IMG/VR virus record: IMGVR_UViG_3300022074_000005
Direction: 5' to 3' (one strand)
DNA from: a virus
DNA length: 64,000 nucleotides
Part shown: one piece after another, positions 1-64,000 of the stretch
How the letters are laid out: every line of letters begins with the position of its first letter
Position numbering within the stretch: position 1 is the first letter of the stretch
Notes under the pieces: model-generated
What the model saw: the letters and a program-made list of their open reading frames with translations, nothing else
What the model was told of the DNA's origin: nothing
Databases searched by the model: none
Position numbers and translations under genes: made by a program

Positions 1-71
1 TCAAGTAATTGAGCTGAACTCATTTCTATTAAATTACCACTATCGTAATATAACGGGTTTCTTGCTGTCAT
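1..71 (-). CDS. 5' end of a probable virion structural protein, truncated by the window edge (MTARNPLYYDSGNLIEMSSAQL...)
   Basis: ATG at 69-71 with upstream AGGA; frame open to position 1; follows the tail fibre gene. Confidence 0.55.
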   Translation of the reverse strand, partial: MTARNPLYYDSGNLIEMSSAQLL

Positions 72-112
72 AATTATCCTTTATACTATACTTATATACC
101 TTTTGTCAACTA

Positions 113-1396
113 TTATATAGCTGCGTGTCCGTTTACAGTTTTCAAAGTCGAACCAGAAGAGTTTTTAATCAATAGAATACTATCTGGTGTTGCGTGAAAC
201 TTACCAGTTGAACCTACGATTTTTGCTTTTTCTGTAGCCGCTTCTGAATTACCACATCTGAACGAAATCTTAGTTGCGTTATTAGATGCAGAGAAGTCAC
301 CTTCAGAAACACACTCAACAGCACCTGCAACTAAAATTGCATCTGTACCTGTGCCTTCATCGGGAGCTTGGAACTGTATAGAACCTAATACGTTGTTAGC
401 TGCAACATCTGTATCACCTGTTTGCATTGTAAGAACAGCACCAACACCAGAGTTACCTGTAGTTGAAGTGTTTTTCATAGTGATACCTGTATCTGCTACG
501 TGAGTTAAAGTTACATCTGAGTCTGCACCAAAAGATAATATAGCTGCGTCAGATATTAATCTTAAATCATCACCGATTGATGCGTCTGCAGCTACACCAA
601 GTCCACCACCGACAGTTAATGCACCGTCTGTAGCACTTGTGTTTGCAGTTGTTGCTGTAATTGAAACAACACCACCAGAAGATATTCCGATTGCGTTTGT
701 ATCTGAAGCTGATCCGATTGTACCTGCATCAGGTATTACGATTGCACCACTTGAACCGTTAAGTGTTAAAACACCAACTGAAGATAATGCCATAGTTTCA
801 GCAGCTGCAGCTGAAGCCGCAGTTTGAAACGATAGTTTTGTTGCGTTGTTAGATGAACTAAAGTCACCTTCTGAAACAGCAGAGATACCACCTGCAACTA
901 GAATTGCATCTGTACCTGTACCTTCATTTGGTGCTTGGAATTTAATATGTCCTAAAACGTTGCCTGATGCGATATCTGTATCGCCAGTCTGCATTGTAAG
1001 AACAGCACCAACACCAGAGTTACCTGAAGTTGACTCGTTCTTTAAAATCAGACCTGTGTCTGCAACGTGAGTTAATGTTATGTCTTGATCGTTACCAAAT
1101 TTGATAACTGAACCATCTGCTAGAAATAAGTCAGAAAATTCTGCTGACGCAGAACCTATTGCTGCTCCATCGGCGCTGGATGGCACAATAGAAGTTGTTA
1201 TTGCTGGAGAGGTTAAAGTTTTGTTTGTTAACGTGGACGTGCTTGCAGCAGTCACCATCGCAAATCCGCCTGCTGTGCTTCCGTCATGTACTCGAAGAGT
1301 ATCGACCGTTGTATCATAGGTGATTTCACCTAAAGCGCCAGTAAATGCGTTATTCTGCGTTGTTGTACCACGTCTAAATTGAAGTACTGTAGGCAT
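113..1396 (-). CDS. Tail fibre / receptor-binding protein with an internal duplicated module
   Basis: N-terminal LQFRRGT...GEITYDT...LRVHDG motif typical of phage fibre N-termini; Gly/Ser/Thr/Ala-rich; ~95 aa module repeated; late promoter upstream. Confidence 0.75.
   Translation of the reverse strand: MPTVLQFRRGTTTQNNAFTGALGEITYDTTVDTLRVHDGSTAGGFAMVTAASTSTLTNKTLTSPAITTSIVPSSADGAAIGSASAEFSDLFLADGSVIKFGNDQDITLTHVADTGLILKNESTSGNSGVGAVLTMQTGDTDIASGNVLGHIKFQAPNEGTGTDAILVAGGISAVSEGDFSSSNNATKLSFQTAASAAAAETMALSSVGVLTLNGSSGAIVIPDAGTIGSASDTNAIGISSGGVVSITATTANTSATDGALTVGGGLGVAADASIGDDLRLISDAAILSFGADSDVTLTHVADTGITMKNTSTTGNSGVGAVLTMQTGDTDVAANNVLGSIQFQAPDEGTGTDAILVAGAVECVSEGDFSASNNATKISFRCGNSEAATEKAKIVGSTGKFHATPDSILLIKNSSGSTLKTVNGHAAI
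263..1107. repeat. Intragenic direct repeat, two ~280 bp copies offset by 567 bp
   Basis: 424-459 and 991-1026 are identical over 36 nt; LTHVADTG...GNSGVGAVLTMQTGDTD...GTGTDAILVAG...SEGDFS occurs twice in the protein. Confidence 0.85.
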
Positions 1397-1431
1397 TTGA
1401 ATAAAGCTCCTTTATATTCTTTTATTTTTTA

Positions 1432-1439
1432 TATTTATA
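1432..1439 (-). promoter_or_regulatory. T4-type late promoter TATAAATA
   Basis: Exact gp55 consensus in intergenic DNA upstream of the fibre gene. Confidence 0.75.
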
Positions 1440-1455
1440 TTTAGTATTTATCATT

Positions 1456-1989
1456 TTATATACCACTAGCTTGTCCTAAATCTTGGGTATTTACTATCCC
1501 TTTAGGCTCATTCATATCATATAAGTTGGAAGATAACGAAAATCCAAAAGAATCTTGAATAGAAGTATCAAATGGAGTTTCACCCCCTGCCAAATCTGCG
1601 TTTCCGTCAGCAGTGGGTAATTGTGTCAATGTTGAATTAGAAAACCCTAGATCGGCAGTATATGCAACGGTACCATCTGCATTTTTGAAAGTAATTGTTC
1701 TATCTGCTGTGGGTTCTGTAAAAACAACTGTTGTTTCAAAGGCATCAACATTCTGGCCTTCTACTACAAATCTGTCATTTTCTAATTTAAATGTTGTAGG
1801 AGTAATAGAGTCAAGAGAAAAAGTACCCGTAACTGTCAAGTCACCTACTGATATAGAAGTGGCTGCGACATTCGTTAAGTTCAAAGTACCTGCTTCAATC
1901 GCAGTTACATCGGTAACTAACTCATTGAACTGAACTCTTAATTGTTCAATCGTACTATTGTTATCTATTTCTATCGCTCTAATTGCCAT
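1456..1989 (-). CDS. Putative virion structural protein
   Basis: In the late structural operon; N-terminal coiled coil followed by a beta-rich segment. Confidence 0.5.
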   Translation of the reverse strand: MAIRAIEIDNNSTIEQLRVQFNELVTDVTAIEAGTLNLTNVAATSISVGDLTVTGTFSLDSITPTTFKLENDRFVVEGQNVDAFETTVVFTEPTADRTITFKNADGTVAYTADLGFSNSTLTQLPTADGNADLAGGETPFDTSIQDSFGFSLSSNLYDMNEPKGIVNTQDLGQASGI

Positions 1990-2215
1990 TTTTTTCTAAC
2001 ACCTTTTTTAACATATCTTTTATTTCGTGCATTTCACATTTTAAATTATTTATCTCTCTAGTCGCATGTCTTATTTCATCTCTTTGTTGAGATGCAGCTT
2101 TTGCTCTAGCAACTGCTTTTACATATGCAACTTTATTAGTATTAATAATTGCACTTGAGTTTCTATCTCTTACTAATTCAGAGTATCCCTCAACTTTTAA
2201 ATATCTTTCGCTCAT
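1979..2215 (-). CDS. Small conserved phage protein with C-terminal coiled coil
   Basis: KVEG..ELVRD..SSAIINTN motif recognised from marine T4-like structural operons; overlaps both neighbours. Confidence 0.55.
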   Translation of the reverse strand: MSERYLKVEGYSELVRDRNSSAIINTNKVAYVKAVARAKAASQQRDEIRHATREINNLKCEMHEIKDMLKKVLEKNGN

Positions 2216-5200
2216 TATGTTGCCAATGCTATTGCTCTGAAATCTTTAATTCTAATTGGTTCAGCAGCATTAGTTCCTTGTCCTACTATTTTGATTGCAA
2301 ATTGTATAAACTCTGGTAAAGGTGTTCCTATACCATCATCTGTCACACCAGAAGTAAACACGTATTCTTGGAAGTCATCATCTTCAAGTGATGAACCTAC
2401 CTCTGTATCTGTTGTACCAGTTGTGTTAAAGAAAGTATAACCTAGTTCATCGAAATCAGAAGCATCATCTGATCTTAAAACTTTAAATAAACATTTGATC
2501 GTAGCACTATTATGTTTGTGTGCTGAGAAAAATACTTTTAAAGCTGTTGCTGGTGATTCCAAAGCAACTTTTTTAGTAATGTATATAAATGCATTTTGGT
2601 CACCATCTGGTGCTTCGTTTGTTACATAATCAGTTGTAGGGAAAACTCCACTAGAATCTGTTATGTTATTTACTTTGTTTGCAACTAAAACAGCTGACAA
2701 TCTATCTGTATCAATAACAGGTGATATGTTAGCATTATTAGAACCAAGTGTTAATGGTAAGAAGAATGATTTAGCACCAGCAAGTTCATTTGTTTCATTT
2801 ATTTGAGATGCAACAATATTACATTCTGGTAGTCTTTGGTTTTCATTTAAAGATATTGCTCTAGCATTTGCTAATGTTCTAGTATTAAATGATGTTTCTG
2901 TACCACTTGGTGATCTACCTGTAGTGTTTCTTAATTTACCAGCTACACTTGTTTCTGGTAATTCTAAAGTAGCAATTGAAGTTTTAAGTAATTCATATCT
3001 ATAGTTTTCAGAAGCATAAACAGCTACTCCACCTATTTCAGCAGTTGTTGAACCACCACTAATACTTGGTGCAGTTGTTAAAGTTATTGTGTAATAATCT
3101 GTACCAATATTTCCTATTGATGTATGCTCTTTGTTTATCTCTGTTAATGATACACCAAATATTTCATACAACTCAACTTTGTCTGAAGCAGTATGTGCTG
3201 ATGCAGTTGAACCTCCAGCACCTCTTGTTAAAGATGATAAAGTTGTACCAGATAATGAACCTGTAATAATTTCGTTTCCTATTTTAACAGTTATGTTTCC
3301 ACTACCAAAACCTGAGTTACTTGCAAGTGTAAGTGAAGTCGCACTATCATTAATTGTAGCAGATAGTGTTGTCTCTATACCAGAAGACACACCAGTAACT
3401 ACAACATTGTTAGATGTTTGATACATACCATGATCTTCATGTTTAATCTTTAATGTTGTAGAACCATTAGTCATGATTAAAGGATTTGATTTTAATCTGT
3501 TTACATATACAGTATTTCCAATTTCATTTGTTATCGCTTGACCAATAGGATTATTTTCAAGTGTAACAGCACCTGCAGCTGTAGTATTGAATACAGCTTT
3601 TCTTAAAGTAAATTTAATATCTTCACTTTGAGATGCTGCCCATGTTCTATTGTTTTGTGATTTAAACAATACACCAAGATGTGGTTGTTTAGAAACAATT
3701 CTTAATCCACCAATATCTGTTTCACCCATTCTAGAAATCCATATTTTAGGTTCTAAAGAGTCTGAACGAACAACAAAACAATATTCTTGACCGTTCTTTA
3801 AATATACAGGTGCATCAAATGTAAATGTTGTTGCTGTTGCAGCTGTTGTTGATGTATTAATTTCAGAAGCTTGTAATAGTTTTCTACCAAATGGTAATAT
3901 TTTTGGACCAGGATAACCATTGTCAACATTTCTAATTTCAACCCAACAAGGTAAATCGTTATCTTTAGTTTGGAAGTATAAATCTAATTCTGTTATAAAT
4001 GCTCCACCCTCTTCTTCAACCAAGAAAGTTTGAGCTAATGGGTCTGGTCCAGGTGGGTCACCTCTACCTTGATCAATTTCTTGAACGTTTATAACTCTTG
4101 AACTTGTACTTAATCTACTTGTTGTTTCTGTTACACTTTTTTGTACTACTCTAGCATTTCTAGTAGCGATAATAGTTTCTTGCTCTGTTTCTAAAATACC
4201 TTTTGCAATGTAAGTTGTATTGGCTGCAGTTACAGGTACAGGTGTTTTAATATTTGTAGAACTAGAAGTAATTCTAAATTCTACTTCACCTGTTTTAAAT
4301 TTAGGAACAGCAGTTTGACCTGCAAATCTATATTCAGGTATTCTCATAGTTCCCTCAACATTACCGTTACCATCAGTTACTAATTGGACACCCTCTGCTA
4401 CTGTAGAAACATTTGTGTAACTTTGTGATTGAGGTGTGATATAAGCTGCCATTGCAGTTCCGTCAAAGAAAACATAAACTTTAGTGTTAGGTAAAAATGC
4501 TTGTCCTTTGAATGTTACGTTTCTAGGTCTAACCCAAGGTATCAATGCTCTTGATATAACTCTTGTTCCTTGAGACTCTTCATCTATTTGTTCTACAACT
4601 TGAGTGTTAATACCTGATCTTTTTAAATTTGATCTTACTGTTTGAATTGCTCTAGTTATAACTTGATTACCTTGTTGTGAAGTTTGTACTCTTGATGCAA
4701 TAGTACCAGACCATTGTGTTTCCCATGAGTTCCACACCGTACCTAATCTGTTTGAGTTTGCAGCTCTAACAGCATCAAAGTTTCCGTCAACGTTAATAAT
4801 TAAATCTGGTGCTGTTTCTGTTTCAAACCAATCATCACTTTGTGGGTCAAGATCAATGTTTCCTACCCATTGTGCTGTAATAACGGGTTGTACCTTTTCT
4901 ACTCTTGATGCATATGGGTTTTCAGATAATGTATCACTTGAATAAGGAAGTGTAATTAATGGACCAGTTTTTTGATAACCTAATGCTGTTCTATTTGCAT
5001 CTGTAGATACAGACTCAGTTAGTGTTGCATTTCTTAATATACACTTAGGTCTTAATTCTTTATTTTCCATATCCATTGCATTAGAGTAATCTTTATTTTT
5101 AACATCACCTACTCTATGACCTGCAAAGTTATCGACTACAAAACCTGATTTAAATCTGTTTAAACCATTTGCGTCTGTTACTTCAAAAGACTCTGCATCC

Positions 5201-8200
5201 CTTTCAAGTAATGACAAGTTAGTGTAGTACTCTAAGTTTTGAATTCTTTTTTGTAGTTTACCAATATCTCTCATAGTAAACCTTTGAGTTTTAAATCTTT
5301 CGATTTCAACATCTGTAGGTCTAAATGTATAAGCAGGTATGAATAGTTTAGCTAGTTTCATAGCATTTTCTAATTCTTTAGGTTCAGTTGGAACTTCAGC
5401 TGAAGAACCTGTAATAACTTTAAAATCACCTTCTTGAGTTAAGAAAACTAAAGCTAATCTTGATAGATAAAATTCTAAATCTGCTGTTCCTAGAGTGTTT
5501 GGTTTTGGTGTATCTACTGTTGATGCACCTGTGCCATCAAATTGTCTATGAAAGAAATCAAACGAATTGCCTGTAATTGTATCTACAGAACCAATAGAAT
5601 CTGTTGCACCAGTAACGTTTTCACACGTTGGTCTAAAATCAACGACATCTGTTAATGGAAACTCACCAGTCGGTTCTGGTTCATCTGGGTCAACTCTTGT
5701 TGCTGTATATGTTGGAATATTACCATATCCCATTTGACCAGCGACATCTGAATATGAATCTACTGTAAAGAAAGAACCTGAAGAATGACTGAAGAAATCA
5801 AATACTACTGCTAGTCTTCCTCTAGGTTTTGATGCACCAGCTTTTAATTGTATTCTAGAAATATCATAAAGGTTATCTCTTTGACCTGTGTCTAGTAAAT
5901 AATTTGAAGTAATAATTTTAGAACCAGCTGTTACACTTGAAACTATAGCAGTTGCACCAGAGGACGCACCTGTAATTGTTTCACTTGCCTCAAAGTTTGC
6001 AGCTCCCACACCATCTTGTAAATAATATGTAATTGGTGATGTTGGATTAATAACTCTTGCTACTGCACCAGAAGTTCCACCAGTAATTTTTTCTCCTCTA
6101 ACAAAAGTACCATTGACTGTTGTTAAAGCAATTGTTGGTAATGATGCATCTGAACTTGTATCCTCAGAGTCAAACACAGCACCTAAAGTAAAAGCATCTG
6201 CTCGTCCTAGTGATATTGTATCATCTGTTGCTCTTGTTCCAAACGCACCTGTTGTTGCGCCAGCAACTTTAACAACTTTAGATAAGTTAGTTGTTTTTAA
6301 TCTAGCAGAGATAGATGTTTTTAATAGTGTTGCAGTTAATTTAACTTTAGCACCATTTCCAAAACTTGTATTATCTGATATTGTAATTGTAGCTGTACCT
6401 GTGCCAGAGATTGTTGACTCAACATCTACAATATCTCCTTGAGATGCACTTCCACCAGAACCTGCTGTTAAAACCGATAATGTATAATCGATATCTGTAT
6501 AAGATAAAAATGTTTCATTTGCACCAGCAGTAAATGATACAGCACCAGAAGAGTTTGTTGTTGCTATAAATTGTCTTCTAATTGTCATCTGCGTATCAGA
6601 CGAACCATTGTTATCCTCTGTCAATAATGTTTTAATTGTAGGTTTAGGTAATCTATATAATGCAATATTTTTTTCTGCTTGATTTAATTTACCAATCTTT
6701 TCAGATTCTAATGCAACTGTTGTTGAGTTATCTTCTTCAAGAACTATGTTATCATTTGCATCTGTAGATGAAGCATCCGTACCATCTAAAACTATTTGAC
6801 CATCAACACCTGTTGTTGTTGATTCTAATACAGTATCAGCAGTAAAGTCTTGACCACTGTCTGGGTCATCCATAAAGAAACTTCTTGTTTCTGAAAATAT
6901 GTGTGTAACAATATTTGATATTGTTAAATCTGCGTTAGATGAATTTTCTACAATCTGATCTGTTTCTGCACTATCAGATACTATAAGTTTTTCACCTGTA
7001 GTAAAAGTACCAGAAACATTTGTAAGTACAACTTGAGTACCACTCGTTAGTGTACCAAAAACAAAACCTGTTGCATTTGACGAAGCACCTTTAACTCTAA
7101 CTCCACCATTACTATGATTAGCAGTTAATGCTGAACTTGGGTTATCGTTTAATGTTAAGTATGTAAATGGTCTTATATCAAAAAGATATAATCTGAATAC
7201 TGCATCTGTATTTCCCATAGTACCAGACTCGTATTGTATTGTTCTTGCTCTTGCGACCCCTATTTGCGTACCTGAAGCTGTTCCTCTTGTTGACGTAACA
7301 TCATCAAATAGTTGAATTGTTTTGTATGCAGTTGTCTCACCAGAGATATCTGTTACATCTGGTTGACCATATACATTTGTTATCTTAACAAAGTTTCCTA
7401 ATTCTGCGTTTATTGAACCTGCGTTTACTGTATCAAATTGTCTTGACTTTTCTACATCTTTAAAAGTGATAGTTGGTTTTTCTAATTCATATCCTTTTAC
7501 ATATGCCTTACCTGGTGATATAGCTAATATAAATTTACCTTCATCTGCTGTTCCACCATCGCTAGTAGTATCACCAGAAGCATAAACACCTCTGAAACTT
7601 TGACCTTGATATCTGTTATCAAGCATTTCTCTAGCATCTAATTGAAAAGGTCTTACTGTATAGTCACCTGACTCGTCAAACGTTCTTCTTGCAAGTGTAT
7701 CACCTAATACTGAATATTCAGTTGGTCTTGCATCACTTTGAATTTCACCATTTTTTACTCTAGCAATTTCAACAAACTCATTGTCAGCTGTAGATGTTAA
7801 ATCTAAAGATGTTAAAGTTAAACTCATTTTTAATCTATGAGCACCTTTAGCTGCAAAGTTTGAAGCACCAGTTGCGTTATCTGTTAAAGATTCATCAACT
7901 TCTGGTGTAACTAATTCTTCGTTTAAACTTATACCTATTCTAGCTGATGCAGTTTGTGAATCATCTGATAATACAAGTGTTTGATCTGATAGTTGTACGA
8001 ATGTTCCTCTTATATAATAAACACCACCTGTTGTACTAACAGCTGTTCCTAATTGTGAAGCGCTTGTGTGAGTTGTTGCTGAATTAGTGTTTATTGCATA
8101 AGTTGTAGTGTGTGTAATAGATGTATCAGCGTAAATGTTTTCAGAGTTTTGAAATATAGTTGTCTCTAAATCTGAACCTGATGAAATATATCTTACGTAT

Positions 8201-8580
8201 AATAAAGGTTGTGTTGTCGAAGTTGCAGCTTTAAATCCTATGACTTTTGCTTTTACACCAGATGTTGCACCTACGATTGTAACAGGTGAGTCTTCGCTAT
8301 AATATTGTGATGGGTCAACTGTCTCTCCAGCGAAAGCTGAAGCAAGTTGTACTGAATAGTATTGTGTATTTACAGAAATACCACCAGGTATAACTACACT
8401 ACCTTCTTGAAAAACATGAGAACCAAATCTTTCAATTTGATTTTGTAGTATTGATTGTAGCTGTGTTAACTCTCTAGCCTGTACTGCGTAACCAGGTCTA
8501 AAAAGTATTCTATGAAAATTTTTGTTTTCTGCAAAATCATCATAATATGGTGCTACGTTTAGGTCAGTTTTTTGTGCCAT
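2215..8580 (-). CDS. Large virion structural protein (VrlC / DUF4815-like)
   Basis: N-terminus NVAPYYDDF...LFRPGYAVQARELTQLQSILQNQ; RRTFDESGDY; RFTMRDIG; DPLAQTF; C-terminal DFRAIALA; directly after gp8. Confidence 0.85.
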   Translation of the reverse strand: MAQKTDLNVAPYYDDFAENKNFHRILFRPGYAVQARELTQLQSILQNQIERFGSHVFQEGSVVIPGGISVNTQYYSVQLASAFAGETVDPSQYYSEDSPVTIVGATSGVKAKVIGFKAATSTTQPLLYVRYISSGSDLETTIFQNSENIYADTSITHTTTYAINTNSATTHTSASQLGTAVSTTGGVYYIRGTFVQLSDQTLVLSDDSQTASARIGISLNEELVTPEVDESLTDNATGASNFAAKGAHRLKMSLTLTSLDLTSTADNEFVEIARVKNGEIQSDARPTEYSVLGDTLARRTFDESGDYTVRPFQLDAREMLDNRYQGQSFRGVYASGDTTSDGGTADEGKFILAISPGKAYVKGYELEKPTITFKDVEKSRQFDTVNAGSINAELGNFVKITNVYGQPDVTDISGETTAYKTIQLFDDVTSTRGTASGTQIGVARARTIQYESGTMGNTDAVFRLYLFDIRPFTYLTLNDNPSSALTANHSNGGVRVKGASSNATGFVFGTLTSGTQVVLTNVSGTFTTGEKLIVSDSAETDQIVENSSNADLTISNIVTHIFSETRSFFMDDPDSGQDFTADTVLESTTTGVDGQIVLDGTDASSTDANDNIVLEEDNSTTVALESEKIGKLNQAEKNIALYRLPKPTIKTLLTEDNNGSSDTQMTIRRQFIATTNSSGAVSFTAGANETFLSYTDIDYTLSVLTAGSGGSASQGDIVDVESTISGTGTATITISDNTSFGNGAKVKLTATLLKTSISARLKTTNLSKVVKVAGATTGAFGTRATDDTISLGRADAFTLGAVFDSEDTSSDASLPTIALTTVNGTFVRGEKITGGTSGAVARVINPTSPITYYLQDGVGAANFEASETITGASSGATAIVSSVTAGSKIITSNYLLDTGQRDNLYDISRIQLKAGASKPRGRLAVVFDFFSHSSGSFFTVDSYSDVAGQMGYGNIPTYTATRVDPDEPEPTGEFPLTDVVDFRPTCENVTGATDSIGSVDTITGNSFDFFHRQFDGTGASTVDTPKPNTLGTADLEFYLSRLALVFLTQEGDFKVITGSSAEVPTEPKELENAMKLAKLFIPAYTFRPTDVEIERFKTQRFTMRDIGKLQKRIQNLEYYTNLSLLERDAESFEVTDANGLNRFKSGFVVDNFAGHRVGDVKNKDYSNAMDMENKELRPKCILRNATLTESVSTDANRTALGYQKTGPLITLPYSSDTLSENPYASRVEKVQPVITAQWVGNIDLDPQSDDWFETETAPDLIINVDGNFDAVRAANSNRLGTVWNSWETQWSGTIASRVQTSQQGNQVITRAIQTVRSNLKRSGINTQVVEQIDEESQGTRVISRALIPWVRPRNVTFKGQAFLPNTKVYVFFDGTAMAAYITPQSQSYTNVSTVAEGVQLVTDGNGNVEGTMRIPEYRFAGQTAVPKFKTGEVEFRITSSSTNIKTPVPVTAANTTYIAKGILETEQETIIATRNARVVQKSVTETTSRLSTSSRVINVQEIDQGRGDPPGPDPLAQTFLVEEEGGAFITELDLYFQTKDNDLPCWVEIRNVDNGYPGPKILPFGRKLLQASEINTSTTAATATTFTFDAPVYLKNGQEYCFVVRSDSLEPKIWISRMGETDIGGLRIVSKQPHLGVLFKSQNNRTWAASQSEDIKFTLRKAVFNTTAAGAVTLENNPIGQAITNEIGNTVYVNRLKSNPLIMTNGSTTLKIKHEDHGMYQTSNNVVVTGVSSGIETTLSATINDSATSLTLASNSGFGSGNITVKIGNEIITGSLSGTTLSSLTRGAGGSTASAHTASDKVELYEIFGVSLTEINKEHTSIGNIGTDYYTITLTTAPSISGGSTTAEIGGVAVYASENYRYELLKTSIATLELPETSVAGKLRNTTGRSPSGTETSFNTRTLANARAISLNENQRLPECNIVASQINETNELAGAKSFFLPLTLGSNNANISPVIDTDRLSAVLVANKVNNITDSSGVFPTTDYVTNEAPDGDQNAFIYITKKVALESPATALKVFFSAHKHNSATIKCLFKVLRSDDASDFDELGYTFFNTTGTTDTEVGSSLEDDDFQEYVFTSGVTDDGIGTPLPEFIQFAIKIVGQGTNAAEPIRIKDFRAIALAT

Positions 8581-8588
8581 ATTATTCC

Positions 8589-10082
8589 TTAAAACTCAAT
8601 AATTATCTTAACATCTTCAGTTTGATCTGATACCCTTTGAATTGGTTTTCTATTTTCAATATAAACTATATTACCACTATCTGGTTGCAACTCTGGGTTT
8701 GCATATCCACTTGTTAGTGTAACTGTATTTCCGTTTGCAAGTGTGACTGTTTCAGAACCAGTTGACGATGGTGTACCTACCGCATTTGTAGTTGCACCTG
8801 TAATAGAATTTGTACCACTAAATGCTGTAAAACTTTGTGTAGTTGTTGCTGTGCCGTAAGTAGAAAATCTTTCTTGTTGATAATACAATAATTTTCTTGT
8901 GGCATCCCACTCAACAACTCTACCTACTGCACCAGTTGTTGCTTGAGTGATTTGTTCATCAACATCAAAAGTTCCTGTGGCTGAAGAGAACTTAACAACA
9001 TTGGTTTGTCTAGCTGTAGTTGCAGACGCCACGGTAGTTGTACCATAATTGGTAGGGTCAACTACTATGCCAACTTGTCTAAAGTCATTTTGTACTGTAA
9101 AGTCATCACCTTCAGCTTGTGTTATAGTTGTATTTGCTATTACAAAATGACCACCTAATTCCTCTACTGCATCTTTACCATGGCCATCTTTTGGTGAGAT
9201 GATTATTCTTACATCTCCACCTGAACCTGAACCGATGTTTGCAGAACTTGTTAAAGCTGCATCTGAGAATACGTTTGTTAAAGAAACTTTTCCAAAAGTA
9301 TATGCAGCTCCACCTGCGTGTATTGTTGTATCTGTACCAGCAGTTAATCCAAAACTTGCGATTGAACCACCTGATACTGTAATTCTTATAATTGCACCAC
9401 TTGATGTTCCTTGACTTGTACCATCACCAAACACAGGTGCGTAGTATGTTCCGTCTGTATAACCTGAACCAGCAGTTATTTTAATTGATTCTATTTTGCC
9501 ATCTACTGCAGCTGCAGAAACAGTTGTATCTGTAGATACAGGTATGTAATCTGTAGTAATAAACTTTACAGCTTCAGACGCTGTGATTGTGTACATGTAT
9601 TTTATAATGTATCCGCCTGATGCGAATGGTGATGTACTTGTAGATGTTGGCTCGGAGCCTGAAAATGCAGCCCCAGCATTATTGTCAAGAACTTTATACA
9701 CATCTTTATTAGAAGTCATGAAATAAAATCTTGAACCATAAATTGAGGAAGCACCTGAAGCTGTAGTGTTCGAAGATGAAACTCTATCATCGTACATATC
9801 AAAGACTGTAGAATTGGCCCAGTTAACTCTAGGAAGTGCGAAAGAGATATCTGAACTTGTAATTTTTTTAGCCCCTAACATAGAATCCCATAGATAGAAT
9901 TCATTTGATATGGCATCGGCTGGCGTTGGTGGAGCTGTATCTGTACCACCTGAAGTACCAGTTGTGAAAGGCATTGGTTTGCCTAAGAATAAGTAATAAG
10001 TTGACGCAGCTGATTCACTAAAGGACTCGTGAAACTGATTTGCGTTATGTTGTCTAAATTTTTCTGTTATAATTGCTGTCAT
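8589..10082 (-). CDS. gp8: Baseplate wedge subunit gp8
   Basis: VYKVLDNN, YIIKYMYTI, NDFRQVGIVVDP and C-terminal YIENRKPI.R..DQTEDVKIIIEF; synteny gp6-gp7-gp8. Confidence 0.9.
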   Translation of the reverse strand: MTAIITEKFRQHNANQFHESFSESAASTYYLFLGKPMPFTTGTSGGTDTAPPTPADAISNEFYLWDSMLGAKKITSSDISFALPRVNWANSTVFDMYDDRVSSSNTTASGASSIYGSRFYFMTSNKDVYKVLDNNAGAAFSGSEPTSTSTSPFASGGYIIKYMYTITASEAVKFITTDYIPVSTDTTVSAAAVDGKIESIKITAGSGYTDGTYYAPVFGDGTSQGTSSGAIIRITVSGGSIASFGLTAGTDTTIHAGGAAYTFGKVSLTNVFSDAALTSSANIGSGSGGDVRIIISPKDGHGKDAVEELGGHFVIANTTITQAEGDDFTVQNDFRQVGIVVDPTNYGTTTVASATTARQTNVVKFSSATGTFDVDEQITQATTGAVGRVVEWDATRKLLYYQQERFSTYGTATTTQSFTAFSGTNSITGATTNAVGTPSSTGSETVTLANGNTVTLTSGYANPELQPDSGNIVYIENRKPIQRVSDQTEDVKIIIEF

Positions 10083-10101
10083 TGGTATACACTTCCTTTT
10101 G

Positions 10102-10118
10102 TATTTATATTATTTATA
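10102..10118 (-). promoter_or_regulatory. Tandem T4-type late promoters (two TATAAATA)
   Basis: tatttata at 10102-10109 and 10111-10118, upstream of gp8. Confidence 0.75.
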
Positions 10119-10123
10119 CGATA

Positions 10124-13100
10124 TTAAGAACTCCTTATCTCAATAACCGAAGATTTTACAACTGCTCTACTTCCTAATTGTATTACTCTTAACGGTATAT
10201 CTTCTTTTAATATTTCTGGTCCACTAGAGAAACGTAAACTTGCATGTGGTATTTGACCCTCACTAGCAATTAAAGTAGAATCTTCTAATAATATATGATC
10301 TATTTGTGCAGCTGCATCATCAACATCTCTTTCTGATAATAATCTAAACCCTGCGTCTGTTCCGCTACTATCAGTTCCGTCTAATATTAGACTATCAGTT
10401 GATACATCTTGACTTGCATCTTCTAGTAAAAATGCGTCTGCAAAATTCTTTTGTGTTGTTTTTTCATATTGTGCTCTAGCACCTGGTACCATTGTACTAT
10501 CTTCTAATAATAAAAACTGTTTATTAGATGTGGTTGAGAAAGCCTCTGCAATGATAACACCATCCTCTTCTAAAATAAATCTTTCATCACCAGAACCTGT
10601 TTTTTCTGATATAATAAAATCATCTTGATCTGTTACTTGACCTGATAATTCTCCACTTGTTATTAAGTGTCCGTCTAATTTTATGAAACCATCTATCTCT
10701 AATTTGATACCATCAAAGTCAGGTGCCGATGCATTATTAATATCTGAACTTCCATTATCCAAACCTCTGTTAGATAATAATTCATCTGCAACTATACTGT
10801 CTTCAAATATTATAAAACCAGAATTATCTTCTAATTCTAAAGGTGACACAGCATCAAATTCTAATATTACTTTATTACTAAATCTTAAACCTTGTACATC
10901 TATTAAGTCACTTGGTTGTCCTAGTATAATTCTATCTGGTCTAACTATATCAACAATTCGTAAATCTTCAAAAGCAGATATTGGAATTGAGTCATTTGTT
11001 TTCTGTGAGTCTTCTAATATCATTTTATCAAAGACAGAGTGTACTGTAGCTGCGTTAAATGTAAATGATGAGTCTTCCATTTTTAATCTACTTGTATCAC
11101 CAATACCTGTTCCACTTTCTAATATTATATTATCGCCTGCATCCGTACCACTTACTGCTGTTGCATTTAACACTATAAAAGAAATCACTGGTATTGGGTC
11201 TACACCATCTAGTCTTAATACTTCAGTTTCAGAACCCTCTAATTGTATTCCCTCACTATCAGGAAACATACCACCATTACCTACTGCACCACTAACAGTT
11301 CTCATAAAGTTTTGTGAAGCTCTTGCTGTTGCTTTTGATTGAATATTTTTTTGGAATAGAGGTATAAAATTAGTTTGAGCTTTATCACTAGGTGCTAAAG
11401 AAGTTTCTGCCATTATTCTTCCACCTGCACCAAATTGATCTATTGTACCATCTTCAAATAAGAAAGCATCACCTGCATCTGTAGATGAACCAGCAGTTGA
11501 GTTAATTACAATTTTATCATCTCTATGACCTAATCTACTTGATACTTGTACAGCTTGAGAAGTTCTTCTAAACAATTCATCAAACAATGTTGTAAGTACA
11601 GAACCAAGAATAGGTGAGAACTCAGAACCACCAGATGCTGTAATTGCATTTGATAAAAATGATGCAATACTAACTTTACCAAAAGGTGCAAACCCAGATG
11701 GGTGTACTGCTCTTCTTAACTCGTTAATGTATGTAGCGATTGATTGGCCGACTTGAACTTCATAAGAAAATTGTTGATAGTAGTAAGAGTCTTGAACACG
11801 AATCAAGTCCTCGCCAATCAACGATTCAATGTTTACATACTTACCGTCTGTAATTTGTTTTACTCCAGCACTTACCGTACCAGTAGCAATATCTGCTAAT
11901 AAAACTGTACCCGATGCACTTGCAGTTGATATTGTAACAGCTGCATCCTCAGAAAAATCAATCTTCTCTTGTAGTATTAAACTATCGCCAGCATTATTTG
12001 TGCCATCTGTAGAGTTTAGTGTAATAAAGTCTGCAGCATCAACACCTGTTTCATCTAATATTTTTCCACCATCGTCACTAGCTTCTAGTGTAATTAAATT
12101 ACCAAAATCTTCGTTCTTTAATTGATTACCATCTTCATCTAATATAAATGCTGTGCCTGTATCAATTAATGTATCGATTAATATTTTACTTCCAGCATCC
12201 GTTACTAATCCCTCTTGAGATTGTTCAGTTATAAACACACCAGAGTTATCCTCTAATGCTATTGCTAGTAAAGGATTAGCACCATTAACAGGTTCTGCTA
12301 ATATTTTAAATATGTTTGCACTTGTACCATCTAGTAATAAATCTTCTTGATTATCCCTTACAAAACTTTGTGGTGTATTAGTTTCTATAACTCCACCCAT
12401 ACCAGAATGATTGACACAATAATAATAAAGTGTAGGTGCATTTGCAGCTATTGTTATTTGAATGTATGCACCAGTAGTACCTGTTTGAATTGTAATAGGG
12501 GACTCAGTTACACCAGTTGTATAAGCTGTACCATCTGCATGTGTGCCATTTGGTGTAGTAGAAAATCTTAATTGATGTCTGTTTGTAGCTAAACTATCTC
12601 CTAAAGAACTATCTGATAAATCAAAGTAGTAAGTATTACCTTCAACTAATTTTAAACTTTTTTGTCTCTCATTATTAATTTCAAATACATTTGCAGTATC
12701 ATCAGCATTTCTAACTTTTTTAACAACAACATTTATTAATCTTGTCGCTGGTGTAGCAATACTTGTACCATCTAATATAATATTATCATTTGGTGTACCA
12801 ACTATATCTTGAACTTCTTCCATAAGAACATTATGACCTGCAAGTCCTCTTGTATCTTCTTGCACAAAAGGTGCGTTAAAAGTAGTTGCTTGTTCATGTC
12901 TTATTTTTATAATGTCTTCTAAAGTAATATCTAATTGTTGAGTAGTAGGGTTCCAAGCTTTTACTTCACCTGTATGAGATGTAAGAGTTTCACCTGCAAC
13001 AAACGAACCTGTAATATTTTTTAATATGAAGTGAGCTCTGAAACGCATGTCTGGTAAATCGCTTGCGTCATAATCAAAACCAGAGTCATTTACTTTTAAT

Positions 13101-14974
13101 GATTCTATAGCACCAATGTCTTTTGTTAATGCTAAAACTTTTGCACCAGAACCACTAACAGTTTCAAAACTAATAGTAGGAATAGATTTGTAACCTTGAC
13201 CTTTATCATTTAAAAATATTTTATTAATAGATGATGCAGTAGAACTACCAAAAGTGCCAGGTTCTAAAAATATCTGATCGGTGTCATCACCAAAAGTATC
13301 TAAGGTTGTTTGAGTTTCATCTGTAATAATTCTATCATTTGCATTTGAACTAGATGAATCAGTACCATTCAAAACAATCTTATCGTTTTCTGTAACAGGG
13401 TAAGATACTTGAGTTTCAGAATTGTATTGTGTAGTAGGTGGATTAGCTAAACCATAGTTTCTTTCTGAACTTGGCATATAAAAAGTTTTGCCAGGAAACT
13501 CTATAAACTTAAATGGGTTAGAGCTATCAGTTCCACCAGCTGCAGCTGCAGTTAAGAACAATGGATAGTAGTAACCTTTTCGTCCACCACCAAGTTGTTG
13601 ATCACCACCAACTACAGTCTCACCAGTGGCAAGAATATAGTAAGGACCATTACCTGTTTCATTTGATTCTAATTGTATGTTAAATTCTTCAGAGCTTGAT
13701 GTAGTTCCAATCTCTTTTAATAAATTGCCTGATGTTGTATCTGTAGCTGTTTCTAATTCTACACCTCCACCAAGTATTGATATAATACCTTCAGCTGCAT
13801 TGATACCACCACCTGTAGAAAATATTGCTTTCTCACCAAGTCTATAACCAGTACCAACATCTTGTATGAAAGTATCTGATACTGAACCAGATTTTAAACT
13901 GTTAACTAATACATCTGCAAAACCATTTCCTTTATCGCTGTCAATAACTGTTGCTTCAGACTCAGAATGTAGAATACCATCATTGCTTAAGTTTGCTTTA
14001 TTAATAACTGTTTTTACAACAAACTCAATTTCTAAATCTACAGAGTTTGATATACAAGTTATAGTCTCACCAGTTTGAAAACTTGCACCTTGTGATTCAT
14101 TTTCTAAAGCAAATTCTATTACAGACGTTGTACCTTGTTGGAAAGTAGATGCTGATGCTACAACAGCAGTTGCACCTGAAGTTCCACCAGTAATAACTTG
14201 GTTAATAGCTTCTTGACCTGTAGCATTACCACTAGATGCAACTCTAATTAAAATTTGATTACGCCAATTACCATCTGATACTCGTAACATGTTTTCATTA
14301 GGATAAAATATTTCAGAGTTCTCATTTAATAATATTTTCATAAAGGTCTTATGACCTTCTTTAGTTCCTTTGGATGAATATAAGTCTTTAATATTTTTTA
14401 CTAATTTTCTTTTAGATACTTCACTTGCTAAACTATTTGGAATAGTTGCCATGAATGAATTTCTTACTTGATCAAAAAATTCAAATAAAGTATTATCTGT
14501 ATCTGCGTAATCTAAAAGTTGTTGAATGTTTTGGACAGGGTTTGCTTTGTAAGTAACAATCTTAGCTTCTGCACCAGAAGTTAATCCTTTGATTGTTTCT
14601 CCGATTTGAAATCTTTGGTTTGCAGTGGTATATAAAGAAACGTTTCTTACATCTTCTACAATTACTTTTGCCTCTGCACCAGACGTTTGACCTTTTACAG
14701 TTTCACCTGCTGTATATTCTGTACTATCTTCTAAAACTATTCTATCTACAGCTGCACCAAGTATTCCGTTTTCAGATAATAGATATTGTTTTGTTTCTGG
14801 TTCTAGAATTACATAGTTTGTAGTGAAGTCTAAAGTTATTTTTGCTGACTCTAGAAATGTAAAATAGTCTTCAACAAAATCTTTAAAAATAGTATGATCT
14901 GATCTTACGAAATCAGGTAACTGAGTTTCGATTTGTTGTGATACTTTGTTTATTAGTTTAGGGTCATTAGACAT
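10124..14974 (-). CDS. gp7: Baseplate wedge initiator gp7-like
   Basis: QLPDFVR, KNIKDLYSSKGT and QDSYYYQQFSY...VHPSGF motifs; lies between gp6 and gp8. Confidence 0.85.
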   Translation of the reverse strand: MSNDPKLINKVSQQIETQLPDFVRSDHTIFKDFVEDYFTFLESAKITLDFTTNYVILEPETKQYLLSENGILGAAVDRIVLEDSTEYTAGETVKGQTSGAEAKVIVEDVRNVSLYTTANQRFQIGETIKGLTSGAEAKIVTYKANPVQNIQQLLDYADTDNTLFEFFDQVRNSFMATIPNSLASEVSKRKLVKNIKDLYSSKGTKEGHKTFMKILLNENSEIFYPNENMLRVSDGNWRNQILIRVASSGNATGQEAINQVITGGTSGATAVVASASTFQQGTTSVIEFALENESQGASFQTGETITCISNSVDLEIEFVVKTVINKANLSNDGILHSESEATVIDSDKGNGFADVLVNSLKSGSVSDTFIQDVGTGYRLGEKAIFSTGGGINAAEGIISILGGGVELETATDTTSGNLLKEIGTTSSSEEFNIQLESNETGNGPYYILATGETVVGGDQQLGGGRKGYYYPLFLTAAAAGGTDSSNPFKFIEFPGKTFYMPSSERNYGLANPPTTQYNSETQVSYPVTENDKIVLNGTDSSSSNANDRIITDETQTTLDTFGDDTDQIFLEPGTFGSSTASSINKIFLNDKGQGYKSIPTISFETVSGSGAKVLALTKDIGAIESLKVNDSGFDYDASDLPDMRFRAHFILKNITGSFVAGETLTSHTGEVKAWNPTTQQLDITLEDIIKIRHEQATTFNAPFVQEDTRGLAGHNVLMEEVQDIVGTPNDNIILDGTSIATPATRLINVVVKKVRNADDTANVFEINNERQKSLKLVEGNTYYFDLSDSSLGDSLATNRHQLRFSTTPNGTHADGTAYTTGVTESPITIQTGTTGAYIQITIAANAPTLYYYCVNHSGMGGVIETNTPQSFVRDNQEDLLLDGTSANIFKILAEPVNGANPLLAIALEDNSGVFITEQSQEGLVTDAGSKILIDTLIDTGTAFILDEDGNQLKNEDFGNLITLEASDDGGKILDETGVDAADFITLNSTDGTNNAGDSLILQEKIDFSEDAAVTISTASASGTVLLADIATGTVSAGVKQITDGKYVNIESLIGEDLIRVQDSYYYQQFSYEVQVGQSIATYINELRRAVHPSGFAPFGKVSIASFLSNAITASGGSEFSPILGSVLTTLFDELFRRTSQAVQVSSRLGHRDDKIVINSTAGSSTDAGDAFLFEDGTIDQFGAGGRIMAETSLAPSDKAQTNFIPLFQKNIQSKATARASQNFMRTVSGAVGNGGMFPDSEGIQLEGSETEVLRLDGVDPIPVISFIVLNATAVSGTDAGDNIILESGTGIGDTSRLKMEDSSFTFNAATVHSVFDKMILEDSQKTNDSIPISAFEDLRIVDIVRPDRIILGQPSDLIDVQGLRFSNKVILEFDAVSPLELEDNSGFIIFEDSIVADELLSNRGLDNGSSDINNASAPDFDGIKLEIDGFIKLDGHLITSGELSGQVTDQDDFIISEKTGSGDERFILEEDGVIIAEAFSTTSNKQFLLLEDSTMVPGARAQYEKTTQKNFADAFLLEDASQDVSTDSLILDGTDSSGTDAGFRLLSERDVDDAAAQIDHILLEDSTLIASEGQIPHASLRFSSGPEILKEDIPLRVIQLGSRAVVKSSVIEIRSS

Positions 14975-14985
14975 AGCATCTCATT

Positions 14986-16968
14986 CTAGTACGAACTTCC
15001 TGAGCTTCCACTTGAGCCAGATGAACTAGATGAGCTTGATGTCGATGTAGTTGTGCTACCTGTGGTCGTGGTTGTAGTAGTAGTAGAAGTACCAGACCCA
15101 GACACACTATATGATGTACCAGAGGTAGACGCACTATCAACTTGAGCTGTAATAGTAGTGTTCGCAAAATCTATTTCAAGTAATTGATTTCTTACAGGCA
15201 CAATATCATTTGATGCTGGTGTCATAATTAATCTAATTGCAGTCGATGTAGAACCATCAACGTTTGATATTGCAGTAAAATTAATATTGTTAATTGTAAT
15301 ATAACCAGAAGTATAATCTATAGTTCCAGCTTCATTATCAAAGTAAGAACGTGTTGTACCAATCAAAGCATATCTTCTTAAATTACCAGAACCATCATCG
15401 TCAAAAAAGAATTCTGTTTCTGTATCCGTACCAACTTTAAAACCAGAGGAAGATAGCACACCACCAGTTGCTTTTAGATAACCATCCTCTGGGTGAAACA
15501 TTGCATTGTTAAACGCAACGTTATAAGATTTTGTTGTGCCTTGTTCTGGTGTAAAATCTTTAGATAGTTTTACAGATGTTGTGTTATTTAAAATAGCTGT
15601 GTCTGACTCATCAATTAATTTAGAAACTGCTGATGCTCTATATTGTCCATTGAAAGTTTGTAGAGTACTAGAGTTATAATCTGTTAATGTTGTATTTACA
15701 AGAGTTACTAATTCTGAACTTAATTTTGTAGTTGCTGATGAATCGTAATTAAATATTACATTCAATCTTAACTTTGTAGTCTCTGGGTCAACAACAACAG
15801 GTGTGATTGATGCAACAGTAAAAGGTGCTAAGTCAGTAATCAATTGAGATTTTTGAGAAGACGTTAAGTTTGCACCAGTTGTAGATTTTACAGAGATAAA
15901 CACTTTACCATACTCAGGTGTTGATGTTACACCAGTTGAAGAGTTGTAAGAACCAAGCTCTCCACCAAATACTGAAACTGCTTGTGTTTGTGGGAATAAT
16001 CTTTTTACATAAACCTCATAGTCACCAGTGGTTACACATCTACCTTGCGATGCATAATCTAAAGGTGCATTTAATTTTATTGATTGAATAGTTTCTGGTT
16101 CTGCTCCACCAGTTGCTCTTTCAACAGTTGTCAAAGTAATATCAGTTACGCCATCGATACTTGCAGGTGGTGTAAATATGAAAGCACCATTTGCATCTGA
16201 CTTATTAGTTACAACGTATTTTAGTATAACGATGTTACCATCATCAACAGCTTTAGAAACAACACCATCACCAAAGTAAACTTCATGTCTTCCGTTTTCT
16301 ATTTCTTGTAAGAAGTAAACAGTAGAGTCAGTAGCAAGTTGAGTTATGTCTGTTGCTTTTGTGTAAGTTGTTGTAGTAGAATCTGAGGCAGAGTTTTGAA
16401 CTTGCACGGTTAGTGTAGAAGTATCTGCTCTGTTATCTCTTAATATAAATCTTTGTTCTAGGTCTGTAGTGTTTACAGTATATCTTGTAGTGACATAAGT
16501 ACCTTCATAAACTTTTTGTGCATCAAAGTTTACAGAGTTTCCAAACTTGGCACCTGTAACATCAGCAATAGTAACAAACTGATAACTAATACCATCAAGT
16601 GTAGTAGTAAACGCTGTTCCAGCATTCATTGTCTTTGAAGTAGAATCTGTTTTAAGTGAAATGTTTATTGTCGCCATTGGAGCTGTGGCTGATCTAACTT
16701 CATATCCTAAAGTTTTTGCATGTGATACAGCTGACGATCTTAATGATGCTGTATCTAAAAACATTTCATTTGCTAACATGTTAGCATTGAAACCTAGATA
16801 GTGTGTATTGTAAGCTAATGTATCTAATAGAACATCGATACCTGAACCATCAAAGTCATAATCTTTAAACTCTTCTTGAGCTTTTAAATATATTTTTAAA
16901 TTTGATTTGATTGCGTCAAAATCTAATTCTGTTACTCTTAAATTTCTTTTCTTTATAGTCGTTGCCAT
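14986..16968 (-). CDS. gp6: Baseplate wedge subunit gp6
   Basis: ELDFDAIK.NLK..L...EFKDYDFDGSG..VLLDTLAYNTHY; Q.RCVT..DY; PEYGKVFI. Confidence 0.95.
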   Translation of the reverse strand: MATTIKKRNLRVTELDFDAIKSNLKIYLKAQEEFKDYDFDGSGIDVLLDTLAYNTHYLGFNANMLANEMFLDTASLRSSAVSHAKTLGYEVRSATAPMATINISLKTDSTSKTMNAGTAFTTTLDGISYQFVTIADVTGAKFGNSVNFDAQKVYEGTYVTTRYTVNTTDLEQRFILRDNRADTSTLTVQVQNSASDSTTTTYTKATDITQLATDSTVYFLQEIENGRHEVYFGDGVVSKAVDDGNIVILKYVVTNKSDANGAFIFTPPASIDGVTDITLTTVERATGGAEPETIQSIKLNAPLDYASQGRCVTTGDYEVYVKRLFPQTQAVSVFGGELGSYNSSTGVTSTPEYGKVFISVKSTTGANLTSSQKSQLITDLAPFTVASITPVVVDPETTKLRLNVIFNYDSSATTKLSSELVTLVNTTLTDYNSSTLQTFNGQYRASAVSKLIDESDTAILNNTTSVKLSKDFTPEQGTTKSYNVAFNNAMFHPEDGYLKATGGVLSSSGFKVGTDTETEFFFDDDGSGNLRRYALIGTTRSYFDNEAGTIDYTSGYITINNINFTAISNVDGSTSTAIRLIMTPASNDIVPVRNQLLEIDFANTTITAQVDSASTSGTSYSVSGSGTSTTTTTTTTGSTTTSTSSSSSSSGSSGSSGSSY

Positions 16969-17414
16969 TATCGTATTCTTTCTAACATAATTGATAAATC
17001 AACTAATTCAGTAGGTGCATTAACAACATAAAAAGATATACTAATTTCATAAGCATTGTTATCCATATTAGGTATTGCTCTAACTGAAACTAATCTTGCT
17101 CTTGGTTCAAAGTTATTAATTACATCTTCAACTTTTCTTGCAATAATATTAGCCACAATAGGAGTCATGTTTTCAAACAACATGTCTCTCACCCCACCAT
17201 GTATTTCAGGGTGGAATGGTTTTTCATATTCGTTAAGTAGTACTAGATTTCTGATTGAACGTTTAACGGCTTGTATATCTTCGACTCTACCAACATCTGA
17301 GTCTGTGCCCTTTTTTTTAAAGAATAAATCTAAGTCTCTATATATTCTTGTAGATTTATTACTAGAATTTATTGATTGAGAGTCATATCCCAATCTACCT
17401 GGTCTTGATGCCAT
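16968..17414 (-). CDS. gp25: Baseplate wedge subunit gp25
   Basis: YRDLDL, AVKRSIRNL, EKPFHPEI and NNFEPR motifs. Confidence 0.95.
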   Translation of the reverse strand: MASRPGRLGYDSQSINSSNKSTRIYRDLDLFFKKKGTDSDVGRVEDIQAVKRSIRNLVLLNEYEKPFHPEIHGGVRDMLFENMTPIVANIIARKVEDVINNFEPRARLVSVRAIPNMDNNAYEISISFYVVNAPTELVDLSIMLERIR

Positions 17415-17439
17415 CGAAAAAATCTCCTACTACTTTTAT

Positions 17440-17447
17440 TATTTATA
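17440..17447 (-). promoter_or_regulatory. T4-type late promoter TATAAATA
   Basis: Exact consensus upstream of gp25. Confidence 0.75.
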
Positions 17448-17462
17448 CAAAAAGTCTAGAGA

Positions 17463-18533
17463 TTAATCGCCAATGATTACAGTTGTTGATGCGCTTTCTA
17501 TTTTGTTTGAACCATCAGAACCTGATATACCTGCAGGGTCATCGCCTGTATCAACTTGATCGTCTAGACGAGCTGCACCTTTAGTTCCGCTATTGAGATT
17601 AATTGTTTTTGCGTCAATTGTACTATCGCCTGTTACATTTTGATCGTAAGTTCCTTTAATGTTTTCTATAACGTTACCATCAACTTGTATATTCCAATCA
17701 CCCTTGACGTAAGTATTACAGTTTGCGTCAATAGTAAGATTGACATCACCTTTGACATTAACAAATTCTTTACCAGCGACTATTTGATAATTGTCACCAA
17801 CTATTCTAGTAACTTTATTTCCGTCCTTATCTATTTCATAGAACGTACCTGACTTATGATATTCATGAATTCTTTCTGCATCTGTTGTATCGTCATATTC
17901 TTTTATGTGACCAGATGAAGTTTCTATTACATTGTTGTCAGGGTATACAGCTGCGTAAGTAGATGCTGGTTCATCAAAAGTTTCATCGGAATTAGCGATT
18001 GGTATTGTTTTGCTTCGGCCTTCTTCTTTAGTTGTTAGTACTGTATGCGATAAATCTGTTTCATTCTTCGCAAGTCTATTAACATCACTCTCAATAAATT
18101 GTGTTTCTGTAGTATAATCATTATTATCTTTATCAGTACCATGACCAGAGTTAGAATTTTTTTGTTCGGGGTATACGTCATTAGGGTCAGAGAAACCAAA
18201 ACGTTTGTCTTTGTAAGAGGGTTTACCTTTGAGAGTTCCCATGACAATAGGATTTTGCATCTCAGCTGCATCCATATAGAAACCAACTACCCAAGTTCCG
18301 TTTACTATTTTAGAAAACTTACCGATACCTTGCATCGATGTGTCATTTGTTGGCGACATAACAGACGCCCACGGTAAACTATCCGTTGGTATATCTGTTA
18401 AATCTTTTGTATGGAAACCATATGATCTTACTTTGACTCTTCCTAGTTTATCAGGGTCGTTATTATCTTCTACAACTCCAACAAACCATTTAAAGCCATC
18501 TAGACCCATATAGTGCTGAGGATTTTTTGCCAT
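17463..18533 (-). CDS. gp5: Baseplate hub / tail spike gp5, lacking the lysozyme domain
   Basis: WFVGVVED..DP..LGRVKVR OB-fold; YP.N.V.ET.SGH..EYDDT; VxGD beta-helix repeats; variant late promoter ACTAAATA upstream. Confidence 0.9.
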   Translation of the reverse strand: MAKNPQHYMGLDGFKWFVGVVEDNNDPDKLGRVKVRSYGFHTKDLTDIPTDSLPWASVMSPTNDTSMQGIGKFSKIVNGTWVVGFYMDAAEMQNPIVMGTLKGKPSYKDKRFGFSDPNDVYPEQKNSNSGHGTDKDNNDYTTETQFIESDVNRLAKNETDLSHTVLTTKEEGRSKTIPIANSDETFDEPASTYAAVYPDNNVIETSSGHIKEYDDTTDAERIHEYHKSGTFYEIDKDGNKVTRIVGDNYQIVAGKEFVNVKGDVNLTIDANCNTYVKGDWNIQVDGNVIENIKGTYDQNVTGDSTIDAKTINLNSGTKGAARLDDQVDTGDDPAGISGSDGSNKIESASTTVIIGD

Positions 18534-18647
18534 GTGATTATTTAGTACGCAATCACATAATATTTTATTCCAAGTTGTTTAACAATGTCAAGGATATCTA
18601 ATAGTTCATCTGCTTTAAAATCATGAACCATATACTTTGAGGGGGAT

Positions 18648-19127
18648 TTATATAGTACTATTCTCATGTTGACGCCATGACTTTCTCATTTCGATGTAAG
18701 TTTCATCTTGAGTTACTAAATCTCTATACTTTTTAAAGACACGAGCGGCTTTTGCTTTCTCATTTGTTGCCCAATCCTTTGCTTGTGGTAGTGGTCTAAA
18801 CTTTTCATCGTGAGTTTGTACATACTTTCGACCATCTTTATGGTTCGCATAACGCCTCGCTCGGGTAAAACCCATCTCTAAAAACTTTCTACACATATCC
18901 ATACCAACAAAATCATGTATTTTTTTGTAATCAACATACATCTCGTAAATAGTTTTGGCTGATTTTTTTGCAATCGCCACGGTTTTAAATCGCCAATGTT
19001 GACATATGTTCTCTGTATAAGGACGAACCAGTAATACTCCTTGTTCACCACGACCAATACGATAACGAGTATCATTTGGTCTAAACATTGTGTGCTTGTA
19101 GTCTATGTTATAGTCAAATTCTTTCAT
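18648..19127 (-). CDS. DUF4385-like protein
   Basis: YRIGRGEQGVLLVRPY, HWRFKT and DM.RKFLEMGFTRARRYANH motifs. Confidence 0.8.
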   Translation of the reverse strand: MKEFDYNIDYKHTMFRPNDTRYRIGRGEQGVLLVRPYTENICQHWRFKTVAIAKKSAKTIYEMYVDYKKIHDFVGMDMCRKFLEMGFTRARRYANHKDGRKYVQTHDEKFRPLPQAKDWATNEKAKAARVFKKYRDLVTQDETYIEMRKSWRQHENSTI

Positions 19128-19750
19128 CGTATATGCTTTTGTCCAAAATAATTATTAATTTCTGTTTCTTTTGTCGTTTCCCAACTATGAAATAGATTTC
19201 CAGCGACCATAATTCTTTCAATATTGTCTTCAATTGTTGCTACTTCGTGTTGTACATGACCAGGAAATACAATAAGATCACCTTTTTTAGGATATATTTT
19301 CTTGTTAGCAGTAGGAAAAAGTAAAGGACTCGTGTCACAATCTGTCAAATAATAACCAAATGCGTAAGTGTACGGCCAATGACTATGACGTTTGGTATGT
19401 TTTCCTTTATTGTAAACAATACCCCAGCTCTCTCCAATAAACATATTGGGTTTAAACATATTCGCAGAGATTTTTTTCGCTACACGACAAGCAATATTTC
19501 CAATGTGTGCAAAACTCTCAAAGTTTTTGTGCATATTCCAATCTGTCATGTAGGATTTAACGTTAGATGTAAAAGTAACACCAACGTTTTCACGTGTGGT
19601 TAATTCTAAATCGATATGTGCATTAACAGTTTGACCTGTGTGTCTTTTGATTTCTTTGGATTCAACTTCGGATAAAACGTTTGTATGAGAAAAAGGATAG
19701 GTCTCGGTTACTTCTATGTTATTTTTATGATTGAAGTCTGATAGTTTCAT
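19124..19750 (-). CDS. 2OG-Fe(II) oxygenase-like protein (HxH type)
   Basis: HSH...LIVFPGHVQHEV...RIMVAGN; paralog of 36910..37521. Confidence 0.7.
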   Translation of the reverse strand: MKLSDFNHKNNIEVTETYPFSHTNVLSEVESKEIKRHTGQTVNAHIDLELTTRENVGVTFTSNVKSYMTDWNMHKNFESFAHIGNIACRVAKKISANMFKPNMFIGESWGIVYNKGKHTKRHSHWPYTYAFGYYLTDCDTSPLLFPTANKKIYPKKGDLIVFPGHVQHEVATIEDNIERIMVAGNLFHSWETTKETEINNYFGQKHIR

Positions 19751-19766
19751 CCGCCGCCCTTAAACT

Positions 19767-20099
19767 TTATTGGTATCCACCCGAGGTTGAAAGATCGCTC
19801 TGCTCGAACCCCTTGTCCGTAACCACATAACTGACATTATTTAGTTTGAATATGTCACCCATCTGCGTACTTCTGGCGTGTGGAACTTTACAATCTACAT
19901 ATTTGTTTTGATACCATGCATCACTAATACTTTGTGATAACATATACGCTTTGTCTAACGCATCTTTTGTATTCAGTTTGTCCGACACATATATGTCAGC
20001 AACATGTTTCATATGATAACCATAGAGATCATCAAAGACATGATGTACCTCGACTTTATAGTTTTTGTTTAAAAGGGTTAAATTGTTGAGTAGACCCAT
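19767..20099 (-). CDS. Hypothetical protein
   Basis: 110 aa ORF with an RST.MGD motif. Confidence 0.55.
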   Translation of the reverse strand: MGLLNNLTLLNKNYKVEVHHVFDDLYGYHMKHVADIYVSDKLNTKDALDKAYMLSQSISDAWYQNKYVDCKVPHARSTQMGDIFKLNNVSYVVTDKGFEQSDLSTSGGYQ

Positions 20100-20241
20100 A
20101 ATATTTTTTCCATAGTATATTGCATATTAAGTAAAAAGGATATAGAAGAGGTACACGTTTAACATGTTTTCCTCTTACAATTAACATTGTCCATATCCAA
20201 GAACCTTGAATATGACTAAAACCTATACATCCTTTTAACAT
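20056..20241 (-). CDS. Small hypothetical early protein
   Basis: AGAGAGG RBS 6 nt before the ATG. Confidence 0.45.
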   Translation of the reverse strand: MLKGCIGFSHIQGSWIWTMLIVRGKHVKRVPLLYPFYLICNILWKKYYGSTQQFNPFKQKL

Positions 20242-20434
20242 AATATCCTCTCTTGTATATTCATTGACACCGTGTCAAATTACATAAGGGCATCGAAGAG
20301 TAGGCCCAGACACGGCGAACATCGCTTTAGTGCATACACATAGGGGTAACTACGATGCTTTAGAGAACCCCGCTGTTTGCGTGTGTATTCATTGTTATGT
20401 CATTTTAGTTGATTCCTCTCTCATTCATATGATA

Positions 20435-20463
20435 ATACTATCATACGCAGACGTATTTGTCAA
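20435..20463 (-). promoter_or_regulatory. sigma70-type early promoter
   Basis: TTGACA-17 bp-TAGTAT. Confidence 0.7.
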
Positions 20464-20779
20464 GGCATTTAAGTGTTTGAAAAGACACCAGTTTTAGGGG
20501 GGTGGGGGTGAGAACAAAGAAAGAACATTGATATATTCTAGAAACTATATATTGCATTTATAGATTACCTCTGACCTAGTATATAAGGCGAAAGGGGGCC
20601 TCTGAGTAAACTATGAGGATTGCCGAGACCTCTACTTCCACCCCACACCTCTACGAGGAACTTTCAGACAGAACATCCTACGTGGGCCACAACATCCTTA
20701 AAGAAGTCTCGGCGCATACTCGGTGTTTCTCATATCTACATTATACAATGGATTTCATTTCACTACCGAGTATTCTTTC

Positions 20780-20808
20780 ATAATACATCATTTGGGGGTA
20801 ATTGTCAA
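20780..20808 (-). promoter_or_regulatory. sigma70-type early promoter
   Basis: TTGACA-17 bp-TATTAT. Confidence 0.7.
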
Positions 20809-20885
20809 GGGTTATTCTGAGATACTTTGAGAATACTATGAGAATGCTTAGAGCTAATATACTATACCCAGCACCCTCATAGGGT

Positions 20886-20914
20886 ATTATACAGGTAAAC
20901 GCCAAACTTGTCAA
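20886..20914 (-). promoter_or_regulatory. sigma70-type early promoter, perfect consensus
   Basis: TTGACA-17 bp-TATAAT. Confidence 0.85.
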
Positions 20915-21273
20915 GGGTTATTTTGGTCAATGCTGTCGCAGCTGTGTATGGCCACCAGGCCTTTTTCGTGTGTAACTCTGAGAAACCTCTGAGAAAATGC
21001 CGAGGTGCCGCAGGATTTAAACACAAAGACCCTATATTCTTTTGAGCCTTTTTTTAGTTCTTCCGATTATCGATGTTTTGGGGTTCTCTTGTTCCTATTA
21101 CCTCTCATATAGTGCTCTCCTGGTTCGTAATTCCACTTCATACCGTGATGTCCTCTGATATCACAATAAAGCATTCGAAGTTTGACTATAAGTTTTCGTA
21201 TTGGTAATGGCATATTGGTAATTATTTATTATGGTGCGACATGGCCTTCGCTAGATTTCTGAAACTTTTTTCC

Positions 21274-21732
21274 TCATTCCCACACATAGAAGATGTGGTC
21301 ACCTATCTGTATGGTCTTTCTCTTCGTTGATGCCCACTCTGGTGTTACATATGTGGCGTGATAGTGCGTAGCGCCGAGCGTTATATCCTCTGCCTTTAAA
21401 GAATTAGCAATGGCGGCGGCCATCATTGCGTTCTTCCATGCTTCCTTATATCTGATCTTATCTGATTTACCATCGCAATACCAAGAGAATTGGCAACGAT
21501 TTTTTACGGGCCAATAGATAGGGTCTAGCGTATCATCGTTCCTTGTCTTCCAACTCTCATACACTGGTCCTTGTTCTACTACTTCGCATATAGTATTGGG
21601 AAATCTTTTGTCCTCTACTCTATTCAGTACTACTTGAGCGACTGCGACTTGACCCTCAAATGGTTGATTTTTTGCCTCGTGATATACATTCATTGCAAGA
21701 CATAAAAATCCAGCTGCAATTGTCTCAAACAT
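21274..21732 (-). CDS. Cell wall hydrolase, SleB / Hydrolase_2 family
   Basis: CLA.NVYHEA, AVAQVVLNRV, CQFSWYCDG, GATHYHA and IGDHIFY motifs. Confidence 0.9.
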   Translation of the reverse strand: MFETIAAGFLCLAMNVYHEAKNQPFEGQVAVAQVVLNRVEDKRFPNTICEVVEQGPVYESWKTRNDDTLDPIYWPVKNRCQFSWYCDGKSDKIRYKEAWKNAMMAAAIANSLKAEDITLGATHYHATYVTPEWASTKRKTIQIGDHIFYVWE

Positions 21733-22273
21733 TTCCTACCACCCATCCTACTAATGATTTTCTGATACCTTTTGTGACAGGTTTAACTCTATGCCATATA
21801 TGACTAGGAAAGACAATCATATCGCCTTTTTGTAATTTAAATGTTGTTGTAGTAGAGTACTCTGGTATCGGATGTGGATTGCATATTTCAAAATCTCCGC
21901 CCTCATAATCATCATTAAGACATAAAGTAAAACTTAACTTTCGTATAGTGTTATTTTCATAAGGCGTTAGTTGATCTACATGCCAGTTATAAAAATCACC
22001 TTCGTTATATATTGTGTATTGTAATGATTCAAATGCTGTTATTGAGTAATTCCACTTACTCTCTTTATTTGAAAATTGAACAAAATGATTTAATGTTTTT
22101 TGTAATTCTTTATCTGCATTTCTTATCCATGATATTTTAGAACTTCTATTTGCATGGTTACCATATGCTAGTTTTGCTTGCTCAATAGTTTGTGACTCGC
22201 CGTTGTTTATTATTTTGTCACAAAAACTATTTGGTATACACTCTTCATTTATATGATATATTTTATCATTCAT
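21725..22273 (-). CDS. 2OG-Fe(II) oxygenase (prolyl-hydroxylase-like)
   Basis: WHVD, RKLS, YEGG and FPS..WHRV.PV..G.RKSLV.W. Confidence 0.85.
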   Translation of the reverse strand: MNDKIYHINEECIPNSFCDKIINNGESQTIEQAKLAYGNHANRSSKISWIRNADKELQKTLNHFVQFSNKESKWNYSITAFESLQYTIYNEGDFYNWHVDQLTPYENNTIRKLSFTLCLNDDYEGGDFEICNPHPIPEYSTTTTFKLQKGDMIVFPSHIWHRVKPVTKGIRKSLVGWVVGNV

Positions 22274-22883
22274 TGTCTATATCCTTTCTAAAGTATGAAT
22301 CAACATGATTTTTCGTCAACTTTGGCGTTCTCTCGTTCAGTTTGTCATTGTATTGATTTGCATGTTCAAATATCTTTGGTTTGTCGATTGTGATATTGTT
22401 TTTCTGCAACATTTGTATATGTTCTTTGATTGTAGGGTGTCCTCTAAGTCCATTGTAAACTTTCTGTATGTCGGTATACGCTAGTGTATCGTTTTGTATC
22501 TTTGAATACAATAGTTTTAACATTTGTCCTTTGATTTTGTCAGTTTCCTCAAGATTTGCAAGAAGATTGGTGACATAGAATATTTTATGTGGTATTTTTT
22601 TGTATTGTAGTGTGTTTATAACTCCTTGACATATCGCCAGTTCTATGTCTGGTTTGACGTTAGAATGACGCCCTAGAAAAGTCCAACATATCGCAATCTC
22701 ATCGTCCTTGTCAATATCGTAAAAGTGTATGGCTTCATGTACACGACTTGCGATAAACAAATTACTCGCACCACCTTCTCCATGATTATAATGTTCTAGA
22801 TCATTTTGATATGCGTAGATATCCGCCCAAGTGCTTCCTTGAGAGTATTTTGTAAACGAGCAACCAAATGTAAAATATCTCAT
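22266..22883 (-). CDS. SGNH/GDSL hydrolase-like protein
   Basis: FGCSFT block I, G..GASN block and C-terminal HP. Confidence 0.55.
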   Translation of the reverse strand: MRYFTFGCSFTKYSQGSTWADIYAYQNDLEHYNHGEGGASNLFIASRVHEAIHFYDIDKDDEIAICWTFLGRHSNVKPDIELAICQGVINTLQYKKIPHKIFYVTNLLANLEETDKIKGQMLKLLYSKIQNDTLAYTDIQKVYNGLRGHPTIKEHIQMLQKNNITIDKPKIFEHANQYNDKLNERTPKLTKNHVDSYFRKDIDNE

Positions 22884-23608
22884 GTGCTAATGTCCAAGTC
22901 TTGAAACCAATTATAGTCAATTGATTCTCTCTTACGTAACCACGGTGGATTTTTATCAAGATTATATTTGTTAATAAAATCTGTTATCTCTTTTGTTGGT
23001 TGCATTTTAAATACCTCTATCAAATACTTTAAATGCTGTCTCATGCTTGGATGAGCATCACCATGTAGTGTATCATCTGGGTTTTGTATTTTACCCCCCA
23101 TACATACGTCAATCATGGATGGTTTAAGTTTTGATAGCACATCATGATATAATATTGCAATAGATGGTGTCATGCTCTTTTTAAAGTTTGCCATAGAAAA
23201 CATGTCAAATGGTATACCTGATTGTTGCAACATGTCATAAGAGTTTTGTATGATCATTGCGTCTCTCTGCGAATACAGCGATCTATCGTCCTCTGTATAT
23301 TCTCTGTCTTTATAGTTCATGACAATACTACCCTTGAGTTGCCATACGTTGTTTTCTATAATGCTATTACGATCAATATCTGTCCAACAGACCATAACCA
23401 AATCATTCTCATCGATATCATAAAATTTTATAGCTTGAGAGAGTCGAGTTCCGATAAACAGGTTACAAGCCGCAGAAGCGCCAAAGTTGTAAAATTTTTT
23501 AGGTTCTAGTTTTGCCGCAAGTATGTTCGCCCATGTGTTTAATCTGTATTTTGTAAAGCTACATCCAAATGTAAACAATCTTGCTGGTTTGATCTTGTTA
23601 ATATCCAT
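22880..23608 (-). CDS. SGNH/GDSL hydrolase-like protein (paralog of the neighbour)
   Basis: FGCSFT block I and C-terminal DAHP. Confidence 0.6.
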   Translation of the reverse strand: MDINKIKPARLFTFGCSFTKYRLNTWANILAAKLEPKKFYNFGASAACNLFIGTRLSQAIKFYDIDENDLVMVCWTDIDRNSIIENNVWQLKGSIVMNYKDREYTEDDRSLYSQRDAMIIQNSYDMLQQSGIPFDMFSMANFKKSMTPSIAILYHDVLSKLKPSMIDVCMGGKIQNPDDTLHGDAHPSMRQHLKYLIEVFKMQPTKEITDFINKYNLDKNPPWLRKRESIDYNWFQDLDIST

Positions 23609-24671
23609 ACTTTAGACCTCTGTGTGTTTCTAGTCTTTTTACGTATTCCATACCCTTAACATACATGTCATTATCAGCTTCTTTAAACAGTTCATCTTCT
23701 ATTTCTTTATTAGGAATATACCTTACCTTGTCTTTGTCTGGTATGTGTCGTATGGATAGTGTGTTAGGGTTTATTACTGCCGCCCATTCTATTGGTATGT
23801 TATAATGCTTCTCTATGTCTTTCAAGTCATATACATTTAGCATTGATACTGCAACATTGAGACAGTTGATGTCTTTACGATATAGTGCTAGGTTTTTCTC
23901 AAACTCAAATACATTGATAGGGTACCTTATCCACTTTAATTTCTTACCATAGTGATCTACAGAAACGTTAAGTATGAGTTTTTTAAATCGTTCCTTAATC
24001 CACTCAATAGAATAACCATCGTATTCTGTTTGTGTTAGATTAGTTGATATCAATATCTCTATGTTCTTGGCTTTGTCTTTTGGTATCTTTGATAGAAACG
24101 ACCACATTCTAGGTAGTTGTATTGGTTCACCCCCATAAAAACGTAATCGCTTTACGTAATCTATATTTGCAATAAGATTGTTTTCGACCTCTTCATATCT
24201 CTTCTTACCTAGATTGATAGGTTTGTCCATAGTCCAATCTGCTGACTCCATTTCATACCACATATTTTTTAGACCAGACTTTTGTAATTCTGCTCTACGT
24301 GTAGATGAATCAAATGGTATACACATATAACAACCTAGATTGCAAAATGTACCAAAGATACGTAGCTTTAAGTCTATGTTTTTTACGGTTGTTGGTAGGT
24401 CTTTGCCTTGGTTGTATTGTTGTCGATAAGATTCTTGTCCTTCGGCTTCTTTTTTGTAACAAACTTCACAACCAGCTATGGCTTTGCCTGATAAAGCATC
24501 ATCTCTGATCTGCTCCATCTTGGCTGATTTGAAATAGTCAAATGGCATCGTATTATGCAGGTTCATGTCGGCAATGTCAGGGTTTATATCAGCATGACAA
24601 CAAAATCTGTACTTTGATGCTGAGTCAGAAAATATCTCATTAAATAATTTTATGCAATATGTGTCATTCAT
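23598..24671 (-). CDS. Radical SAM protein with an N-terminal twitch/SPASM-like Cys cluster
   Basis: CNLGCYMC (CxxxCxxC), GGEP, and N-terminal C...CC...CxxC. Confidence 0.85.
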   Translation of the reverse strand: MNDTYCIKLFNEIFSDSASKYRFCCHADINPDIADMNLHNTMPFDYFKSAKMEQIRDDALSGKAIAGCEVCYKKEAEGQESYRQQYNQGKDLPTTVKNIDLKLRIFGTFCNLGCYMCIPFDSSTRRAELQKSGLKNMWYEMESADWTMDKPINLGKKRYEEVENNLIANIDYVKRLRFYGGEPIQLPRMWSFLSKIPKDKAKNIEILISTNLTQTEYDGYSIEWIKERFKKLILNVSVDHYGKKLKWIRYPINVFEFEKNLALYRKDINCLNVAVSMLNVYDLKDIEKHYNIPIEWAAVINPNTLSIRHIPDKDKVRYIPNKEIEDELFKEADNDMYVKGMEYVKRLETHRGLKYGY

Positions 24672-25122
24672 AATTTCTTTTTATGTATTTAACAACCTTG
24701 TCAGCAAGTGTTATATCGTCTTGTAGATTACCAACAACACTATTACAAGGTTGACATATGATACCCTTGAATTTACCTGTCTTGTAGTCATGGTCATATG
24801 TCCATACTGTTTTTTTCATCGTTCTTTGAAACAATCTATATTGTTCTAATATAGTTGGCTCATCACGACCACAACAATCACACACATGATTGTCTGGTAT
24901 TGCACCTATTTGTTTTTTGATATTGGAAACTTGTTTTGCGGCGATCTTATCACATGCTTTGCAATAGTTCTTATATTCTTTGTCACCATTTTTGTTATAT
25001 GACCTATGTGCGAAATCTGTATAATGCTTAGACTCATTGCATCTGCGACAAGTTTTTAGTTCATCATCAATTTGAACAGTTGATAGTTCATCGAAGTATG
25101 GGTTAACCATGTCATGCACCAA
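24664..25122 (-). CDS. Endonuclease VII-like (His-Me finger) nuclease, possibly homing type
   Basis: CxxC pairs, DHD..TGK..G.IC..CN..VG. Confidence 0.7.
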   Translation of the reverse strand: MVHDMVNPYFDELSTVQIDDELKTCRRCNESKHYTDFAHRSYNKNGDKEYKNYCKACDKIAAKQVSNIKKQIGAIPDNHVCDCCGRDEPTILEQYRLFQRTMKKTVWTYDHDYKTGKFKGIICQPCNSVVGNLQDDITLADKVVKYIKRNYE

Positions 25123-25438
25123 AATATGCCTTTAGTAATCCCATGACTAGCACCATGACTAGAGCACCATTTAACATAATCAGAGCTCTATCGTGCCACA
25201 GCATTCCTACTGTAAACCATCCAACAGTTCCTATCAAACTAAACCATAGATCAAACATTGGTAACGTGCCTGTTGCTCGACTAGCAACTGCTAGTAAAAT
25301 TAATACAGACGATGCCCACTTGACATACCATGATAGATCATGTCTTGGTGTTATCTTCTTATATACTCTTGATGAGTTTAATGCTTTTATCTTATCGTTT
25401 AATTTTTCATTCATATTAATAACTTGCATACAAAACAA
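25112..25438 (-). CDS. Small multi-pass membrane protein
   Basis: Three hydrophobic helices; W.VKW and WHDRALI.LN motifs. Confidence 0.6.
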   Translation of the reverse strand: MFCMQVINMNEKLNDKIKALNSSRVYKKITPRHDLSWYVKWASSVLILLAVASRATGTLPMFDLWFSLIGTVGWFTVGMLWHDRALIMLNGALVMVLVMGLLKAYFGA

Positions 25439-25682
25439 ATAATATACATGCTGTCCAAATTATTGCTAGAGTATGATTACCTAGATTACCCCAATCACTA
25501 TTAACTGTATTAGTTTGATCGTGAGGGTCTATTAGTTTTTGTTTTAACGTTTGGTTTTTTTCATCTATTTTGATTAATGGTGCCGAATGGGTATCATTAC
25601 CAAATTGATCTGTTGTATCAAATAATTCTAGTTGTTCTTTATCACTCATAAGGGTCTCCACAATAAGAGCCAAACCAATCAC
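25416..25682 (-). CDS. Hypothetical protein with a C-terminal TM helix (start probably at the internal MSDKEQ)
   Basis: ORF in a tightly packed operon. Confidence 0.5.
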   Translation of the reverse strand: MIGLALIVETLMSDKEQLELFDTTDQFGNDTHSAPLIKIDEKNQTLKQKLIDPHDQTNTVNSDWGNLGNHTLAIIWTACILFVLYASY

Positions 25683-25869
25683 CTTCGTTTGTTTTTAAAA
25701 TATGTCTGTTGTTATCGCTGTCGTAGTAAGATACTTTTTTTCTTACATCTTCAGCCCAATCACTACACTCATATACTGTCATTGGTTCTACACCAATGTC
25801 TGCAAGTTTAACACAATCCATTACGTACATGCCACCAACTAGCAATATAGCACAAAAGGTGTCTACCAC
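25642..25869 (-). CDS. Hypothetical protein
   Basis: ORF overlapping both neighbours. Confidence 0.5.
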   Translation of the reverse strand: MVDTFCAILLVGGMYVMDCVKLADIGVEPMTVYECSDWAEDVRKKVSYYDSDNNRHILKTNEGDWFGSYCGDPYE

Positions 25870-26090
25870 ATGCCCTCCGTATAAATTTGAAACTCTTCCT
25901 CTTTCTCATATCCAACAACGAAAGCACCTTTATCAATACCTACGTGTGTTTCGCCTGCTCGTTCTAATGAGAATGTAAAATCTTCGCCATCTTTGTATCC
26001 TAGATAATCGCCACCACGTTTGTTCGCCCAAAATTGTGCGACCCTTGAGCTCCTATGAACACTATAAGTTGCGTATTCTTTATTAGACAC
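25863..26090 (-). CDS. Hypothetical protein
   Basis: ORF overlapping both neighbours. Confidence 0.55.
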   Translation of the reverse strand: MSNKEYATYSVHRSSRVAQFWANKRGGDYLGYKDGEDFTFSLERAGETHVGIDKGAFVVGYEKEEEFQIYTEGMW

Positions 26091-26295
26091 CTAGCGCCCT
26101 CGTCATTTCTTCCTCTGTCAATGGTAAGTGTTTACCACTTGATAAATGATCGACCAATTGTTCGAAATAAAATGCCTCGTCTTCTTTACCTTCACTTTTT
26201 AATACTGTACCTGCCATCTTTAGACACTTAAAAAACTTCATGTCATTATGACTTGTATCTTTACTTTGATACTTACCTTTTCTTTGATTTGACAT
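26083..26295 (-). CDS. Hypothetical protein
   Basis: GAGG RBS; coupled to the downstream ORF. Confidence 0.6.
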   Translation of the reverse strand: MSNQRKGKYQSKDTSHNDMKFFKCLKMAGTVLKSEGKEDEAFYFEQLVDHLSSGKHLPLTEEEMTRALGV

Positions 26296-26392
26296 GTTTA
26301 ACCTCTTCCTTATTCCATAATACTAATAATCCCATAATCGCAAGATAGATTACTGCAAAACCAGCTAAAGACAAAAATACTTCAAATATCAT
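26273..26392 (-). CDS. 39 aa single-TM peptide (MIFEVFLSLAGFAVIYLAIMGLLVLWNKEEVKHVKSKKR), not in the ORF track
   Basis: Translated by hand; AAGGTG RBS; fills an operon gap. Confidence 0.5.
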   Translation of the reverse strand: MIFEVFLSLAGFAVIYLAIMGLLVLWNKEEVKHVKSKKR

Positions 26393-26498
26393 TTTTGTTT
26401 TCACCTTCTCTTTTCATCGCATAGAGTATCGCCGCAAACACAGCGACAGACACACCTATACCTAAAAAAAATAATAATATACCTGAAGTTAAATCCAT
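26382..26498 (-). CDS. 38 aa single-TM peptide (MDLTSGILLFFLGIGVSVAVFAAILYAMKREGENKNDI), not in the ORF track
   Basis: Translated by hand; overlaps the next ORF start. Confidence 0.45.
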   Translation of the reverse strand: MDLTSGILLFFLGIGVSVAVFAAILYAMKREGENKNDI

Positions 26499-26558
26499 GA
26501 TATAATTTTATGTACTAATAAAATACCACCAATAAGTGATACGCCTAATATTGCAAAA

Positions 26559-26771
26559 CTAAGCATGTGCCACCCCCTCATTAATATAGTCTGTTAACCA
26601 ACTTGTTAAGTCATCCTCAAATTCATCGTATCCAAGAAGTGACCAAGCACAGTCCTTATCTTTTAACTCGTTAACTGCAAGTTCGATTAACCAACCGTCT
26701 TTTACAGCATCAATTGCTTTAGACATAGCATTTTCTGCCTCTGTCCAAAAATAGTCTTTTGTTTTACTCAT
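26559..26771 (-). CDS. Small acidic early protein
   Basis: GAGAGG RBS and a sigma70 promoter directly upstream. Confidence 0.65.
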   Translation of the reverse strand: MSKTKDYFWTEAENAMSKAIDAVKDGWLIELAVNELKDKDCAWSLLGYDEFEDDLTSWLTDYINEGVAHA

Positions 26772-26792
26772 TATGACCTCTCTTTCATTATT

Positions 26793-26821
26793 AATATATC
26801 ACGATTCGTCTTGATTGTCAA
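26793..26821 (-). promoter_or_regulatory. sigma70-type early promoter
   Basis: TTGACA-17 bp-TATATT. Confidence 0.65.
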
Positions 26822-27014
26822 TGGTATTATTTTGTTCAGATGTTCTCTTTTTGTTCTTGGCATGGAACATCATTAAATTATCCCATTTTATATCGTAAGA
26901 TTTGTACAATCCACTTTCTTTGTGAGTTTTTAAGAATTCGACTCTTGATTTCTTAGTCTTACATTTTGCAAATGCATCATACATTTCTTTTAGTGCGGTA
27001 TCAGTTGTATTCAT
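26799..27014 (-). CDS. Small early protein
   Basis: AGAGAGGTT RBS and promoter upstream. Confidence 0.65.
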   Translation of the reverse strand: MNTTDTALKEMYDAFAKCKTKKSRVEFLKTHKESGLYKSYDIKWDNLMMFHAKNKKRTSEQNNTIDNQDES

Positions 27015-27044
27015 ATTAACCTCTCTGTTAGTTGATTCTCTTTA

Positions 27045-27073
27045 ATAATATAGGGTTGAGAGTATATTGTCAA
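27045..27073 (-). promoter_or_regulatory. sigma70-type early promoter
   Basis: TTGACA-17 bp-TATTAT. Confidence 0.7.
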
Positions 27074-27095
27074 GGCATAAAATACCCTTATTTTA

Positions 27096-27157
27096 GGGGG
27101 TATCCTACTATCCAAAAGGGTTTAAAACACCTGCTAGCGTGTCGCTAAGCGTGTCTA
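27096..27157. repeat. Intergenic ~62 bp element, copy A (copy B at 52961-53021)
   Basis: Manual alignment gives 53/62 identities; internal repeat GCT(A)AGCGTGTC x2. Confidence 0.85.
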
Positions 27158-27162
27158 ATTTA

Positions 27163-28116
27163 CTATATTTCTTCGTATTGAGACGTTTCTACGTTTCCTA
27201 CTGATTTTGTGACTTTTCTAATGCCCCCTTGATCTTGTACAATAGTTCTAATAGGGGTTGTGTTTTTCTTGATCTTTTTCTTTAAATTTTTTTGTCTAGT
27301 TTGAAGTCTTTGATACTTTCTAGTAATACTAGCGAGTTCATCTTTCCTCTTATTTTTGTTCTCTTTTTGTTCTTTTCTATCTCTAAATGACATATTGGCC
27401 GCAACAAGTAATAATACTGCAAGAGGGTCAAATACAAATATGAATATAATAATCAATCCTCTAACTGCCTCGTCTAACATGTCTTTGGCCTGATCCCCAT
27501 ATACCAATTCAGCAATATACTTGAGTGGTCCTACGTCTGCCTCTATGACTAACTGCTCTTTTTCTACTGCAAACTTCTCATTGTTTAGTTCTACTATCTT
27601 TGTTGTAGATGATTTGATTGCATTGTTAAGTTCAGTTCTTTCTTCTTCTTGTTTCTTTCGTTCTTTTAGTCCACGTGAAACATACTCCTTATCGATGTAA
27701 ACTTCTAATGCTTTATCTAATAATGCTAGTGTCTCTTCAGCTCTTATAATCTGTTTCTCTTCAAATACTATTTGTTTGTCAATAGTTGATATGATAAGTT
27801 GATTGTTACCTGCTGGTCTTACTTGGTCTAAGTGTGCTTTGGATAAGAAACCAAAGATACCAATTGATGTAATGAATATTAATACTAAGACTGCTGTAAA
27901 TAGATATGTTTTAAGAGCTCGTCCTAATAGTTTGTTTCGCCAGTTTTGATAAAGCCACGATGCTGTTACTAACTTACCAACTTCTAATGCACCACCCATG
28001 ATAGCGATCTGCATCGCAGCGCCACTGAATATTGCCATCAATCCTACGATTGAATAGAATGCAGCGATACCAGATATCGCTAGAGCTGTGAATAGTGTTA
28101 CCAATGCCATCAACAT
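27163..28116 (-). CDS. Membrane protein with a long coiled coil
   Basis: Three N-terminal TM helices, LEVGKLV, S.GIFGFLSKAH, VGPLKYIAE and FDPLAVLLL motifs. Confidence 0.65.
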   Translation of the reverse strand: MLMALVTLFTALAISGIAAFYSIVGLMAIFSGAAMQIAIMGGALEVGKLVTASWLYQNWRNKLLGRALKTYLFTAVLVLIFITSIGIFGFLSKAHLDQVRPAGNNQLIISTIDKQIVFEEKQIIRAEETLALLDKALEVYIDKEYVSRGLKERKKQEEERTELNNAIKSSTTKIVELNNEKFAVEKEQLVIEADVGPLKYIAELVYGDQAKDMLDEAVRGLIIIFIFVFDPLAVLLLVAANMSFRDRKEQKENKNKRKDELASITRKYQRLQTRQKNLKKKIKKNTTPIRTIVQDQGGIRKVTKSVGNVETSQYEEI

Positions 28117-28119
28117 AGA

Positions 28120-28785
28120 TTACTTTCTTCTCTTAAGGTCTAATTGATGTTTTATCCATTCTTTTGCTCTACCATTCCTTACTGGTTTTCTCAATAATGA
28201 TTTAACTCTTTTTGTAACCTCTCTAAACACATCTTCTTTTGCATCATTATTATCTACTACTATAAATCCTTGTCTAAAATGTAAACTAAACTTACCAATG
28301 TTACTTTGTACTGCCTTCCATGATCTAGTTAAAATTGGTTCTGGTACTTTTCTAGGTCTTTTTGCGTTTCTCTCTAATGCAACGTCTAATGATGTATTTA
28401 CAAATACCATATATGTGTCATATCCTAATTGTTTTAGATCATTTGATTGTCTTGCAATCTTATCATACTCTCTAGCTGTACCATCAATGATAAGTCCTAA
28501 TCGACCCTCGATATAGTTTGCTTGTCTTTTGGCTGTAAGTTTTTTTGCTCTAGTTCTAACGGGGTCTCGTAAATCTGCTTCCTTATCAGGCATCTGTAAA
28601 GACAGACCTGCTTTCTTTAATAGACTTTCAAAAGCATCGTCTGAGTTTACTACTTTAAGACCCTCACCTCTTATTGTTTTACCTGAAACGTAAGACTTAC
28701 CTGAACCAGGTCCACCAGCAAGAAATATTGCCTTAAATATATTTGGGTCGTAAACTCCCTCTGTCAGTTGTTCGAATTTTATCAT
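28120..28785 (-). CDS. P-loop kinase (zeta toxin / AAA_33-like)
   Basis: Walker A AGGPGSGKS, VNSD, IIDGT and ALERN..R.R lid. Confidence 0.75.
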   Translation of the reverse strand: MIKFEQLTEGVYDPNIFKAIFLAGGPGSGKSYVSGKTIRGEGLKVVNSDDAFESLLKKAGLSLQMPDKEADLRDPVRTRAKKLTAKRQANYIEGRLGLIIDGTAREYDKIARQSNDLKQLGYDTYMVFVNTSLDVALERNAKRPRKVPEPILTRSWKAVQSNIGKFSLHFRQGFIVVDNNDAKEDVFREVTKRVKSLLRKPVRNGRAKEWIKHQLDLKRRK

Positions 28786-28946
28786 TTGTATCTTCTCTTA
28801 ATTCCTTGTAATATTTATCACCACTATTATAGTTTGTTCTATGCTCATTTTGAAAAGTCATTCTTCTTAATTTGTGTTTTTTCTTTGTAGTCATTCTTAT
28901 ACCCCTTTAAGATTAATTAAGCATAATGATGAAATTAAGTAGCCTC

Positions 28947-30326
28947 CTATTCTAATTCGAAAGTTCCACCTTTTTGACTTTCGTATTCTTCGTATTCGAT
29001 TGTGCCATTCTTAGGTACTTCTTCACCTGAAGAGTCCTTGACAAGTTTAAACATTGTTTCGTGTTTCTTTGTACCGATATCAAATTGATGTCTTAATTGT
29101 ACAATTAAATATTTGCCATCGTAAATATCACTTTCATTAAGATTACTAAAGACACCTTTTACATTTACACACTTACCAGCACCTATTGTAACATTACCGT
29201 TTGCTGATGCTGTTGCGCCAATCATTGTTAACAATTCCTTATTCTTTGATTGTTTCTCAAGAAAACTAGATTTACCAATTTCACTAGGGGTGAAACTGTA
29301 AGATTCTGTATTTGAGTTGTAATTAGACTTATCTTGACCATCATGCTCTGAAACAGCATGTAAAAATGTTTTTGCGTTGGGAAAATCACCAACTGTTTTA
29401 CCGTCTCGTTGTATCGGTGCATTACTGTATATAGGATTCTCATCTATTCTCGCATGTTTTAAAAAGTCCTCAAAGTAATTTACTATCTTTTCATTAAAAG
29501 ATTTATTGAATATATTGATCTCATCTAACTTACTTGATAACACACCTGTTGCTGTGTTCATTAACATATCCATACTTTGATTAATTTCAAATGTCATAAG
29601 TTTTTTAAAGTCTTCTTCTACGTTAAATGTCTTAGTTGTTCCACCAAGAGTGGCATCATCATCACCATGATTAAAATCTGCAACAGTTTTTTGTTCTAAC
29701 ATGTTTTGTAAAGTTCTACAATGATAACCTTCATTGTTTTCAAAAAAGAAATAATGTGGTGAATTGTTTTTTGATGATACTGACTCTAATAACATTTGTT
29801 TTATTGCTTCAAAAGGTCTTACGTTTGGAAAGACAACTCTTTTTAAACCTGTAGAGTGTTCTATGTAGAATGGTTTTTTAGATGCAAGTAATTTTTCGTC
29901 TCTGAATATATTCTCAATTATTTTAGTTGGGGTTTCATCATATGCTTTAGATATTTTTAATCTAATATTTTTTAATACTTCATTTGATACAAAATGCAAT
30001 TGTACAAACTCAGCTTTTACACCTGCTTTAAATTTGGCTTCTACTTTGTTGATAACAAAAGTTTGATCTATGTAAATATTTGAATTATCACTTAACGTTG
30101 GTGTAGATATTTTTAAAACAAGGTAGTCTTGGCCTCTGACATGTCCTTTTGAAAATATATTATTAGTATCTACAAAACCAATTGTGCCAGTCATACCTGA
30201 ACGGTATATGTCTTCGAAAATATTGATTTCTACAGCTAATGCTTTTATATCTACCTTACCACCTGATGTTGTAATTAGATCGCATTTATCTAAGGTAAAT
30301 TCACCTGCGTATTGTATACCTGCCAT
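28947..30326 (-). CDS. Tail / baseplate hub protein (gp27-like)
   Basis: INIFEDI, YFFFEN and GKYLI..LRH.F motifs; adjacent to gp53. Confidence 0.65.
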   Translation of the reverse strand: MAGIQYAGEFTLDKCDLITTSGGKVDIKALAVEINIFEDIYRSGMTGTIGFVDTNNIFSKGHVRGQDYLVLKISTPTLSDNSNIYIDQTFVINKVEAKFKAGVKAEFVQLHFVSNEVLKNIRLKISKAYDETPTKIIENIFRDEKLLASKKPFYIEHSTGLKRVVFPNVRPFEAIKQMLLESVSSKNNSPHYFFFENNEGYHCRTLQNMLEQKTVADFNHGDDDATLGGTTKTFNVEEDFKKLMTFEINQSMDMLMNTATGVLSSKLDEINIFNKSFNEKIVNYFEDFLKHARIDENPIYSNAPIQRDGKTVGDFPNAKTFLHAVSEHDGQDKSNYNSNTESYSFTPSEIGKSSFLEKQSKNKELLTMIGATASANGNVTIGAGKCVNVKGVFSNLNESDIYDGKYLIVQLRHQFDIGTKKHETMFKLVKDSSGEEVPKNGTIEYEEYESQKGGTFELE

Positions 30327-30854
30327 TTAGAACACACTTTCTTGTACCAAGTCCTTAAACTCATCAACAAAGTCACTTACAAACCTAGGGTCTAGTAACT
30401 TTATATTTCTCAATTCATTTTGTCTAGCAACTTCATACTCATAATTTGTTATTGGTGTTGCCGATGGATAATCATCATTTGTTATACCAACATCAATTTT
30501 TAATAATCTATCACCAGATGTTTCTGTTATTTCATAATGATGAATACCACTTATGTTAGTATATTTGTCTGCAACATATTTGTTAAATGCACCAGTAGTC
30601 ATTGGCCATTGATGATATCTATCTGTTATGTCATTAAATAATAAAACAACCCAATGTAAGTTTACATTGTCATATAATCTATCAGCAATCATTTCTGGTG
30701 TTTCGCCTTCTCTTACAAAATAAGTATCAAACAAAGATGAGTTACTTCTAATATCACTACGAACCTTAACTCGTCTTAATAGATTTTTTAATTCTTTAGG
30801 ATTACCATCTCCAAGAGAGTCGTATTGTATAAATGGAAAATTATCAAAATACAT
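30327..30854 (-). CDS. gp53: Baseplate wedge subunit gp53
   Basis: MYF..FP, GETPE.IA..LY, HWVVLL.N, IHHYE and TNYEYE motifs. Confidence 0.9.
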   Translation of the reverse strand: MYFDNFPFIQYDSLGDGNPKELKNLLRRVKVRSDIRSNSSLFDTYFVREGETPEMIADRLYDNVNLHWVVLLFNDITDRYHQWPMTTGAFNKYVADKYTNISGIHHYEITETSGDRLLKIDVGITNDDYPSATPITNYEYEVARQNELRNIKLLDPRFVSDFVDEFKDLVQESVF

Positions 30855-30855
30855 C

Positions 30856-32052
30856 TTAGTAACCTTCTCTTATTCTTTCTCTTGTAATTAATTCTATCTC
30901 TGCAAAGTCTAAAGTTATTTGTGTCTCAACTGGTGGAGCACCTTCCTCGTTTGGTGTAAATGTTCTATATCTATCACCACCATAACTCATTGTCATGTTT
31001 TCTAGATAACAAGTACTAATTTTTTGTAAGTACTCATTCTCTCTACCATTGTACATGTAAGCAATATCAAAAGTATTTGGTACTCTGAATTGTCTACCTG
31101 TACCTCCTACCATTTCTGGCACCATGTTAACTCTAAATGCGTATATGATTTTTCTTATCTCGTCTGCTTCTTCTTGAGATTTAGGTATCATTTTAAAACT
31201 AAATTGAAACTTTCTTTTTGCAAGACCTTTAAATGCTAATTCTAACCTGTCTGCTATAACCACACCTTGCGATGCCTCATATGCTTCTCTTGTTCCAGCA
31301 AAACCTGGTAATGCACCAATTGTTCCTAGTGCTGCTGTTTGCATAGTCTCTGATAACGCACCACCTAAATTATCTAATGCGTTTTTAGTAACAGTACCAA
31401 TATCTGTACCTGCCCTTACTTGGTCAAAAGCTTGCATACCTAATCTCGCACCAGCACCAATAGGTGTGTCTGCATAATCTGCTCTCGTAAAGTAGTTTGC
31501 ACTAGGTGGCATGTATAAAGCAATCGCTGTATCTAATCTAACTGTTGGTGCTCTGTCAATGTATGCGTTGTATCCACCTTTGTAGTTTGTTGGCTGTTTT
31601 GTTTCATATCTAAAACCTGAGTCTGATTGATGACTTAAATTTAATTGTTCGTTAATGCCACTTGTATTATTTGTTTTAGTTCTTACGTTACTATTTGGGT
31701 TTAATCTTGTAATATATTTTGGTATGTTTGCATTTTTCTTAGCTCTCTCAGCATCGGTCATTGCGTTACCACTTCCACCACCAAACTTTAGTTCTGCACC
31801 TGCTTGTTCATTGATATAGAACATAACATAATGTCCTTGATTACCGACTCCTGGTCCACCTTCTACGTCTAATGGGAATGAAAAGTTTTTTGTTTTTCTT
31901 TTGCCAAATACTTCTGGTGGGGCAACACCTGGTCTTTGTTCATTTTTAGAACCAAAAACACCCTTTAAAGCACCACGTACTTTCTTTAATACAACACCAG
32001 ACGCCGTTGAAACAACTGCACCCCCTATTGTAGATTTACTGAAAAAAGCCAT
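30856..32052 (-). CDS. gp48: Baseplate tail tube cap gp48
   Basis: IALYMP, R.FQFSFKMIPKS..EA..I..I and L.F.EIEL.TR motifs. Confidence 0.85.
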   Translation of the reverse strand: MAFFSKSTIGGAVVSTASGVVLKKVRGALKGVFGSKNEQRPGVAPPEVFGKRKTKNFSFPLDVEGGPGVGNQGHYVMFYINEQAGAELKFGGGSGNAMTDAERAKKNANIPKYITRLNPNSNVRTKTNNTSGINEQLNLSHQSDSGFRYETKQPTNYKGGYNAYIDRAPTVRLDTAIALYMPPSANYFTRADYADTPIGAGARLGMQAFDQVRAGTDIGTVTKNALDNLGGALSETMQTAALGTIGALPGFAGTREAYEASQGVVIADRLELAFKGLAKRKFQFSFKMIPKSQEEADEIRKIIYAFRVNMVPEMVGGTGRQFRVPNTFDIAYMYNGRENEYLQKISTCYLENMTMSYGGDRYRTFTPNEEGAPPVETQITLDFAEIELITRERIREGY

Positions 32053-32059
32053 ATAAATA
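32052..32059 (+). promoter_or_regulatory. T4-type late promoter for gp4
   Basis: TATAAATA on the + strand. Confidence 0.7.
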
Positions 32060-32073
32060 TCCTTTGATAGTAA

Positions 32074-32081
32074 TATTTATA
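32074..32081 (-). promoter_or_regulatory. T4-type late promoter for gp48
   Basis: TATAAATA on the - strand. Confidence 0.7.
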
Positions 32082-32099
32082 TAGAAATGAGAAAATATA

Positions 32100-32546
32100 A
32101 TGGCATATAGTGGTCGATTTAAACCATCCAATCCTATAAAATACAAAGGTAACCCCATGAAGATTATATATCGTTCTACATGGGAACTTAAACTTATGAA
32201 GTACTGCGACAATACAAAAGCGATTATTGAGTGGGGTAGTGAAGAAATATCAATACCATACTACTCACCAATTGATGGCAAAATGCATAGGTACTTCCCT
32301 GACTTTTACATGAAAGTTAGACAAAAAGATAGAACAATAAAAAAATTTATAATAGAAGTTAAACCAAAGAAAGATTTAAAGGCACCAAGTGCAAATCCTA
32401 AACGTAGAACTAGACAGTGGTTTGTGTCATGTAAGACTTTTATCATAAACAAAGCAAAGTTTAGATATGCTGAGGAATACTGCACTAATAATGGTCTAGA
32501 ATTCAAGATACTTACGGAAGACCATCTACAACCCAAGTATAAATAA
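32100..32546 (+). CDS. gp4: Head completion nuclease gp4
   Basis: YSGRFKP.NP.KYKG, YRSTWE, W.SEE and HRYFPDF...IEVKP motifs. Confidence 0.95.
   Translation: MAYSGRFKPSNPIKYKGNPMKIIYRSTWELKLMKYCDNTKAIIEWGSEEISIPYYSPIDGKMHRYFPDFYMKVRQKDRTIKKFIIEVKPKKDLKAPSANPKRRTRQWFVSCKTFIINKAKFRYAEEYCTNNGLEFKILTEDHLQPKYK
32538..32545 (+). promoter_or_regulatory. T4-type late promoter for gp2
   Basis: TATAAATA overlapping the gp4 stop codon. Confidence 0.65.
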
Positions 32547-32551
32547 TACAT

Positions 32552-33109
32552 ATGGCACAAAGTAAATACATTCAAGCCGTAAAAGCTGCGGCAGGTGGAA
32601 AACCTAGGTCTACTGCATGGTTTCGTAATAAGATAAAAGAGTTTGGAACACCAACTCAATCACAACTTATTAGAGACGGTAAAGTAACAGCAAGACCTAA
32701 CTTTGGTAGATTAAATCTATTTGTATATGACCCAAAGATGAAAAAGGAACTACCATATTATGATACTTTTCCTTTGATACTTCCTATTGAAAAATATAGT
32801 GATGGGTTTTTAGGAATAAATTTACACTATTTGCCAATGAATTTAAGAGTAAGATTATTAGATAGATTAGTTGATTTTACTAATAATAATAAGTTTGATA
32901 ATACAACAAGGATTGTTGCTGATTATAATAAATTAAAAAGAGTGAGATTAATAAAACCAGCAATAAAGAGATATTTAAATGCAAAAGTTAAATCTAGATT
33001 TAGAAGAATTGACGCTGATGAGTTTACTATCGCAACTTTATTACCAGTTGCTAGATTTAAGAAAGCAAGTATTCAACAAGTACATAGAGATTCGAGGGGA
33101 ATGATCTAA
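32552..33109 (+). CDS. gp2: DNA end protector gp2
   Basis: F.YDPK.K..LPYYD.FPL, GINLHYL and IKRYL motifs. Confidence 0.95.
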   Translation: MAQSKYIQAVKAAAGGKPRSTAWFRNKIKEFGTPTQSQLIRDGKVTARPNFGRLNLFVYDPKMKKELPYYDTFPLILPIEKYSDGFLGINLHYLPMNLRVRLLDRLVDFTNNNKFDNTTRIVADYNKLKRVRLIKPAIKRYLNAKVKSRFRRIDADEFTIATLLPVARFKKASIQQVHRDSRGMI

Positions 33110-33825
33110 TGGCAAGAAGTTCTTTACTAGACGGCTTCGCATACGGAGTCTTAAATGAAATTATAGCAACATTTAGAGAGCAAGATGGTGGATACTCTAG
33201 ACCAGCACGTTACGAAGTAATTATTGGTCCACCAAAAACACAAACAACTGAAACTCTTAATTTAAAAGCATATACAGATTTTTTAAAAGAGAATAAAAAG
33301 ATTGTTAGAAAAACTTCTCTTGAAATGACACAAATAGCATTTCCAGCAATGACTTTAGAAAGTCAAGAAGATACAAACATCTACGGTCCACCAAGAAAAA
33401 TAGTGACTGGTCAAACATTTGCTGAAGTAGCAACTAATATTAGATGTAGTGCTGACATGGCAGAAAAACAATTCATGGATGCTTGGCAAAGAATAGCAGC
33501 TAACAGACATGATTTTTCTGTAGGATATTATGCTGACTATGTTGGTAACATACAAATATTTCAGTTAGATCAAGAAAACAAAAGAAGATTTGGAATAGAA
33601 TTAGTCGAGTGTTATCCAGCAACAGTTGGTGAGATTGCTCTAGACTATGGAGCAACAAACTCTATATCTGTATTACCTGTAACATGGGCATATAGATATT
33701 GGAAAAACTTAACAGATGAAGCAGAATTACCGAGACCATTACTTGAAAGAATTGGTGATGTGTTCGTTAATACAGTAGAAAGACAATTAAGAAGTAGGAT
33801 TCCTGCTGTTTTAAGAAAATTGTAA
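33109..33825 (+). CDS. gp54: Baseplate tail tube initiator, gp54-like (gp19 fold)
   Basis: RPARYEV, F.DAWQ, YYADY, L.ECYP and V.WAYRYW motifs; position after gp2. Confidence 0.7.
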   Translation: MARSSLLDGFAYGVLNEIIATFREQDGGYSRPARYEVIIGPPKTQTTETLNLKAYTDFLKENKKIVRKTSLEMTQIAFPAMTLESQEDTNIYGPPRKIVTGQTFAEVATNIRCSADMAEKQFMDAWQRIAANRHDFSVGYYADYVGNIQIFQLDQENKRRFGIELVECYPATVGEIALDYGATNSISVLPVTWAYRYWKNLTDEAELPRPLLERIGDVFVNTVERQLRSRIPAVLRKL

Positions 33826-33852
33826 TCGTTATAACATAGGAGGTGAAAAATT

Positions 33853-34563
33853 ATGGCATTACCTAAACTAGAAAACCCAACTTATACTTTGAAGTTACCC
33901 TCAACAGGTGAAACAATAAAGTATAGACCGTTCCTTGTAAAAGAACAAAAGATACTTTTACTTGCAACTGAGGGTAAAGAACAAAATCTAAAAGATGTTG
34001 TCAACGCAATAAAAGGATTGATTAAAGGTTGTACTTTTGATTCTATCAATGTTGATGAGGCACCTCTATTTGATATAGAGTATATCTTTTTAAAACTACG
34101 TGCAAAATCAGTAGGGGAAACTGCAAAAGTAAGTGTTTTATGCCCCGATGATAATGAGACTAGAGAACTTGTAGAAGTTAATCTTGATGAGATAGAACCA
34201 ATCGTTGATGAAGGTCACACTAATATGATAAATATTACTGATACTATTAAGATTGAAATGGGCTATCCTACATTATCTGATTTTGAAAAAGGTTTCTCAA
34301 CAGATGATACAGATGCAGCTCTTGAATTAGTTAAGACATGTATTGGTACAATATCTGAAGGTGAGAAATTATATAACAAAGTTGATTATACTGAAAAAGA
34401 ATTAGACGACTTCGTTGGTTCTTTTAATACTGAACAACTTGGTAAGATTATGAGTTTCTTTGCAACTATGCCGACATTAAAAACAGTTGTAAAAGTGACT
34501 AATCCTAAGACCAAGGTTGATAGTGAAGTTGTGGTACAAGGCTTACAAAGTTTTTTAGCATAG
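33853..34563 (+). CDS. gp26: Baseplate hub assembly protein gp26
   Basis: MALPKL..P.Y.L.LPSTG..IKYRPFLVKEQK.LL, FDIEYIFL.LRAKSVGE, FF.TMP and GLQSF motifs. Confidence 0.9.
   Translation: MALPKLENPTYTLKLPSTGETIKYRPFLVKEQKILLLATEGKEQNLKDVVNAIKGLIKGCTFDSINVDEAPLFDIEYIFLKLRAKSVGETAKVSVLCPDDNETRELVEVNLDEIEPIVDEGHTNMINITDTIKIEMGYPTLSDFEKGFSTDDTDAALELVKTCIGTISEGEKLYNKVDYTEKELDDFVGSFNTEQLGKIMSFFATMPTLKTVVKVTNPKTKVDSEVVVQGLQSFLA
34551..34557 (+). other. Candidate -1 ribosomal frameshift slippery site T TTT TTA
   Basis: In-frame X XXY YYZ heptamer just before the gp26 stop; the -1 frame is open into gp51. Confidence 0.6.
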
Positions 34564-34613
34564 GCCTTTCTCACGACTCTATAACGAACTACTTTAAAAC
34601 CAACTTTGGTTTG

Positions 34614-34757
34614 ATGCAACATCATAAGTATTCGTTAACAGAGTTAGAAAACATGATGCCGTGGGAAAGGGAAGTTTACTTGACAATGTTATTAGAATAT
34701 ATAAAAGAAGAGAATAGAAAACAAAGAGAAGAACAAGCGAGAAATAAAAATGGATAA
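34614..34757 (+). CDS. gp51: gp51-like baseplate hub assembly catalyst (MQHHKYSLTELENMMPWEREVY...), not in the ORF track
   Basis: Translated by hand; hallmark HKYSL.ELENM.PWER.Y; frame open upstream to 34527. Confidence 0.85.
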   Translation: MQHHKYSLTELENMMPWEREVYLTMLLEYIKEENRKQREEQARNKNG

Positions 34758-35067
34758 AGTAAAAGTAAAAGAGACCAGTAAAGAGTATGAAGTAAGTAAA
34801 GAAGACTTAATACCTGCCTCACCAGAGGAAGAGAAAACATGGTATAATCAAACTGCTGGTGTATTAGATAGATTTAGATTAATCCCTAGACTTATTATGT
34901 TAGCATACATATATGCCTTCTACAAATCAATCACTTGGTTTATGACATTACCAGAACCTACAAACTCACAAGCGATGTTTATATCAACTATCGTTGGTGC
35001 AGGTGCAGCTTTCTTTGGGTTATATGTTGGAAAACCTGGTGCATCACTTCCTAAAGGTAAAAAATAA
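34750..35067 (+). CDS. Two-TM membrane protein, holin-like
   Basis: RLIPR, WFM.L..PT..Q and GA...FFGLY motifs; basic C-terminus. Confidence 0.5.
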   Translation: MDKVKVKETSKEYEVSKEDLIPASPEEEKTWYNQTAGVLDRFRLIPRLIMLAYIYAFYKSITWFMTLPEPTNSQAMFISTIVGAGAAFFGLYVGKPGASLPKGKK

Positions 35068-36932
35068 TGGTCGTAGCAACTGGCGCAGCTGGAACAGATT
35101 TAAAAGACACATTAGGGTCTTTGACTAAATCTATTCAAAAACAGAATACTATGGCTGAAGAACAAAAGAAAAAGTCAGCTGCACAATCAAGAAAAAAACT
35201 AGAAGTTTCTGACACAAAAGCAAAAGAGGCACTTGATAAACTAAAAAATCAAATTGCTAACTCATCTGGTGAACAAAAAACACAATTAGAAGAACAATTA
35301 AAAGCTGCAAAAGAAGCTGCATCAATGGCTTCTATGGATTTAAAATCTAATACAGATGCAAGAAGTCTAGAACTAAAACAACAAAGAGAACAAACTATTA
35401 TTGCTCGTCAAGCACAAGGTATCAGTCTAGAACAATTACAAGAAGATAGAAAAATTAAAGAAGATATAACGGCACAAAAAGCTGCACTTGCTAAGTTAAG
35501 TGAAAACTCTGACTTATCTACTGAACAGTTGAAAAAGACAAATGCATATCAACAAACTCAAGACAGAATAGATAGAGCAGAAAAAAGATTAGAGAATAGA
35601 CAGAATAGACGAATTCAAATGAATAACTTAAAACAAACTCTGTCATTAGGTAAGATGGTAAAGGGATTTAAAAATTTACCAAATGCATTTGTTGGTGGAA
35701 TAAAAAAACTAGGCGTAGGTGCAAAAGATAAAATCATGAGTGGTTTAATGCCAGCACTTAAAACTGCAGCCTTTATAGGATTTCTTGTTGCATTTAAAAA
35801 ATTTCTTGATAGTCCTTTTTATGAAAGTACAAAAGAATTTATAGTAAATAAAGTGGTGCCTTTCATAGCAGGTACATTTAACGTAATAAAAGATATATTT
35901 AAATTCTTATTCTTCAAGGATGGTGTTAATGGTATAGGATTAAGACCTGCAATAGCAGCTATCACAACTTTCTTTACTGAAACAGTTCCACAAAAATTTG
36001 AGGATGCCAAAAAAGCAATCACTAATTTTTTTGTTGGTGAGGATGGTGAAAGTGGTTTGATTGGTGGAATAAAAGGATTCTTTAATGATGTAAAAGGTTT
36101 CTTTACTAAAACTATACCAGAGAAGATAGAACAAGTCAAGACAAAAATTACAGACTTCTTTACTGGTGAGGAAGGTATTATAACAAAAATTATAGAGTTT
36201 TTTAAATTTGACTTCGAATCACTAAAAGCAACAATTAAAGATAACTTTAATGTAGAGAGTTTTTTTGATATAGTGTTTATGCCTTACGATGCTGCCATAA
36301 AAGCATTGATGGGTTTCTTTGGTTTCAACAAGGAAGATATAGAAGCGTTTTCACTAAAAGACTTGATAACTGATACTGTAAAAAGTGTAGGAAAATTCTT
36401 TAAAGACATATTTAGTTTTGATAGTGAATCTATGATAGGTGATCTAAAAGGTAAGATAGCAGATATGGGTCTCATATTAAAAGCGATGACTAAAGGCTCC
36501 ATCGCAGCTGCAAAAGCAATCGGACCTGGTGGTGAAAGCCCAGCAGAAGCCTATAAAAGAGTTTACAATGAGACTATGGCAACTGGCGAAAGTCAGTTAG
36601 ATACTGCTGGCACAGGTGATGCTCAGATCGCAGAACAAATCGCAGCTGAAGCTAAAGAGGGCGGAATAGTAAAAACAGTAACTACATCCTCAGGTTCAGC
36701 ATTCATACAAGGTCCAGGTGCTAAAGAAATGATAGCTGCCATGGAACGTGTTAATGGTACTTCTCAACAATTAAATGGTGAAATGGCAGCTAACGCTTCA
36801 GGTTCTACTCAAACGCAACCAGCTGTGATACAAGTTGTTGATGCTAAATCAAATAATAATTCACAAACTAATAATACAGTTGTAAGTAAAACAGTAACAG
36901 ATAACGACCCTATTCTTGAGGCTGCTTTTTAA
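35067..36932 (+). CDS. Tape measure protein, gp29-like
   Basis: 621 aa; N-terminal coiled coil, periodic FF amphipathic repeats, N/T-rich C-terminus; downstream of gp26/gp51. Confidence 0.65.
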   Translation: MVVATGAAGTDLKDTLGSLTKSIQKQNTMAEEQKKKSAAQSRKKLEVSDTKAKEALDKLKNQIANSSGEQKTQLEEQLKAAKEAASMASMDLKSNTDARSLELKQQREQTIIARQAQGISLEQLQEDRKIKEDITAQKAALAKLSENSDLSTEQLKKTNAYQQTQDRIDRAEKRLENRQNRRIQMNNLKQTLSLGKMVKGFKNLPNAFVGGIKKLGVGAKDKIMSGLMPALKTAAFIGFLVAFKKFLDSPFYESTKEFIVNKVVPFIAGTFNVIKDIFKFLFFKDGVNGIGLRPAIAAITTFFTETVPQKFEDAKKAITNFFVGEDGESGLIGGIKGFFNDVKGFFTKTIPEKIEQVKTKITDFFTGEEGIITKIIEFFKFDFESLKATIKDNFNVESFFDIVFMPYDAAIKALMGFFGFNKEDIEAFSLKDLITDTVKSVGKFFKDIFSFDSESMIGDLKGKIADMGLILKAMTKGSIAAAKAIGPGGESPAEAYKRVYNETMATGESQLDTAGTGDAQIAEQIAAEAKEGGIVKTVTTSSGSAFIQGPGAKEMIAAMERVNGTSQQLNGEMAANASGSTQTQPAVIQVVDAKSNNNSQTNNTVVSKTVTDNDPILEAAF

Positions 36933-37521
36933 TATCAACTATAGCAGAGTTTTGTAGATTTCTTTCTACATCCCAAAAAGTATTTCTAAGATTACCTGCA
37001 ACCATTATTCTTTCGCCATCTACAGGTTTAACTTCATGAGTTATATGACCAGGAAAAACTATTAGATCGCCAGGTTTAGGATTGTATTCACAATTAGCTG
37101 TAGGAAAAACTATTGGTGCATACTCTGGTACTTTTATATAATAACCAAATGCATATTGATATAACCAATGTCTATGTGGTTTAGCATTTGTTTTTTCTTT
37201 ATAGTGTACACCCCACATTTCATGACACTCAAATTTTGTTTTAGATAATTCTTTACTAATCTCTTCAGCAAGTTTACAGGCTCTCTCTGCAATCCAAGCA
37301 TATGATACACTTTCTTTATGCATGTACCAGTTTGTCATTTTTGGATTTAGTTTATTTCGTATTGTATTTGATTTTTCTATTGTAGTCAAACCTAAATCTA
37401 CGTGTAAAGGTACCTCTTCTACTCCATTAATAGTAGGTCTTGTTATCTTTGCAAACATGGCATCTTCGTAAAAATTACGAACACCAAAGGGATATTTTTC
37501 TGTTGCCTCAATATACTTCAT
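36910..37521 (-). CDS. 2OG-Fe(II) oxygenase-like protein (HxH type)
   Basis: HRH...GDLIVFPGHITHEV...ERIMVAGN; paralog of 19124..19750. Confidence 0.7.
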   Translation of the reverse strand: MKYIEATEKYPFGVRNFYEDAMFAKITRPTINGVEEVPLHVDLGLTTIEKSNTIRNKLNPKMTNWYMHKESVSYAWIAERACKLAEEISKELSKTKFECHEMWGVHYKEKTNAKPHRHWLYQYAFGYYIKVPEYAPIVFPTANCEYNPKPGDLIVFPGHITHEVKPVDGERIMVAGNLRNTFWDVERNLQNSAIVDIKKQPQE

Positions 37522-37542
37522 TTGCTATTTTAATTATCCTAT

Positions 37543-37566
37543 AAAAAAAGGGGGCCGAAGCCCCCT
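37543..37566 (-). terminator. Rho-independent terminator with a cUUCGg tetraloop
   Basis: AGGGGGC-TTCG-GCCCCCT followed by a T run on the - strand. Confidence 0.9.
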
Positions 37567-37592
37567 CTTGAGTTCAACATCTACAAGTTGAA

Positions 37593-37925
37593 TTATGCGC
37601 TGTAAGCTACTTGCTTACCGAACACTTTGTTGATACCTGCAGCGATAATCGCTTTAGAAGGTGTACCAACTCTGTAAGAAACACCTTTTGCTGATCTATT
37701 TTCATAAATCATCATACCTTCGTTTCTTAATTTTCCAACCATTGCAGCTGGAGATTTAAGATCGAACTTGTTTCTTAAAGATTTCCACGTTACATCAGCA
37801 CCTGTATTAAATAGGTTTCTGATTTTTGTAGTTTTGCTTAGTGCTTGTCTACCCATGATATAGTCTCCTTTAGACGTTTTTTGGTTCTCTACTGAGAACA
37901 GTTTGTTTAGAAAGTTTATCATCAT
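37593..37925 (-). CDS. Small basic putative HTH/DNA-binding protein (start may be the internal MGRQAL)
   Basis: Basic; LR.EG..IY.N and YRVGTPSKAIIAAG motifs; GGAG RBS before the internal Met. Confidence 0.55.
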   Translation of the reverse strand: MMINFLNKLFSVENQKTSKGDYIMGRQALSKTTKIRNLFNTGADVTWKSLRNKFDLKSPAAMVGKLRNEGMMIYENRSAKGVSYRVGTPSKAIIAAGINKVFGKQVAYSA

Positions 37926-37951
37926 TTCGCCTTTCTCTGTTATTTGTATTA

Positions 37952-37980
37952 AATATACACGGTATAGATGATATTGTCAA
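37952..37980 (-). promoter_or_regulatory. sigma70-type promoter
   Basis: TTGACA-17 bp-TATATT. Confidence 0.65.
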
Positions 37981-38003
37981 GGGTTAATTTTTCCTTGATT
38001 TTC

Positions 38004-38867
38004 CTACTGATTTGCCAGTTTTTCAAAGTAATTCATCGTATCATCGTCTTGACTCTTAGTAATAGGAGCCTCTTTCGATTCTACAGGTGTCTCACTTTGT
38101 ATATCCTCTGCGACATTACCGACCACAGTTTTACCACTTAAAACAATGTCAAGTCTAGTTTTCAACTCGTCATATGATTTAAAGTTATCTGCAGCTGTAA
38201 ACTCTTTTAGAGCATATGCTTTTTGACATACAGCCTCTACTTTTGCCTCGTCTTCAAATAGTTTAGAAGATGATTCAAAATCTGAAGTATCGTAATTCCA
38301 AAAACCAGCGACCTTTCTAATCTTTAATTTAAAGTTAGCGCCACTAAATGGGTCAAATGGATTTACGGGTTGTTCATCTTGAAACTCTGGTTGCATTGCA
38401 GCCAAAAGTTTATCATATATTTTCTTACCATATCTGAATAAGAATACCTTACCTTCATTGTGAGGATTTTTAGGGTCTGTCACTACATAAACGTTAGAGT
38501 AGTATTGTAACTTTCTCTTTTGTTTTCTAGCGATCTCTTTATCAGATTCAGCACCTGTGTTCCACAAAGCAGTATTATACTCTGATACTGGGTCTTTCTG
38601 ATTAACAGTAGTTAATGAATTTTCAATATACCACTGACCAGTTGGACCTTGAAAGGCATGTGAATATACTTTTGCCCAAGGTAGTTCTTCACCATGAACT
38701 GCTGGTAAGAATCTTAGGACAGCATAACCATTGCCAGATTTATCTAACTCTGGTTTCCACAATCTCTCGTCTGTATATGATTTTTTTTCTTGAGGTTTAT
38801 TCTCTTCTTGAACTGCACCTAGCAATTTATCTAGAGAATTATTTTTACGTATGTTTTCTAATGACAT
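38004..38867 (-). CDS. gp32: Single-stranded DNA-binding protein gp32
   Basis: DERLWKP..DKSGNGYAVLRFLP, WYIENSLTT, YGKKIYDK, GANFKLKIRKV and acidic tail YFEKLA. Confidence 0.97.
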   Translation of the reverse strand: MSLENIRKNNSLDKLLGAVQEENKPQEKKSYTDERLWKPELDKSGNGYAVLRFLPAVHGEELPWAKVYSHAFQGPTGQWYIENSLTTVNQKDPVSEYNTALWNTGAESDKEIARKQKRKLQYYSNVYVVTDPKNPHNEGKVFLFRYGKKIYDKLLAAMQPEFQDEQPVNPFDPFSGANFKLKIRKVAGFWNYDTSDFESSSKLFEDEAKVEAVCQKAYALKEFTAADNFKSYDELKTRLDIVLSGKTVVGNVAEDIQSETPVESKEAPITKSQDDDTMNYFEKLANQ

Positions 38868-38904
38868 TTTATTGTCTCCTTATGTGAACGTATGTTATCG
38901 TATG

Positions 38905-39480
38905 TTAATTTGTATTATTATTTATACAAGTTATAAGTGTCATTCTACACTTTTCCTTGTCTATTGTCAAGAACTTTTTATAGCAATCCATAAGATTTTT
39001 TATGTCTGTCCATATTAAGTCTTCTTGCCAATTCTTTTGATATTGAACTAATTCATCCAATATAATCATTGTTTCTAATGAAACTCTTTTACCTAGATAC
39101 TCTCTTAATAATAAAGGGTGTGTATCTTTCCACTCAAATAACTCTTCAAATCTATCTGTATATGGTTCTATCTCATTCTTAAAAGTATATGTAAGTGATT
39201 CTGTTCTTTTTTTCCAATCTGCATAATATTGATCTTCAAACTTTCCTACCCATCCACCTTTGACTATTATATAATTTGATACAAAGTAATCTTCTATCTC
39301 TTTTTTAGTCTTTAGTTTTCTGGCTAGTCTTGCAAAGAAAAATCTATCTTTTCTTTTATAGAAACTATCTCTCTTTATTTTAGTCTTACCAGCAAACTTA
39401 TGGTAATCATATTTGTTTTTAGAGAAGTGAGCTTTGATTGCACAATATGTTAGATATACATCAGCTGCATCTATTGCCAC
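38905..39480 (-). CDS. gp59: Helicase loader gp59
   Basis: Y..Y.AIK.HF....YDYHKF.GK, F.KRKD..FF and HP.LL..YL...VSLET motifs; synteny 33-59-32. Confidence 0.92.
   Translation of the reverse strand: MAIDAADVYLTYCAIKAHFSKNKYDYHKFAGKTKIKRDSFYKRKDRFFFARLARKLKTKKEIEDYFVSNYIIVKGGWVGKFEDQYYADWKKRTESLTYTFKNEIEPYTDRFEELFEWKDTHPLLLREYLGKRVSLETMIILDELVQYQKNWQEDLIWTDIKNLMDCYKKFLTIDKEKCRMTLITCINNNTN
38919..38970 (-). promoter_or_regulatory. Dual promoters for gp32: late TATAAATA (38919-38926) and sigma70 TTGACA-17-TAGAAT (38942-38970)
   Basis: Both motifs lie in the 3' end of gp59. Confidence 0.65.
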
Positions 39481-40610
39481 GAATGCTTGCCCATTGTAGG
39501 TTCTGCAAAATCCATACAGTATTGTATATGTTTTAAGTCTTCTTTAGTTTTTAGAAAATATATCTCTTGAGCAAAATGTAATTCTACATTATTTTCTAAT
39601 GCTAAATTTAGTAACTCATTACGTCTTTCTGCATTATCTGTTAAACTGTACATACTACAAAGCACAATACCATCTGGCTTTACTTCTTTTATGTAATGTT
39701 CTAAATTAGGTTGCCAATCAAGATACTCGTTTTCAAACTCATAACTAGAATACTTTATGTTAAATTTTTTACAATAGTCATCTATTGTTGCTCTTTGCAT
39801 ATACTTAGGAAGACCTTTACTAAATCTACTATTCCATGCCTCGTAAGTAATGAAGTGTTTACCTGTATAATCATGATTTTCATCTGATCTATGATCACCA
39901 GGCACTCTAAAGTAACCACCAGGATATCTTCTATCGTGTTCCTCACCTTCGAGTAAGATACGCATGTCTATCGCAACTCTAGTATATCCCTCTTCGTTGT
40001 TTATGTTACCGTGCATATGTTCTTGCCAAAACAAATGACTTTGCCCAGGTTTGAGTTCGACAGGGTATGCCGCATCAAGACATACTTTTTCAAATTTATC
40101 TAAATCCCATTTTTCCTCTATGACTTTTTTTGTAATCTCACAACTCTTTTTCCAATCTATAAACCAAACTGAAGCTGTATTTGTTGCCAAAGTTAATGGA
40201 GTCCAAAAGGTTCTAATTCCTCTACCGTTTCCTACAAATACACCTTGATGAAAATTTAATCTTCTACCTGATTTAGCTTGATTAGGAATTACTACTCTAA
40301 GGGTTCCTTGCCTTTGAATCATATATCTTTTATTATCTATTCTAGGTGGTGCATACTCTGCTAAGAAAGCTTCAAACAATTCCATGAAGTCCTTACGTAA
40401 ACAAGCGTTTTGAACATACATTTGTAAATCGACTACCTCTGTAGGTGTCAATACTTCATGAATTTTTTCTAATTCTTTTACTTGTGGAAATTTTTCTTGT
40501 ATTGTTCTTAGTGCCCAACCTGGCAAATCGTATTTTTTTAAATCATAATTTAATGTCGCATTATCCCAATGTTTACCAACATTGTCTAACATCCACTCTC
40601 TACTTTCCAT
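39471..40610 (-). CDS. Fe(II)/2OG oxygenase-like domain (HxG motif) fused to a C-terminal alpha/beta domain
   Basis: LRVVIP, FHQG, FWTPLT, HGNINN...TRVAIDMR DSBH signature; C-terminal Q....DYC...DGIVLCSMYSL...ELHFA.E. Confidence 0.65.
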   Translation of the reverse strand: MESREWMLDNVGKHWDNATLNYDLKKYDLPGWALRTIQEKFPQVKELEKIHEVLTPTEVVDLQMYVQNACLRKDFMELFEAFLAEYAPPRIDNKRYMIQRQGTLRVVIPNQAKSGRRLNFHQGVFVGNGRGIRTFWTPLTLATNTASVWFIDWKKSCEITKKVIEEKWDLDKFEKVCLDAAYPVELKPGQSHLFWQEHMHGNINNEEGYTRVAIDMRILLEGEEHDRRYPGGYFRVPGDHRSDENHDYTGKHFITYEAWNSRFSKGLPKYMQRATIDDYCKKFNIKYSSYEFENEYLDWQPNLEHYIKEVKPDGIVLCSMYSLTDNAERRNELLNLALENNVELHFAQEIYFLKTKEDLKHIQYCMDFAEPTMGKHSWQ

Positions 40611-40620
40611 AATATCTCCT

Positions 40621-40854
40621 TTATATTGGTAGTTTACCTACCCCATTATCTTTTGTCTTGATAAGTTTTAGTATGGATGCGTCAGCCTCAATCTTTTGTT
40701 TAAGTGCTTTTGTAATTAACTTTCTTACAGTTTCCACATCCATATTATTTATATCGCAATAGTACATAACAGAATCTAAATGATTTAGATTCTTTTCAAT
40801 ACATATCTTCTCTATTTCTAAAGAAAACTTTTTAGGCGTCAGCTTCGTAAGCAT
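40621..40854 (-). CDS. gp33: Late transcription coactivator gp33 (start reassigned to [10 protein letters not shown])
   Basis: TPKKFS.EIE, YC....MDVETV.KLI.K.LK.KIEADA..L; GAGGA RBS; synteny. Confidence 0.88.
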   Translation of the reverse strand: MLTKLTPKKFSLEIEKICIEKNLNHLDSVMYYCDINNMDVETVRKLITKALKQKIEADASILKLIKTKDNGVGKLPI

Positions 40855-41257
40855 CAAGTGTCCTCTGAAATTTGCCAGCATGAGACTTTTCTGCTTTTGC
40901 TAATGTTTCAAACCAATCTGCGATTTCATCAAAACCTTCGTCTCTAGCAGTTCTTGCCATGCCAGGATACATATCAGTATATTCGTGTGTCTCACCTTTT
41001 ATAGCTGATTGTAAGTTTTGTTTAGTTTCGCCCATAGGTTCACCAGTTGCTGGGTCACCTACTTCTTCTAGATATTCCATATGACCATGAGCATGACCTG
41101 TCTCTCCCTCTGCTGTGCTTCGGAATACTTGAGCCACATCTGGTGCTCCCTCTATATCTGCTTTTTGTGCAAAATAAAGATAACGTCTGTTTGCTTGACT
41201 TTCGCCTGAAAAGGCTTCTTTTAGATTTTCTGCTGTTTTACTGTCTTTTAGATTCAT
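40832..41257 (-). CDS. Rubrerythrin (short form, no rubredoxin domain)
   Basis: [35 protein letters not shown] and AEKSHA di-iron motifs. Confidence 0.92.
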
Positions 41258-41281
41258 AATATTCTCACTATTAATTAATTA

Positions 41282-41515
41282 AGTGCCTGTTTCTGTTGCT
41301 AGGTACAGGCAAACCCCGAAGAATTAAGCCGCTAGGCTGTATTCTCCATATGCAAAATTATTGTTTGCATCTATGGTTGTGAATCCTCAGCTAAGATACT
41401 CGTCAGTAGTCGAAACCTATTTCACCCCCTAAGTCGAGGTTATCTAGGTTTGGTGGAGGTGTAGGGTATCGCACCCTAGTCCTAACTGCATTTCTACAAA
41501 GCGTCACCGAACTCA
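41282..41515 (-). ncRNA. ssrA: Two-piece (circularly permuted) tmRNA
   Basis: Acceptor piece with T-arm UAGGG-UGCGAUA-CCCUA ending CACCUCCACCA (3' end 41451); 21 nt spacer; coding piece starting GGGGGUG (41429), giving a G3.U70 Ala stem; tag ANNNFAYGEYSLAA* at 41368-41324; outer boundaries approximate. Confidence 0.93.
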
Positions 41516-41519
41516 ATTT

Positions 41520-41550
41520 TATTTATACCACATTTGGGTTATAATGTCAA
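41520..41550 (-). promoter_or_regulatory. Overlapping sigma70 and late promoters for tmRNA
   Basis: TTGACA-17 bp-TATAAA with TG extension; the -10 is part of TATAAATA (41520-41527). Confidence 0.7.
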
Positions 41551-41973
41551 GAGCTTTCTTACATTTACAGATGTATTTTCAGGTAACTCACCTTCTAATA
41601 TCTGAAAACCTTGTCCTATTGCTAATACACATGCCATATTCCAATTAGGATGAAACTCAAAAATTGTAAACGTTTGAGTTGTAATATTTACAGCAGTAAA
41701 CACCCATACATAAATTTTAGAACCATCATCTTTCATCAATTGTCCTTGCCCCATAAATGCTCTATACTCGCCTTTTCTTTCTAGAACATCAATAAAGGCA
41801 TCGCCTTGTTGACATAGATGTGGTTTAGTTATCATAAATGGTCTTGTGTCTTCCAGCATACCTTCTGGTGACATTTTCATTTCTGGTTGTGTTGATTTTG
41901 TATCTGGTGTATTTGCTACTGCATTAACGCCAAAAACAAAAACCAAACTAAGTATTATTAGTAATTGTTTCAT
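41539..41973 (-). CDS. Secreted hypothetical protein
   Basis: N-terminal signal peptide and a Cys pair. Confidence 0.55.
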   Translation of the reverse strand: MKQLLIILSLVFVFGVNAVANTPDTKSTQPEMKMSPEGMLEDTRPFMITKPHLCQQGDAFIDVLERKGEYRAFMGQGQLMKDDGSKIYVWVFTAVNITTQTFTIFEFHPNWNMACVLAIGQGFQILEGELPENTSVNVRKLLTL

Positions 41974-42634
41974 GGCTTATTTCCTTATTGAACTCAGTAG
42001 TGATTTCTTCTATCATCGGAACATAAGTCTTCTTGTCTTTGATAAATTCTTGCACTACGCCGTCCGCTGTTACGACCAAAATAACAATCTGGTCGATTGA
42101 TTGAGCAGTTCGCTCTTCAAACATTTCGGCGTAGGCAGATGCTTGGATATAATAGTTTTGATTGTATTCATCGCTACGTTCTCTTGATGCCGTCTTAAAA
42201 TCAATCACCGACAAGATGCCGTTGTATTCAGCAATGCAATCAACCCTACCTGCTAATTTATATTTATCTGAATACAAGCTACACTCTTGAGCTCTAATGT
42301 TGTCAATGTTGCATAGAACCTTTGTGCTTAACTGTTGGAACAAACAATATGGTAAAAAATCTTTTTTAGCTTTATCAATATCAAACGTATTATTAAGATA
42401 ATCTTCGCACATACCGTGAACCTTAGTACCTCTTGACGCAGCTGTTCTAGAAATATAATTAGCGACATCTTCACCCACCCGTTTACGCCATTCGAACAAA
42501 CCTTTTTTGTTTCTTACTGACAAAACAGTTGTAATTGAGGGATACTTATTTCCCTCTGGTGTTATGTAATATCTTTTTTTATTAATATTTTCTGTTGACA
42601 ATTCTGCCAACGTCACAGGTACATGATTAAACAA
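41948..42634 (-). CDS. PD-(D/E)XK exonuclease
   Basis: YPSITTVL, RGTKVH, AGRVDC...IDFKT and Q..AYA motifs. Confidence 0.88.
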   Translation of the reverse strand: MFNHVPVTLAELSTENINKKRYYITPEGNKYPSITTVLSVRNKKGLFEWRKRVGEDVANYISRTAASRGTKVHGMCEDYLNNTFDIDKAKKDFLPYCLFQQLSTKVLCNIDNIRAQECSLYSDKYKLAGRVDCIAEYNGILSVIDFKTASRERSDEYNQNYYIQASAYAEMFEERTAQSIDQIVILVVTADGVVQEFIKDKKTYVPMIEEITTEFNKEISHETITNNT

Positions 42635-43076
42635 TTCCTACCGTCCTCATTCTATCAACTAATCGTTGAGCTCTATTTGTTACTTGTCGATACCAACCTG
42701 AGTCTACCATTTCGTCTGCAGCCTTTTGCCAATCTTGACTATCAACACCAGCTTTCATTCCTTTAAATTTAGAAAGTCTTGGTCTTCCCATGTTAAACAT
42801 CATATTTGCTATTATTTGTTGTACTTCTTCTGGTAGATTGTCAAAATCTGGGTATAAAATCTTACATTCATCTATCATAACTTGACAATCTTTATCAAAT
42901 AATTCTTTTACTCTTTCCTCTGATATAGCTGTTCCTACTGGTTCGCCATGCTCTGGGTCTGACTCTAAAATTAAATGTCCAATACCACAAGTTGGGTATC
43001 CTAAATGATCTTTATATATTTCGTATTTTACACCTTCATCTATTTCTAATTGTTCTCTTAATTTATCAATATCCAT
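42627..43076 (-). CDS. T4-type lysozyme (GH24)
   Basis: DEG....IY.D.LGYPTCGIGHL, NMMFNMG and AADEM.DS.WY.Q...RA.RL motifs. Confidence 0.92.
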   Translation of the reverse strand: MDIDKLREQLEIDEGVKYEIYKDHLGYPTCGIGHLILESDPEHGEPVGTAISEERVKELFDKDCQVMIDECKILYPDFDNLPEEVQQIIANMMFNMGRPRLSKFKGMKAGVDSQDWQKAADEMVDSGWYRQVTNRAQRLVDRMRTVGIV

Positions 43077-43078
43077 GA

Positions 43079-43798
43079 TTACTCCATTCCAAATCCAAGT
43101 TTGGTTTTTTCGATTAAATATTCTCTTATAAAACCAGAACGTACAATATCAGCTATTGTAAATTCAGTTACATTAAAAGATTTCATATTTTCTAATATTC
43201 TCATAAAATCATGTAAACCATTTCTATCATTTGTCTTGAGTAAATCAGTTTGAAAAAAATCACCTGCAAAACATATCTTAGAGTTTTGACCAACTCTGGT
43301 AATTATTGTATCTAATTCATGGAAGTTTAAATTTTGACATTCATCAACAATTATAATTGAGTTATCAAAAGTTAATCCTCTTAGAAATGAAGTTGACATA
43401 AAGTACATTGAACCTTGATTAATCAATCTATCATATAACATATTGAAAGCTTGTTCGTTTGGTTGTTGAAACATAAACTGAACCATGTTTCTATATGGTA
43501 TTTGATATAATGCTGACTTATCCTCTTCGTCACCAGGTAAGAATCCAATCTCCCTTGTAGGAATAAGTGATCGCACCACAACTACTTTATCGTATTTTGA
43601 TTTTATATTAAGAACATCTTGAAATGCTTTATATAAAAGAATAAAAGTTTTACCTGTTCCAGCTGCCCCAAAGACAAACTGGTTCATGTCTTTATCCCAA
43701 GTATCAAAAACTGCCTGTTGGTTTTCACCAATAGGTTTTATCTTGAGCATATCTGTTATTTGTAAATCTTTATTTTTTGACATAACTTTCAGTACCAC
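43079..43798 (-). CDS. phoH: PhoH-family ATPase
   Basis: GAAGTGKT, GFLPG, SFLRGLTFD, IVDECQN, ITRVG, GD..Q.DL and DIVRSG motifs. Confidence 0.95.
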   Translation of the reverse strand: MVLKVMSKNKDLQITDMLKIKPIGENQQAVFDTWDKDMNQFVFGAAGTGKTFILLYKAFQDVLNIKSKYDKVVVVRSLIPTREIGFLPGDEEDKSALYQIPYRNMVQFMFQQPNEQAFNMLYDRLINQGSMYFMSTSFLRGLTFDNSIIIVDECQNLNFHELDTIITRVGQNSKICFAGDFFQTDLLKTNDRNGLHDFMRILENMKSFNVTEFTIADIVRSGFIREYLIEKTKLGFGME

Positions 43799-44000
43799 TC
43801 TTATCGAAGTATTTATTAATCATTTGCAATAAATCATCATAATCAGCGATTATTCTGACCTCTTTTTCTATTGTTTCAATAACGTCTGGGTGCTCTGCTA
43901 TTCCCATAGGTTTTTGTAACAATACTTCTACGTTTGCAATATGTTTATCGATATGACCTTGAGCATGTGACTTGAAAGCTTTGAGTATAGTATCTCTCAT
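43770..44000 (-). CDS. Conserved hypothetical phage protein
   Basis: KH.ANVEV.L..P.GI.EHPD motif. Confidence 0.6.
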   Translation of the reverse strand: MRDTILKAFKSHAQGHIDKHIANVEVLLQKPMGIAEHPDVIETIEKEVRIIADYDDLLQMINKYFDKSGTESYVKK

Positions 44001-44296
44001 TTTATAAGTCCTCGTTTCCTTAGTATGCTTTTTGCTTTTAGTTTACCATGTGATTCACCAGAACCAAATCTATCTGCAAGAGGTGAGTTAGGATGATTTT
44101 CAGCTACTTTTTGTAAAACTTCTTTCATCCCACCATCTTGTTTGATTCTATCTCCCACACTACCAACAATGTTTATAGGTGTTGGCATTTGTTTGTATCT
44201 AGGATTATCTTTTAAAAACTTTTCTAACTCATCCCAGCTACAAAATTCTTCGTATAAATCCTCTGTCTTTGTATCACGTATAATATATGTTGGCAT
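43997..44296 (-). CDS. FmdB-like small protein
   Basis: MPTY...D..T...E....E...FL..NP and KEVL.KV...HP.S motifs. Confidence 0.55.
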   Translation of the reverse strand: MPTYIIRDTKTEDLYEEFCSWDELEKFLKDNPRYKQMPTPINIVGSVGDRIKQDGGMKEVLQKVAENHPNSPLADRFGSGESHGKLKAKSILRKRGLIK

Positions 44297-44586
44297 TATT
44301 TAACTTCCATATCTTCGCTTAAGACTAAAGGTTTTTTTAATTTATCTCTTAATTCACTATTCTCTTTTCTAAGTTCTCTGACAGTAGATATTTTTTGTCT
44401 TAGTTCGCCATTTGTTTCTTGATGAAATCTATTCATGTTTTCTAATCTTTTTATCTCTTTAATTAAATCTTCCTTAGTCAAATTATCAAAATTTGTTATT
44501 CTAGGATGATCGTCAACTACGTAATTCTTTATATCCTTTGTCATACCAAATCGGAACCTCCCTATTCTTCCATGTTGCAAATTCAT
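44296..44586 (-). CDS. Coiled-coil hypothetical protein (start uncertain)
   Basis: ORF with a heptad pattern. Confidence 0.45.
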   Translation of the reverse strand: MNLQHGRIGRFRFGMTKDIKNYVVDDHPRITNFDNLTKEDLIKEIKRLENMNRFHQETNGELRQKISTVRELRKENSELRDKLKKPLVLSEDMEVK

Positions 44587-45067
44587 TTTTATAGTTTATA
44601 TAGTATTTTTTATATGCATCAATAACGTTTTCTGTTTTACAATCCTCTGGCATACATTGAGGTAATTCTGTTACTTGTCCATGTGGAATATTTTGAGGGC
44701 ATCTTTGTAACCATAAAGATGGTTTACTTGCACCGTGTATTTTTCCATATCTATATTTAAATTCTGCTAATGTTGCCATGTACAGAAAAAATAACTTATA
44801 GTAATTACCGCTTGTCTGTCTTACCCATATGCCATCGGGGTGTTTTACGTGTGATGCTTTATATAAAACATCTTCTCTATCGTCATCAAGTCGCCATCGT
44901 TTTGCTTTACGACCTGTCTTAGTTTCACCAATATATTCTGTACCATCAAGAACCCTATGAGCAGTACTCAATAACTGAGCATACTCAATAGGCATCTTGA
45001 CAATGTGTTTATCACAATGCATTTCTGCACATACACCAGGATTCTCATGTAGTTCAAAAATGTTCAT
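44513..45067 (-). CDS. Pyrimidine-dimer DNA glycosylase family protein
   Basis: MNIF.L...P..CA..HCDKH.VKM..EYAQLLSTAHR, HP...W and PQCMP motifs. Confidence 0.7.
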   Translation of the reverse strand: MNIFELHENPGVCAEMHCDKHIVKMPIEYAQLLSTAHRVLDGTEYIGETKTGRKAKRWRLDDDREDVLYKASHVKHPDGIWVRQTSGNYYKLFFLYMATLAEFKYRYGKIHGASKPSLWLQRCPQNIPHGQVTELPQCMPEDCKTENVIDAYKKYYINYKNEFATWKNREVPIWYDKGYKELRS

Positions 45068-45073
45068 ATGATA

Positions 45074-45751
45074 TTACTCTACACTAGATTCAGGTTGTTT
45101 GTCAACCTCTATAATCTCTGTAATATTCTTTTCAATATTAGCTAGAGATTGTGCTTCCTCTGTTTCGAGTTTTTTATTAACTTCTTTTTCAAGTTCTATC
45201 CAAGCCTTTTTAGACTTTAGTTTAGAATAGACCATTTGATCTTTCTTGATTCTGTTAATAATTATTTTTTGTGCCTCGATATCAGAATACTTTAACAAGA
45301 CGTATGCTGTGTATTGAGCACCGCTAGAATGTATTTCGATTTTCTCTGGGTAATATCCAGCGACATCTACAGAAGCAACAACATTTTTAGTTGCCTTCTC
45401 AAACTCTGTAAGAGTTGTAGCATTGATATCATCATCCGTACCTAATCTAGTTACAAATGTTTTTATCATCGCATCCATTTTACCATTGATTCTATCTGCT
45501 AAAACATACTTAGCATTCATTGTTGCTAAGTCAACAGATAATTGTAAATCTGGTGCAGTTGCAGCTCCAGCAGTAAAAATTATATCCTTTTTATTAGGAA
45601 GTTTTTTATACCATTTTGGAATTTCAACTATCGTTTGATTTACTTTTTTTTCTTTATGTTCGAGTATAGCTGTTGTCGGACTTTTCACCGCACAACCAGT
45701 TAAAACAAGACCACCAAGAATAAACATTGATATTAGTTTCAAGTGTTTCAT
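45074..45751 (-). CDS. Lipoprotein (LPP20-like)
   Basis: Lipobox LTGC; P.WY motif. Confidence 0.65.
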   Translation of the reverse strand: MKHLKLISMFILGGLVLTGCAVKSPTTAILEHKEKKVNQTIVEIPKWYKKLPNKKDIIFTAGAATAPDLQLSVDLATMNAKYVLADRINGKMDAMIKTFVTRLGTDDDINATTLTEFEKATKNVVASVDVAGYYPEKIEIHSSGAQYTAYVLLKYSDIEAQKIIINRIKKDQMVYSKLKSKKAWIELEKEVNKKLETEEAQSLANIEKNITEIIEVDKQPESSVE

Positions 45752-45885
45752 GATTTAAGACCCTCCAATGTGTCTATTGCTTTATCAGTTGCGCCAGATT
45801 CATTCAGAAAATTTAGTATGTCTGGCAACAATCCAAATTTTACTATACAGATACCGATTACGATACCTATTATAATTTTAATCAT
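45748..45885 (-). CDS. 45 aa membrane peptide (MIKIIIGIVIGICIVKFGLL...), not in the ORF track
   Basis: Translated by hand; ATGA overlap with the lipoprotein start. Confidence 0.5.
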   Translation of the reverse strand: MIKIIIGIVIGICIVKFGLLPDILNFLNESGATDKAIDTLEGLKS

Positions 45886-45886
45886 A

Positions 45887-46168
45887 TTAATTCATCCAAT
45901 CATTATAAAAATCGGTCATTGATACCATTGGCCAACTGTTTTCAAATGCAACAGCTGTTGATTCAATTTTAGTATCGTTTGACTCGTGTTTAGTTTCACA
46001 TACAAATGAAACTTCAGCACTTATTATTTCTTTTCCCTCATACTTTACTTTTTTAACAACATTACAATGTTCATAAGGGTCTGCAAGTGCAGTTAGACAA
46101 TAAAACAATACCACCAAGACAGTTATAAACAAAAATGTATTATTAGGTCTCGGTGGCATATAACTCAT
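45887..46168 (-). CDS. Hypothetical exported protein
   Basis: N-terminal hydrophobic segment. Confidence 0.5.
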   Translation of the reverse strand: MSYMPPRPNNTFLFITVLVVLFYCLTALADPYEHCNVVKKVKYEGKEIISAEVSFVCETKHESNDTKIESTAVAFENSWPMVSMTDFYNDWMN

Positions 46169-46171
46169 AAT

Positions 46172-46393
46172 CTAATCTTTTTTAGTTTTAAAAAGTTTAC
46201 TCTCTGACCAAACTTTCTTTTGGTACGCTTTTGTTTTCTCAACTTCATTACCAAACCATGTAACTAATTTACCTGGTACACTTGCGATTGTGTTAGCAAA
46301 CTCTGAAACAGATGATGTATTATCATTTGCTTTTGCTATTGTTGTAAATGAAAATAATGTCAAGAAGAACATAATTATCACTTTTCTCATCAT
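46172..46393 (-). CDS. Hypothetical exported protein
   Basis: Signal peptide ending AKA. Confidence 0.55.
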   Translation of the reverse strand: MMRKVIIMFFLTLFSFTTIAKANDNTSSVSEFANTIASVPGKLVTWFGNEVEKTKAYQKKVWSESKLFKTKKD

Positions 46394-46419
46394 ATACCTT
46401 TCTATTAAAACTAATAGTC

Positions 46420-46851
46420 TTAATTCGGTGTAGAGTTATAATAAGACTTAGAAAGAGTTCTTTGTTTTCTATATGCTTCTCTTTCCCACGGCAACTTACT
46501 ATAGCTAGTATTCTCTTTAATATATCTATTACGCCAACGATAGACACCTTTAATTGCATTGTCTGTCATTTCGTTTCTGGCGTATTGTTTTACATGCACC
46601 ATTTCATGGCACAATGTTTTAACCATTTCGTCAAAACTTAATTTTTTTTCTATCTCTATTTCAAAATCTCTATTGTTCTCTTGCATTAAACAAGTTCCAA
46701 CAGTATTTTCTTTTTTAGGAATTTTTTTAAAGACAACATTAATATCAAGAGTTCTCATTCTTGGCATCAACTTTTGAATACAATGTTTTATAACGTCTCT
46801 AGCAACAGAATGTTGAAGTCTATTGCCATTCTTTGCTGTGATTATATTCAT
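46420..46851 (-). CDS. Zinc metallopeptidase-like protein (HExxH); start reassigned to MNIITAK
   Basis: LCHEMVHVKQY and PWE.EAY; RBS and promoter lie inside the longer ORF call. Confidence 0.7.
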   Translation of the reverse strand: MNIITAKNGNRLQHSVARDVIKHCIQKLMPRMRTLDINVVFKKIPKKENTVGTCLMQENNRDFEIEIEKKLSFDEMVKTLCHEMVHVKQYARNEMTDNAIKGVYRWRNRYIKENTSYSKLPWEREAYRKQRTLSKSYYNSTPN

Positions 46852-46872
46852 CGTCTCATTCCTCTTTCTATT

Positions 46873-46901
46873 AATATACCTGGTTTTATCTTGATTGTCA
46901 A
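46873..46901 (-). promoter_or_regulatory. sigma70-type early promoter
   Basis: TTGACA-17 bp-TATATT; flanks resemble the 26793-26821 promoter (ATTGACAATCAAGA shared). Confidence 0.7.
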
Positions 46902-46997
46902 TAGTATTTATTTTTTCAACTTTTGATTTTATAAGTCTTTTTGAACCAGTCTCGTCATAATTATTGGAATATGGGGTGGTCGGTATTGTCGCAGTCA

Positions 46998-47708
46998 TTA
47001 TTTTGATCTATATTTTTTGTTTAACATGTCAATCATAGTTGCGACAAAGTTAGCGTCATTTGAAAACTCTTTAAAAATTTCTAAATTTTTTGGAAAGCAT
47101 TTTCCACCATAACCATATTGTCCGTCTGGCCCTGGCACTTGAAAGTGTATATCTGCAGCCATTCTAGGGTCTTGTACTAAAGTTTTTTGTAGTTCATGAT
47201 AACCATCACCTGCAATGTCTTTTAAAACATTTGCAAACGTAACTTTCATTGTGTAAAAAGAGTTGGTTGCTACTTTCATTAAAGCTGCAATCTTTGGTTT
47301 AGTATGATAAAAGTTATCAAAGATTGTAATATCTTTTAATAATTTAAGTTGTTTAATACTTCCACCAAACACATTACAAATAGGATTCCTTGAATCTTCT
47401 AACCAAGTTCTTTCTGTTAGAAACTCTGGCCACACACCTGCTGACATAAATTCATCGCCAAGTATATTGTAATCTATTGTTGATCGTATAATAATGTCGT
47501 GATGCTTTTCTTGTGGTACTGAATCCAAATACTCTTTTACATTATCAGTAGGTGTACATATAAAAATAATATCTGCGTCTTGCCATGTTCCAATTAAATT
47601 TTTGTCTGGGTCATGTATAACAAATTCAACGTCATTCATAAAACCTTTTTTCAAAGTTCTTTGTGTTGCTTGTCCAACAGTTCCAAATCCTACTATGGCT
47701 AGTTTCAT
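46998..47708 (-). CDS. UDP-glucose/GDP-mannose dehydrogenase family, short form
   Basis: GFGTVG Rossmann, IRST, PEFL and GYGGKCFPK motifs; no C-terminal UDP-binding domain. Confidence 0.8.
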   Translation of the reverse strand: MKLAIVGFGTVGQATQRTLKKGFMNDVEFVIHDPDKNLIGTWQDADIIFICTPTDNVKEYLDSVPQEKHHDIIIRSTIDYNILGDEFMSAGVWPEFLTERTWLEDSRNPICNVFGGSIKQLKLLKDITIFDNFYHTKPKIAALMKVATNSFYTMKVTFANVLKDIAGDGYHELQKTLVQDPRMAADIHFQVPGPDGQYGYGGKCFPKNLEIFKEFSNDANFVATMIDMLNKKYRSK

Positions 47709-47986
47709 AAATCTTCCTTATCTACCAATTGATATCCACCCTTGTTGTAAGCAATCGTTACACACTTGCCTTCTGGCAAATCTAATTGTGGATATACTTT
47801 TTTCTTTGTTGGCCCAACTATTTTATCACTTGTAGGATAAGTTGATCTACAAGTTAAATCTGGCATTGGGTATCCGTCAAAATTGTTCCATATTTCACCT
47901 GTGTCTATATCTATGTTAACTCCAAGTGACTTAATATATTTGTAGTGATCTTTTAATTTCTTTTTTAATAATTCTTTTTTATTCAT
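47705..47986 (-). CDS. Conserved hypothetical phage protein
   Basis: C-terminal AYNKGGYQ motif. Confidence 0.55.
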   Translation of the reverse strand: MNKKELLKKKLKDHYKYIKSLGVNIDIDTGEIWNNFDGYPMPDLTCRSTYPTSDKIVGPTKKKVYPQLDLPEGKCVTIAYNKGGYQLVDKEDL

Positions 47987-47991
47987 AAATT

Positions 47992-48105
47992 AAAAATGGG
48001 GTGGATATGACTCCACCCCAAAGAGTACCCGATCAAATCTCTCATAATATATGGGTACTCTGACTCTTGCGTTGATGATGAGAGGTTGAGAGGTCGCAAG
48101 AGTCA
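47992..48105 (-). ncRNA. Putative structured small RNA: three tandem hairpins, the last an intrinsic terminator
   Basis: Perfect stems 48061-71/48095-105 (11 bp), 48022-30/48053-61 (9 bp) and 47997-48005/48012-20 (9 bp, then U5). Confidence 0.6.
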
Positions 48106-48114
48106 AACTCTAAA

Positions 48115-48285
48115 TTAGTTATATTGATTTTTAATAGTCATGATACCACTCAAAATCATAACTACGAAAGATGCACCTGCAAGTAAGTAATTTTCATTAC
48201 CCATACAAGCACCACCACAATCTTCGATACTTCCTACCGCAAACATTGCTGATAGACAAAATATTATTGCATATAAATGTTTCAT
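48115..48285 (-). CDS. 56 aa two-TM early peptide (MKHLYAIIFCLSAMFAVGSIEDCGGACMG...), not in the ORF track
   Basis: Translated by hand; AGAGAGGTT RBS. Confidence 0.65.
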   Translation of the reverse strand: MKHLYAIIFCLSAMFAVGSIEDCGGACMGNENYLLAGASFVVMILSGIMTIKNQYN

Positions 48286-48298
48286 ATTAACCTCTCTA

Positions 48299-48661
48299 TT
48301 ATTTTAAATATAAAGGACCTGTCCATTGAATATGGTAGTTTCCCTCTAATACATTTCCTCTGGCTGCATTTAAAGCAGGTTTGTTATAACCCGCAGCTTT
48401 AAAGATATCACCTTTTTTAAATCTATCATTATCGTGAATATTAACAAACGCAAATACAGAATTGTCTCTCACAATCTTGATATACTTTTGTCCAGCTTTT
48501 ACTTTGATCTTGTCATCCCAACCATCAACTTGTTCTTTTGAATAACCTGATAACTCTTTACCACCAACAGTTGACATCTTAATATAGTCTTCTTTGGCAC
48601 CGTTCATCATGTTATCAACACCTCTGAATAGTGTATCTGCTGTTTTTTCTACTTTGTACAT
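48299..48661 (-). CDS. Conserved early phage protein (start reassigned to MYKVEK)
   Basis: KYIKIV...SV.AFV...GDI.KAA....PA.N.ARGNV motif; AGAGAGGTT RBS. Confidence 0.7.
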   Translation of the reverse strand: MYKVEKTADTLFRGVDNMMNGAKEDYIKMSTVGGKELSGYSKEQVDGWDDKIKVKAGQKYIKIVRDNSVFAFVNIHDNDRFKKGDIFKAAGYNKPALNAARGNVLEGNYHIQWTGPLYLK

Positions 48662-48687
48662 ATTAACCTCTCTATTGTTTATTCTTA

Positions 48688-48716
48688 ATAATACCACATA
48701 TAGGGTATGTTGTCAA
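48688..48716 (-). promoter_or_regulatory. sigma70-type early promoter
   Basis: TTGACA-17 bp-TATTAT with TG extension. Confidence 0.75.
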
Positions 48717-48721
48717 GGGTG

Positions 48722-49387
48722 TTATTCAAAAAAAGCACTCTGAAAATGTGTTGATTTTCCTACGTTTCCTATAAGTTGTATGTTCCAAGATACAGATGTT
48801 CTAGTTTTGTTCCCTTGTAAAGCAGGTACCCAATGATATAACCAACTAGGAAATAGATAGATTCGATTCGTTTTTGCCGTGTATTGTAATACTGTTGCGT
48901 TATCTACACTAGATTTACTTGACGGTACAATTACATTTGCTTGAACTTTTGGGTCTGCAAAACATATACCAGAAGTTTGCTCTGCGTCTGCATACCATAC
49001 ACCAGACCATACGTTATTGCTATGTGTATGTGGTGGATGATACTCACCTGGTTTTAAATGATTTGCCCACATGTCAGTAATACGAATATCATCAAACTCG
49101 TATTGTAATTTATCTCTAATTACTTCTTTGTTTGCTTCAATTAAGTATTCTGCAAACTGTTTAAAATTTTCTGATTTGTGTAAGTCTGGTTTTGATTGCC
49201 AGTTATTTAATTTTTCTTTTGTACCATCAATTTTTAAAACATAAGTTTTATCATTATCGTATTGTTTATTAATAACTGATAGTAACTCATCGTGATATGG
49301 ATAAAAATTATCGCATGAAAAAATGTGTGTAGGGAATATTCTTTGATGTTGAAGTCTACCTTTACAATATGTCATTACATAATCCAC
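48722..49387 (-). CDS. 2OG-Fe(II) oxygenase (TIGR02466-like)
   Basis: WAN...G.YH.PHTH.N..WSGVWY and FPSWL.H.V...R.SVSWN motifs. Confidence 0.8.
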   Translation of the reverse strand: MDYVMTYCKGRLQHQRIFPTHIFSCDNFYPYHDELLSVINKQYDNDKTYVLKIDGTKEKLNNWQSKPDLHKSENFKQFAEYLIEANKEVIRDKLQYEFDDIRITDMWANHLKPGEYHPPHTHSNNVWSGVWYADAEQTSGICFADPKVQANVIVPSSKSSVDNATVLQYTAKTNRIYLFPSWLYHWVPALQGNKTRTSVSWNIQLIGNVGKSTHFQSAFFE

Positions 49388-49926
49388 GTCATTACGCTGT
49401 ATCGATTTCCTTTTGTAACTTTTTTTACTTCATGATCAAACATGAAATTGCTAGGGAATACAATTGCTGAACCCTGCTTGATTTTTGGTTTGTATGTTTC
49501 ATCACACATTACAAATTCACCACCTTCATAGTTGTCGTTTAAAAATATTAAAGAAGTTAAGTGAGGATATCCATATTGTTGACCATGACTTTTGTAAATG
49601 TTATCTACATGGTTTCTCATGAAGCCACCCTCTGTATAATGATTTAATCTAAAAGCTGTGTATGCAACTGGTGTTATACGAGTATGTTTTTTTACATACT
49701 CATCTACGCCACTCTTAAAAGCTTTTGATAACACATCATAGTATTGATCTTTTGGTGTAACCCAATACTCTTTCATACTAACACTATCATTACCAGTATT
49801 TTTTGTATTAGATGAAAAAGTTGAAGTATCCCATAATGCGTTTTGTTCAAAATAAGATATTAGAGAGTTACATGTTTTACTATCTAATTTATTTTCATAA
49901 GTTTCAATATAATCTGTTTTGTTCAT
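49375..49926 (-). CDS. 2OG-Fe(II) oxygenase (prolyl-hydroxylase-like)
   Basis: HVD, FLND.YEGGE and FPSN..F.HEV..V..G.RYS motifs. Confidence 0.85.
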   Translation of the reverse strand: MNKTDYIETYENKLDSKTCNSLISYFEQNALWDTSTFSSNTKNTGNDSVSMKEYWVTPKDQYYDVLSKAFKSGVDEYVKKHTRITPVAYTAFRLNHYTEGGFMRNHVDNIYKSHGQQYGYPHLTSLIFLNDNYEGGEFVMCDETYKPKIKQGSAIVFPSNFMFDHEVKKVTKGNRYSVMTWIM

Positions 49927-50423
49927 TATGATTGTGGATTTACAAAGTCATCATTCCAATTAAAAGCTTCTTTAACAACTTCTTTACTTAATCCTTTGTA
50001 AACTTGATGTAACTTTTTATCTTTAGCTGCGATAATAAGTTTAGCTTCTGACTCATGCAATCCCTCTAGCATCTGAATAAACATATTCTCTTTTTTAACT
50101 TTAGGCGTATCGTTATCTCCACCTTCAATAAAGTGATATAGTTTCTTTGCTTCAATCGCTAGTCTTGTATGATCTGTACCAGCAGGTGCATCGTTTGGCA
50201 TAAAAGGAACATCACCACTAGGCATCGCCCATTTTATTTTAGGGTCGAAAGATGATTTGATAACCATTCTTAAAGATGCGTTGTTATGATCTCTAAGTAT
50301 TTTAACCTTTTGAGATTTTGTTTTTGCTTTATGTACCTTGTCTAAAACCTCAGAGAATAATAGTGTTGCTGAACTATTATCTACGACCTGGCCCATATTA
50401 TTTGTTATTGGTTCTCTTGACAT
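49926..50423 (-). CDS. Conserved T4-like hypothetical protein
   Basis: FDP...W..P.G.VP and E.MFIQMLEGLH..EA motifs; usually next to rnh. Confidence 0.65.
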   Translation of the reverse strand: MSREPITNNMGQVVDNSSATLLFSEVLDKVHKAKTKSQKVKILRDHNNASLRMVIKSSFDPKIKWAMPSGDVPFMPNDAPAGTDHTRLAIEAKKLYHFIEGGDNDTPKVKKENMFIQMLEGLHESEAKLIIAAKDKKLHQVYKGLSKEVVKEAFNWNDDFVNPQS

Positions 50424-51271
50424 TAAAAGTCTCCTATTGATTCTGTTAACTCTTTTAATCTATTTTGAATAAAGTAAGTTAACATTTTGCTTTTGTCGCC
50501 ACATTTGGCTTCTTGAAAAGTGGTTTTAATATTTTGATAGAGTTCACTTGGTATACATTCTAAGTCAATGAGATTTTTATTACGTTCATAATTACGTATA
50601 ATATTATCATTAACAATCTTACCTGTAAAATCGCCATCTTTCCACGCTTCAATTTTTTTCTTTGTTAAAGGTTTTTGTCTTAGACCTTCTACAAATACAT
50701 CATCGTTAGACAATACATTTGGAACACCATCAGACGGGTCACCTTTTAGTATATGTACTTTTATATAGTCGTTAGGGTCTTCACCATTTACGTGTTTTTT
50801 TAGTATTGGACTATATTGTTTTACATTAGAAAATTTTTGTAGTTGTATGAAATCCTTGTCACCAGACACAATCATGATTTGCTCGTTAGGATATTCTTTT
50901 ACTAAAGTTGCAATTACATCATCTGCTTCTGCACCATGCACTTCAATATTTTTATATGGAAAATAGTCTTTTAGTTCTTGTTTAATTTTATTTAAACAAT
51001 TAAAAATAGACTCCCAATCTTTGCCATCTTTATCTCTAGCTTTTCGTCTATTCTTTTTGTAGTGAGGAAAATAATCTCTACGCCAATAATGTTTTGAATC
51101 CCATGCTAAAACTATTTCACCATAGTCTTTTACAAATTGAGTTCTATACATTCGTACAGAATTCAAAATCATATGTCGTACCATATTTTCATCTACAGTA
51201 TTCGACTTTTCCATATTCAATTGCATCATCAAACTAGCAACACTAATTTGATTCATGTCAAGAATGATCAT
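50423..51271 (-). CDS. rnh: RNase H / 5'-3' exonuclease (T4 rnh)
   Basis: LDMNQI, WRRDYFP.YK, EADD.I, SGDKDF.QL and KGD.SDGVPN motifs. Confidence 0.95.
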   Translation of the reverse strand: MIILDMNQISVASLMMQLNMEKSNTVDENMVRHMILNSVRMYRTQFVKDYGEIVLAWDSKHYWRRDYFPHYKKNRRKARDKDGKDWESIFNCLNKIKQELKDYFPYKNIEVHGAEADDVIATLVKEYPNEQIMIVSGDKDFIQLQKFSNVKQYSPILKKHVNGEDPNDYIKVHILKGDPSDGVPNVLSNDDVFVEGLRQKPLTKKKIEAWKDGDFTGKIVNDNIIRNYERNKNLIDLECIPSELYQNIKTTFQEAKCGDKSKMLTYFIQNRLKELTESIGDF

Positions 51272-51272
51272 A

Positions 51273-51488
51273 TCACCTACCTAATTTTTTACTTCGTCCT
51301 ATCGGTAACTTGACAGCACGATTAATTTCATTTCCTCTTTTATTTATATACTCTATATTAATAGATTTATTTTCTTTTAAATCTAGTTTATTTTGTATTG
51401 TTTTTACTGCTCTTTTGAAACCTAATGCTTCAACTTTTTCAGAAAAACCAGAGTCATTATAGAAGTGATATTCTTTATTTTTTGCCAT
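51273..51488 (-). CDS. Small basic hypothetical protein
   Basis: ORF coupled to its neighbours. Confidence 0.55.
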   Translation of the reverse strand: MAKNKEYHFYNDSGFSEKVEALGFKRAVKTIQNKLDLKENKSINIEYINKRGNEINRAVKLPIGRSKKLGR

Positions 51489-51891
51489 AAATGTCTTTCA
51501 ATATTCTTTTTATTATTTTTATATCTAAGACATTATAATTTAAAGTGGTTGAATTGTCAAGGGTTGTATTCACCATAATTGCATTAATAAAATCTTGTAA
51601 AGGATGTGTATATCCTTTAGTTTTCATTATATAACTTTTTATTGTTTCATTGATAAAAGGAAGATATTTTTGAAAGTCTTTATCTGCGAGATCAACCTTA
51701 TTATCACTCAACGATTGTATCATCTTAACACATATCGCTTCTGTTAGTTCCTCGCCAAACACAAAGTCTGCTGCCATTTTCTCTTTTTTTGCCCAATCTG
51801 TAGAGGCATTAACTGCTCTCTTCTTCATAGTCTCTGTAAGAGTCCATGGTCCTTTTATGATGTTGGTTGATTTTTTAATATCCTCTTTCAT
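51475..51891 (-). CDS. Hypothetical protein
   Basis: NII.GPW and HPLQ motifs. Confidence 0.55.
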   Translation of the reverse strand: MKEDIKKSTNIIKGPWTLTETMKKRAVNASTDWAKKEKMAADFVFGEELTEAICVKMIQSLSDNKVDLADKDFQKYLPFINETIKSYIMKTKGYTHPLQDFINAIMVNTTLDNSTTLNYNVLDIKIIKRILKDIYGKK

Positions 51892-52192
51892 TGAATATTT
51901 TTTGTCTTTCTCTTTTCCACCTTTGAATACCTTGTTTTTTTCTTAGTCTTTTTTTCTCTGATGGCTTTTGGAAGTATTGTTTATCTTTGTACTCTTGCAA
52001 TATACCAGATTCTTTTACAATTCTTTTGAATCTTTTCATTGCCTTCATTAAGTCTTCTGGTTTATCACCACGTACTGTTACTTTTAATCCCTCATCTTTT
52101 GGAAACTTTTTAAACTCTTTTTTCTTAAAAGGTTTATTAAAATTATTAAAACTTTTAAATTGTCTTCGTGGTTTTGATTGTTCTTGTCTCAA
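51875..52192 (-). CDS. rpsU: Ribosomal protein bS21 with an N-terminal extension
   Basis: V.VR....L.KAMKRFKR.V..SGILQEYK..QYFQKPSEKKR; TTG start with AGGAGG RBS. Confidence 0.88.
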   Translation of the reverse strand: MRQEQSKPRRQFKSFNNFNKPFKKKEFKKFPKDEGLKVTVRGDKPEDLMKAMKRFKRIVKESGILQEYKDKQYFQKPSEKKRLRKKQGIQRWKRERQKIFNERGY

Positions 52193-52200
52193 GAGACCTC

Positions 52201-52506
52201 CTATTTGTTTTTGTTAATTAATTCTTGATTAGCTGCGTTAAAAGCATTTATCATAAAATCATTTAGTACTGTATCTAACTTATCTGATTTGATATGTACT
52301 TTTTTATTTAAATTATCCTCTAATAATTCTGTTGCAACTTTTAAATCTTCTATAGAAGATTGAATATCATTTAATTTATTTACAACCAATATTGAAGCTG
52401 TAGATGTTATAATCAATAATGTTATTACAACTCCTATTAAAAAGTTTTTCATATTATTTCCACCATTCATTTGCTTGTTCAATTGCAATATCAACATCTG
52501 AATCAT
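52201..52506 (-). CDS. Membrane-anchored coiled-coil protein (start probably MKNFLIG)
   Basis: TM helix followed by heptads. Confidence 0.5.
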   Translation of the reverse strand: MIQMLILQLNKQMNGGNNMKNFLIGVVITLLIITSTASILVVNKLNDIQSSIEDLKVATELLEDNLNKKVHIKSDKLDTVLNDFMINAFNAANQELINKNK

Positions 52507-52726
52507 CTTTTGTTGATACTTCTTTTATCTGATCGAAATAACACCAATTAGAACCACCAAATGTTACTGCACCTGTGTATCCTAAATCAGTATCATATTC
52601 TTTTGCACTTAAAGAATTATCATCTTCAGCTGCGATATCTTCTTTTCTAATTGCGATACCAATATTGTTTAGTTCACCTGTTCTACCTTTTTCGTCTGTA
52701 ATTATATCACCTAATTTAATTTGCAT
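52454..52726 (-). CDS. Small acidic early protein
   Basis: GGAGG RBS. Confidence 0.65.
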   Translation of the reverse strand: MQIKLGDIITDEKGRTGELNNIGIAIRKEDIAAEDDNSLSAKEYDTDLGYTGAVTFGGSNWCYFDQIKEVSTKDDSDVDIAIEQANEWWK

Positions 52727-52877
52727 TATAACCTCCCTTTAGTTCTTTGTCAATCAAATTTTCACTTATTATCTCAAATAAAGTCTTTCCTTTAGAAAAG
52801 AGTTTTTTCTTTGCAATAGCAATCCTCTCTTCTATTCTTTTTAGACTTTCTATTTCTTCTTGTTTTATTGTTTTCAT
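52716..52877 (-). CDS. 53 aa early protein (MKTIKQEEIESLKRIEERIAIAKKKLF...), not in the ORF track
   Basis: Translated by hand; AGAGAGGTT RBS and promoter upstream. Confidence 0.65.
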   Translation of the reverse strand: MKTIKQEEIESLKRIEERIAIAKKKLFSKGKTLFEIISENLIDKELKGGYNAN

Positions 52878-52898
52878 AATAACCTCTCTTACTCCTAT

Positions 52899-52927
52899 AA
52901 TCTAACAGGTATAGAGGGTATTGTCAA
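52899..52927 (-). promoter_or_regulatory. sigma70-type early promoter
   Basis: TTGACA-17 bp-TAGATT. Confidence 0.65.
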
Positions 52928-52960
52928 CCATTAAAAAACGTTGATTTTACTGTATTTTTG

Positions 52961-53021
52961 GGGGGTATCTTACTATGGAAAGGGGTTAAAATGCCCGCTA
53001 GCGTGTCGCTGAGCGTGTCTA
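52961..53021. repeat. Intergenic ~61 bp element, copy B (copy A at 27096-27157)
   Basis: GGGGGTATCTTACTAT...GCTAGCGTGTCGCTGAGCGTGTCTA. Confidence 0.85.
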
Positions 53022-53039
53022 TTTTTAGTGATTCTTTGA

Positions 53040-53174
53040 TTATAGTCCTAATCTACGTCTTTTTTGTTTATTTAAAGATGATTTGTGATATCTTTTTTTC
53101 TTACTACCTATAGTTGTTTTCTTAGGTGCTGATTTTCTATAATCTTGAGTGTTGCCGTATAGTCCTTTTGCCAT
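53040..53174 (-). CDS. 44 aa highly basic late peptide (MAKGLYGNTQDYRKSAPKKTTIGSKKKRYHKSSLNKQKRRRLGL), not in the ORF track
   Basis: Translated by hand; TATAAATA at 53179-53186 directly upstream. Confidence 0.6.
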   Translation of the reverse strand: MAKGLYGNTQDYRKSAPKKTTIGSKKKRYHKSSLNKQKRRRLGL

Positions 53175-53181
53175 GACCTAT

Positions 53182-53280
53182 TTATATGAGATCAAAAGTA
53201 CCTAATACCATACAGACCAAAATATAACACATGTAAGCTAATATACAATATCCTATTATTTTTTCGTATATACTAAACAT
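53182..53280 (-). CDS. 32 aa TM peptide (MFSIYEKIIGYCILAYMCYILVCMVLGTFDLI), not in the ORF track
   Basis: Translated by hand; start overlaps the cyclase stop. Confidence 0.4.
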   Translation of the reverse strand: MFSIYEKIIGYCILAYMCYILVCMVLGTFDLI

Positions 53281-55111
53281 CGGGTTTGAAGATTGTAATC
53301 AATTCTTCTTTTCCTTTGACCTTTATCTTATCTACTTCTATTGATTTAATGTTCTCTAATTGTTCTTTTGTATATGATGAATATAAAGTAGGTGTAACTT
53401 TACCATTCTCGTCTTTGTAGTTCCTAGTTTGTGCCTCTAGTCTTGCGGCCAGATTAACTGCATCCCCAATAACAGAATAGTCTAGTCTCATCTCACTACC
53501 CATATTCCCAACTATACAAGTACCAGTATTAACACCAGAACCTATATTGATATCTGGTAATCCTTTTTCCTTAAACTCTTTCTTAATTCTATCTGTCTCT
53601 TCAGCACATTCAATAGATGTCTTGACTGCCATCTCTGCGTGATTAGGACAATCCAATGGTGCGTTCCAAAATGCCATGATACAATCACCCATGTATTTGT
53701 CTATCGTTCCACCATTCTTTAGTACTATCTTACTCATACGATTTAAATAATCGTTAATGACATTGACCAATCCCTCTGGGTCATCATTGTTCTTATAGTA
53801 TTCTGATATTGGTGTGAAACCTACAATGTCCATGAACAAGAAACTCATCTCTTTTCTTTCACCACCAAGTTTTAATTTACTAGGGTCTTTGACTAATATT
53901 GCTACTTGTCTAGGGTCTAGATACTTCTCAAACTGTTTTCTTATTTGTTGTTTTAATTTAAACTCTAATATAAATCTTAAAAACGTACTATGAAAAGCAA
54001 CTACTAAAAATGTAAGTAGTATCCATGTTACATCTACTAACATTAAGTTTTGAACAAAAAACATATTTGTATATACAGGTAATGTTACAGATACAAATAT
54101 AATTGCAAGTCCTATTATCCAATATGCTGAATATCTTACTAAAACGATCATAGCAATACCTACTATAAATGCAATTAGTAATTCATAAAATGCATCATAT
54201 CTTTTGATAGTTTCACCATCTAAAACAGTTTGTAGTGTGTTTGCTGATATTGTATAATCATATTGTTCACCAGTTGGTGTTGCAACTACACCACCTAATC
54301 CCTCTGCCGTCATTGCAATAATAACTGTGGTACCTGCAGCTTGTGAAAAATCATTACTAGCTGCTGATATAGTTTTAAACTTTTTGTTCCACCTAATCCA
54401 TATTCTAGCATTTGCATCTGTTTTGATTGTATCGAAACCAGGTACTCTCATTGCAATAACACCAAACTCATCTGCCTTAACTTGATAACTAGGGTCACCT
54501 ACTGCAACTCTTATTGTTTCAATCGCCATGTTAGGATATACTTCATCACCTATTTTCATTAATAATGGTACTCTTCTAACAACACCATCTATCTCTGGTG
54601 CTGTATTAATTACTCCTACACCATTAGCACATTCTGCTAGTTCTGGTAATGGACCAACCATTCCAGGCCATTCAAATAAAAATGATAATGGGTTTCCTAT
54701 CTTTGCAACTCCTCTTGGTACTGGGTTAGATGTTCTTTTTTGTGTTGTACCTGTTTGTGCTATGACAGTTCCATAAGTTAGTGTTTCACAAAATACTTTA
54801 TCACCATCAAATCTATCTGACTCTGAAAATAAGATAGGCATAACAATTATACCTGTTTGTGCTTGTCGTAAATCTATAATTAGTTTAGCAAGTGTTTCTC
54901 TAGGCCAAGGCCATTGACCATACTTCTCTATCGCTTGTTCGTCTATTGTTATGATTGTTATGTCTTGAGATTGCGACTTCTCTTCATTTGCTAGAAGATA
55001 ATCAAATGATTTAAGTCTTAGAGTTTCTTTAAATGATATATCTTGTAAACCTACGTATGTAAGAAAAAATAATGTTATAAATGCTGTAGTCCAATGTGTT
55101 AAAAATTTCAT
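53273..55111 (-). CDS. CHASE2-domain class III adenylate cyclase (start reassigned to MKFLTHW)
   Basis: CHASE2 motifs IDE......GQWPWPR and DGVVRR.PL; three TM helices; FMDIVGFT, IDKYMGD and DYSVIGDAVNLAARLE; TAATG overlap with the upstream stop. Confidence 0.92.
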   Translation of the reverse strand: MKFLTHWTTAFITLFFLTYVGLQDISFKETLRLKSFDYLLANEEKSQSQDITIITIDEQAIEKYGQWPWPRETLAKLIIDLRQAQTGIIVMPILFSESDRFDGDKVFCETLTYGTVIAQTGTTQKRTSNPVPRGVAKIGNPLSFLFEWPGMVGPLPELAECANGVGVINTAPEIDGVVRRVPLLMKIGDEVYPNMAIETIRVAVGDPSYQVKADEFGVIAMRVPGFDTIKTDANARIWIRWNKKFKTISAASNDFSQAAGTTVIIAMTAEGLGGVVATPTGEQYDYTISANTLQTVLDGETIKRYDAFYELLIAFIVGIAMIVLVRYSAYWIIGLAIIFVSVTLPVYTNMFFVQNLMLVDVTWILLTFLVVAFHSTFLRFILEFKLKQQIRKQFEKYLDPRQVAILVKDPSKLKLGGERKEMSFLFMDIVGFTPISEYYKNNDDPEGLVNVINDYLNRMSKIVLKNGGTIDKYMGDCIMAFWNAPLDCPNHAEMAVKTSIECAEETDRIKKEFKEKGLPDINIGSGVNTGTCIVGNMGSEMRLDYSVIGDAVNLAARLEAQTRNYKDENGKVTPTLYSSYTKEQLENIKSIEVDKIKVKGKEELITIFKPDV

Positions 55112-55461
55112 TATTGATTTACTGTCATAGTACAGTAAGCATGTCCACACCAAAAATTACCAGAGTAACTTTTATTATTACCTGATTGATTAATGTACAT
55201 AGATGAACCATTACTATTTCTGCCATCAACATCAATGTCAATGTTATTATTATTTCCAACTTGGTCTAAATCAATAATAAAACCATTCATACTTTGTATA
55301 TCAAAATCTATATCATTATTTTGACCATCTTGTAGAGTATTTAGAGTACCACCTGCTGATGTTGTAACAGTAATTGTTAAATCATTAGCGTTAGAATTAT
55401 GTAATAAAACCAATACAAATAATAAAGTTATGCTAATTAATTTGCTGAATAGTGATAACAT
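55111..55461 (-). CDS. Short curlin-like secreted protein (CsgB-like; start reassigned)
   Basis: Signal peptide; Q.G.NN repeats (QDGQNN, QVGNNN, QSGNN); GGAGGAG RBS. Confidence 0.65.
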   Translation of the reverse strand: MLSLFSKLISITLLFVLVLLHNSNANDLTITVTTSAGGTLNTLQDGQNNDIDFDIQSMNGFIIDLDQVGNNNNIDIDVDGRNSNGSSMYINQSGNNKSYSGNFWCGHAYCTMTVNQ

Positions 55462-56551
55462 TTTCTGCTCCTCCAAGTTCGAAATCGTATTGTTCAAACT
55501 CGCCTTGTACTATATTTAGGATATATCCATACTCTTTGTCTAGTCTTAATTCTATATATGAACCAGATGCATCTTCTCTAATCCATACCCATTGAGGGTC
55601 TTCGTCTAATATAATCACACCAGTTTCTGGGTTCTTTCCTAATGTTATGTCACCAGAAGTTTTTTTCTTGTCAAACTCTGATCTCATTTGTTTTGCTAGT
55701 TCTTTGTTTAATTGTTTTAGAATATCTACTAAAAAATTTTGTTCTAAGAAATCTATATCAAGACCTGTTGCAAATTGACTTTCGTCTTCCTCAAGATAAT
55801 CAACTTCTAAATCATCAAATTGTAAAAAGTCAATGTCTAATGCATCTGCAACTTCATTTAAACCTTCTTCATTTTGCATTTGTTCTATTGCAGCTGGTTT
55901 AGATATGATTAGTAAATTACCAATCATCTCTTCGTCTAAATCTAACATTACAGGTTTCAATGGTTTACTTGAAACCGTATCAACAACTGTGGCTTGAAAT
56001 GCTTGATTTAATATTACTTGACCAGCATCTGACTCAACACTAATCTCTCCAACAAAACAATTACCATTTGTATCACAACTTGGTAGTAATATAATTGTAG
56101 ATGAACCTATCTCATCTATTGTCATCGTAAAGTCTGTACCACGAACACCAATTGTAGCTGTTGGTGTTGTTATTAATACATCTGTCGCTGAGTTTTTTGC
56201 AATTTGACCTGAGGCATATCTTACTGTGCCTAGTTTTGCTTTTAATGAAAGTTTACCTTTTTTAGTATTTGGGTCATAAACAAATTCATCAATAAGAAGT
56301 TTAGAATGTTCAGTAACGTCAACTCTAGTATTATCGATAAATTCTATACCAACTTTGCCATTACCTGTTTTTACAGTATCATATGAAAATACATCTAAAT
56401 CTTTTTCTACAGTAATACCTTGATCGCCATCTTTTCTATCGATAGCTGCATTACCTTCGTATAAAGAAACTTGACCTATAGATGCAAGACTACTTTGTAA
56501 AGATATAAGGGTTAAGACTATGAACCCAAGTGTAAAACTTACGAGCCGCAT
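55433..56551 (-). CDS. FecR-domain secreted/periplasmic protein
   Basis: Signal peptide; D.V.T, F.D.T.V...S.L.ID...YDP and TPTA.IGVRGTDF motifs. Confidence 0.85.
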   Translation of the reverse strand: MRLVSFTLGFIVLTLISLQSSLASIGQVSLYEGNAAIDRKDGDQGITVEKDLDVFSYDTVKTGNGKVGIEFIDNTRVDVTEHSKLLIDEFVYDPNTKKGKLSLKAKLGTVRYASGQIAKNSATDVLITTPTATIGVRGTDFTMTIDEIGSSTIILLPSCDTNGNCFVGEISVESDAGQVILNQAFQATVVDTVSSKPLKPVMLDLDEEMIGNLLIISKPAAIEQMQNEEGLNEVADALDIDFLQFDDLEVDYLEEDESQFATGLDIDFLEQNFLVDILKQLNKELAKQMRSEFDKKKTSGDITLGKNPETGVIILDEDPQWVWIREDASGSYIELRLDKEYGYILNIVQGEFEQYDFELGGAENVITIQQIN

Positions 56552-56595
56552 ATATTACCATTCCTACAAATAATATAAATGTTAATGTACCCATA

Positions 56596-57279
56596 TTAGT
56601 CTCTCTGTATAATATCGATATTGTGGTTATCACCACTTGTTGTTAATGTTATCATATTATCGTATATACCTGATTGTGTAATATCTACGTCTGCAATAGA
56701 ACCTGTATGTGTGTGTATGTAAGTATGACCTATACTGTCACCATCTCCGTCTATATCAACCAAGAAATTATTTGTGTCACCGTTTACTGATAAAGTAAAG
56801 ATAACACTTGTACCATCTATCGTTGCAGCCACAACGTTTGAGTCTGAACCAGACGCACCTGATATGTTAATTGTAGCACCTGTTGCATCTGCTGTTTCTC
56901 CAACGTCTATGTCAATATCGTTAGATGAACCAACCCATACAATTGATGCTGTAACGTTAGCACACGATGAGTTAGACCCACCACTATCACATTTTAAATC
57001 AATATCGTTACTGTTACCAGTCGTGCTAAATGTACCTGTGTATGATGCACCATTAATATCAAAGGTTAATACGTTAGAGTTACCAATTTGATCAATGTTC
57101 ATATTTGTAGTAGCACCTGTAACAGTTGATGGTGTACCAGATGAACCAATTGTGTTATTCTGTCCGTCTTGTAAAACGTCAAAAGTCAAAGTGTTACCTG
57201 ACTGTGTAACATAAATGTCGTTAGCGTATGACGAAACTGTCATCAACATAAACATAACCAAAGTAAGTATTTTACTCAT
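56596..57279 (-). CDS. Curlin-like protein (CsgA-like)
   Basis: Signal peptide; repeats with Q/x-x-G-x-x-N and alternating beta pattern. Confidence 0.7.
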   Translation of the reverse strand: MSKILTLVMFMLMTVSSYANDIYVTQSGNTLTFDVLQDGQNNTIGSSGTPSTVTGATTNMNIDQIGNSNVLTFDINGASYTGTFSTTGNSNDIDLKCDSGGSNSSCANVTASIVWVGSSNDIDIDVGETADATGATINISGASGSDSNVVAATIDGTSVIFTLSVNGDTNNFLVDIDGDGDSIGHTYIHTHTGSIADVDITQSGIYDNMITLTTSGDNHNIDIIQRD

Positions 57280-58090
57280 GTCTTATTCCTTTGACGCCTT
57301 CCATTTTCCACAATTTTTTATTTACACCTTCGTAAATCATTTGTAGTACGGCGTGTTCTATTGTTGTTCTTATTGCATAATTAACAGGTTCATTTGTTGC
57401 TTGACCTGACTCAAATTCTAATGCCTTTGTACTCATATCTAAAAATCTGAATACATCACCACCTTTGCTATAACTAGCAATGGTCTTTGTCGCTGAAACA
57501 GATAATAATATTTCACCTGTTTGTACTGCAACAAGTCTTAACGAAACAGTTACTTGGTCTGTACGATATTGTTCGCTTATTCCTATTCCAAAATATCTTG
57601 CACCAACGCCACCACTTGCAACATTGCTGTCATATCCTACAATACCACCTTCTATAATTAATCCAGCAAACACCAATGGTTTTAATTGATTGTTTGCTTC
57701 TGTTTCGCCATCGTATAATTCTCTTGTTGATCTTATAAGTTGTCTTTCTTTAACTAGATTACTTAAACCTTTTCTCTCTACAACTTTAAACCAATCTCCA
57801 TTACTAACTGCTTTTAAAGCAGATATAACCCAAACATCTGGTCCTTGCGTAACTGCTGTTGACAGTTGAGAAAACTTTGGATTAGGTTTTCTCTGACCAG
57901 TTTGATCTGTAAACTCGTATACCGCAATTGTTATTTGCGGTTGATTATCTAAATCAGGTATCTCTCTTAACTTTTCAAGTGTTGTTGTTCCCTCAATAAA
58001 AGGTTCAGCACCATGTTTTATTTTATTAGATTGAGTTGACGCACAACCTGATAATATAAATCCTAATAGCAATACTAATAATAATCTCAT
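57272..58090 (-). CDS. csgG: Curli secretion channel CsgG
   Basis: Lipobox LSGC; AVY.F.DQTGQRK, STAVTQG, WF.VVER.GL.NL.KERQ.IR, EGGI.GYD, GG.GARY.GIG and D.VTVSLR.V motifs. Confidence 0.95.
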   Translation of the reverse strand: MRLLLVLLLGFILSGCASTQSNKIKHGAEPFIEGTTTLEKLREIPDLDNQPQITIAVYEFTDQTGQRKPNPKFSQLSTAVTQGPDVWVISALKAVSNGDWFKVVERKGLSNLVKERQLIRSTRELYDGETEANNQLKPLVFAGLIIEGGIVGYDSNVASGGVGARYFGIGISEQYRTDQVTVSLRLVAVQTGEILLSVSATKTIASYSKGGDVFRFLDMSTKALEFESGQATNEPVNYAIRTTIEHAVLQMIYEGVNKKLWKMEGVKGIRHE

Positions 58091-58096
58091 ACACCC

Positions 58097-58579
58097 TTAA
58101 AAGTTAAAATCACCTAATGGTACAGACATTGTAGTTACGGCACCATCTGGTGTTGTTATTGTCAAAGTAATAATCTCAGTAGTGCTATCTTTAACCCAAT
58201 ATATTGTTGACCCCTCAACAGTAGCTGTACCACTTGTTGGGCATGTTGTTGTACTACTGTCGCAAGTAGTACCAAACATGTTATCAACTAACTGTTTGGA
58301 TAAGTTAGCATATATTCTACTTTCAACGTTCTTAATAAACTTATTGATAGTAGTATTTTTCTCAATTCTCTCTGCTGCCGCAGCTGCAGATTTAGCATCA
58401 TCTTTTACTTGTTTCTCTCTATTGTACTGTAATTGTTCAATAGATAATACATGACTAGAATACCCATTACCACTAAATGACGGATTCTTAAATTCATGTA
58501 CCAATTCTGAAGCTGTGATTATGGAAGTCGAAAACACATAAAACAATAGGCCCATAAACACCATATTAAGTGTTTTCAT
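58097..58579 (-). CDS. csgF: Curli assembly protein CsgF
   Basis: Signal peptide then SELVHEFKNPSFSG (cf. CsgF F.NP.FGG); directly upstream of csgG. Confidence 0.85.
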   Translation of the reverse strand: MKTLNMVFMGLLFYVFSTSIITASELVHEFKNPSFSGNGYSSHVLSIEQLQYNREKQVKDDAKSAAAAAERIEKNTTINKFIKNVESRIYANLSKQLVDNMFGTTCDSSTTTCPTSGTATVEGSTIYWVKDSTTEIITLTITTPDGAVTTMSVPLGDFNF

Positions 58580-58606
58580 AGTACTATTATTTAGGAAAAT
58601 GGGTGA

Positions 58607-58855
58607 TTAATCTTTTTTCTTTTTTTGATTTTCTTTGATCTGTCTTGCCGTTTGTAACTTAGATCGTAGTCTAATTAAGTCATTATCTAGCATTCTAATT
58701 CTATCTAGTAATCCAATTAGTGCGACATTTGCCTCACTTAACTTCTTCTTGATATTTTCTGTAGTAAATCTGTATATGAAATATATAAAGTATCCCATAG
58801 CCACAGCTGCTAGTGTGGCAAATCCATATTGATTTAGTATTTCAACAACTGTCAT
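58607..58855 (-). CDS. Small membrane protein (TM plus coiled coil)
   Basis: GF...A...MGYFIY; LLDRIRMLDNDLIRL; paralog of 59522..59803. Confidence 0.6.
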   Translation of the reverse strand: MTVVEILNQYGFATLAAVAMGYFIYFIYRFTTENIKKKLSEANVALIGLLDRIRMLDNDLIRLRSKLQTARQIKENQKKKKD

Positions 58856-59067
58856 TATTCCATTATCAAGGCTTTGATTGTTAAAGAACCATCAATATTT
58901 GTTTCAAGCTCTGCTTTTGATTTTAAGCATTGATATCTAACACCTTGAGAATACTGCCTCTCTGCTTGTCTCTTTCCTTTTAAACATTCAGAAAGCGATG
59001 GTTGTATTCGGTGCTCCTTGATCTCTGAATTGACGATCATTAATAAAGCTACTACTACCTCTATCAT
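58855..59067 (-). CDS. Small hypothetical protein
   Basis: SLSECLK.KR...C motif; coupled to both neighbours. Confidence 0.6.
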   Translation of the reverse strand: MIEVVVALLMIVNSEIKEHRIQPSLSECLKGKRQAERQYSQGVRYQCLKSKAELETNIDGSLTIKALIME

Positions 59068-59522
59068 TAATTTCCGTTTCCGTTTTTGTAAACTATTTCT
59101 CTATCAGCATCTTTTAACTCTTCAATATCAGTCATCATCTTGTCAACTTGTTTTCTTAAAAACTCTATGTTAATTTTATTGTTTGCCATGTCCTCGATAT
59201 GTTTCTCTATCTTCTCGGTGGTCTTGTAAAGGTCCTCGATCAACATGAACTGCTCTCCGTCAGCTGGCAATGAACCCATTTCACCCCTTGGCCATTTAAT
59301 TCTAAACTCTGTATTTTTTGTTAAGTCAGTTTCTAATCTCTCAACGTGTGCGTTCAAATCTTTTTCTGCTAGTTGAGATTTAGTCTCCAACATTGTGATA
59401 CGCTCTAACACACCAAAGTAAGCCCACACTCCTACACCCACAGCTCCGATTATGGCAAGCATGTTTCTGACTGGCATACTGATGGCGGTATTATCTGATA
59501 TGTCTAATCTATTTTTACTCAT
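59067..59522 (-). CDS. Membrane-anchored coiled-coil protein
   Basis: ISMP.RN, TM helix, LPAD.EQFMLIE motif. Confidence 0.6.
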   Translation of the reverse strand: MSKNRLDISDNTAISMPVRNMLAIIGAVGVGVWAYFGVLERITMLETKSQLAEKDLNAHVERLETDLTKNTEFRIKWPRGEMGSLPADGEQFMLIEDLYKTTEKIEKHIEDMANNKINIEFLRKQVDKMMTDIEELKDADREIVYKNGNGN

Positions 59523-59803
59523 TAATCTTTCCTCGCATCTTTCTTACCATCTGCTCTAGCAATCCTATCTTCATCTTGTTTTAAATCTAAAGCTTCTGAT
59601 ATTTGTACGTCTAGTTTTATCATGTCGTTATTCATAGTCTTTATTCTATTATCTAGACCCATGATTATTCCATGAATACTATTGACTTGACCAATTACAG
59701 ATTCTAATATGTATTTGAGGATGATGTATATGAAAACACCCATTACAGTAGCTGATGCTACAGGTAATCCAAACTCGACTAGAAGTGTAAAAAACAAATC
59801 CAT
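59522..59803 (-). CDS. Small membrane protein (TM plus coiled coil)
   Basis: LDNRIKTMNNDMIKLD; C-terminal RIARADGK.DAR.D. Confidence 0.6.
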   Translation of the reverse strand: MDLFFTLLVEFGLPVASATVMGVFIYIILKYILESVIGQVNSIHGIIMGLDNRIKTMNNDMIKLDVQISEALDLKQDEDRIARADGKKDARKD

Positions 59804-59812
59804 AATATAAGT

Positions 59813-59820
59813 TATTTATA
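59813..59820 (-). promoter_or_regulatory. T4-type late promoter heading the membrane/curli cluster
   Basis: TATAAATA 9 bp upstream of the 59803 start. Confidence 0.7.
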
Positions 59821-60399
59821 TTAGAATAATATGGTATCTGCCTTAAAGACCTCTGCGTGTTCTACGTTGATAAAAGACCCCCTAAATCTTGACATATCTT
59901 CTACTTTACTTGCCCATTTTGGGTCAACATTTTTATAACATTCTATTGCTTGTGTCTTATTTACTACATGATCTGATATATCAGAAAACACATTTGCTTC
60001 AAAAGATGTATATTTTTGACAGTAAGGAAAGGCGTTCATGTACCAAACTTCTAAAGGTTGCTTACGTCTCAAAGTGTTTCCTACTTCATGACATATTCTA
60101 TGGTCTTGATGCCAGTCCTCTTTCCAATGTGTTATGAGTAAATCATAACTTGACATATCTAATTGTTTCTCTATCTTGCCTATTAAGTTATGATCTAGTT
60201 TAGGTCTTTCTTTATCTTCGTTTAGTATTGGGTTAAATCCTAATATCGCTGATGTTGTAATTAAATATTTTTTATGATCTTGATAAGGACAAAGAATAAA
60301 GTTATCTATAGTTGCACCCATAGATTTCATTTTAGAAATTGTACCACCACAAGATAATTCTAAATCATCTGGGTGAGCTGATAAAACTAATACTTTCAT
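59821..60399 (-). CDS. PIG-L / LmbE family deacetylase
   Basis: AHPDD.E..CGGTI and TH...D.H.DH motifs. Confidence 0.85.
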   Translation of the reverse strand: MKVLVLSAHPDDLELSCGGTISKMKSMGATIDNFILCPYQDHKKYLITTSAILGFNPILNEDKERPKLDHNLIGKIEKQLDMSSYDLLITHWKEDWHQDHRICHEVGNTLRRKQPLEVWYMNAFPYCQKYTSFEANVFSDISDHVVNKTQAIECYKNVDPKWASKVEDMSRFRGSFINVEHAEVFKADTILF

Positions 60400-61255
60400 T
60401 TAAACCTTCTTTTAATTTAGTCCTTATTCTATAAGGATGTATTTTATTTAACTTATCATAACTCATGGCTCTGTGTAATGAACCATTATCTTTAGGGTCA
60501 CCCCATAAAATTTTACCTTTAAATTGCAATACATCTGCTATGGTTTCTGCCATTTCTTTTATAGTCATACCCTCTTCCTCTCCTACGTTATATGCACCAT
60601 TTGGTGTATAACGACTTGTGGCAAAGAAGTCTATTACATCGCATACATCTTTTACATATACTAAAGGTCTTGTGGGTGTGCCAGTTCCTAGTAATTGAAC
60701 ATCTGTATTATCCTTTTTTGCTTTCATTATCTTTTTTGTTATCGAACCAATAACATGTGAGGACTCTTCATGTTTGTATATCTCACCTAAACCATACATG
60801 TTTGCTAGTACTAAACAAGTCCAATCATCTACTAAACGTTCACACGCAGCTAAATGCCACAACTTACTCATTGCGTATAACTCAACTGTACTTTGTGGTC
60901 TACCTTCTCCTAACATATCCTCTGTAAATTTTTCATCTCTATTTGGATATGCACAACAACTACCTATCATTATAACTTTTTTTGGTTTTGCTCTAAAAAT
61001 ATATTCAAATACGTTTACACTCATTTTAGTGTTGTCTAGTAATACCCTTTTTGGATTGTTTTGATTAAAAGGTAATCCACCATATATTGCAGCACTATGA
61101 ATAAAGACATCTGGTTCATCTGGTAGAGTATCGATACCTTTGCCTGTAACCCAATTAACATCTGCACTTCTAGGTGCAATAAAATTATGATTATAATCTT
61201 TAATATAGTTACCTAATAAAAATCCATTTCCACCTGTCACTACTATGTTAAGCAT
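60365..61255 (-). CDS. fcl: GDP-L-fucose synthase-like NAD-dependent epimerase/reductase
   Basis: TGGNGFLG, GSCCAYP, YAMSK, NMYG...SHVI and GTG.P.R motifs; next to gmd. Confidence 0.75.
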
Positions 61256-62255
61256 TGTTTATCATATCCTTTATCAAAGATTTTATATCGTGTTTAGGTT
61301 TCCAATTTAATATTTGTTTTGCTTTAGTGGCATCACCCATTAAAGTATTTACGTCTAAAGGTCTGATATACTTTTGACTGCATTGAACAACAGCTTTATT
61401 CTTATAATAACCTCTTTCCTCACCGTCCTCTCCAACTTTCCAAGTGATATCCATATCTAATTCATCTGCTGTCATATTAACAAAGTCTTTTATAGAGTAT
61501 TGTTTACCTGTTGCAATAACAAAGTCATCTGGTTTATCTTGTTGTAACATTAACCACATTGCCTCAACATAATCTTTTGCATGACCCCAATCTCTTTTAG
61601 CTTCTAAATTTCCAAGATATAATATTTTAGGTTCTGTATTTTTTATTTTAGTCAATGCAGAAACTATTTTTTTTGTAACAAAAGTTTCGCCACGTCTAGG
61701 ACTTTCATGATTAAATAATATTCCATTACAAGCAAAGATGCCGTACGCATCTCTATAGTTTTTAGTAATCCAATATGCATATAGTTTTGCTACACCATAA
61801 GGACTTGCTGGATGCATTGGCGTATTTTCATCTTGTGGTGACGGACTTGAACCATACATTTCTGAGGTGCAAGCTTGATAAAATTTTGTTTTTAATCCAT
61901 GAAACTTAATTGCTTCTAAAATTCTTAATGGACCAATAGCATCTGCGTTTGCTGTGTATTCAGGTATCTCAAAAGATACTGCAACATGAGATTGAGCTGC
62001 TAAATTATATATTTCATCTGGTTGTATATCTTTTACAATTCTTGATACTGATAAAGAGTCTGTTACATCCCCATAATGAAGTATAAAGTTTCTATCTTTT
62101 TGAAATGGTTCTTGATAGATATGATCTAATCTTGACGTATTAAAAGTAGATGATCTTCTTATAACGCCATGAACTATATAACCTTTTTTTAATAATAATT
62201 CTGTTAAGTAAGAACCATCTTGACCTGTTATACCAAATATTATAGCTTTCTTCAT
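61248..62255 (-). CDS. gmd: GDP-mannose 4,6-dehydratase
   Basis: [46 protein letters not shown] and [10 protein letters not shown] motifs. Confidence 0.97.
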
Positions 62256-62632
62256 TTTATTTTAAATTTAGTTATTGGTTCTTTACAATCATCCCAACGT
62301 TTAGTAATCATTGCTACCATCTTACAGTCTGCTGTAGGATAAAATGTATGAGGAACACCTGATGGTATATATAAACAAGTGCCAGCACTTACTGTTGTTA
62401 CTTCCTCTTTATCATTCGTGTATTCAGTATATACGCCTTCACCCTCTACAAACATAACGTATTCATCAAACTCATTGTGATAATGATGTCCTCTTATGGA
62501 ACCTTTTAATGTTACAATGTAATTCCATTCTACAATATTTTTATCTTGAGGAAAGTAAGTTTGTATTATACCTCTACCATCTTTAAATGTAGCTGGATTA
62601 ATACTTGGTTCTAGTTTCTTTATTCTTTTCAT
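62252..62632 (-). CDS. Cupin, sugar isomerase/epimerase-like
   Basis: D.RG, RGHHYH...E and P.G.PH motifs. Confidence 0.75.
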
Positions 62633-63458
62633 AATATCCTTTCAAATGCTCTTGATATAAATCTTCATCTTTTATTAATCTAAGCTTATGTATTAACCAA
62701 CTAGAGTCATACCAATCAGTAAAAGGTTTTAAATCTTTCAACATTACATTCATTGTATTTGACATTAAAGCATGTCCTATATTATCTGTAGAAAAATACT
62801 CATCGTCTATTTTTAATGACCAAAAACTTTTATCTCTTAATCCATTTGACATATTTAAATGAACTTTTATATCATCTATTGTAAAATTTAAAACAGTATA
62901 TTGATCACCAATACTTTCAAAGTTTAATTTAATTTTACTATTAACACTACACCATTTACTTAACAGTATCATAGCATGACTTGCTATCTCTGTTATATGA
63001 TCTTCGTTATCAGGGTTCTTAACATGATACGTAAAATCTATTGAATTAGGTTTTTCTTTATTAATTCTATAATGTAATGTTTGTGACAACCAATCATTTT
63101 GATATACAACTAATCCATATTGCCATATTAATTCATTTACTTTATTACTTAATATATAATCACTATCTGAGTTAAATAAAACTGCTGGTTTTTCAATAAA
63201 AATTTTTTTTGCATTTTTATTTTCGTATAAAACTTTCGCATGTGTTTTGCTAGGGGTAACTATATGAATTGTTTCATTATGAATATTTGGTTGATTATCA
63301 AAGAAGAGTTTCATGTCATCATGTTTATTTTTAAACTCTTGTTTTTGTTTATCTGTCCAAGATGATTTTTTTGCAAGTATAGCTTTATGTATTCCTTTTT
63401 CTTTTAATACTTTAAGATGTACATTACTAAATTTACCTGCTCCAAATATTATGTTCAT
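62598..63458 (-). CDS. Gfo/Idh/MocA-like oxidoreductase, divergent
   Basis: GAG, I.TP..TH and IEKP motifs. Confidence 0.6.
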   Translation of the reverse strand: MNIIFGAGKFSNVHLKVLKEKGIHKAILAKKSSWTDKQKQEFKNKHDDMKLFFDNQPNIHNETIHIVTPSKTHAKVLYENKNAKKIFIEKPAVLFNSDSDYILSNKVNELIWQYGLVVYQNDWLSQTLHYRINKEKPNSIDFTYHVKNPDNEDHITEIASHAMILLSKWCSVNSKIKLNFESIGDQYTVLNFTIDDIKVHLNMSNGLRDKSFWSLKIDDEYFSTDNIGHALMSNTMNVMLKDLKPFTDWYDSSWLIHKLRLIKDEDLYQEHLKGYYEKNKETRTKY

Positions 63459-64000
63459 TTTATATTTTCATAAGTCCATATCGCATCAAATATACACTTA
63501 CCATACTCCTTACCAGTAGCAGTTTTAAATTTATCCTCGTAACTTTTTTGTCTCTCTTCATTCTTCAAGTGAATTTTCATACACCATTCTGCTGGTTGTA
63601 GTTTCACATTAAACCAAGGTGATTTATTTTTTATCTGATCATAAACAAAATACTGTTCACCTTCTTGTGGCATCTCTACTATTTTATTCTCGTAATAATA
63701 CTTCTTATGTTTCTTGTAGTCTTCCATATAGTTATCATATACAAACTTAAAATCATGTGAGTTAAACTTATATAAGTTACCGCTGATTGGCATATCATCA
63801 CTTTTCCACCATCTATCCATAGAAACAAACTCACCAAGTTTTACTGGGTATGTGAGCACAGGTGACGGGTCTTTCTTCCATTGCATATCAATATCCATGA
63901 TAACAGTAGTATCACCCTCTTTTGCTTTTATATATGATGGGTCAAAGAAAAATATCTTTGTCCAATGACCATGTTCTTTTATGTCTTGATTAGTTAAAGG
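63455..64000 (-). CDS. Putative glycosyltransferase, 5' truncated by the window edge
   Basis: Frame open to 64000, adding HWTKIFFF...TVIMDID (W.K..F plus DxD); GEQ motif; sugar cluster context. Confidence 0.55.
   Translation of the reverse strand, partial: PLTNQDIKEHGHWTKIFFFDPSYIKAKEGDTTVIMDIDMQWKKDPSPVLTYPVKLGEFVSMDRWWKSDDMPISGNLYKFNSHDFKFVYDNYMEDYKKHKKYYYENKIVEMPQEGEQYFVYDQIKNKSPWFNVKLQPAEWCMKIHLKNEERQKSYEDKFKTATGKEYGKCIFDAIWTYENIK

Follow-up and report, generated by a model that had tools for sequence, protein, structure and literature searches.

The closest described RNAs in form are the alphaproteobacterial cuckoo/CcsR sRNAs (RSs0680a-d, alpha-r14), which consist of two to four hairpins set side by side, whose stems vary and whose C/U-rich loop, resembling an anti-Shine–Dalgarno (anti-SD) sequence, is conserved; they are co-transcribed behind a small protein gene, end in a terminator and are derived from the 3′-UTR (PMC4615179; PMC8034643). 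The cuckoo family carries CCUCCUCCC in every hairpin loop (PMC4615179), and members of the CcsR subgroup are co-transcribed with a DUF1127 gene (PMC8034643). The phage element described here is similar in having adjacent variable-stem hairpins (two plus the terminator in all variants), an anti-SD-like loop and a small gene upstream. It differs in its loop motif (ACCUCUC/AACCUC, with no CCUCCUCCC anywhere in the element), in the restriction of this motif to loop 1, with a loop 2 that is its purine-rich complement and can mask it, in its upstream gene, which is not a DUF1127 gene (orfA, with sub-threshold similarity to DUF7717), and in matching no Rfam model. It is also phage-borne, and the leaders that it appears to target are early ones of the phage itself. 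Cuckoo/CcsR is the closest family in form; the element departs from it in every testable feature but the hairpin layout and is not a member.

In the Staphylococcus aureus icaR mRNA a UCCCCUG motif in the 3′-UTR pairs with the Shine–Dalgarno sequence in the 5′-UTR of the same mRNA, so that translation is self-limiting (PMC3868564). The phage element likewise has a C-rich 3′-UTR motif that complements the ribosome site of the same transcript (7–9 nt in the relatives, 9 nt in clade B; the clades are defined below). Unlike that of icaR, the phage motif lies in the loop of a conserved hairpin and has an internal competitor, its pairing is predicted from sequence, and the ribosome-site sequence that it complements (the tag) is also present on operons 20–27 kb away, where it could be reached only in trans. 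In Firmicutes, RNAIII and RsaE/RoxS bind the ribosome sites of several mRNAs through C-rich (UCCC) hairpin-loop seeds (PMC4615179). These sRNAs have no kissing partner loop and are unrelated to the phage element in sequence, host range and genomic origin.

Among phage systems, the c4 antisense RNA of P1/P7, reportedly described by Citron and Schuster in 1990, is said to be cut from the transcript of its target, its loops pairing near the ribosome site and shutting off downstream translation. It differs from the present element in lying upstream of its target, in belonging to a temperate-phage immunity operon and in acting on one operon, and the two have no sequence or structure similarity. In T4, the RegB endoribonuclease and the RegA repressor shut off early genes as a class at the post-transcriptional level through the ribosome-site sequence (GGAG for RegB); these are proteins, whereas the recogniser here would be an RNA loop, and the analogy is functional only. 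The layout is also loosely similar to that of HK022 put, in which two adjacent hairpins past an early promoter act in cis on RNA polymerase. New relative to these systems are the phage setting and a second loop that can mask the first.

Setting and structure of the element

The window (the whole stretch of DNA analysed, 64 000 nucleotides, IMG/VR record IMGVR_UViG_3300022074_000005) is part of the genome of a T4-like marine myophage in the pelagimyophage group, and the phages that carry the element are uncultured and kin to the SAR11 phages. The hosts of pelagimyophage-like viruses include some of the most abundant marine bacteria, which have very few protein regulators, and to our knowledge almost nothing is known about the timing of gene expression in these phages. 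The gene content of the window includes RNase H, 2OG-Fe(II) oxygenases, a phage-encoded bS21 (Pfam, E = 9e-12) and a permuted alpha-type tmRNA. On the minus strand, a sigma70 promoter is followed by orfA, orfB and the three-hairpin RNA, with the terminator last. The features of this operon are as follows.

48688–48716, minus strand: early promoter of the sigma70 type, TTGACA-17-TATTAT with upstream TG (11/12 positions, near-consensus)
48665–48672, minus strand: ribosome site GAGAGGUU of orfA, exact complement of AACCUCUC in loop 1 (sequence match)
48299–48661, minus strand: orfA, 120 aa (open reading frame; conserved C-terminus WTGPLYL)
48289–48296, minus strand: ribosome site GAGAGGUU of orfB, the small membrane ORF (sequence match)
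48115–48285, minus strand: orfB, 56-aa predicted membrane protein with the motif AVG.IEDCGG.C.G.EN (open reading frame)
48062–48104, minus strand: hairpin 1, 10-bp stem and 23-nt loop (perfect stem, predicted fold)
48104–48095 and 48071–48062, minus strand: stem of hairpin 1, GACUCUUGCG/CGCAAGAGUC (perfect pairing)
48094–48072, minus strand: loop 1, ACCUCUCAACCUCUCAUCAUCAA, with two copies of ACCUCUC (sequence)
48094–48088 and 48087–48080, minus strand: motifs of loop 1, ACCUCUC and AACCUCUC, respectively
48022–48061, minus strand: hairpin 2, 9-bp stem and 22-nt loop (perfect stem, abutting hairpin 1)
48061–48053 and 48030–48022, minus strand: stem of hairpin 2, AGAGUACCC/GGGUACUCU
48052–48031, minus strand: loop 2, AUAUAUUAUGAGAGAUUUGAUC
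47992–48020, minus strand: hairpin 3 and U5, intrinsic terminator and 3′ end of the RNA (terminator scan)
47705–47986, minus strand: downstream 93-aa ORF with neither a Shine–Dalgarno sequence nor its own promoter (open reading frame and promoter scan)

The original prediction had placed here a promoter, three abutting hairpins of which the last is a terminator with U5, and a first loop containing ACCUCUC twice; all of these were recovered on the minus strand with the same coordinates and sequences. A TTGAC promoter is kept at the equivalent place in related contigs, and in the window the terminator lies ∼690 nt downstream of it. The identical string AAUAGAGAGGUUAAUAUG precedes both orfA and orfB, and the hairpins begin ten bases past the orfB stop codon. 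Hairpin 3 (48020–47997) is G+C-rich, with nine pairs of which six are G–C, and is followed by U5 at 47996–47992. The 93-aa ORF starts 5 nt past this U-tract (47986), with no Shine–Dalgarno sequence, as had been predicted; as it has no promoter of its own, it would be reached only by readthrough of the terminator.

Folding of the minus-strand element gave a minimum free energy of −46.9 kcal/mol (z = −6.1), and none of 200 shuffled sequences was as stable. In the predicted folds, the terminator coexists with hairpins 1 and 2. A promoter scan combined with comparison of the variants identified no conserved internal promoter within the element. A conserved RRUUUG stands immediately 5′ of stem 1; this is compatible with the RNase E preference RN↓WUU and is given as a lead only.

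OrfA is the sole gene that is always directly linked to the RNA, which its homologues precede in both clade A and clade B; orfB is present in most of clade A and absent from variant L096 and from clade B. In Pfam, orfA showed a weak similarity to DUF7717 (E = 2.5e-4, below the cut-off) and orfB gave no match, and in PHROGs orfA matched families of unknown function only. An AlphaFold model of orfA (pLDDT 78.5, pTM 0.75) was compared with the PDB using Foldseek, which returned no fold match at E <= 0.001; in this predicted structure, no recognisable RNA-binding fold was found.

Conservation in two clades

Related viral contigs were collected by protein searches with orfA and the 93-aa ORF, and metagenome contigs were added by pattern scans. 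The element was present in every relative from the protein searches whose contig extends far enough. These sequences form clade A (∼23 distinct variants) and, revealed by a looser loop-pattern scan, clade B (nine contigs); all three hairpins are kept in both, and the conservation of stems and loop in relatives that the original prediction called for was thus found. The other matches of scans with looser loop patterns were mostly due to chance. The only match in a bacterial genome (a Marinimicrobia MAG) and three metagenome matches lacked the hairpin and were likewise rejected as chance.

Across 23 variants of clade A, 98.7% of the cells of stem 1 are paired and compensatory changes occur in five of the ten pairs; the covariation score was reached by none of 500 shuffles, and slid controls came nowhere near it. 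Stem 2 was scored sequence by sequence because a MAFFT alignment of hairpin 2 alone was structurally inconsistent. At least seven consecutive pairs were found in all variants, with differing stem sequences (AGUACCC, AGUAUCC, UACCCAC, CAUCCAC, AGGUCAC) and G–U intermediates. G–U pairs were found on the minus strand only and, since they would be A–C mismatches on the opposite strand, it is the transcribed minus strand that forms the structure. The third, G+C-rich hairpin is present in every variant; its U-run is present in most, weak in L030 and absent in L096.

The stems of clades A and B are wholly different. In clade B, stem 1 is GUUUGCGGUGC(A)/(U)GCACCGCAAAC, which is unrelated to the clade A stem and carries nearly the same loop, stem 2 is UAAGACAU, GAAACAU or GCUCAGGAAAC, and the terminator is different again. 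The two clades share the order RNase H, DUF6433, promoter, orfA, RNA, terminator and SprT-like gene, and the identity of orfA between them is only 44–49%. The loop 1 sequence, ACCUCUC(UC)AACCUC(UC)AUCAUCAA, is nearly invariant across the clades; in members found with the loop 1-derived pattern this invariance arises by construction, and the protein-anchored members, which are unaffected, have the same loop. With orfA only 44–49% identical, loop 1 is far more constrained than its surroundings. On this sequence evidence, the element is a real, conserved, strand-specific RNA structure.

No Rfam family covered the element when the whole window was searched at gathering scores (the tmRNA was matched), and a search of the region 47900–48250 at E up to 10 returned only noise and nothing relevant. 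The element belongs to no known class in Rfam, and its motif is different from that of the cuckoo-type loops, as had been stated at the outset. A blastn search with the element in 50 697 phage records returned nothing beyond chance matches of 25–28 nt. The element is absent from HTVC008M, Mosig and Melnitz as judged by covariance model R1 and by the loop pattern with three mismatches; R1 scores clade B at only 26–30 bits, and versions more distant than this could escape it. The gene that adjoins the element is missing from HTVC008M too. In Mosig an orfA homologue is present, tRNA genes occupy the place of the RNA and the ribosome sites there are AAGGA. No comparable element was found upstream of the distant homologues of the 93-aa ORF (30–45% identity, L042–L093). 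Even if the model of its targets given below should fail, the element is a well-supported structured RNA family that is new and absent from Rfam.

Complementarity of loop 1 to ribosome sites and to loop 2

A distinctive early ribosome site had been predicted at four places, with shorter forms at two more, and was found at all of them. The sequence GAGAGGTT occurs at 27018–25, 48289–96, 48665–72 and 52881–88, in each case 5 nt upstream of the ATG of a small ORF; three of these sites directly follow a sigma70-type promoter, and that at 48289–96 belongs to the second ORF of the operon. Shorter tags precede two further ORFs (GAGAGGT at 26776–82 and GAGAGG at 20247–52). In the window, GAGAGGTT was observed seven times against 1.4 expected, a number reached by none of 100 shuffles; among the seven are the loop's own complement and two matches (1207 on the plus strand and 28216 on the minus strand) that lie off gene starts. 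The candidate targets outside the operon are as follows.

52881–52888, minus strand: GAGAGGUU site of a promoter-proximal small ORF
27018–27025, minus strand: GAGAGGUU site of a promoter-proximal small ORF
26776–26782, minus strand: GAGAGGU(C), matching the first loop copy GACCUCUC

A tag-like site is present in about 5–7 of the ∼17 sigma70-type leaders on this strand of the window. The remaining genes of the window mostly have AGGAG/AAGGA-type sites or none, in agreement with the GGAG/AGGA sites that the original prediction gave for most late/core genes. The complement of the AGGAG/GGAG sites, CUCC, is missing from loop 1, which could therefore distinguish tagged sites from this class.

Both ribosome sites of the operon complement loop 1 over 8 nt (GAGAGGUU with AACCUCUC). 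In clade A, GAGAGGU(U/C) stands at both operon ORFs wherever they are readable, even where the leader upstream differs and even where an unrelated 84-aa ORF replaces orfA. Of 33 operon ribosome sites, 27 share 7–9 contiguous nucleotides with the complement of loop 1, and the mean contiguous match is 6.9 nt for the operon compared with 3.9 nt for 225 other ORF starts at the same loci. A Shine–Dalgarno sequence of the GAGG type trivially complements CCUC, so only the additional 3–5 nt carry weight; by our own rough estimate, the probability of these bases matching by chance is ∼0.01 for clade A and ∼0.003 for clade B.

The operon ribosome site of clade B is AUGAUGAGG, which differs from the clade A tag. 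It lies in the orfA leader AGUUUGGAAAUGAUGAGGAAAAAUU-AUG, in which AAUGAUGAGGAAAA complements 9 nt of another segment of loop 1, CCUCAUCAU. A second early ORF of clade B has a similar leader, and in variant L172 the complementarity is limited to 5 nt. As judged from these sequences, the clade B leader is a second, independent instance of loop–leader complementarity. Co-variation of the loop with the ribosome site, proposed at the outset as a check, was seen to the extent that the leaders of clades A and B differ and both complement loop 1; this contrast involves two lineages only, and within clade A there is no fine co-variation, loop and tag both being invariant.

Two further searches bear on the targets. 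No enrichment of the tag was found in HTVC008M, Mosig or Melnitz. In an unconstrained scan of duplex energies over the whole window the ribosome sites did not come first, and many G-rich coding stretches ranked higher.

The original prediction also noted that the middle loop mimics the early ribosome site and could kiss the first. In the window, AUGAGAG of loop 2 (48045–48039) complements CUCUCAU of loop 1 (48084–48078), and UUGA of loop 2 (48036–48033) complements UCAA of loop 1 (48089–48086). The predicted energy of the loop–loop pairing is −10.8 kcal/mol, and 99.6% of shuffles of loop 2 pair less well. In most clade A variants the complementarity is continuous over 10 bp (UCAACCUCAU with AUGAGGUUGA, −15 kcal/mol), and in other variants and clade B CUCAUCA or AUCAUCA faces UGAUGAG or UGAUGAU. 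Every clade keeps 6–10 nt of loop–loop complementarity in differing registers, the real loop 2 outperforms 95–100% of its own shuffles in nearly all variants, and the GAGAG form of loop 2 occurs only alongside the UC insertion in loop 1. That complementarity is maintained while its register moves supports a loop–loop (kissing) contact, the internal decoy of the original prediction. Clade A shows no variation in CAUCAA, the 3′ part of loop 1, which is unpaired by the tag and, mostly, by loop 2; in these alignments its invariance suggests another partner.

A proposed role and its alternatives

The reading that we prefer, to which we give about an even chance, is that the end of the early transcript carries a 3′-UTR-borne anti-ribosome-site RNA with an internal competitor loop. 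Loop 1 (ACCUCUC..AACCUC..AUCAUCAA) would pair with the ribosome sites of its own operon and of the other tagged promoter-proximal early genes and block binding of the 30S subunit, and translation would fall as the transcript accumulates, giving a delayed negative feedback. Such an RNA could act in cis, from the 3′-UTR to the 5′-leader, and/or in trans once it is released. Loop 2 would serve as an intramolecular look-alike of the ribosome site and, by kissing loop 1, would set a threshold or a toehold for target binding; in most variants the kissing interaction occupies part of the proposed seed, and the first ACCUC of loop 1, which is free in most, may be the toehold. We infer the pairing of the RNA with ribosome sites, the translational repression and the excision of the RNA from the mRNA.

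The claim that early-gene translation is shut off as a class has to be narrowed. The ribosome sites of the operon itself are complementary to loop 1 in two clades, which agrees with it; with the tag on about 5–7 of ∼17 leaders, ‘early genes as a class’ is too broad, and the sequences support as candidate targets a tagged subset of the promoter-proximal small early ORFs, the element's own operon included. A wider proposal, which we put forward only tentatively, is that this lineage shuts off its tagged early genes with an RNA and not with a protein of the RegB or RegA kind, with the kissing loop 2 as a threshold or timer. If true, the element would be an RNA counterpart to the protein-based early shut-off of T4 and a natural sRNA with a self-masking seed. 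An RNA of ∼110 nt is easily synthesised, and it has a clear candidate target in the 8–9 nt tag on short early leaders, which offers a directly testable handle.

The element might instead be a structured 3′-UTR or terminator module acting in cis, setting the readthrough into promoter-less genes or stabilising the mRNA, its likeness to a ribosome-site complement being incidental; the kissing hairpins would then be a compact fold that senses a ligand or factor, or that acts on RNA polymerase in the manner of the HK022 put RNAs. The position of the element suits such a module, as it always lies directly before the terminator, the genes beyond have no promoter of their own until ∼1.1 kb downstream, and the 93-aa ORF and/or the SprT-like protease gene downstream are conserved together with the RNA. 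Large invariant loops with a tertiary contact are, moreover, typical of aptamers and self-contained folds. We nevertheless regard this reading as unlikely. The original prediction had offered an attenuator for the ORF at 47986 as an alternative, and the position of this ORF and its want of a Shine–Dalgarno sequence remain in keeping with that; no pairing was found that competes with the terminator, however, the match of loop 1 to the 5′ arm of the terminator being no better than in composition-matched shuffles, and the predicted coexistence of hairpins 1 and 2 with the terminator likewise speaks against a switch. Nor did any riboswitch or other Rfam family match at E up to 10, and a cis-acting module leaves unexplained why the leaders changed between the clades yet stayed complementary to loop 1.

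We hold it to be similarly improbable that the element is a decoy or binding platform, in which the loop 1:loop 2 helix mimics the SD:anti-SD duplex or an initiation region and titrates or recruits the 30S subunit or a protein (for instance S1, the phage-encoded bS21 or a RegA-like repressor), or in which loop 1 is directed at host RNAs. The resemblance of loop 1 to the C/U-rich 3′ tail of 16S rRNA and of loop 2 to a ribosome site with its AUG is in line with such mimicry; it would also give a reason why the CAUCAA end of loop 1 does not vary in clade A, which is otherwise unexplained, and the phage, with its bS21 and tmRNA, already tampers with translation. However, the kissing register shifts among the variants, which fits a requirement for any masking better than a precise mimic, and the binding protein is purely hypothetical, orfA, the only constant neighbour, having no recognisable RNA-binding fold in its predicted structure.

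That the hairpins are mere terminators or insulators at an operon boundary, with a loop content owing to chance, is very improbable: the early cassettes of T4-like phages are often flanked by promoters and stem-loops, and the hairpins overlap promoters in L096 and clade B, but the 23-nt loop is nearly unchanged while the stems, flanking protein and terminator have been replaced, and the element is present as a single copy per genome window.

Two further ideas concerning loop 2 were considered. A function as a ribosome standby site is not favoured, as in the variants whose loop 2 is most SD-like the downstream genes carry a Shine–Dalgarno sequence of their own. A 20-codon ORF that runs from the AUG of loop 2 to a UGA overlapping the AUG of the next gene was rejected, since in other variants it stops after 3–4 codons. 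In the window and its closest relatives this ORF is intact.

Base of stem 1 and promoters within hairpins

At its base, stem 1 (the stem of hairpin 1) has a UUUG that is invariant across clade A, which comprises ~23 variants of the RNA including that of the window, and clade B, a second lineage with other stems and nearly the same loop 1. In the clade B contigs L164, L377 and L379 the string AGUUUGG lies at the 5' end of the early leaders, AGUUUGGAAAUGAUGAGG, and is found again directly 5' of stem 1 of the RNA, extending into the stem, AAGUUUGGUUUGCGG. The AGUUUGG/UUUG string might serve for processing or as a protein site.

In clade B (L164, L376, L377 and L379-L381) a G5/C5 hairpin, GGGGGTTGACAAT.CCCCC, lies ~70 nt upstream of orfA, the gene that precedes the RNA (120 residues in the window), and its loop holds the −35 box of the early promoter. 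This may be a combined terminator-promoter unit resembling the promoter-stem-loop cassettes of T4-type phages. In the related contig L096 the RNA's own hairpin 3 includes a TTGACA-17-TATAAT promoter and has no U-tract.

Genes surrounding the RNA

Two small ORFs were considered next to or within the RNA:

48115-48285, minus strand: small membrane protein
47984-48045, minus strand: 20-codon ORF starting at an AUG in loop 2 (the loop of hairpin 2)

The small membrane protein and its homologues share the conserved motif AVG(A/S)IEDCGG.C.G.EN(W/Y), flanked by two hydrophobic segments; the protein is present in most of clade A and absent from L096 and clade B, and it gave no family match. The UGA stop of the 20-codon ORF overlaps the AUG of the downstream 93-residue gene (AUGA); as this ORF is kept in the closest relatives only, it is probably fortuitous.

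At the corresponding slot of Mosig (L001 3057-3435), preceded by the homologue of orfA together with a small ORF, tRNA-Pro, tRNA-Arg and tRNA-Leu occupy the place of the hairpin RNA, and the early ORFs there have AAAGGACAA as ribosome sites.

The CcsR 'cuckoo' RNAs have an RNA-binding partner from the DUF1127 family. A DUF1127 protein is annotated among the small early genes of Melnitz (L153 721-939); no DUF1127 gene was seen adjoining the studied hairpin RNA.

Translation-related genes of the phage

The same phage genome carries the hairpin RNA together with the following:

41233-41554, minus strand: permuted (two-piece) alpha-type tmRNA (Rfam, 87 bits; ARAGORN)
51878-52192, minus strand: phage ribosomal protein bS21 (Pfam S21, E = 9e-12)

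Permuted alpha-type tmRNAs are known from Melnitz, Mosig and related marine myophages (PMC9004378). The tag of the tmRNA in the window is ANNNFAYGEYSLAA, and bS21 has an N-terminal extension of ~40 residues.

Follow-up and report, generated by a model that had tools for sequence, protein, structure and literature searches.

A pelagiphage curli secretion module that may link fibre or pore state to cAMP through a FecR-domain protein and a CHASE2 adenylate cyclase

The window analysed here, a 64,000-nucleotide stretch of DNA that judging from its sequence comes from a SAR11-type marine phage, an HTVC008M-like pelagimyophage, carries a curli-type gene module on its minus strand at positions 53182–59820. 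Our preferred reading, which we hold with modest confidence, is that this is a pelagiphage type VIII secretion module of alphaproteobacterial origin in which the state of a fibre or pore is passed via a FecR-domain protein and a CHASE2 cyclase to cAMP. Since the gene set of this pelagiphage group was published in 2022, the finding is largely known. Specifically, Wittmers et al. described an HK–CsgF–CsgG–CsgA/B–FecR–CsgA/B–AC set in HTVC023P-type podophages and in pelagimyophages including HTVC008M, with the same genes, order and host group as in the window, and already interpreted it as a complete fibre system plus regulators; transcripts of the curli genes have also been reported in ocean metatranscriptomes (PMC9599517). 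Relative to that module, the window adds a two-gene insertion (tm2/tm3) and a short second curlin of 116 aa. The text of that paper makes no mention of CHASE2, NsrA, PA14 or Caulobacter, and the present analysis extends it with the CHASE2 sensor of the cyclase, the recurrent bacterial FecR–CHASE2 pairing and its NsrA–CyaK precedent, a Caulobacteraceae csgF-to-cyclase module, the curlin-like tail of curli-linked FecR proteins, the lack of support for the 'HK' label, and the conserved position of a TATAAATA motif upstream of the leading small gene and of csgF.

With respect to organization, the co-directional and mostly overlapping run given in the preliminary description was recovered in full, with all eleven minus-strand ORFs in place and tight gene junctions. 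The order is four small membrane/coiled-coil genes, csgF, csgG, curlin 1, the FecR gene, curlin 2 and the CHASE2 cyclase, followed by a 32-aa ORF. Overlaps of 8 nt and 29 nt are seen at csgG/curlin 1 and FecR/curlin 2, respectively, and the curlin 2 stop and cyclase start share the sequence TAATG. Nucleotide identity between the module and HTVC008M is approximately 76%. The statement that csgE, csgC, csgD, an ECF sigma factor and a TonB receptor are missing from the window holds for the module ORFs, which define the scope of our check and among which none of these was found.

Pfam domain matches bore out the gene identities proposed earlier for csgF, csgG, the FecR gene and the CHASE2 cyclase. 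The csgF gene (58097–58579, minus strand) encodes 160 aa matching PF10614 (E 2.2e-13) and phrog_35372, and csgG (57272–58090, minus strand) encodes a 272-aa outer-membrane lipoprotein channel (PF03783, E 6.9e-55) with an LSGC lipobox, although its score against the NCBIfam CsgG model, at 199.6 bits, lies under the equivalog cut-off of 505. Together, CsgG and CsgF would form a channel in the host outer membrane, through which two Sec-exported curlin-repeat proteins, one conserved and one hypervariable, would pass and polymerise as a beta-solenoid fibre.

The evidence for these two subunits comes from orthologues, profiles and predicted fold, because the window's own proteins fall below the Pfam Curlin_rpt threshold (E 8.5); it is on that basis that the earlier call of two curlin-like genes stands. 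The conserved subunit, curlin 1 (227 aa; 56596–57279, minus strand), is 79% identical to an HTVC008M 'curlin-associated protein' and belongs to a family with invariant Q-x-G-x-x-N motifs, 7 of whose 33 orthologues match Curlin_rpt. Its family profile has a sole match in the PDB, the curlin protein 8c50, and the protein itself weakly matches the CsgB model (E 7e-5). A beta-solenoid is confidently predicted for curlin 1 (pLDDT 86, pTM 0.82), and the best match to this model among 48,161 PDB chains is the CsgA subunit 8c50_A (Z 19.2, though at an rmsd of 8.7 Å), only slightly ahead of unrelated beta-helices (Z 17.6–16.0); Foldseek returned no significant match for the curlin model against the PDB. 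Failure of the curlin-like proteins to form a solenoid amyloid had been named in advance as grounds for rejecting the fibre reading, and the in silico model of curlin 1 gave no such refutation. Curlin 2 (116 aa from the ATG at 55461; 55111–55461, minus strand) is tied to the curlin 1 family by profile–profile comparison (probability 96.9%, E 1.4e-10) and weakly matches the CsgA model (E 3.7e-4). Its slot is hypervariable, with lengths in relatives between 340 and 2983 nt; in some of them the subunit bears a PA14 domain, and the window has the short form.

Between the two curlins lies the gene for a 372-aa periplasmic FecR-domain protein (55433–56551, minus strand; PF04773, E 3e-9, residues 58–148). 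The protein consists of a signal-peptide-like N-terminus, a FecR/PupR-like beta domain, an acidic helical linker and a small C-terminal beta domain, and its AlphaFold model (pLDDT 88) matches the PupR signalling domain 6ovk_R over 135 residues (Z 15.6, rmsd 2.6). No cytoplasmic anti-sigma part was found in it. The chain ends in ITIQQIN, and the corresponding tail motif, h-x-h-x-Q, occurs in 61 of 62 curli-linked FecR proteins and in none of 66 others, counts that are not independent as the sequences are related. The same motif is present in 32 of 33 curlin 1 and 10 of 10 curlin 2 orthologues, while the FecR C-terminal domain as a whole shows no resemblance to the curlin family when profiles are compared (hhalign probability 3%). 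This curlin-like tail, common to the curli-linked FecR proteins, counts toward their integration with the curli system.

The cyclase (612 aa from the ATG at 55111; 53273–55111, minus strand) was assigned to class III from Pfam matches, PDB sequence matches and catalytic residues. It combines CHASE2 (PF05226, 2.5e-39) and Guanylate_cyc (PF00211, 3.4e-19) domains, matches CyaB, Cya2 and photoactivated adenylate cyclases in the PDB, and is 81% identical to the HTVC008M protein and 47% to that of Melnitz. An inactive enzyme would have spoken against the preliminary description; in this in silico comparison D428, K472, D476, R542, N553 and R557 (numbered from ATG 55111) are all intact. Alignments to CyaB (3r5g) and others place Ser546 at the position occupied by Asp in class IIIa and Thr in class IIIb. 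In the mechanism that we favour, the FecR-domain protein, with its curlin-type strand-like tail, would partner the CHASE2 domain of this inner-membrane cyclase, such that the pore's or fibre's state, or that of something attached to the fibre, is converted to cAMP inside the infected cell. The direction of this signalling, cAMP as its product and whatever the phage gains from it are inferred.

Linkage of the FecR and cyclase genes to csgFG, as previously proposed, was found to be general among relatives. HTVC008M, the Methylophilales phage Melnitz and 80 viral contigs share this module order. In all 44 related viral loci that could be tested, csgG is followed by FecR, and the cyclase comes next in 22 of 23. 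A Caulobacteraceae chromosome carries csgF–csgG–curlin–curlin–FecR–cyclase flanked by housekeeping genes. Beyond curli loci, a FecR-domain protein beside a CHASE2 cyclase is a recurrent bacterial pairing, usually accompanied by a TPR/Slam-like outer-membrane gene: among 67 distant FecR loci in bacteria, 21 lack CsgG and have a full-length CHASE2 cyclase no more than a few kb away, 19 of these 21 also have the TPR/Slam-like gene, and a Ruegeria plasmid carries the pair. In the alphaproteobacterium Sinorhizobium meliloti, outer-membrane NsrA is required for signalling via the CHASE2 cyclases CyaK and CyaD1/D2, with cAMP as the output (PMC7529298, PMC13001267). NsrA has an N-terminal FecR domain, with which the window's domain aligns at E 9e-8, followed by TPRs and an outer-membrane barrel, and nsrA abuts cyaK, the gene of a class III cyclase. 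NsrA–CyaK is a fused form of the FecR–CHASE2 pairing and a real precedent for outer-membrane-to-cAMP signalling. It differs from the phage system in that FecR, TPRs and barrel reside in one 1200-aa protein, CsgG, CsgF and curlin are lacking, the signal is the external protein uL2 and the cAMP reader is Clr. The earlier reading of a fibre plus trans-envelope signalling is supported in part, with this precedent and no in silico refutation on its side; what had already been published in 2022 is the gene set and its interpretation as a fibre system with regulators.

The existence of many bacterial FecR–CHASE2 pairs without curli genes also suits an alternative, possible though unlikely, in which the phage makes fibres without coupling the FecR protein and cyclase to them or to the pore; these two would instead form a separate envelope or environment sensor that was inherited alongside the curli genes and reprograms host metabolism via cAMP. 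FecR and AC were treated as regulators by Wittmers et al. (PMC9599517), and one related locus (L070) has FecR and no cyclase within 6 kb. Set against this are the interleaved curlin–FecR–curlin–cyclase order, kept in a Caulobacteraceae chromosome and across two families of phages (PMC9599517), and the restriction of the curlin-like C-terminal tail to curli-linked FecR proteins.

Of the four small genes at the head of the module (all minus strand), tm1 (93 aa; 59522–59803; phrog_18771, 3.6e-34) encodes a membrane/coiled-coil protein with one hydrophobic helix and has a paralogue in tm4 (82 aa; 58607–58855; phrog_18771). Among isolate phages, tm1 occurs only in HTVC008M and Melnitz, both curli-bearing. 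It is the 'HK' of Wittmers et al. (2022), a label that received no support in our Pfam and NCBIfam searches, where tm1 had no match. Between the paralogues lie tm2 (151 aa; 59067–59522; phrog_20984), with an N-terminal TM helix and a coiled coil, and tm3 (70 aa; 58855–59067; phrog_24646). This segment (58855–59522) is missing in all 80 related viral contigs, HTVC008M and Melnitz, and thus represents a two-gene insertion specific to the window's phage. Homologues of tm2 are found in 45 Pelagibacter podophage records, and in HTVC019P the tm2/tm3 pair sits directly upstream of maturase B and lysozyme. By comparison with the T7 gene order, this position in the T7-like pelagiphages corresponds to that of the T7 spanins.

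The presence of such a pair within the module, together with the lack of CsgE and an endolysin 1.8 kb past the cyclase in one related contig (L088), lends some colour to an improbable proposal in which CsgG and CsgF act only as a pore, a pinholin- or secretin-like lysis timer, and no amyloid fibre is formed (Buchholz et al. 2022). That proposal arose with Melnitz (MZ577097), which infects OM43 and shares the window's csgF-to-cyclase order; neither cytograms nor TEM revealed any clumping in Melnitz infections (PMC9004378). This result speaks for the pore-only proposal and, under those culture conditions, weighs against the earlier idea that fibres could aggregate infected cells with new hosts. 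However, the lysis-timing pore was proposed on the assumption that csgA/B were missing (PMC9004378), whereas the Melnitz GenBank record itself names a FecR protein, two curlin-repeat proteins and a cyclase, and two curlin-repeat proteins with Sec signals adjoin csgG in every testable relative, one of them with a predicted CsgA-like solenoid fold. The tm2/tm3 pair, moreover, is missing from all other curli loci. A channel that imports a nutrient or cofactor (an iron complex, for instance) sensed by the FecR protein, in the style of ferric citrate signalling, is very improbable: the FecR name and published suggestions of an open pore (PMC7029224, PMC9599517) favour it, but the module lacks a TonB-dependent transducer, ECF sigma factor and anti-sigma domain, FecR domains are widespread outside iron systems (NsrA and LysM–FecR proteins, for example), and the curlins are left unexplained.

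Returning to the fibre-and-signalling module, its parts can be compared with several known systems. It shares with csgBAC–csgDEFG of E. coli and Salmonella a CsgG lipoprotein channel, CsgF, and Sec-exported Q-x-G-x-x-N subunits with a predicted beta-solenoid, and differs in lacking CsgE, CsgC and CsgD, in the Cys pair of its subunits, in subunit scores of about 21–23 bits against CsgA/CsgB equivalog cut-offs of 160–165, and in housing a FecR protein and cyclase within the operon. With FecA–FecR–FecI and PupB–PupR it has in common the periplasmic FecR/PupR-type beta domain and, as proposed here, an outer-membrane-to-inner-membrane relay, but a signal peptide replaces the cytoplasmic anti-sigma domain and TM helix, and the output would be a cyclase rather than a sigma factor. 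The biofilm-linked 'BiofilmReg' operon of Burkholderia likewise sets the gene for a secreted FecR-domain protein beside a CHASE2 sensor (PMC5192318), in this case a LysM–FecR protein with a CHASE2 histidine kinase and response regulator output, and no secretion pore.

In terms of expression, two T4-type late promoters would drive the small membrane genes and the csgF-through-cyclase segment late in infection. The late-promoter-like motif TATAAATA (59813–59820, minus strand) lies 9 nt upstream of the first ATG, that of tm1, and a degenerate copy, CCTAAATA (58588–58595, minus strand), lies 8 nt upstream of csgF; no exact TATAAATA was found upstream of csgF in the window, which counts against our preferred explanation. 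The late promoter reported ahead of the run is accordingly present as a motif, yet the window total of 13 copies is no excess over the 11.8 expected by chance, and it is position in relatives that distinguishes it: TATAAATA precedes the first small gene by no more than 60 nt in 46 of 76 related loci and stands before csgF in 73 of 77, compared with a background rate of 0.02 per 60 nt, and HTVC008M has the exact motif at the csgF position. At the opposite end of the module, a 32-aa hydrophobic ORF (53182–53280, minus strand), of uncertain status as a gene, overlaps the cyclase stop by 8 nt; its only tblastn matches are in L003 and L004, the closest two of the relatives whose sequence continues past the cyclase.

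With respect to gene content, the run outlined in the preliminary description at 53182–59820 was borne out by Pfam and PHROGs assignments as eleven co-directional minus-strand ORFs, the junctions of which are tight or overlapping, with a TAATG common to the end of curlin 2 and the start of the cyclase gene. Two paralogous small membrane/coiled-coil proteins of phrog_18771, tm1 and tm4 (93 and 82 aa), bracket the products of tm2 and tm3 (151 and 70 aa). CsgF (PF10614, E 2.2e-13, 50.9 bits against a cut-off of 25.8) adjoins CsgG (PF03783, E 6.9e-55, 186 bits against a cut-off of 20.8), which carries the lipobox LSGC. The run also encodes two secreted proteins of 227 aa (curlin 1, 56596–57279) and 116 aa (curlin 2, 55111–55461), a 372-aa FecR protein with a signal-peptide-like start (55433–56551; PF04773, E 3e-9), a 612-aa membrane cyclase (53273–55111) with CHASE2 (E 2.5e-39) and class III cyclase (E 3.4e-19) domains, and a hydrophobic 32-aa ORF. 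The module CsgG scores 199.6 on the NCBIfam CsgG model, for which the equivalog cut-off is 505, and is thus a family member and not the enterobacterial equivalog. No Pfam or NCBIfam match to csgE, csgC or csgD was obtained among the module ORFs scanned (all save the 32-aa ORF); these genes are also missing from alphaproteobacterial curli loci (PMC9599517) and are therefore not family-defining.

This module is already in the literature, and what we add here is modest, new and testable. At the DNA level the region is 76% identical to Pelagibacter phage HTVC008M across 80% of its length and more remotely similar to Methylophilales phage Melnitz; the csgF-to-cyclase order is identical in all three, and the FecR-domain protein, two curlin-repeat proteins and the cyclase are already named in the Melnitz GenBank record. 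Zaragoza-Solas et al. (2020) described the csgF and csgG genes of pelagimyophages, for which they put forward 'sibling capture' (PMC7029224), and Buchholz et al. (2022) proposed a lysis-timing pore and saw no clumping (PMC9004378). Wittmers et al. (2022) reported the full set from podophages and myophages, namely 'HK', CsgF, CsgG, CsgA/B, FecR, a second CsgA/B and adenylate cyclase, demonstrated its alphaproteobacterial affinity, and found it at 65 of 65 GOV2.0 stations and as transcripts in metatranscriptomes; that paper makes no mention of NsrA, CHASE, PA14 or Caulobacter (PMC9599517). Because the set had been described by these authors and others, the initial observation and most of its reading restate known work. 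The further proposal that the genes amount to a full fibre-forming apparatus equipped with its own sensor and cyclase gains in silico support and a genetically studied analogue, NsrA–CyaK, from the results below, and its function remains a prediction.

The linkage of the FecR and cyclase genes to csgFG held in relatives. Specifically, scanning viral contigs with the window CsgG yielded 80 loci, onto which the window proteins were mapped by tblastn; among loci whose sequence continues for at least 2.2 kb past csgG, all 44 have the FecR gene, and of the 23 that continue for at least 3 kb past FecR, 22 have the cyclase. Gene order is constant, save in a few loci with one small membrane gene between csgF and csgG. 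The spacing between FecR and cyclase in these tblastn-mapped loci ranges from 340 to 2983 nt, and in the window it accommodates one small gene. This slot holds either a short curlin of 111–127 aa, the window type, or a long form of 441–497 aa, sometimes plus extra genes, and all forms end in a C-terminal Cys pair and a strand terminating in Q. The long form of HTVC008M consists of a PA14 domain followed by three Curlin_rpt matches. Given these features, the hypervariable slot gene looks like a swappable fibre subunit. Slot ORFs were catalogued at window 55111–55461, at L001:5838–7163 and across L003–L082 (phage and viral loci), and some slots also hold a 247-aa secreted protein or small hydrophobic ORFs.

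Assignment of the two secreted proteins as curlins required several lines of evidence. The Pfam Curlin_rpt model (PF07012) scores curlin 1 and curlin 2 alike at E 8.5 and 6.9 bits, below its cut-off of 20.7, and its threshold is reached by both Melnitz proteins, the HTVC008M long form and 7 of 33 curlin 1 orthologues. The NCBIfam models for CsgB (E 7e-5) and CsgA (E 3.7e-4) were matched weakly, far under their cut-offs, and phmmer of curlin 1 against the PDB returned nothing relevant. Curlin 1 is 79% identical to the 'curlin-associated protein' of HTVC008M, Q-x-G-x-x-N motifs are invariant in the curlin family alignment, and the sole match of a family profile in the PDB was the curlin protein 8c50 (E 0.021). 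The AlphaFold model of curlin 1, built from 33 sequences, is an all-beta stack of strand–turn–strand units (pLDDT 86, pTM 0.82). Foldseek of this model against the PDB produced no match at E <= 0.001; in an exhaustive VIA-align comparison with 48,161 chains, Pontibacter CsgA (8c50_A) ranked first, with Z 19.2 at an rmsd of 8.7 over 195 residues, and other beta-helices came next at Z 16–17.6. Since other beta-helices rank next, the fold class is firm and kinship with CsgA also depends on the sequence evidence. The short curlin 2 family matched the curlin 1 family in profile–profile comparison (probability 96.9%, E 1.4e-10). Taken together, we accept curlin 1 and curlin 2 as divergent, Sec-exported curlin-repeat subunits, of which curlin 1 is predicted from sequence and model to adopt a CsgA-like beta-solenoid; the suggested beta-solenoid fold of a curlin-like protein was thus upheld as a prediction in the case of curlin 1.

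The FecR protein was modelled with a pLDDT of 88. A hydrophobic, signal-like segment of 20–25 residues is followed by a beta domain at approximately residues 22–224, then by a helical linker of acidic character and a second beta domain of six strands (303–370). The first beta domain superposes on the periplasmic signalling domain of PupR (6ovk_R; Z 15.6, 135 residues, rmsd 2.6) and, in the same VIA-align comparison, on the anti-sigma factor BDI_1681 (4m0n, Z 14.2). An N-terminal cytoplasmic anti-sigma domain followed by one TM helix was not found in the protein, and with the beta domain starting at residues 22–26 no cytoplasmic domain would fit before it; lacking the cytoplasmic domain, the protein is not a FecR-type anti-sigma factor. 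Among the module ORFs, Pfam and NCBIfam also detected no ECF sigma factor or TonB-dependent transducer. The family is very common in metagenomes, the scored candidates forming more than 7,000 clusters at a 90% identity level. Structure 5ix9, a 'cell surface anchoring domain' of 76 residues, was considered as a match to the C-terminal domain and dropped, as VIA-align places it on residues 22–118, where it superposes with Z 11.1 over 74 residues (rmsd 2.1, 24% identity).

The FecR protein resembles the curlins at its extreme C-terminus, which reads ITIQQIN. When the last eight residues were scored for the motif hydrophobic-x-hydrophobic-x-Q, 61 of the 62 curli-linked FecR proteins whose C-terminus is complete (Caulobacteraceae members included) were positive, as against 0 of 66 FecR-like proteins encoded at loci that lack curli genes; curlin 1 orthologues carry the motif in 32 of 33 cases and curlin 2 orthologues in 10 of 10. 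These counts do not represent independent events. Extension of this likeness to the whole C-terminal domain as a curlin repeat was rejected, hhalign against the curlin family giving a probability of 3%, and we therefore confine the claim to the terminal tail motif. At the level of sequence, the distribution of the motif suggests that curli-linked FecR proteins have a curli-specific contact.

The cyclase, which reads as 612 aa from the ATG at 55111, has an N-terminal TM helix, a periplasmic CHASE2 domain, TM helices and a class III cyclase domain (on the 626-aa ORF, PF05226 covers residues 32–332 and PF00211 residues 434–621, with a hydrophobic block at 305–384). Class III adenylate cyclases of solved structure align with it, among them Pseudomonas CyaB (3r5g, E 1.6e-30), and the catalytic residues singled out in the preliminary description are intact in this alignment: the metal-binding Asp residues D428 and D476, the substrate Lys K472 and the transition-state residues N553 and R557, with R542 also present. 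The second specificity position is occupied by Ser546 where class IIIb enzymes have Thr, so that nucleotide specificity is a prediction. We know of no ligand for the CHASE2 domain.

We explored the pairing of FecR and CHASE2 proteins in bacteria. Species-representative genomes were scanned with a 13-sequence FecR alignment, a subset of a 71-sequence set that was itself too diverse for a genome scan, and 79 loci were recovered. Ten of the 12 loci with the closest FecR matches also carry csgG, curlin and/or cyclase matches; of the other two, one has FecR and curlin matches, and the other, a fragment of 1.6 kb, matches FecR alone. Those of the closest loci in which the small membrane genes are also present resemble phage contigs that were binned into MAGs; in L088, for example, PHROGs identified a T4-type clamp loader, ligase and endolysin, marking it as a T4-like phage contig. 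A further 56 window ORFs found almost no tblastn matches in the 'MAG' loci. L088 is binned as Luteolibacter, and its endolysin gene (L088:15599–16375) lies about 1.8 kb past the curli-linked cyclase.

Two Caulobacteraceae contigs (L093 and L091) have the order csgF–csgG–curlin–curlin–FecR–cyclase and lack the small genes, including the phrog_18771 pair. In the L093 MAG the module occupies 7074–13094 of an 82.6-kb contig and is flanked by genes for methylmalonyl-CoA mutase, acyl-CoA dehydrogenase, an amidohydrolase and a TetR regulator. These housekeeping flanks place the csgF-to-cyclase module, FecR included, on a bacterial chromosome, and FecR and the cyclase therefore belong to a cellular curli locus and are no phage addition.

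The remaining 67 loci extend the pairing beyond curli. A full-length CHASE2 cyclase lies within a few kb of FecR in 21 of them, none with csgG, and 19 of these 21 also encode a TPR protein with a Slam-like (SlipAM) outer-membrane part; they derive from Alphaproteobacteria, Deltaproteobacteria/Myxococcota, Omnitrophota and one spirochaete. Loci that carry this conserved third neighbour, which occurs in several bacterial phyla, include L113:5608–11503 and L144:5789–10678. By tblastn with the L113 and L144 proteins, the TPR/Slam-like barrel is absent from the phage and viral loci L001–L082, and no such domain was found in the module ORFs of the window. The FecR–CHASE2 pair also stands side by side on a Ruegeria plasmid, and in a Burkholderia biofilm operon a LysM–FecR protein adjoins a CHASE2 histidine kinase (PMC5192318).

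A genetically tested counterpart comes from Sinorhizobium meliloti, where the outer-membrane protein NsrA is needed for perception via the CHASE2 cyclases CyaK and CyaD1/D2, with a rise in cAMP (PMC7529298, PMC13001267). On pSymB (L164:2373–7924), nsrA abuts cyaK. According to Pfam, NsrA (1200 aa) has a FecR domain at its N-terminus (E 2e-15), then TPRs and after them the barrel, and the FecR domain of the window protein aligns to the NsrA N-terminus with E 9e-8; we found no mention of the NsrA FecR domain in those parts of the S. meliloti signalling literature that we examined. With FecR, TPRs and barrel combined in one protein beside cyaK, NsrA–CyaK represents a fused version of the three-gene arrangement. 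It provides one case, backed by genetic tests, in which an outer-membrane component acts together with a FecR domain and a cyclase of the CHASE2 type. From position, we infer that CsgG/CsgF may take the role of the NsrA or Slam-like barrel.

These observations can be joined in a speculative scheme, to which we assign a low probability, whereby the FecR protein would link the fibre or pore to CHASE2 and thereby to cAMP. The curlin-like C-terminal strand of FecR would either bind to the fibre, to CsgF or to CsgG, or thread into the pore, and the FecR domain would contact the CHASE2 domain, such that an infected SAR11 cell would make cAMP according to what the phage-built fibre touches. More generally, CHASE2 input would come via FecR-domain partners on outer-membrane devices, with NsrA barrels, Slam-like barrels and CsgG pores as candidates, instead of small molecules. 

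Since the hosts lack curli genes, these phages would give infected cells a new surface structure and a new second-messenger input, which bears on aggregation, phage spread, superinfection and carbon export. What is added is a testable frame in which a FecR protein and a CHASE2 cyclase form a recurrent bacterial sensor pair tied to outer-membrane devices. This frame has one genetically tested example in NsrA–CyaK, could help to assign a mode of input to CHASE2, and would explain the retention of a cyclase by a phage inside a fibre operon.

In terms of expression, the T4-type late-promoter-like motif TATAAATA occurs 13 times in the window, no more often than the 11.8 expected by chance. Among related loci, 46 of 76 have it no more than 60 nt ahead of the first small gene and 73 of 77 have it 5–11 nt ahead of csgF, against a background of 0.02 per 60 nt; in none of the loci compared does it precede the second small gene, csgG, curlin 1 or FecR. 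In HTVC008M the motif stands before csgF and also before an oxygenase gene situated ahead of the small genes. The window has an exact first copy, and its csgF copy reads CCTAAATA at the same distance. Because the position of the motif is conserved, and by analogy with T4 biology, late transcription of the module can reasonably be inferred; our literature search found no infection transcriptome for HTVC008M. A second exact TATAAATA (window 53040–53186, minus strand) falls across the stop codon of the 32-aa ORF, 4 nt ahead of a very basic 44-aa ORF. Similar small basic ORFs, with the motif PRKKGQPAGSKKH, occur in the variable slot of several related loci.

The small membrane genes have been annotated as a sensor histidine kinase ('HK', PMC9599517). 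We reject this assignment, as their products carry no HisKA or HATPase_c domain and consist, at 82–93 aa, of one TM helix and a coiled coil. The small genes gave no Pfam match at E <= 0.1 and no NCBIfam match at E <= 0.01, and in the protein atlas the phrog_18771 proteins fall in viral hypothetical clusters, with no named cluster among them. Among isolate phages, phrog_18771 is confined to HTVC008M and Melnitz, both of which bear curli genes. The tm2/tm3 genes (58855–59522, minus strand) form a two-gene insertion that splits the phrog_18771 pair and is missing from 80 of 80 related curli loci. Homologues of tm2 and tm3 were found in 45 Pelagibacter podophage records, and in the T7-like phage HTVC019P the pair lies just upstream of maturase B and lysozyme, the position at which T7 has its spanin genes. 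As a lead, tm2, with its N-terminal TM helix and coiled coil, looks like a possible inner-membrane spanin.
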